Positions 1-14,284 of a DNA stretch of 14,284 nt are shown here, piece by piece. A program made the translations under genes and the position numbers. Positions within the stretch are counted from its first letter, which is position 1, and each line of letters opens with the position of its first letter. Source of the stretch: a virus (lineage: Duplodnaviria > Heunggongvirae > Uroviricota > Caudoviricetes). The stretch covers positions 64,001-78,284 of the IMG/VR virus record IMGVR_UViG_3300041411_000102; one strand, given 5' to 3'. The notes beneath the pieces are model-generated. The model was given only the letters and a program-made list of their open reading frames with translations, had not been told where the DNA came from and did not search any database.

Positions 1-227
1 CTCTGTGTATCTAAAAGCATCTTGTACCGATCATGCCACACAAGTCCAGCAGTTTTGCAATGTAGCGCATTACGCCTACAGTCTGCGTTTTGTTTGTACC
101 GTTGTGCTTGTAGCTTCCAATGGGTAACTGGATATTTATCAATTAATGCTAAGGAATTCTCAGCAAGTTTATACCACTCTTCAAGCATCATAATCGCTTG
201 TTCTAGATGCCACGTAGGTGTAGTCAT
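1..227 (-). CDS. hypothetical protein, partial (runs off the left edge); not in ORF track
   Basis: ATG at 227-225 opens a frame MTTPTWHLEQAIMMLEEWYKLAENS... with no stop to position 1. It lies 4 nt after the TGA of 232..534, is preceded by purine-rich AGGGG/GAG, and has the same orientation as its neighbours. Confidence 0.7.
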   Translation of the reverse strand, partial: MTTPTWHLEQAIMMLEEWYKLAENSLALIDKYPVTHWKLQAQRYKQNADCRRNALHCKTAGLVWHDRYKMLLDTQ

Positions 228-231
228 CTCA

Positions 232-534
232 TCAACCCCTAAAATCCGAAAAGTCTTGTTTATCTATTGTCTGCCAAAGCGTTAGCTGTATCAAACAAAT
301 AGGCCAAATAGCCAGATGAATCACTAAAATCACTGTCCAAAAGCTTGCATTGATTACACTGTCCGTAGTATTGTAGATTTCTTCAATCGAAGCGTCTTTC
401 TTAGCGGCATTTCTCATAGCTATAGCGATGCTAGCGTCTTGGACACCTACTTGTGTCAGGTTGGATGTGATGTAGTTTTTGAGGAGATAAAATGAAGCAA
501 TTGAACAGATGAACCAAAGTAGTAGGTAGATCAT
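232..534 (-). CDS. small hypothetical membrane protein (100 aa)
   Basis: ATGA overlap with 531..755. Two hydrophobic stretches: IYLLLWFICSIASFYLL and FWTVILVIHLAIWPICLIQL. Confidence 0.75.
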   Translation of the reverse strand: MIYLLLWFICSIASFYLLKNYITSNLTQVGVQDASIAIAMRNAAKKDASIEEIYNTTDSVINASFWTVILVIHLAIWPICLIQLTLWQTIDKQDFSDFRG

Positions 535-755
535 TCTACCACCTTAGAAAATCCCATGAACTGTTTGATATCCTCCCAGTCAATTCCTTGTTCGGTACAC
601 ACTGTCTTATACCTTTGAACTGACAAGTCATTCAGCATTGGTTTCCATTTATCGAGCACAGCTTGCACACCTTCTAAGCTATCTTGAATAGATACCAACC
701 CTACAATGCTTTGTGTCAGTTGGTGATGCGACTCTAGATATTCTAACCTATTCAT
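531..755 (-). CDS. hypothetical protein (74 aa)
   Basis: ATGA overlaps at both ends, within a coupled gene chain. Confidence 0.75.
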   Translation of the reverse strand: MNRLEYLESHHQLTQSIVGLVSIQDSLEGVQAVLDKWKPMLNDLSVQRYKTVCTEQGIDWEDIKQFMGFSKVVE

Positions 756-973
756 TTAGCATTCTCCCAATTCGTGTCAACACCTAAGCTTTGCAATCTC
801 TGAACTACTTCTTTTTGTGTCTTACACGTTTCAAAGTAAAGTTTATAGCAATTGGTCATTTCTTTCTCCTTGACAAAGTTAATACCATACCCTTCAAATA
901 GATGATAGTCAACCCAAGACCAGTTAAGAGAATCGAGTACTTCTTTTCTTATCCTGACTTTGATCATACTCAT
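752..973 (-). CDS. hypothetical protein (73 aa)
   Basis: ATGA overlaps at both ends; GGAG upstream on the minus strand. Confidence 0.75.
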   Translation of the reverse strand: MSMIKVRIRKEVLDSLNWSWVDYHLFEGYGINFVKEKEMTNCYKLYFETCKTQKEVVQRLQSLGVDTNWENAK

Positions 974-1149
974 TTCTGCATCACTCCCTCTGCTTTCCCA
1001 TCAATAATATCAAGCAATCTCACTATGTCAGCCCTCGTGTAGAACGTCTCCTCTGTTGGGCCTAAGTAGCTTATATGGAGGAGAGTGTTTTTAGGATCAG
1101 TTGTGATGAATATTTCGTCTATGTCTTTGTCTCGAAAATTGTGGGTCAT
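970..1149 (-). CDS. hypothetical protein (59 aa), paralog of 1675..1860; not in ORF track
   Basis: Manual translation: MTHNFRDKDIDEIFITTDPKNTLLHISYLGPTEETFYTRADIVRLLDIIDGKAEGVMQK. It fills the gap exactly, with ATGA overlaps at both ends. Confidence 0.8.
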   Translation of the reverse strand: MTHNFRDKDIDEIFITTDPKNTLLHISYLGPTEETFYTRADIVRLLDIIDGKAEGVMQK

Positions 1150-1376
1150 ACATCACCATACACAGGATTTTCAATATCATCTATAAAGTTCAATATCTCT
1201 TGAATGGCCTCAATCCTACCAAGCTCCCAACCAATATCAAAACCACCCCCCTGAGAACCTGACTGGTAGTCCTCAAGCTTATTCGTTTCATACTTATCCC
1301 AAAGCTGTTCATCTTCCTCAGTGATTAAACCTTGGAAGTGTTCCTTAAGCCATTGCATTTTCTTAGGTAACTTCAT
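1146..1376 (-). CDS. hypothetical protein (76 aa)
   Basis: AAGGAG RBS upstream; ATGA overlaps at both ends. Confidence 0.8.
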   Translation of the reverse strand: MKLPKKMQWLKEHFQGLITEEDEQLWDKYETNKLEDYQSGSQGGGFDIGWELGRIEAIQEILNFIDDIENPVYGDV

Positions 1377-1537
1377 TTCTTCTCTCCTTCATTAGATGTA
1401 TTCAGACGATACACACTCAACCTGTCCCCGTCAACGCTTACAAATGTTATTTTCTCTATCTTGCCAGAGTAGATGAGATTCTTTAGCTGCTTTCGTAAGG
1501 AGCGCTTGTAGAGGTACAGCTTTATGTGGTCTATCAT
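1373..1537 (-). CDS. hypothetical protein (54 aa; the start may extend to 1591)
   Basis: ATG at 1537 (MIDHIKLYLYKRS...) has AGGA 9 nt upstream, whereas the track start at 1591 lacks an obvious RBS. The stop overlaps the next ATG. Confidence 0.6.
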   Translation of the reverse strand: MIDHIKLYLYKRSLRKQLKNLIYSGKIEKITFVSVDGDRLSVYRLNTSNEGEKK

Positions 1538-1577
1538 GTGTGATTTCCTGTGTAAGCTGTATTGTGTGCTGATGAGG

Positions 1578-1685
1578 TCAGTGTAGCCCATTGGAAATCA
1601 AACGTAAAGCCATTTTCATGTGGTATTTATGGTGTGTGGAGATGAGGTAAAGATTGGGGAGTGTGGTAGTGGCTTCACCCTTCAT
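1578..1685 (-). CDS. possible 35-aa peptide; not in ORF track
   Basis: Frame MKGEATTTLPNLYLISTHHKYHMKMALRLISNGLH with GGAG 6 nt upstream; it fills an otherwise empty gap. Short and uncertain. Confidence 0.3.
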   Translation of the reverse strand: MKGEATTTLPNLYLISTHHKYHMKMALRLISNGLH

Positions 1686-1860
1686 GGACCTCTCCGCCAA
1701 CCTCTTTTTCTGCGTCAATTAATAATATCAGCAATACCATCAAATCTTCTCTGGTAAATATGGCTTGCTCTGTAGGTGCACTGTACTCAATATGAAGCTT
1801 CCCATCAACGACATAGGTGCTCATAATGTCTCTGTCATACAGTTGGTGGTATTGATACAT
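1675..1860 (-). CDS. hypothetical protein (61 aa), paralog of 970..1149
   Basis: ATG at 1860 has AAGGTG upstream, whereas the track GTG at 1899 has no RBS. Shares D(R/K)DI...LHIxYxxPTExxxxTRxD with 970..1149. Confidence 0.75.
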   Translation of the reverse strand: MYQYHQLYDRDIMSTYVVDGKLHIEYSAPTEQAIFTREDLMVLLILLIDAEKEVGGEVHEG

Positions 1861-1973
1861 TTGCTTCACCTTGCTGATCTGATGGATTAATACTAGCACT
1901 GAGTGAGGAGGGATTGCAAGGACTATTTAGATTTGTTTGGAATAGTAGGTTAGTAAATATCTTCTGTGTGGGG

Positions 1974-2002
1974 TTGACAGGATTATTATTGACGTGTAGT
2001 CT
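1974..2002 (+). promoter_or_regulatory. sigma70-like promoter upstream of the polymerase-like gene
   Basis: TTGACA (1974-1979), 17-nt spacer, TAGTCT (1997-2002), in the divergent intergenic region. Confidence 0.5.
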
Positions 2003-2122
2003 TGTTGGTATTGGTGGTGAACAGAAAGCACCACATAAAAAGAAATTATTGCTGAGAGCCTTTATCCATAAGGCTTACAGACGATTATGGTCCACTATCT
2101 AGGAGGATGGAGTATATGATGT

Positions 2123-3469
2123 ATGAGGATTGATTTATGGAGTATAAGTAAGAAGGAGAGAAGTCAGATACAAACAAAGCTTACTCACTTTAACATTCAT
2201 TACAATCAAGGAAAGCAATATAAACATATAGTAGATGAACTGATGTCCTTGGATGTAGGTAAGAAAGAGGTATGGTGTGTTGTAACAAATATAGCTCGTG
2301 CTCTTAAATACAAAGCTATAGGTCTTTCTGTTCCTAGACAACGTAGTGCCTATTCTGGGAATGAACAGGGTGTGTCTCAGCGGCGTATGGTTATTCTTCT
2401 TGACAAGCTTGAGAAGGATGGTTACACTGATGACTTTATTGGGGGTGTTGTAGATTGGAAAGAGATGGATACAGTACAAAGCTGTATTATCTTCAAGCCA
2501 AAGCTGCTAGATCTCTTCAATGGTGTGGACGTCAGCAGTGAGCAAGATTACTTCAATGTTGTTGAGATTAAAGACAGAGAGACAAAAGAGCTTAAGTCTA
2601 AATCTGGTGTTCGGGGTGTCAAGATCATTACTGAGTATATGAATGCCTACAACCAACAATTAATGAATACAGAAATTAGTGATGAGACAGGTTTGCTGTC
2701 AGTCCAACAATACAAAAGAGTATTCTCTGATAATCTCCGTCAAGGCGGAAGGATTTATAACACTGCTGGAGGTGTTCAAGTGAAGAATGAGGAAGAACGT
2801 AGTTATATGAAGATTAATGGTGAAGAGATTGTTGAGTTAGATTTTAAGGCCATGCATCCAAGTCTTCTATACGAACAAGAGTATGAAGAGAACTCGGAAG
2901 ATATCGATGACTGGATTAAGAACAACTGGGGTGGCGACTATAATCCTTACGGTGCTCAGATGCCTTTCTTGAAAGTGAATCAGGATAAGGTAGAAGCATT
3001 TAAGAATACATTTGGTTTAGCTAAGTATGACCCAATTCGTAATTTGAATAAGCATGCACTTATGGTGAGCTTGAATGCAAAGACGTATCAGAAGGCATAC
3101 GTTCAGGTTACTGAAGAGTTTCGTGCAGACCAAGTTGCTTGGGATAAGCTCACTAAAGATGCGAAGTTTTATGGTATTGAATCTGTTGGTAACTTTCCGG
3201 GGCATACAGTTTGTCAGGCAGTGGCTGCACACAATAAACCCATTGCTAAATACTTCTTTAAGGATCAGGGCATTAAGATGCAGTATTTGGACAGTGAGAT
3301 TGTTGCAGATGTATTGAACCGACTGCTCATGGAAGATGAAGTACTGCTCCCCGAGCACGATAGTGTGATTGTTCGTGCGAGCATTAAAGATAAAGTTATG
3401 GGCTATATGCGTAGTGCTTATCTTGAGCTAATGGGATCTGATAAATTTTGTTATTTGGAGGTTAAATGA
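2123..3469 (+). CDS. minimal family-A / T7-RNAP-like polymerase-domain protein (448 aa)
   Basis: Motifs in the correct order: GGRIY (208-212, compare T7 RNAP DxxGRxY); motif A ELDFKAMHP (D240); motif B RNLNKHALMVSLN (R306, K310, M314; compare T7 RNAP RSVTKRSVMTLAY); motif C LPEHDSVIV (H412-D413-S414; compare IHDSF). No exonuclease domain recognised. Confidence 0.7.
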   Translation: MRIDLWSISKKERSQIQTKLTHFNIHYNQGKQYKHIVDELMSLDVGKKEVWCVVTNIARALKYKAIGLSVPRQRSAYSGNEQGVSQRRMVILLDKLEKDGYTDDFIGGVVDWKEMDTVQSCIIFKPKLLDLFNGVDVSSEQDYFNVVEIKDRETKELKSKSGVRGVKIITEYMNAYNQQLMNTEISDETGLLSVQQYKRVFSDNLRQGGRIYNTAGGVQVKNEEERSYMKINGEEIVELDFKAMHPSLLYEQEYEENSEDIDDWIKNNWGGDYNPYGAQMPFLKVNQDKVEAFKNTFGLAKYDPIRNLNKHALMVSLNAKTYQKAYVQVTEEFRADQVAWDKLTKDAKFYGIESVGNFPGHTVCQAVAAHNKPIAKYFFKDQGIKMQYLDSEIVADVLNRLLMEDEVLLPEHDSVIVRASIKDKVMGYMRSAYLELMGSDKFCYLEVK

Positions 3470-3738
3470 AATACGTAACTCAAGAGAAAGTAGACAAATA
3501 CAAGAAAGATTTCTGTAAAGACAAAGAGATTAATCTTGTTCATTTTGCTAATTGGTTTTGTGAAGGGGCCGTAACTACTATCAGCAACAAGCTGTATGAA
3601 CACCTAGAGTTTGATGGGTATTTAGTCCATAATTCATATGATTGGAAGAAGGATTGCCCTGTTTGGGAAATTAGAGATTCTGAAACTGATGAAGTAATTG
3701 ATAGCGTAGAATCTTTCCAAGAATGGTGTGTTAAATAA
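3466..3738 (+). CDS. hypothetical protein (90 aa)
   Basis: ATGA overlap with the polymerase-like gene; GGAGG RBS upstream. Confidence 0.8.
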   Translation: MKYVTQEKVDKYKKDFCKDKEINLVHFANWFCEGAVTTISNKLYEHLEFDGYLVHNSYDWKKDCPVWEIRDSETDEVIDSVESFQEWCVK

Positions 3739-3754
3739 TTATTTTCATTTACTA

Positions 3755-3782
3755 TTGACAAGGAAGTCAACTTACTGATACT
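3755..3782 (+). promoter_or_regulatory. sigma70-like promoter
   Basis: TTGACA (3755-3760), 16-nt spacer, GATACT (3777-3782), with an AT-rich upstream tract. The TTGAC/GTCAA inverted repeat spans 3755-3770. Confidence 0.45.
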
Positions 3783-3816
3783 CTGTGTACTTGAACTTAA
3801 ATAAAGGAATCCACCG

Positions 3817-4023
3817 ATGAGGTGTACAAGTTGCCAATCTGTCCTCACGCGTGGAGAACTGATGTTTGATCTTCCAGACGGAAACATGAATGATATCTGT
3901 TGGACATGCCAAGGTGTTATTGATCATCCAGAATTTTGTTCTACTAGAACTTATCAGTTTGAAGATATTACTGAAAAGCTTGTTGATGAAGATGTTACAC
4001 CAATTAAACCACTTAGTGATTAA
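3817..4023 (+). CDS. small putative zinc-ribbon protein (68 aa)
   Basis: CTSC...CWTC (two CxxC pairs), acidic tail, AAGGA RBS. Confidence 0.7.
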   Translation: MRCTSCQSVLTRGELMFDLPDGNMNDICWTCQGVIDHPEFCSTRTYQFEDITEKLVDEDVTPIKPLSD

Positions 4024-4027
4024 GTAC

Positions 4028-4056
4028 TTGCAATGTTATTGTATAACATGTATAAT
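4028..4056 (+). promoter_or_regulatory. near-consensus sigma70 promoter (rightward)
   Basis: TTGCAA (4028-4033), 17-nt spacer, TATAAT (4051-4056). Confidence 0.7.
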
Positions 4057-4065
4057 GTATTGCAA
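4038..4065 (-). promoter_or_regulatory. overlapping leftward sigma70-like promoter
   Basis: On the minus strand: TTGCAA (4065-4060), 16-nt spacer, TACAAT (4043-4038). Confidence 0.4.
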
Positions 4066-4123
4066 GCTACACAGAAGTGGCAGGAAAATTTAAAAAGATG
4101 TTCGGCCTTGAGCCACTTAAAGA

Positions 4124-4185
4124 AATGAACTGACGAGTTCTGAAATCCTCGGAATTAAACAAGCCTATCAATGTGTGTCTTTATT
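4124..4185 (+). ncRNA. type I hammerhead-like fold with a non-canonical core (UAAA instead of GAAA)
   Basis: CTGACGA core 4130-4136; 7-bp stem II; stem III ACA/TGT; GTC site 4177-4179; 6-bp stem I. The G12 position is T. Confidence 0.35.
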
Positions 4186-4273
4186 GATGCTCAAATGGTT
4201 TTAATACGGGGTAATGAATTATAAGTTTCACCAGCATAGCCGATAAGATTAAATTCTACATAAAGACTTTGCT

Positions 4274-4388
4274 TCCAAAAGCTAACGTTTTCTTCCTCTC
4301 TCCTCAACGTTAGCTCCTTAAAGATGCCTATCCCTCTCCGTAGGTTATCTTTCTGACCTTGATAGCGTGTAACGTACCTCTCCTTACG
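4274..4388. ncRNA. three-hairpin element with CTCTCC (plus) / GGAGAG (minus) loops; candidate sRNA
   Basis: Stems 4280-4289/4306-4315, 4327-4330/4341-4344 and 4373-4376/4385-4388. All three loops contain CTCTCC, and there are 7 GGA on the minus strand in about 110 nt. Confidence 0.45.
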
Positions 4389-4409
4389 GTATAGGCTTAG
4401 CACAGGGTC

Positions 4410-4476
4410 ATTTCTTAAAATTCCTGTAACTCATTAGTTATTACTGCAAGTCTGCTTGTCAGGAATTTTAAGAAAT
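4410..4476. repeat. perfect 17-bp inverted repeat enclosing two small hairpins
   Basis: ATTTCTTAAAATTCCTG (4410-4426) / CAGGAATTTTAAGAAAT (4460-4476); inner hairpins 4427-4440 and 4446-4459. Confidence 0.85.
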
Positions 4477-4535
4477 CAATTAAAGTAATATTTCTCATGT
4501 GTTCTATAGTGTATTTAATTACACACCTAGTCGGG

Positions 4536-4604
4536 TTCCAGTTAGTTCAGAGGCAGAACACTCCTTACGGAGAATAGTCGGCGAGTCAGGTAAGCCACTG
4601 GACA
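4536..4604 (+). pseudogene. degenerate tRNA-like element (tRNA-Val(UAC)-like remnant)
   Basis: Acceptor TCCAGT/ACTGGA; T8-A9; D arm GTTC-AGAGGCA-GAAC; shortened arm CTCC-TTAC-GGAG; T arm only GGC/GCC with no TTC; no CCA. Confidence 0.55.
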
Positions 4605-4661
4605 GAACACAGTAGAAATATTATTTATCCAAAACAACAATAATTCCAATGTAGGGACAAT

Positions 4662-7385
4662 ATGATTCTTTCCGGCACCCTCCTCACCCCTACAGGCGAA
4701 CCATACAAAAACTCTTCTGTACGGATAACAGCTAACAACACTTCTGAACAAGTTCTTATGTTTGTAACAAAAGACTTTAAGACAGATGAAGATGGTGAGT
4801 ATGAAATTGATGTCCCTAATGGTTGGTATCATGTTAGTGTATTCTCTTTAGAATACAGATCCTATGCTAACATTGGTAATATTGAGATTACTGACGATAC
4901 AACGCAGACAACAATTAATGAATTGCTGATGCTTGATCAGACAGCTCATAGTGATGGCTTGGCAGCTCAAGTGGCTGCTGATGCTGCTAGTGCGTTGGCT
5001 AGTAAGAATGCTGCCGCTGTGTCTGCAAGTCAAGCTACTGTAAGTGCTACAGCTAGCCAAACCTCTGCAACGAATTCTCAAGCTTCGGCTACTGCTTCGG
5101 CTGCAAGCGCTTCACAGGCTGCTTCAACTGTTGGCACCCTCAGCCTTGCTGATGCGTATTCTCGTATTGCAATGCCTGAGAACTTGGCGCAGCTTCGTGC
5201 TCTGGGTGCCCCAACCTTACTCCCCGCTGGTAGGACATTCACTATTCCAGTTGCAGGCCACACCACTGCGCAAGATGGTGGTGAGGGCGATTGGTATTGG
5301 CAAGCTAATAGTAATGAACCTGATGACAACGCTATGGTTGTTCTCCCAACTGGTTATGTTGGTGTAGGTAGATACAAACGCTCAAGTGTTGATTTTGTAA
5401 GACCAGAATACTTTGGCGCCATTGGTGACTTTGTTTGGGCAACACAGACAGGTACTGTTAATACCACTGCATTGCAAAAGATGTTCAACTGGGCAAACAA
5501 AACTGGTGCAGAAATTCACCCACTGGCGGGTAAGAAATACCTTACAGATTCTATCTACCTCTATTACGACGCGGTTTTGAACCCCGACTGGCCGGGTCGT
5601 GGGGGGCGGACCAAGATTGTAGGTCAGGCAAACGGACATGCCACGGGCGCGCTGGAGGACCCCGGATGCGCATTCGTCCACGTTAACGGGTCAACTGGAC
5701 CACTGCTGGCCGTAAAAGGGCTGTTCTCCATACAAAACCCCACGGGGATGGCTGGCTATTTCAGCCTTGAAGATTTCAATCTGGTTGGTGGTAATCTTAC
5801 TTCTGATGTACTTTTACTTCAAGGTAGTCAGGGTAGCATTTTTCTTAAGAACTATACTGTTAAGGTGGTTAACCCTGCTGGTAATGGTATTACTGAGTCC
5901 ACAACTTGGGAAGCTATGCACCAGAACGGCCTGATCCGTGGCGGTGCAACCGGCCTTGGAAATTGGTCAGGTACATTGTTAGATATTCGCACAGACGGAT
6001 CTTCCGGCCAGACCAATATGAAAATCTACATGAACGTAGATTGTTATAGGGGGGGTAATGGTATTCGGATTGGTAGGCGTGGGTTTACTGAGGGTACTTT
6101 TGGTCCTCTGGTGTTTATTGGGGGACAAACTTCCAACTCCGACCAGAACGGTTTGTGGCTAGATGGTGGAGTCATTGCTTTTACCTCTATAGGTCAGCAA
6201 TTCGAGGGTGGTCAAAAGAACGCCATTAAGATCGACAGGGAATACGCTCCCGGACTATTGGCGACTGATATAGCTCGAAATGTCAAGTTTATCAATTCCT
6301 ATATTACAGGGTGTGGGCTTGTTGAAGATGGCTCTAATGATAGTTATGCCATCCATGTGGCTAATGGTGATGGCATCTATTTTGAGGGCACAACCTTCAA
6401 CAATATGGGTGATGGGATATCTGTAAACCAAGAGCTTGTTACAAACTTCAAATTCTTGAATCCTACAATCCGTACTGTTCGCACGTATGGGGCTACCTCT
6501 GGTACAGGTGTAAATTTCTATGGAGCAGCCCAAGCTATTCAGAAATTTCAACTTGAAGATCCAATATTCAACCAGAACCCAAGTGTGCAGTTCAACGATG
6601 CTGCGAAAGAATCGTTTTCTCGGTTCGAGAATGGTGGCTTCCTTAGTAGTTCTGGCAACACTGTTCCGGGCATTTCCCAAGGTGGGACTTACGGCTCATC
6701 CTCAGTTAAGAACCTGAACTTTAATAACTCATCACCACTGACCGTAACTAACATCACTGGTGGTAGAACTAAACAGCTTCTGCATATCTCGTTCTCCAAC
6801 ACGAACACATCAATAGCTAGTAACGGTAATATCTTTCTACAAGATGGTAGGGACTTTACCCCTAAAACTGCTCGGGCAACTCTAACGCTACAGTTTGATG
6901 GAAGTATTTGGCAGGAGGTCAGTCGTAGCAACAGCTCAGCCCCAAGAACAATAGTTCTTCAAACAAGTGCCATAGCAATTCCTCATCCCGGAACAATCAC
7001 CACCGAACATACGTTTGCTAGCGTTGTCGTACCAGCAGGGATTCTTGGCTTGAATGGGATTCTGGAGGTTGATGCCGTGTTTAGCTATACCAATAACTCA
7101 AATACCAAATCATTTAAGTTTAGGTATGGTGGTGGAGCATTCTTCGCTAGCTCAGCTACTGCAACCGCATCTGCTGGATTCTTAAAGCAACTCCAGAACA
7201 GGGGAGTTACCAACAGTCAAGTAGGTGCATCCGCAAGTAGTCAGACTTACGGGACAAGTGCCAGCGCCCCATACACATCTGCAATTGACACTACTGTGAC
7301 AACTTCTGTTGATATTACAGGCCAATTGGCAGTAGGTACGGATGCTATGACTCTTGAGCGGTATACTGTTAGGGTTATTGTTTAA
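4662..7385 (+). CDS. tailspike / side-tail-fibre protein with a putative beta-helix polysaccharide depolymerase (907 aa)
   Basis: The N-terminal ~90 aa resemble the lambda Stf N-terminus (ILSGTL...GEPYKNSSVRITA...TDEDGEYEIDVPNGWYHV...GNIEITDD...TINELL). This is followed by an Ala/Ser-rich linker, a tailspike head motif (GHTTAQDGGEGDWYW...GRYKR), a pectate-lyase-3-like start (VRPEYFGAIGD...NTTALQKMF), a Gly/Asn-rich beta-helix-like body, a C-terminal module ending LTLQFDGSIWQEVSRS, and a further ~140-aa beta-rich domain. AGGGA RBS. Confidence 0.8.
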   Translation: MILSGTLLTPTGEPYKNSSVRITANNTSEQVLMFVTKDFKTDEDGEYEIDVPNGWYHVSVFSLEYRSYANIGNIEITDDTTQTTINELLMLDQTAHSDGLAAQVAADAASALASKNAAAVSASQATVSATASQTSATNSQASATASAASASQAASTVGTLSLADAYSRIAMPENLAQLRALGAPTLLPAGRTFTIPVAGHTTAQDGGEGDWYWQANSNEPDDNAMVVLPTGYVGVGRYKRSSVDFVRPEYFGAIGDFVWATQTGTVNTTALQKMFNWANKTGAEIHPLAGKKYLTDSIYLYYDAVLNPDWPGRGGRTKIVGQANGHATGALEDPGCAFVHVNGSTGPLLAVKGLFSIQNPTGMAGYFSLEDFNLVGGNLTSDVLLLQGSQGSIFLKNYTVKVVNPAGNGITESTTWEAMHQNGLIRGGATGLGNWSGTLLDIRTDGSSGQTNMKIYMNVDCYRGGNGIRIGRRGFTEGTFGPLVFIGGQTSNSDQNGLWLDGGVIAFTSIGQQFEGGQKNAIKIDREYAPGLLATDIARNVKFINSYITGCGLVEDGSNDSYAIHVANGDGIYFEGTTFNNMGDGISVNQELVTNFKFLNPTIRTVRTYGATSGTGVNFYGAAQAIQKFQLEDPIFNQNPSVQFNDAAKESFSRFENGGFLSSSGNTVPGISQGGTYGSSSVKNLNFNNSSPLTVTNITGGRTKQLLHISFSNTNTSIASNGNIFLQDGRDFTPKTARATLTLQFDGSIWQEVSRSNSSAPRTIVLQTSAIAIPHPGTITTEHTFASVVVPAGILGLNGILEVDAVFSYTNNSNTKSFKFRYGGGAFFASSATATASAGFLKQLQNRGVTNSQVGASASSQTYGTSASAPYTSAIDTTVTTSVDITGQLAVGTDAMTLERYTVRVIV

Positions 7386-7390
7386 GGTGT

Positions 7391-7417
7391 ATCCCCACCT
7401 AACGGTGGGGATTTGTT
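7391..7417 (+). terminator. intrinsic terminator-like hairpin after the tailspike gene
   Basis: ATCCCCACC-TAAC-GGTGGGGAT followed by TTGTT (imperfect U tract). Confidence 0.7.
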
Positions 7418-7428
7418 AAGGAATAGGT

Positions 7429-7839
7429 ATGGCTAAGAAAATTACAAACCCAAATCCTAGCCCAGAAACTAGGTTTGGTGCAGAACGCTCTAACCAAAAT
7501 AAAACTGGTAATAGTAAAGTTCGCATTAACAAATCAAAACTACGCACTTTGGCCGACAAGCTTCTTGAACGCCAAGACATTGCACTTGAGCTAGTTGATA
7601 AGAGCTTGGCTGGTAAGGAAGTTAACCCAGATAGTGTTGCTTCGGCTAAATGGGTCCTGAACAGCATTGTTAGTGTTATCAAGAGTGCAAGCGCAGAAGA
7701 GTTGGGTTCGTTCAATGCTCGCCTGAAAGGGAAAAGAGATGACGAACCAGAAGAACAAACACCGGCTGAGATTTCTAAGGAATTGAAGCCACGTCTTAGT
7801 TTGGTTTATGTAGATCCTGACCAAGACGATGATGAGTAA
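7429..7839 (+). CDS. putative terminase small subunit (136 aa)
   Basis: N-terminal NPNPSPETRFG motif of the kind seen in TerS-like proteins; basic N-terminus, helical core, acidic C-terminus with PRLSLV; lies upstream of terL; AAGGA RBS. The function is inferred. Confidence 0.5.
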   Translation: MAKKITNPNPSPETRFGAERSNQNKTGNSKVRINKSKLRTLADKLLERQDIALELVDKSLAGKEVNPDSVASAKWVLNSIVSVIKSASAEELGSFNARLKGKRDDEPEEQTPAEISKELKPRLSLVYVDPDQDDDE

Positions 7840-8098
7840 CAAGAAACTCGAACGCAATCAGAAGCAGTGATATCGTTTGGAATTCTTGTTATTAGAAAGA
7901 ATTTCTGAGCTGCCTAGTTCGGAAGCCCGTGGTTCTGGCGGACCACTGATGTAAATGCTAGCGGGCAAGCCGCTTGTGGAGAGGGTCTTATTATGAAGAC
8001 CACGACTGAATGCAGGCAAGCGTGGCATCAGTCAATTATTTTATACACAATTATATTAAGAAGTATAATTGAGCTGAGTGGTACGAATTACCTACCAC
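7837..8098 (+). ncRNA. candidate structured RNA (multi-hairpin, GC-enriched core)
   Basis: Long imperfect hairpin 7837-7891 and hairpins 7929-7946, 7960-7974, 7984-8001, 8004-8033, 8048-8071 and 8078-8098. No long ORF. Confidence 0.45.
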
Positions 8099-8168
8099 GT
8101 ATACAATTTCCCTTTGCAACAATAACAATAAAGGCTCATAAGAGTCGTCTCTGAAGGGAGATAGCAAT

Positions 8169-9248
8169 ATGGCGATAACAAGGGTAGATGTTGTAGTACC
8201 AAAAGGAGTTTGGACAAACCTCTACACAGCTTCTGGTATTACAGTCGGTACACAAGTAGAAGTTCATAACAAGAGCACTTCATTCTGTAAAATTGCTACC
8301 TCAGCATTGGCTCCAACAACAGTAGATGGCTATCATCTCTCAGCATTTCCAGAGGCAGATCCGTTAGAGATTGCTCCCGGTGAAGTTGGGTTGTGGGCTT
8401 ACTCTCCTAACTCTGCTACCACTCTTTTAGTGCAAGAAAAAGCCCTTGAAAAGAGTAGCAACGGCTCTCTGTGGACTACAAACGTTCACCCTAAAGGAAT
8501 GGACTTTTATACAGCGGTTGGTCTTGGACTTGTACCGGGTGTTCGTAGGGTCACTGGTCTAGGTAGCAACCCGGATGTTGACCAAGCTTCCCTACCGGAA
8601 GACGTTTGGTCTGTTGGTGGGCTCTATCCATGGATGACAGCAGCTACGAGTCTTGAAGTAGTATCAACCAGTACGAGTGACGCGGCAGCCAGCGTAGGTG
8701 CTAGAACGATCACCATCTTTGGTCTTGATATCAACTATGTCGAAGTTAACCAAACTATTACACTGAACGGCACAACACCTGTTGCAGTTCCACTTCAATT
8801 GTTTCGAATTAACTCGATACTAATTATGAGTGCTGGCACTACCAAGGTTAACGTAGGCGATATTAACGTTCGTGATTCTGGTGGTGGCACAATCAGAGGA
8901 CAGATTCCAACAGGGTTTGGGTTGGCAAGACAAGCTGTTTATACAGTTCCAGCAGGTCACACGTTGAGCGTCCACTCAATACTATTCGCCCAGACAAGAT
9001 CCGGCGGGGTGGATAGGACTGTTACTATGGCTACAGTGTTCCAATCCCCACTAGGTTTCTACAGAATGCCCCTTGAAGTCGCCGTCAGCCAGGTCACACC
9101 TTACCGGCATGAGGGAGACCCCGGAATTATCGTAGCAGAGAAAACAGATTTTGCTATTAGGGTGTTGTCGGCATCAACTAACGACACCAGCGTTACGGCA
9201 GCCTTTCTCGGTACGATGTATTCTGCTGCAACATTAGCGTTAGTTTGA
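8169..9248 (+). CDS. two-domain uncharacterised phage protein, probably virion-associated (359 aa)
   Basis: The N-terminal ~90-aa domain is shared with 9256..9540. The C-terminal beta-rich domain (GSNPDVD...EDVW...GGLYPW...GARTITIFGLD...LNGTTPV...YTVPAGHT) is of a type I recall from many uncharacterised phage proteins. GGGAG RBS. Confidence 0.75.
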   Translation: MAITRVDVVVPKGVWTNLYTASGITVGTQVEVHNKSTSFCKIATSALAPTTVDGYHLSAFPEADPLEIAPGEVGLWAYSPNSATTLLVQEKALEKSSNGSLWTTNVHPKGMDFYTAVGLGLVPGVRRVTGLGSNPDVDQASLPEDVWSVGGLYPWMTAATSLEVVSTSTSDAAASVGARTITIFGLDINYVEVNQTITLNGTTPVAVPLQLFRINSILIMSAGTTKVNVGDINVRDSGGGTIRGQIPTGFGLARQAVYTVPAGHTLSVHSILFAQTRSGGVDRTVTMATVFQSPLGFYRMPLEVAVSQVTPYRHEGDPGIIVAEKTDFAIRVLSASTNDTSVTAAFLGTMYSAATLALV

Positions 9249-9255
9249 GGTGTCT

Positions 9256-9540
9256 ATGGAAAATGTAATAGTAATTTCTGGGGATACAAAAGAAGACGTA
9301 ATTCTTTCTGGATTGGAGTGGGAGAATGCCTATGGGCTTTCAGCCATTACTCCCGGTACTGCGATCACTATCCAAAACAAGACTACAGATTATCTCTATG
9401 TATTTGTTAAATCTGAAAAACCTCCTGTTGAAATTAGTGATGGTATTAAGATAGCAGTAGGTCAGTCTGCTCAAGTCGCCGCCTCCCAATCAGGATGTTG
9501 GCTGAGTGGGTATGGTAGGGTGAATATTAGAGGTACATAG
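9256..9540 (+). CDS. small beta-rich protein, stand-alone copy of the N-terminal domain of 8169..9248 (94 aa)
   Basis: GAGG RBS 5 nt before ATG 9256 (the track starts at GTG 9250). Shared pattern WxNxYxxSxITxGT...NK...P...DG...GxW. Confidence 0.75.
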   Translation: MENVIVISGDTKEDVILSGLEWENAYGLSAITPGTAITIQNKTTDYLYVFVKSEKPPVEISDGIKIAVGQSAQVAASQSGCWLSGYGRVNIRGT

Positions 9541-9549
9541 CTGATTTAT

Positions 9550-9580
9550 AGATAACTCTTGAAATATAGAGTTATTTGTT
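9550..9580 (+). terminator. AT-rich hairpin, possible terminator
   Basis: ATAACTCT (9552-9559) / AGAGTTAT (9568-9575) followed by TTGTT. Confidence 0.4.
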
Positions 9581-9608
9581 AAAATAGCTAAATATATTTG
9601 TAATAAGC

Positions 9609-9638
9609 TTGACAAACTACTGTTGTGTAGCGTAATAT
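9609..9638 (+). promoter_or_regulatory. sigma70-like promoter
   Basis: TTGACA (9609-9614), 18-nt spacer, TAATAT (9633-9638), with an AT-rich upstream region. Confidence 0.45.
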
Positions 9639-9675
9639 CTCTTTTATGAATCGAACACAACAGGAGAGAATTTAA

Positions 9676-10038
9676 ATGAATGAATATTTGGTCTACATCA
9701 CAGGCAGTGATGCTATTGGTTATAGCTTTATGCAGAACTGTATTGAGATTGCTGGTAAGGGTGCTGTACTTCAAGAAGGTAAAGTTCCTCGGTTGAACTA
9801 TCCCCATTCGGCTTGGTTTACCTTGTCTACAGATGAGATGCTAGAAGACAAGCCCGGTTTCCGATACCAAGTTGTCCAAGAGTTGTTTAGTAAAGAGCAA
9901 CTTGATGATATGGATTGGGAAACTCTGAAGGCTACTGTTAAGAAGAAGTATGGTATTTCAGGTAGGGATCGAAATTTGCTCGTTACGCAGTATTTGAAAG
10001 CAAGTGGTCAATTAGAATCTTCCAAGGAAGAAAAATAA
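9676..10038 (+). CDS. hypothetical protein with a C-terminal helix-extension-helix-like motif (120 aa)
   Basis: AGGAG RBS; C-terminal SKEQLDDMDWETLK...GISGRDRNLLVTQYL. It resembles, from recall, the gene preceding terL in phi92/rV5-like phages. Confidence 0.75.
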   Translation: MNEYLVYITGSDAIGYSFMQNCIEIAGKGAVLQEGKVPRLNYPHSAWFTLSTDEMLEDKPGFRYQVVQELFSKEQLDDMDWETLKATVKKKYGISGRDRNLLVTQYLKASGQLESSKEEK

Positions 10039-10154
10039 CAAGTTGTGTAAACGGCCTCTGTTATAAAAGAATTCGGTGAACTGTAATACCAAACATGAGG
10101 CTGTCTTGACGGCTGGTGAGGTGAGGCACCGTTTTACTTTGAGAATTATTTGTT

Positions 10155-11228
10155 TTGAATTATAAGAAAGTTTATCTTCAGTTAATGGAGAAAGGTAGAA
10201 CAAGATCTTTAGACAAACGTGAATACGAAGGCTACTTTGAAAAGCACCATGTCCTTCCTCGCTGTATGGGAGGAAGTAATGATAAAAGTAATCTTGTACT
10301 TCTGACTGGTCGTGAACATTTTATGGCTCATATGCTCCTTTGGAAAGCTTATCCTTCCAATGGGAGTTTTGCGTTTGCAGCCACATTTATGAGTAACCGC
10401 AAAGTCTGTAAAGTTAATTCGTATCTATATGAATATCTAAAAGCTGATTCCGCAAAGAAGATTTCTGAAGCCACGTCAGGAAAAAGAGTTAAAGATCTTT
10501 TAGGTCAAAAATTTACAAAGCTTACTGTAGTTGAGCAAGCTGACTTTTATTATTCAAGTACCGGAGCCAAGCAAGCCACTTGGGTTTGTGAATGTGATTG
10601 TGGAATCTTTACTACGGTAGTTGCTGGCAGTTTAACTTCAAAGAATACTCAATCTTGTGGTTGTTTAGTTTCTGAATCTGGGAAAGCTCGCATTGGTGAA
10701 AATAATCACATGTGGGGTAAGAAACATACAGAAGAAACCAAAGAGAAGTTTAAATCTAGAAATTATTTAAAGGGTGAGAATCACCCATTCTTTGGCATGA
10801 AGTTCTCTGAAGAAACCTGTAAAAAGATGAGTGAAGCGCGTAAAGGTATTGGTTGGACTGAAGAAACTAGAGCAACTATGATGAAGTCAATGCGATATGG
10901 TGAAGATCATCATATGTTTGGTAAATCACATCCACCAGAACTTCTTAAACAAATTTCTGAATCTTTAAAAGCACGGGATCAAAAGCCTTGGGAAAATGTA
11001 GCCACACAAACTGAAGAGTCTATGCTTAAGTGGTCAATGTGTGATTACTATTATGATCTTTGGGTTACATTTGATAAACCCGGCCTTAAAGTTCTAACTA
11101 AAATTTATAATCAAACCCACAATGATGATGTTAGTTTATCGTTCTTCACTAACCCTAGACTTAAATGGCTAGATGGTTGGATTCCTCAAGAAGATCCTAA
11201 GTGGGTAGAATTTTCTAAGGGATTTTAA
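10155..11228 (+). CDS. free-standing HNH homing endonuclease, MobE-like N-terminus with a Cys domain and NUMOD3-like repeats (357 aa)
   Basis: TTG start. MNYKKVY...EKHHVLPRCMGGSNDKSNLVLLTGREHFMAHMLLWK resembles T4 MobE. It is followed by GQKFTKLTV...WVCECDCG...SCGC and 3-4 repeats of the type GExHxxxGKxHxEET. Confidence 0.88.
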   Translation: MNYKKVYLQLMEKGRTRSLDKREYEGYFEKHHVLPRCMGGSNDKSNLVLLTGREHFMAHMLLWKAYPSNGSFAFAATFMSNRKVCKVNSYLYEYLKADSAKKISEATSGKRVKDLLGQKFTKLTVVEQADFYYSSTGAKQATWVCECDCGIFTTVVAGSLTSKNTQSCGCLVSESGKARIGENNHMWGKKHTEETKEKFKSRNYLKGENHPFFGMKFSEETCKKMSEARKGIGWTEETRATMMKSMRYGEDHHMFGKSHPPELLKQISESLKARDQKPWENVATQTEESMLKWSMCDYYYDLWVTFDKPGLKVLTKIYNQTHNDDVSLSFFTNPRLKWLDGWIPQEDPKWVEFSKGF

Positions 11229-12674
11229 ATGACAGAAAAGAAACTACCGGGGCCATGTTCATTACGTCAAAGTATGTACATCGCCTCGGAGGCTGACGTA
11301 ACCCTATTCGGTGGCGCTGCCGCAAGCGGAAAAAGTGAAATTGGCGTTATTGACTTCCTGAAGTATACAGATACTCCTAATTTCATTGGTGTAATGACTC
11401 GTCGAACCACCCCACAACTTAATGGTCCGGGTGGATTGCTAACTAAATGTAAGCGTGTCTTTAGTCAAGCATACAAGCCAGATGAATATACTTGGAGAGC
11501 GAAGGATGGTAAGTTCGTTTTCCATAATTCCGGTGCTGAAATCTATCTCAAGCACTTTGAGAATGATGCAGCAGACGTAAACTGGCAAGGATCTGAGGCA
11601 AATCTTTTCTATATAGATGAGGGTACGCAATATACGATGTATATGATTCAATATATCATGTCTCGTATGCGTAATCCCTCTTGCCCCTCAATCAAACCTC
11701 ACCTAAAAATCACCTGCAATCCTGATGCCGACCACGGCCTTCGTAAGTGGGTAGAACCTTATCTGCAAGAAGATGGTACTCCAGACCGTTCAAAAGATGG
11801 AATGTTGAGATACTTTTCTTTCATGGATGGTGACTTTGTTTGGGCGGATACTAAAGAACAACTTCTAGCCGAGTATGGTGTTAGAGAGCAAGATGCTCTA
11901 TCTTTTACCTTCATTAGTGCTAACGTTTATGACAACAAAATTGTAGAAGAAGTTAACCCTAAGTATGTTGCTTGGCTCAAAGGTCTTCGTGGCACTGAAC
12001 GAAAAAGATTGCTAGAAGGCAATTGGTTCGTAAGGGAAAGTGCAGCAGGATTTATGAAAAAAGAATTCTGTGGCAAAGTTAATTTATTTGACAAAGAGAT
12101 TATATCTTATTGTCGTGCGTGGGATATAGCCGGTTCGATCCCCAGTGAGGCACTACCAAATCCTGACTGGACTGCTGGTGTTCTTATAGGGAAGACAAAA
12201 CAAGGTCGTTATATTGTAATTGACGTTGTTAGGTTTCGTGCAAGATTTGGCGAAGTTATGGCAAAGATAATTGAGACTGCTGGGTCAGATCCTGATGGTA
12301 CTCAAATTATACTGCCACAAGAACCGGGCCAAGCTGGGAAGGCTGCCGGACAAATGATGATTAAAGAACTTCTGTCGGAAGGTTTCTACGCAAGAATGCG
12401 TCCTTCTAACAAGAGCAAGATTATCAGATTCCAACCATTCGCAGCCGCTGCTGAAGCTGGTCTTGTCGACTATATTGAAGCACCTTGGACAGACACTTAT
12501 TTCGATGAGTTGGAAAGTTTCGATGGGAGCCGTAAGAACAAGGATGACCAAGTGGACGCCACAAGCGATGCATTTATCACCCTTGCTCAGAAGTTACAAA
12601 TTCCAAACTTCTCATCCGGCCTACTCTCCGCAAACTTAACTCAATCTAACCCCTTCCTTAATGCAGGAGCTTAA
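11229..12674 (+). CDS. terL: terminase large subunit (481 aa)
   Basis: Walker A GGAAASGKS, Walker B FYIDEG, coupling motif TCNP, RNase-H-like nuclease RAWDIA and DDQVDATSDAF; uninterrupted. Confidence 0.95.
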   Translation: MTEKKLPGPCSLRQSMYIASEADVTLFGGAAASGKSEIGVIDFLKYTDTPNFIGVMTRRTTPQLNGPGGLLTKCKRVFSQAYKPDEYTWRAKDGKFVFHNSGAEIYLKHFENDAADVNWQGSEANLFYIDEGTQYTMYMIQYIMSRMRNPSCPSIKPHLKITCNPDADHGLRKWVEPYLQEDGTPDRSKDGMLRYFSFMDGDFVWADTKEQLLAEYGVREQDALSFTFISANVYDNKIVEEVNPKYVAWLKGLRGTERKRLLEGNWFVRESAAGFMKKEFCGKVNLFDKEIISYCRAWDIAGSIPSEALPNPDWTAGVLIGKTKQGRYIVIDVVRFRARFGEVMAKIIETAGSDPDGTQIILPQEPGQAGKAAGQMMIKELLSEGFYARMRPSNKSKIIRFQPFAAAAEAGLVDYIEAPWTDTYFDELESFDGSRKNKDDQVDATSDAFITLAQKLQIPNFSSGLLSANLTQSNPFLNAGA

Positions 12675-14174
12675 ATGGCTGACGAAGCAGAAATCTCCCT
12701 AGAGGCAGGGGAAAATGAAATCCCAGCACTTGCTCTTGGTGAGGCTGGCTATAATGGCCTGAGAGTTTTAGGTGGTGAAATCCTAGAAGAATGCTCGCGA
12801 GAGCTTCGCTGGCCTCAAGCCATTCAAACCTTTAAACGTATGGAAAAAGATGGTGCCATTGCCCCAGCTCTTGCATATGTAGAGATGATGATTTCTCGTG
12901 TTGATTGGACTGTAAAGATCCCAGAAGGCTATGAGGAAGAGTTGAAAGATAAAGCTATCTTCATGCGTCAGTGCATGAATGATATGGAACATGATTTTAA
13001 ATCCTTTATCAAGCAAGCTGTAAGCTTTAATCGTTACGGTTTTGCGCCTGTAGAAAAAATATATAGGCAAAGGTATCGCGATAAGGGCTCTCAGTATAAT
13101 GATGGTTTGATTGCTCCAAAGAAGCTTGTTCTCCGCTCTCAAGACTCCATCGATAGTTGGGTATTTAAGAATAAAGGACGTGACCTTGCTGGACTTAACC
13201 AAGCAGTTAATATTCCAAGCAACAGAGCTGAAAACCCTTACCAATCAATTACTGAGCTTGATCAACTTACCGAATCCGGTATAAAGTTTATTCCTCGCAA
13301 GAAGTTCATGTTGTTTCGCAACAACGGCAGCAAAAATAATCCTGAAGGACAATCTCCTTTAGTTGGTTGCTGGACAGCTTGGAAGTATAAGACTGCCTAC
13401 CAAGAGTCGGAGGCCATTAGCGTGGCTCAAGATTCGAACGGCTTTAAAGTTCTTTACCTTCCTCCGCAATACATGACTGAAAATGCTACTCCTGAAGACA
13501 AGGCAGTATTCGAACATTACAAAACTGTAATCAAGAATATGCACCAAGCTAAAGAGTCTGGTTTGATTCTTCCTCTGATCCTCGATGAGAACGGAAAGAA
13601 GATGTTTGAGTTTGAGATTAAGTCTGTTACTGGACAAAAATCTTATGATATCAATGCAATCATCCAACGCTACACAGCAGAGATTCTAACTGCCCTGTTT
13701 GCAGATTTCTTGACCCTTGGTAGCAATGGATCAGGAAGCTTCTCTCTTGCTGAAAGTAAAATCAGTGTTGTAGAAATGGCTATTCAATCCAAGCTTGATG
13801 AAATTAAAACTCAGCTTAACTTCGACCTTGCCAAACAAATTTTTGCACTAAACGGCTGGTCAACAGACGTAATGCCGGAGTGGACTTATGGTGAAATTGG
13901 TAAAGTTAGTCTTGATGAAATCTCTAAGTTTATCCAACGGACCGCAGCAGTGGGCCTAATCCCGAAAGCACCAAAAGTTGTTAACTGGATTATGGATCAA
14001 GCCAACATCCCTTACAAAGTGGATGAAGACTTGTCTGTAGAAGAACTTTCCAAACAACTAACTCCTGAAACTTCTAACAGTGGTGCAGGGATGGTTGAAG
14101 GTATGTCTAACGGCACTGGAAGCTCAAACGGTTCCTCCGGGGATAGCTCAACATCAAATACGGAGAACACTTGA
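12675..14174 (+). CDS. portal protein (499 aa)
   Basis: Directly after terL (TAA|ATG). LGEAGYNGL, ELRWPQAIQTFKRM, NPEGQSPL and GSGSFSLAESK match phi92/rV5-type (DUF935-like) portals as I recall them; Ser/Gly-rich C-tail. Confidence 0.88.
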   Translation: MADEAEISLEAGENEIPALALGEAGYNGLRVLGGEILEECSRELRWPQAIQTFKRMEKDGAIAPALAYVEMMISRVDWTVKIPEGYEEELKDKAIFMRQCMNDMEHDFKSFIKQAVSFNRYGFAPVEKIYRQRYRDKGSQYNDGLIAPKKLVLRSQDSIDSWVFKNKGRDLAGLNQAVNIPSNRAENPYQSITELDQLTESGIKFIPRKKFMLFRNNGSKNNPEGQSPLVGCWTAWKYKTAYQESEAISVAQDSNGFKVLYLPPQYMTENATPEDKAVFEHYKTVIKNMHQAKESGLILPLILDENGKKMFEFEIKSVTGQKSYDINAIIQRYTAEILTALFADFLTLGSNGSGSFSLAESKISVVEMAIQSKLDEIKTQLNFDLAKQIFALNGWSTDVMPEWTYGEIGKVSLDEISKFIQRTAAVGLIPKAPKVVNWIMDQANIPYKVDEDLSVEELSKQLTPETSNSGAGMVEGMSNGTGSSNGSSGDSSTSNTENT

Positions 14175-14284
14175 TGAGTGGACACCAACTTTTACGACTG
14201 AAAGAAAAGATTTGCAATACTCCTCACTTGATGCACCCAGCATCGTTTGAAATTGTTATTCAATATCTTAACGAACGAAACAAT
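14174..14284 (+). CDS. prohead maturation protease (S49/ClpP-like), partial
   Basis: TGATG overlap with the portal and a GGAG RBS. MSGHQLLRLKEKICNTPHLMHPASFEIVIQYLNERNN resembles the N-termini of S49-type phage head proteases; the position after the portal fits. Confidence 0.65.
   Translation, partial: MSGHQLLRLKEKICNTPHLMHPASFEIVIQYLNERNN

Follow-up and report, generated by a model that had tools for sequence, protein, structure and literature searches.

Priming at replication origins is the work of TV-Pol/CcPol-type primases; T7 RNAP does it at the T7 origin and Pol I at that of ColE1. A polymerase can also be controlled through its own leader, as in T4/RB69 gp43, where the translational operator is a hairpin in front of the polymerase's own Shine-Dalgarno sequence. 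The TV-Pol family, which includes the CcPol-MP primase of SCCmec, was described by Iyer, Abhiman and Aravind (2008; PMC2579912), and its member CcPol, together with the partner MP, has been shown experimentally to synthesise DNA without a primer (bioRxiv 10.1101/2022.12.02.518924). A further group of phage polymerases, divPolA2, was described by Yutin, Tolstoy, Mutz, Wolf, Krupovic and Koonin (2024, Virol J 21:200; PMC11348598); according to that account the number of divPolA2 paralogues differs between phages, the thumb is reduced to a single-helix type, and RNA polymerase and repair roles are both raised as options.

The gene studied here belongs to this published family. It occupies positions 2123–3469 (plus strand) of a 14,284-nt stretch of tailed-phage DNA (the window; positions 64,001–78,284 of IMG/VR record IMGVR_UViG_3300041411_000102) and is an open reading frame for a protein of 448 aa, P0001, which matches phrog_4756 with an E-value of 1e-78. 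The family profile aligned in hhalign with gp034 of barbavirus Barba21A (probability 99.8, E 4.6e-28, 377 columns), tblastn with P0001 matched 115 Rheinheimera phage records, and P0001 is an intact divPolA2 member. The family is present in phages of Vibrio (including ICP1), Aeromonas, Pseudoalteromonas, Shewanella, Rheinheimera and Pseudomonas. There are 76 homologues of P0001 in a 90%-clustered database, and an exhaustive profile search found 8,767 clusters at 50% identity (E ≤ 1e-3); very large as it is, the family has no Pfam or NCBIfam model, and neither P0001 (Pfam E ≤ 0.01) nor the other members scanned gave a match in these collections. Megablast of the whole window against a phage collection returned no match. 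To the known family the present genome adds a second paralogue, a PolA and a primase-helicase of its own, and a conserved promoter-leader element behind strand switches.

The initial annotation, made from the letters alone, had read GGRIY, motif A, RxxxKxxxM and HDS in that order in this 448-aa frame, and all four are where it placed them. GGRIY, the β-hairpin arginine motif (T/DxxGR of family A), covers aa 208–212 (2744–2758), motif A ELDFKAMHP with the putative catalytic D240 covers aa 238–246 (2834–2860), motif B on the O-helix covers aa 306–318 (3038–3076) with the spacing R306-x3-K310-x3-M314-x3-N318, and motif C HDS covers aa 412–414 (3356–3364), all on the plus strand. Conservation was counted over 143 diverse family representatives, in all of which R226, D240, Y276, K310, H412 and D413 are invariant, while G209 (139), R210 (142), Q219, H245 (135), R306 (141), Q387, D390 and S391 are kept in at least 90%; Y212 is found in 126 and S414 in 119, and position 314 is leucine in 100 and methionine in 39. 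The four residues that had been singled out earlier, D240, R306, K310 and D413, are thus retained in 143, 141, 143 and 143 of the 143. At position 318, where an asparagine had been noted in place of the usual motif B tyrosine, the representatives carry Asn (120), Tyr (12) or Phe (11), which fits the equivalence of this site to the motif B Tyr. With motifs aligned by eye rather than by superposition, H245 falls at motif A D+5, the position of Pol I E710 and T7 RNAP G542, and N318 at motif B K+8, where T7 RNAP has Tyr639 (its Gly542 being at D+5). Motif A of the barbavirus member, DYSQLWPR, is colinear with DYSQIELR of Klenow. Such a motif set, together with such numbers of homologues, is far beyond chance. 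All the predicted metal-binding and triphosphate-binding residues are conserved in the family, and P0001 is a genuine and probably active relative, of half the usual size, of DNA polymerase I and T7 RNA polymerase.

In the AF2 model of P0001 (pLDDT 92.4) D240 lies at the end of strand 234–241, and H412-D413 fall within the β-hairpin 409–418, of which motif C forms the turn. VIA-align, Foldseek and secondary structure delimit a predicted family A polymerase core with vestigial thumb, palm and fingers at aa 142–448 (2546–3466, plus strand). The VIA alignments to polymerases mostly span just these residues, with Z-scores of 13.2 for apicoplast Pol, 12.5 for Aquifex Pol I, 12.2 for yeast mtRNAP (rmsd 3.7), 10.9 for T7 RNAP and 6.9 for N4 RNAPII, and DNA and RNA polymerases match the fold of the model equally well (Z 10–13). 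Foldseek gave 84 PDB matches at E ≤ 1e-3; among the best 50 of the 84 nearly all are Pol I-type, the top ones being enzymes of the Pol I, Pol theta and Pol nu type. An exonuclease domain is absent, as the protein has only 448 aa and the PolA alignments mostly begin at residue 142, and the thumb is a single short helix (166–181) between the N-terminal domain and the palm hairpins, as read from secondary structure rather than superposition. The earlier view of a minimal family A palm and fingers without exonuclease is therefore well matched by the model and by both structural searches. PDB sequence searches with P0001 alone and with the family profile returned chance matches only, and a search for longer fused forms of the family protein, which is weak evidence, was blank.

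The N-terminal domain (aa 1–140; 2123–2542, plus strand), which includes VSQRRMVILLDKLEKDGY at aa 84–101, had been described as winged-helix-like, and the structural matches point the same way. Modelled alone it has a pLDDT of 88.5; the top VIA Z-score is 6.0 and almost all of the best 50 matches are winged-helix (wH) proteins, the wH matches including MarR, SarA, CodY, Crp, Fur and ORC-WH, and the top Foldseek match is a MarR at E 0.055. These scores are modest, and the domain looks winged-helix-like, of a DNA-binding type.

Which of the known polymerases is closest by sequence? The deep family profile aligned with the TV-Pol clade of Ma-LMM01 ORF30 over 172 columns, from GGR to motif C (probability 83.7, E 8e-6), against single-sequence control values of E 0.32 for T7 RNAP (in an unrelated stretch) and 0.14 for the phage's own PolA. 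A kinship with TV-Pol had been suspected at the outset, and the TV-Pol group now appears to be the nearest relative by sequence profile, although the link is moderate rather than firm because one TV-Pol clade was compared and the controls were single sequences. The 'T7-RNAP-style' label given initially, on the other hand, gains no specific support: DNA and RNA polymerases match the fold equally, P0001 has no match to the RNA_pol (PF00940) or DNA_pol_A (PF00476) models, D+5 is His in 135 of 143 and not the T7-type Gly, K+8 is mostly Asn and not Tyr, and the genome has no repeated promoter. The PF00940 scan of the genome was blank at E ≤ 1, with control genomes equally silent; PF00476 matched neither P0001 nor 12 other family members and did match the phage's real PolA.

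Upstream of the gene we find a sequence of the sigma-70 promoter type at 1974–2002 (plus strand), with TTGACA at 1974–1979 preceded by GGGG, a 17-nt spacer and TAGTCT at 1997–2002. A GGGGTTGACAGG-N17-TAnnnT block aligns across eight related loci with proteins 57–94% identical to P0001, and a promoter function for 1974–2002 is inferred from sequence. Alignments further reveal a conserved leader element at 2032–2103 (plus strand), consisting of an A-rich stretch, a two-part hairpin (2052–2080), a spacer and the box TGGTCCACTATCT (2088–2100). In the window the box abuts the Shine-Dalgarno sequence AGGAGGA (2101–2107), and in other lineages it lies 45–80 nt from the start codon. The hairpin with the TGGTYSACTATCT box precedes both divPolA2 paralogues of this phage and is absent elsewhere in the 78 kb; likewise, covariance model R1 matches only at these two sites in the genome, and its scores are 34–70 bits on the plus strand versus 18–30 on the minus strand. 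Single-sequence folds of the leader gave z-values of −2 to −4.5 in 12 of 20 cases, and the hairpin contains many U-G pairs. RNAalifold on the leader sequence alignment recovered only four weak pairs, and covariation in the hairpin was not significant, since 179 of 500 shuffles of the model-fitted alignment scored at least as high as the observed one and sliding by +1 gave equal pairing; the case for the hairpin is made by the single-sequence folds and the strand asymmetry. The TTGACT in the box of the long-leader lineages was considered as the −35 of a second promoter and dropped, because its spacing to the AT-rich block is 22–28 nt and not 16–19.

The phage encodes its own 714-aa PolA and a 569-aa Toprim-DnaB primase-helicase at 23.7–27.6 kb of the genome, about 40 kb from the P0001 gene at 66.1 kb. 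With a PolA replicase and Toprim-DnaB already present, P0001 is therefore accessory. It does lie outside the replication module, as was initially stated, and it is 'stand-alone' in that sense; in another it is not, as there is a second divPolA2 paralogue, 21% identical to P0001, at genome positions 33300–34625. The two paralogues are old and divergent within the same 78-kb genome, and a divergent strand switch precedes each of them with no other long gene in between; in all eight loci compared, the polymerase is the first or second gene past a divergent junction. In the window, in Pseudomonas phage vB_PsaM_M1 (UZS00904), Barba21A and ICP1 (ORF100), and in four metagenomic loci, the genes around it are small, early and without annotation, and no helicase, transposase, resolvase or repair gene is linked to the polymerase in the neighbourhoods examined. 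One family member lies in a bacterial chromosome, within a prophage-like region; the 13.7 kb examined there contain no second large early gene, and no other replication gene was recognised in them. The 90-aa ORF that overlaps the polymerase stop codon (ATGA; 3466–3738, plus strand) has no Pfam/phrog-type family and is not a conserved partner: BLAST found no relative of it among ORFs downstream of 24 related polymerase genes. The non-coding stretch 4094–4661 was considered as a conserved partner or template, much as the initial annotation had proposed for 4060–4660, and rejected, as it lacks conservation in the related loci compared. Scans of the window for tRNAs and Rfam families were blank.

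For a regulon of T7-style promoters we searched the genome and found no 14-mer recurring three or more times and no enriched 8–9-mer upstream of genes. The box word ACTATCT is not over-represented (16 observed, about 15 expected), and the box and the leader element are confined in the genome to the polymerase leaders. At the two junctions a search for iterons turned up nothing beyond short repeats in two copies. GC skew has minima at both paralogues and was rejected as an origin marker because it is confounded with gene orientation.

What is the role of P0001 then? Confinement of the leader element to the two paralogues, together with the lack of a repeated promoter-like word, argues for a single-site logic. 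The reading that we favour, and hold tentatively, is that P0001 is a site-specific initiating or priming polymerase for phage replication. In this scheme P0001 would be made early from the host-type promoter, its winged helix would guide the polymerase core to one specific site and not to many, and the core would start synthesis there, most likely by laying the first primer, or by extending it, in or close to the divergent early region. The leader element would be the target site, or else the operator by which the enzyme limits its own synthesis. As to the substrate, the histidine at the Pol I steric-gate position leans towards dNTPs. Several observations speak against a priming role. The phage already has a primase, and so on paper the role is not needed; the helicase/transposase link of TV-Pol/CcPol contexts is absent, and BLAST sequence search found no conserved gene downstream that could be the OB-fold partner; there are no iterons, and the GC-skew minima are confounded. 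A plain RNA operator would account equally well for the U-G pairs and the placement in a transcribed leader. A bolder form of the proposal, which we consider unlikely, is that divPolA2 is a self-contained cis-acting 'initiator-polymerase', whose wH would read the hairpin-plus-box by its own gene while the thumb-less core starts synthesis de novo, with one origin per paralogue and without a separate initiator protein. If true, this would be a new mechanism of origin firing, and divPolA2 would be the smallest polymerase with the family A fold to start de novo in a sequence-specific way.

Other roles would explain part of the same evidence. P0001 might be a minimal single-subunit RNA polymerase for a set of phage genes, with the wH as promoter reader and the two paralogues serving two promoter classes. 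This option is raised by Yutin et al. (PMC11348598), one Atlas cluster carries the automatic name 'DNA-directed RNA polymerase family protein', the gene position is early, HDS, GRxY and Met/Leu at K+4 are T7-RNAP-like, and yeast mtRNAP and T7 RNAP score level with DNA polymerases in the fold comparison. We nevertheless regard it as unlikely, given that a promoter word recurs nowhere in the genome, that box and element are unique to the polymerase leaders, that a His stands where T7-type RNAPs carry Gly and Pol I its steric gate, that the Tyr639 equivalent is missing in most members, and that the protein lacks a PF00940 match and by profile stands closer to TV-Pol than to T7 RNAP. The bulky residue at the steric-gate position and the Pol I, Pol theta and Pol nu type enzymes at the top of the Foldseek matches agree instead with an exonuclease-free DNA polymerase without site specificity, acting in repair, gap filling, lesion bypass or recombination-dependent synthesis, for which the leader would be a translational operator only; the same paper (PMC11348598) lists this option, and the conserved hairpin by the Shine-Dalgarno sequence recalls the T4 gp43 operator. 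A general repair enzyme would however hardly be expected to have a sequence-reading wH head and two divergent paralogues, the neighbourhoods show no repair genes, and since the thumb is absent, synthesis should be short and distributive, so that this role seems to us rather less likely still.

Short products would suit a thumb-less core well if, early in infection, the enzyme produces a small non-genomic nucleic acid, be it a decoy, a signal or a counter-defence product, and serves neither replication nor transcription. The gene does sit among fast-evolving small early genes in variable neighbourhoods, and its paralogue number varies from phage to phage (PMC11348598); yet the strict template-type active site is kept (RxxxK, Q219, Q387) and no known defence or anti-defence gene was recognised in the neighbourhoods examined, which leaves such a function improbable. 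It is hardly credible that P0001 derives from a polymerase but is itself inactive, structural or purely DNA-binding, because all of the 143 clusters keep D240, K310, H412 and D413 and almost all keep R210 and R306, and nothing beyond the missing Pfam match speaks in favour of this view.

To learn whether the product is DNA or RNA, and at which point synthesis begins, would close a gap in our picture of the onset of replication or transcription in many marine and soil myoviruses. Such knowledge would also help to delimit the minimal working core of the Pol I/T7 RNAP fold and could give a compact enzyme for biotechnology. The window offers experimental handles in the candidate target at 2032–2103, the two paralogues and the unusual selectivity residues H245 and N318.

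In comparison with known systems, P0001 has in common with the published divPolA2 proteins the PolA-like palm with intact motifs, the lack of an exonuclease and of a normal thumb, and the extra N-terminal globular domain, and divPolA2 proteins are encoded beside a regular DNAP and as paralogues within one genome, just as in the present phage (PMC11348598). The founding members come from a barbavirus with PolB, whereas the host phage here is Felix-O1-like with a PolA replicase. The N-terminal domain, for which the paper reports no detectable similarity to known domains, looks winged-helix-like here, and the promoter-leader element and the junction position do not figure in the paper's divPolA2 account (PMC11348598). 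With TV-Pol, P0001 shares a core made of the β-hairpin Arg, two Asp and RxxxK, and the absence of a nuclease domain; the Ma-LMM01 ORF30 clade even has His at D+5 and Asn at K+8, as in the P0001 family. However, the TV-Pol thumb consists of two antiparallel coiled-coil helices, in place of which P0001 has the one short helix, and the TV-Pol N-terminal domain is all-helical (PMC2579912), in contrast to the winged-helix-like one of P0001. TV-Pol genes are linked or fused to a D5-like helicase, or to a resolvase, integrase or transposase in a mobile element (Ma-LMM01 ORF30 adjoins transposases, as PMC2579912 describes), while P0001 has no such neighbour. In CcPol-MP a small OB-fold partner follows directly downstream, and behind P0001 there is the 90-aa ORF, compared by BLAST sequence alone.

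The T7-type RNAPs (T7, mitochondrial and N4 RNAPII) share with P0001 the palm/fingers fold, HDS, GRxY and Met/Leu at K+4, but they are twice its size and possess an N-terminal promoter-binding domain and a specificity loop that P0001 lacks, and Gly542 and Tyr639 of T7 RNAP are replaced by His and Asn. From the promoters phi1.1A/B, which stand beside its own gene, T7 RNAP primes the T7 origin there. Family A DNA polymerases proper have the fold in common with P0001, while their Glu steric gate and Tyr766-type motif B are not those of P0001. T4/RB69 gp43 is of an unrelated polymerase family, and the box of other P0001-family lineages is removed from the start codon by the distance given above, but its operator, like the P0001 leader, combines a conserved hairpin with a single-stranded box in the polymerase's own leader.

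The gene at 2123–3469 (+) is an open ORF of 448 aa, and its translation (P0001) contains all the polymerase motifs described in the initial annotation, each at its expected position. The window forms the final 14.3 kb of a viral contig of 78,284 bp. Family annotation finds genes for tail fibres, a homing endonuclease, the large terminase and a Mu-type portal on the contig, and the closest cultured relative for P0001 is Pseudomonas phage vB_PsaM_M1 (M1; filed under Ounavirinae), which has an orthologue of 62% identity annotated as 'DNA polymerase'. Profile scans gave no Pfam or NCBIfam family for P0001, which covers phrog_4756 (labelled 'unknown function') end to end with E 1e-78. There are 76 homologues in a 90%-clustered database, and an exhaustive profile search with the family reached 8,767 clusters at E≤1e-3, of which 6,034 remain at E≤1e-10. 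Residues R226, D240, Y276, K310, H412 and D413 are unchanged in 143/143 diverse representatives and G209, R210, Q219, H245, R306, Q387, D390 and S391 show conservation of 90% or more; these two sets include all four residues singled out initially (D240, R306, K310 and D413). Since these residues are kept across the representatives, the pattern reads as that of an active enzyme rather than a relic.

Yutin et al., 2024 (PMC11348598) give the name divPolA2 to a PolA variant that lacks thumb and exonuclease and whose N-terminal domain they leave unassigned. It was initially found in 110 barbaviruses, which carry it alongside PolB, with two or three paralogues in some of them; a role as repair DNAP or RNAP is offered by the authors as a suggestion. 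We found no use of the name in later literature. P0001 matches 115 Rheinheimera phage records (tblastn), and its family profile matches Barba21A gp034 (prob 99.8, E 4.6e-28) with GGRVF, DYSQLWPR, RDLAKxxLMxxFNA and HDS in register. ICP1 ORF100 (555 aa) also belongs to divPolA2. By sequence P0001 is a new member of this published family.

The AlphaFold2 model, built with a 30-sequence alignment (pLDDT 92.4, pTM 0.84), agrees with the family-A fold claimed earlier: Foldseek matched 84 PDB chains at E≤1e-3, and almost all of the 50 listed chains belong to Pol I, Pol theta or apicoplast Pol, with human mtRNAP also present. In a VIA-align comparison with 48,161 chains, where many rows align residues 142–448, family-A DNA polymerases score Z 13.2–10 and RNA polymerases 12.2 (yeast mtRNAP), 10.9 (T7 RNAP) and 6.9 (N4 RNAPII); because both classes score similarly, the modelled fold alone has no power to separate them. 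The predicted strand 234–241 ends at D240 and H412-D413 lies within the 409–418 hairpin, the classic geometry of motifs A and C. In the predicted secondary structure a single helix (166–181) is all that separates the GGR hairpin from the N-terminal domain, and therefore the thumb is probably vestigial. Modelled by themselves, residues 1–146 (pLDDT 88.5) find almost exclusively winged-helix proteins among their top structural matches (MarR, SarA, CodY, Crp, Fur, PadR, ORC-WH and kleisin-binding WH), at modest scores (best Z 6.0, Foldseek E 0.055), giving moderate support to the winged-helix-like N-terminus proposed initially.

Glu710 is the steric gate of Pol I and Gly542 is its counterpart in T7-type RNAPs. 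Since DYSQLWPR of Barba is colinear with DYSQIELR of Klenow, H245 of P0001 appears to occupy the Glu710 position, and such a bulky gate residue leans towards dNTPs. Eight residues after the motif B lysine (K+8) the family has Asn in 120/143, Tyr in 12/143 and Phe in 11/143 representatives; these counts identify N318 as the likely equivalent of Tyr766/Tyr639, as the initial annotation had it. HDS and Met/Leu at K+4 resemble T7 RNAP, but the T7 RNAP style noted there lacks specific support, as the fold matches DNA polymerases too. The sequence signs of sugar choice thus point both ways, a dNTP-like gate against T7-RNAP-like HDS and K+4, and cannot decide it.

The suspected kinship with TV-Pol stands at moderate strength. 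Microcystis phage Ma-LMM01 ORF30 matches the shallow P0001-family profile weakly and adjoins two transposase genes, the setting in which the TV-Pol element of Ma-LMM01 was placed (Iyer et al., PMC2579912). Against a profile of ORF30 and six homologues, the shallow profile gives only E 0.012; the deep 143-sequence profile reaches prob 83.7 and E 8e-6 over 172 columns, spanning GGR through motifs A, B and C, as compared to E 0.32 for T7 RNAP and 0.14 for the phage's own PolA. Both groups share unusual residues, His five positions after the motif A Asp and Asn at K+8. We suggest that divPolA2, which lacks the thumb, either branched off from TV-Pol or is its sister group, a link graded moderate because one TV-Pol clade was compared and the controls are single sequences.

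Since the phage encodes its own PolA (714 aa, including an exonuclease-type domain) and a Toprim-DnaB primase-helicase of 569 aa (genome 23.7–27.6 kb), accompanied by RNR and ThyX, P0001 is an accessory polymerase. The PolA/primase module has an HNH endonuclease gene on either side (L008:860–1564 and L008:7628–8389 of that genome stretch, minus strand). Outside the window, genome 33300–34625 (+; L008:13300–14625) encodes a second divPolA2 paralogue of 441 aa (phrog_4756, E 1.6e-49; shallow profile, hhalign E 4.5e-23), 21% identical to P0001. The ORF map has two divergent strand switches, at ~31–33 kb and ~65.9 kb, each with one paralogue just inside the rightward arm; the divPolA2 gene is likewise first or second after a divergent junction in M1, Barba21A and four metagenomic relatives, and sixth in ICP1.

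Upstream DNA can be aligned across divPolA2 genes whose proteins share only 31–94% identity. Common to these regions are a promoter-like block, GGGGTTGACAGG-N17-TAGTCT (1974–2002, +), an A-rich stretch, a two-part hairpin (2052–2080, +), a spacer of ~8 nt, and a box, TGGT(T/C)(G/C)ACTATCT (2088–2100, +), followed directly by the Shine-Dalgarno in the window and by a further conserved 45–80 nt before it in other lineages. A covariance model finds two sites in the entire 78-kb genome, one before each paralogue (second hairpin copy at L008:13207–13279), and has no hit in front of the genes of Barba and ICP1. Plus-strand scores (34–70 bits) far exceed minus-strand ones (18–30) and U-G pairs are frequent in the stem as read on the sense strand, which suggests a signal carried by the sense strand or mRNA. 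The hairpin folds at z≤-2 in 12/20 copies (lowest -4.5); in the alignment its covariation is not significant and its register is ambiguous. A 62-aa TTG-start ORF (1914–2102, +) overlaps promoter and leader; gene calling in related contigs does not yield it, so it is probably no real gene. The leader element, the second paralogue, the winged-helix assignment and the TV-Pol profile link are additions of this analysis.

Downstream, a 68-aa Cys-rich (CxxC...CxxC) zinc-ribbon-like ORF (3817–4023, +) is kept in four related loci (L015, L020, L021 and L035; 40–86% identity), and M1 has an annotated zinc-ribbon protein in the matching area. The gene-free, low-G+C ~570 nt at 4094–4661, with a 17-bp inverted repeat (~4410–4426/4461–4477), contains no tRNA or Rfam match and lacks conservation across the related loci compared, which does not favour the earlier idea of a template at 4060–4660; M1 has three tRNA genes at a comparable place. 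A NUMOD3/HNH-type homing endonuclease gene (10155–11228, +) stops at the base preceding the large terminase gene (11229–12674), as in M1. The first 90 aa of a 359-aa protein (8169–9248, +) and a 96-aa protein (9250–9540, +) both match phrog_4770 and so form a tandem partial duplication.

What would such an enzyme do? Tentatively, we favour one that starts synthesis at a single site, most likely priming phage replication: expressed early, it would read sequence with its winged-helix head, bring the core to one place and start synthesis there, with short products as the core is thumb-less. The head, the core, the TV-Pol kinship, the private element of each paralogue and presumed early expression all fit. 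The TV-Pol member CcPol with its partner MP has proven primer-independent DNA synthesis (bioRxiv 10.1101/2022.12.02.518924). Suggestive only is a prophage-like early region in a bacterial chromosome (AP018681.1, L047:6001–7737), where a 578-aa member with a C-terminal extension of ~100 aa is the sole large early gene, with an anti-repressor-like gene on one side and an HNH endonuclease and a head protease on the other; the 13.7-kb stretch covered shows no further gene recognisable as one for replication. Against priming, the phage already encodes a primase, sequence comparison of the neighbouring ORFs shows neither a linked helicase nor an OB-fold partner, and the GC-skew minima at both paralogues simply reflect gene orientation.

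An RNA polymerase, for which HDS and K+4 speak, is rather unlikely given the gate residue H245, and the lack of any repeated promoter-like word in the whole genome argues against T7-style transcription. A repair-type DNAP with the leader as a plain translational operator is unlikely, another small-product role quite improbable, and an inactive protein scarcely credible in view of the conservation among the 143 representatives. The priming role that we prefer would resemble that of T7 RNAP, which primes T7 replication beside its own gene, and of Pol I, which does so at ColE1.

Follow-up and report, generated by a model that had tools for sequence, protein, structure and literature searches.

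A conserved five-domain phage RNA with repeated CUCUCCU loops and its possible role in occluding Shine–Dalgarno sites

To our knowledge, a function has been assigned to few of the trans-acting small RNAs of lytic phages. The stable RNAs of phage tRNA clusters, such as the band C/D RNAs of T4 and the ncRNAs of PAK_P3, are still unexplained (PMC4933390); PAK_P3 ncRNA1 and ncRNA2 are abundant, late and processed (PMC4933390, PMC10914365). The cuckoo/alpha-r14 sRNAs (Rfam ar14, RF02344), among them NfeR1 of Sinorhizobium and RSs0680/CcsR of Rhodobacter, form a family defined by variable stems and one repeated loop that resembles the anti-Shine–Dalgarno (aSD) sequence (PMC4615179), and NfeR1 silences many mRNAs via three redundant aSD loops, independently of Hfq (bioRxiv 10.1101/2025.11.14.688489). 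In T4, the S1-activated endoribonuclease RegB acts very early (PMC3014915).

The window analysed here, meaning the whole stretch of 14,284 nt, covers the final 14.3 kb of a virus contig of 78 kb that is 89% complete. Its source is an uncultured myophage of ~89 kb whose nearest cultured relatives infect Pseudomonas: the Pseudomonas phage vB_PsaM_M1 (M1) is the nearest of these, the best matches of terminase and sheath are Pseudomonas myoviruses at ~45–51% identity, and we infer a Pseudomonas-like host. A small minus-strand block is followed by the gene for a 448-aa polymerase-like protein, a 640-nt gap (4024–4661), a tail-fibre gene, the gene for a 136-aa probable small terminase, and then large terminase and portal. 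Two more ORF-poor gaps in the late block, 7840–8168 and 9541–9675, may hold other structured RNAs.

A first-pass annotation of this DNA had reported three hairpins at 4274–4388 that display the same loop word, and folding does place CTCTCC at 4298, 4334 and 4378, each with an unpaired probability of 1.0 on the plus strand; the expectation for windows with three CTCTCC within 115 nt is about 0.02 per genome. The element is real, but its extent was underestimated. On comparative evidence, the hairpins are the middle of a conserved phage RNA of ~250 nt and five domains, rather than 115 nt, on the plus strand (Table 1); domains P1 and P5, the conserved leader at the 5′ end and the association with the tRNA cluster had been missed. 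The P3 loop is likewise present but shorter than the 10 nt given earlier, which include a closing U·G pair. The extent of the RNA is based on alignment A1 and covariance model R1 (15 seed copies). All 15 seed copies, folded independently, adopt the same MFE architecture, and held-out copies show the same overall layout. Within P5, helix 10 is 89.5% paired with two-sided changes in 10 of 16 pairs and helix 12 is 92.6% paired; the domain is a probable 3′ end cap or protein site. The full RNA (4225–4476) gives a fold z-score of −7.1 on the plus strand vs −4.3 on the minus strand, and the corresponding values for 4260–4400 are −3.4 and −1.9.

Table 1. Positions of the RNA, its domains and associated features (window coordinates unless a genome is named).
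Feature	Position	Strand	Remarks
448-aa polymerase-like protein	2123–3469	+	phrog_4756; in 10/10 carriers of the RNA, two copies in some
Sigma-70-like promoter TTGCAA-17-TATAAT	4028–4056	+	10/12 match, a level not above chance window-wide; probable precursor source, predicted activity
70-codon ORF overlapping the RNA	4191–4403	−	not a conserved gene
Structured non-coding RNA, five domains (leader-P1-P2-P3-P4-P5)	4225–4476	+	252 nt here; 215–252 nt in relatives
Conserved single-stranded 5′ leader GUUUCACC	4225–4232	+	invariant columns T2 T3 T4 A6 C8
P1, stem with internal loop	4233–4273	+	conserved AAG / AAUUCU core; two-sided changes in 8/8 outer pairs
P2, hairpin with perfect 10-bp stem 4280–4289/4306–4315	4280–4315	+	pyrimidine loop 4290–4305, CUCUCCU 4298–4304
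P3, hairpin with conserved AAAGA/UCUUU base	4320–4352	+	loop 4332–4339 carrying CUCUCC; alignment covariation
P4, long hairpin	4354–4410	+	loop 4377–4384 CCUCUCCU; two-sided change in 11/12 basal pairs
P5, three-way junction with 17-bp closing stem UUUCUWAA...UUWAGAAA	4411–4475	+	conserved AYUGC at junction
Small carrier-linked protein, first	G000 42930–43127	+	basic, early-block, no Pfam match
Small carrier-linked protein, second	G000 18672–18806	−	

Relatives were retrieved through the flanking proteins of the window, and nearly all of them have a CUCC cluster at the matching place. R1 recovered non-seed copies at 112–168 bits and one distant copy at 30 bits; at least 23 distinct RNA sequences occur in related phages, and whole RNAs share 51–82% pairwise identity (18 copies). 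Covariation in relatives, which the first-pass annotation had proposed to look for, is present, with two-sided changes in 53 of 69 pairs. In a sequence-only alignment, 77% of cells are paired, vs 63% when shuffled and 36–47% when slid, and none of 500 shuffles reaches the observed pairing, a comparison that these controls flatter because the structure was derived from the same sequences. We therefore added an alignment-free test in which the 5′ arm of one copy was joined to the 3′ arm of another. Such chimeras lose 5.5–10 kcal/mol, in all five domains (native vs chimera, in kcal/mol: P1 −7.8/−2.3, P2 −8.2/−2.4, P3 −10.8/−3.9, P4 −17.9/−8.0).

Across these copies the loops retain CUCUCCU even as the stems are replaced through compensatory changes. 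The core of 70 loops reads C56 U64 C68 U70 C70 C70 U63, and purines account for 7 of 558 loop bases, in hairpins whose stems are variable. Phages appear to swap whole domains with one another as modules; in L310, for example, P2 is nearly identical to that of the window and P1 is that of L001. The RNA is present as one copy in G000, is single-copy in each of 11 genomes searched whole, and remains single-copy across phages with exchanged polymerases, portals and capsids, and is therefore under strong selection. No match was obtained when M1 and G001–G004 were searched with R1. Distant phages, cultured M1 included, have simpler, R1-negative hairpins with CUCCU/CCUCCU loops in the same region as the RNA (L023 7690–7810; L024 14130–14180; L003 9520–9670).

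Three lines of evidence address the strand. In Watson–Crick-only folding, 1×1 mismatches inside helices are G·U in 16 cases vs A·C in three on the plus strand, and the reverse on the minus strand; this test was used because the count over the whole MAFFT alignment (G·U 71 vs A·C 60) is uninformative owing to misalignment. The fold z-score is better on the plus strand in 15/15 copies. The RNA begins at the very base after the CCA of a same-strand tRNA in L008, L011, L020, L021 and L310, and 1 or 9 nt past the CCA in two further relatives, while in L018 and L021 a canonical hammerhead lies upstream on the same strand. The wobble asymmetry, the z-scores and the orientation of tRNAs and hammerheads thus favour the plus strand.

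Since the junction AGUUU fits the RN/WUU cleavage preference of RNase E, the 5′ end of the RNA at the leader (4225) was probably made by processing. The promoter region is kept upstream of the RNA in L009 and L015. In two soil RNA runs from one study, contigs of relatives cover 4348–4441 at a depth of 81–339, compared with 11.5 for a neighbouring-gene contig; these contigs (1.1–2.3 kb) belong to other phages, are unstranded and were chosen by small word shares, which makes them a weak hint only. The tRNA- and terminase-proximal position and the biogenesis model recall the T4 band C/D RNAs and ncRNA1/2 of the related myovirus PAK_P3. The PAK_P3 RNAs were rejected as homologues (no shared sequence, CUCUCCU loops or fold, and no R1 match in L144) and are a precedent. 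Type I-F CRISPR repeats resemble the RNA at its ends, a likeness that was dropped given that UAAGAAA lies buried in the stem and that no Cas6f hairpin is conserved.

Other elements surround the RNA in the tRNA cassette. Just upstream, at 4155–4205 (+), lies an abiF-like motif (17.5 bits, E 2.7, cut-off 37), which recurs in L020 at 7569–7594 (19.9 bits, E 0.29, same cut-off; matching the consensus at 22 of 26 nt) and in L016/L017 at 4739. Known abiF motifs act in trans to neutralise the AbiF toxin (PMC12373285); no Abi_2 gene was found in the five genomes checked, and the motif may be an orphan antitoxin mimic. The stretch 4096–4222 (+), CTGACGAG...TAAAC, was considered as a hammerhead and is probably not one: L020 loses the core, and a GACG-loop hairpin covaries (GAACT/AGTTC to AGGAT/ATCCT in L020). 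It belongs instead to a separate conserved element of ~120 nt that includes the abiF-like motif and is 95% identical in L016/L017. A canonical hammerhead core, CTGATGAG...CGAAAC...GTC, is found upstream of the RNA at L018 4139, L021 2418 and L022 274–322 (+); this core in the relatives' tRNA cluster gives a weak match to Rfam HH9. Downstream, at 4483–4626 (+), a tRNA-like cloverleaf (4537–4604) with a 4-nt anticodon loop sits within a long stem (4483–4505/4604–4626). It was not called by ARAGORN, and this position is often occupied by a tRNA, or the relic of one, in relatives.

One of the two options in the first-pass annotation had been an anti-SD RNA expressed on the plus strand from the 4028 promoter; strand, RNA nature and motif bear this out, and its function we still infer. 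Our working model, in which we place about even confidence, is that of a late, cuckoo/ar14-like anti-SD RNA that occludes ribosome-binding sites of the GGAGA type. The RNA would be transcribed on the plus strand within a tRNA/late-gene precursor and released by a cut at the 5′ leader, with the P5 stem capping the 3′ end, to give a stable product. The sole job of the stems would be to display three fully open and mutually redundant loops with CUCUCCU, which would pair with (A)GGAGA(G)-type SD sites as cuckoo/ar14 RNAs do with CCUCCUCCC and would block 30S loading on many mRNAs simultaneously. Translation of early phage and host genes is probably dampened by the RNA, the likely purpose being, late in infection, to reduce the output of host genes and of early/middle phage genes; structural genes would be spared, tending as they do to AAGGA(A/U)-type sites. 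The outcome would be roughly that of T4 RegB, achieved with RNA.

SD usage in the carriers is in line with this model. In nine complete carriers, GGAGA accounts for 26 of 205 GGA-type SDs in the late block (13%) vs 326 of 770 elsewhere (42%; odds ratio 0.20), counts that rest on heuristic gene calls and on carriers from one related group, and AGGA(A/U/C) is commoner inside the late block. The same tendency, though weaker, is seen in five control genomes that lack the five-domain RNA (34% GGAGA outside vs 23% inside; pooled odds ratio 0.60), and two of them (G003 and M1) bear CUCCU-type hairpins of their own; the odds ratio lies below those of all five controls in eight of the nine carriers. 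Given the relatedness of the carriers, the heuristic calls and the controls' own hairpins, the SD bias therefore lends modest support, and it may reflect just general late-gene SD usage. A 7-nt seed would also provide little specificity and would match some late genes: the AGGAGAG sites pointed out earlier before genes 9676 (+) and 1376 (−) are real, and the first of these is a late gene. The anti-SD model, moreover, leaves P1 and P5, which are conserved as strongly as the loops, without explanation.

With the cuckoo/ar14 RNAs the phage RNA shares adjacent hairpins (P2–P4), freely varying and compensating stems, one pyrimidine loop motif and, in all copies, three redundant loops. P2–P4 of one relative score 38.8 bits (E 0.0009) against Rfam ar14 on the sense strand, where the gathering cut-off is 58.8, and the window's own copy gives no score. 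In contrast to the cuckoo/ar14 RNAs, however, the phage loop is CUCUCCU, with CCUCCUCCC in 0/51 loops, the RNA is about twice as long, with P1, P5 and the leader as additional conserved parts, and it resides in the tRNA cluster of a lytic phage rather than in an alphaproteobacterial genome. On motif, score and architecture it falls outside the cuckoo family; it may nevertheless work like a cuckoo RNA, and the likeness is probably convergent. The analogy to T4 RegB (PMC3014915) lies in a proposed selective shut-off of mRNAs with GGAG-type SDs that would spare late transcripts, whereas the phage agent is an RNA, probably late, that would occlude rather than cut.

The main rival to the anti-SD model is a serious one, and we rate it as a real if lesser possibility: the plus-strand RNA could be a protein decoy or scaffold whose pyrimidine loops imitate CU-rich single-stranded RNA or the 3′ tail of 16S rRNA. 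Candidate targets are an aSD-cutting MazF/HEPN-type defence nuclease, ribosomal protein S1 or Rho, with P1 and P5 as extra protein sites, and the RNA would be one among several anti-defence RNAs of the tRNA cassette. Multivalent identical loops on swappable stems would suit a sponge, and conserved unpaired motifs are found in P1 and P5. The cassette, too, holds tRNAs and, in some members, the abiF-like motif orphaned from an Abi_2 gene, and activated defences have been documented to remove the 16S aSD (bioRxiv 10.1101/2021.11.10.468108). Against a decoy, the loop is CUCUCCU, whereas the true tail reads ACCUCCU (just 6 of 51 loops contain CCUCCU), and it matches GGAGA, the commonest SD of the phage, more closely than it reproduces 16S. 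The search for a partner gene identified no such protein. Two small proteins (~70 aa; Table 1) are confined to carriers (9/10 and 8/10 vs 0/5 non-carriers), a distribution explained by shared ancestry.

Improbable in our view is a cis-acting or structural role, be it in the processing or stability of the tRNA precursor, as leader of the small-terminase-like gene or as a packaging-associated RNA. In many relatives the RNA lies within ~200 nt of the 136-aa gene, whose family is present in 10/10 carriers vs 1/5 non-carriers, most carriers having been found through that very gene. However, 1.5–3 kb with a tail-fibre gene intervenes in the window and in several relatives, the RNA persists in the window without any remaining tRNA, and all-pyrimidine loops are unable to pair mutually as pRNA loops do.

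We consider it slightly more improbable still that the plus strand acts as a sponge for GGA-rich small RNAs of the host (RsmX/Y/Z) or for RsmA sites on mRNAs, changing Rsm indirectly through loop–loop pairing. The probable host group uses Rsm, and UCC, the complement of GGA, is found in 51/51 loops, but the conserved flanks demand AGGAGAG, and in the loops of Rsm RNAs GGA is mostly followed by U or A and not by GAG.

The other option of the first-pass annotation, a minus-strand CsrA/RsmA sponge, has in our estimate only a very slim chance. As in CsrB/CsrC and RsmX/Y/Z, the mirror image of the structure displays GGA in hairpin loops, the minus strand of 4274–4388 does contain seven GGA where 1.4 are expected, and the host presumably has RsmA. 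Five of these GGA had been assigned to loops; in the minus-strand ensemble two are fully open, but the remaining three reach 0.34–0.55. The other strand is favoured by wobble pairs, by fold z-scores and by the orientation of the tRNAs, and a minus-strand transcript would oppose the tRNA/late operon as an antisense RNA. Conservation lies in CUCUCCU (AGGAGAG on minus) and not in ANGGA/CANGGANG: CANGGANG occurs at 0/121 minus-strand GGAs and ANGGA at 17/82 open GGAs, about chance. The loops are large, mostly 7–18 nt. The TTTT read as a terminator after the 10-bp hairpin includes the last base of the stem and follows a 16-nt loop; no terminator was called there, linkers differ among relatives, and neither U-tract nor terminator is conserved. 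No Rfam Csr/Rsm family matched either strand, in a search whose control sets held no genome above the cut-off.

That the locus consists of chance hairpins or encodes the protein of the 70-codon minus-strand ORF present in the window, which the earlier annotation had named as its refuting case, is negligibly probable, given that the ORF has no PHROG family match and is not conserved in relatives (stop-free stretches over the matching region fall below 60 codons in 15/16 of them, in varying frames, and A1 contains indels of all lengths) and that covariation is strong in at least 23 copies.

Neither the window region nor the RNA of a relative matched cultured phages, no match to the RNA was found in plasmids, and the 136-aa gene has no match in cultured phages at E<0.01. 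One narrow pattern scan of GTDB returned a single chance match that R1 rejected, and looser scans gave mostly chance hits among the matches listed. The RNA matches no Rfam family and no description was found in the literature searched; the supplement of PMC10690425, an IMG/VR structured-RNA catalogue, may hold fragments.

The invariant 7-nt loop provides a directly testable target rule, and CUCCU-loop hairpins could be tested in M1, which is culturable. If SD occlusion is true, the phage reallocates ribosomes with an RNA, which would offer a ready scaffold for programmable translation repression. More speculatively, and at a likelihood we would call low though not trivial, this would be a lytic phage lineage with an RNA-run early-to-late switch, in which a multivalent anti-SD RNA from the tRNA cluster silences all GGAGA-type sites of host and early phage genes and late genes have evolved an escaping SD dialect; if true, such a switch would be the RNA counterpart of T4 RegB.
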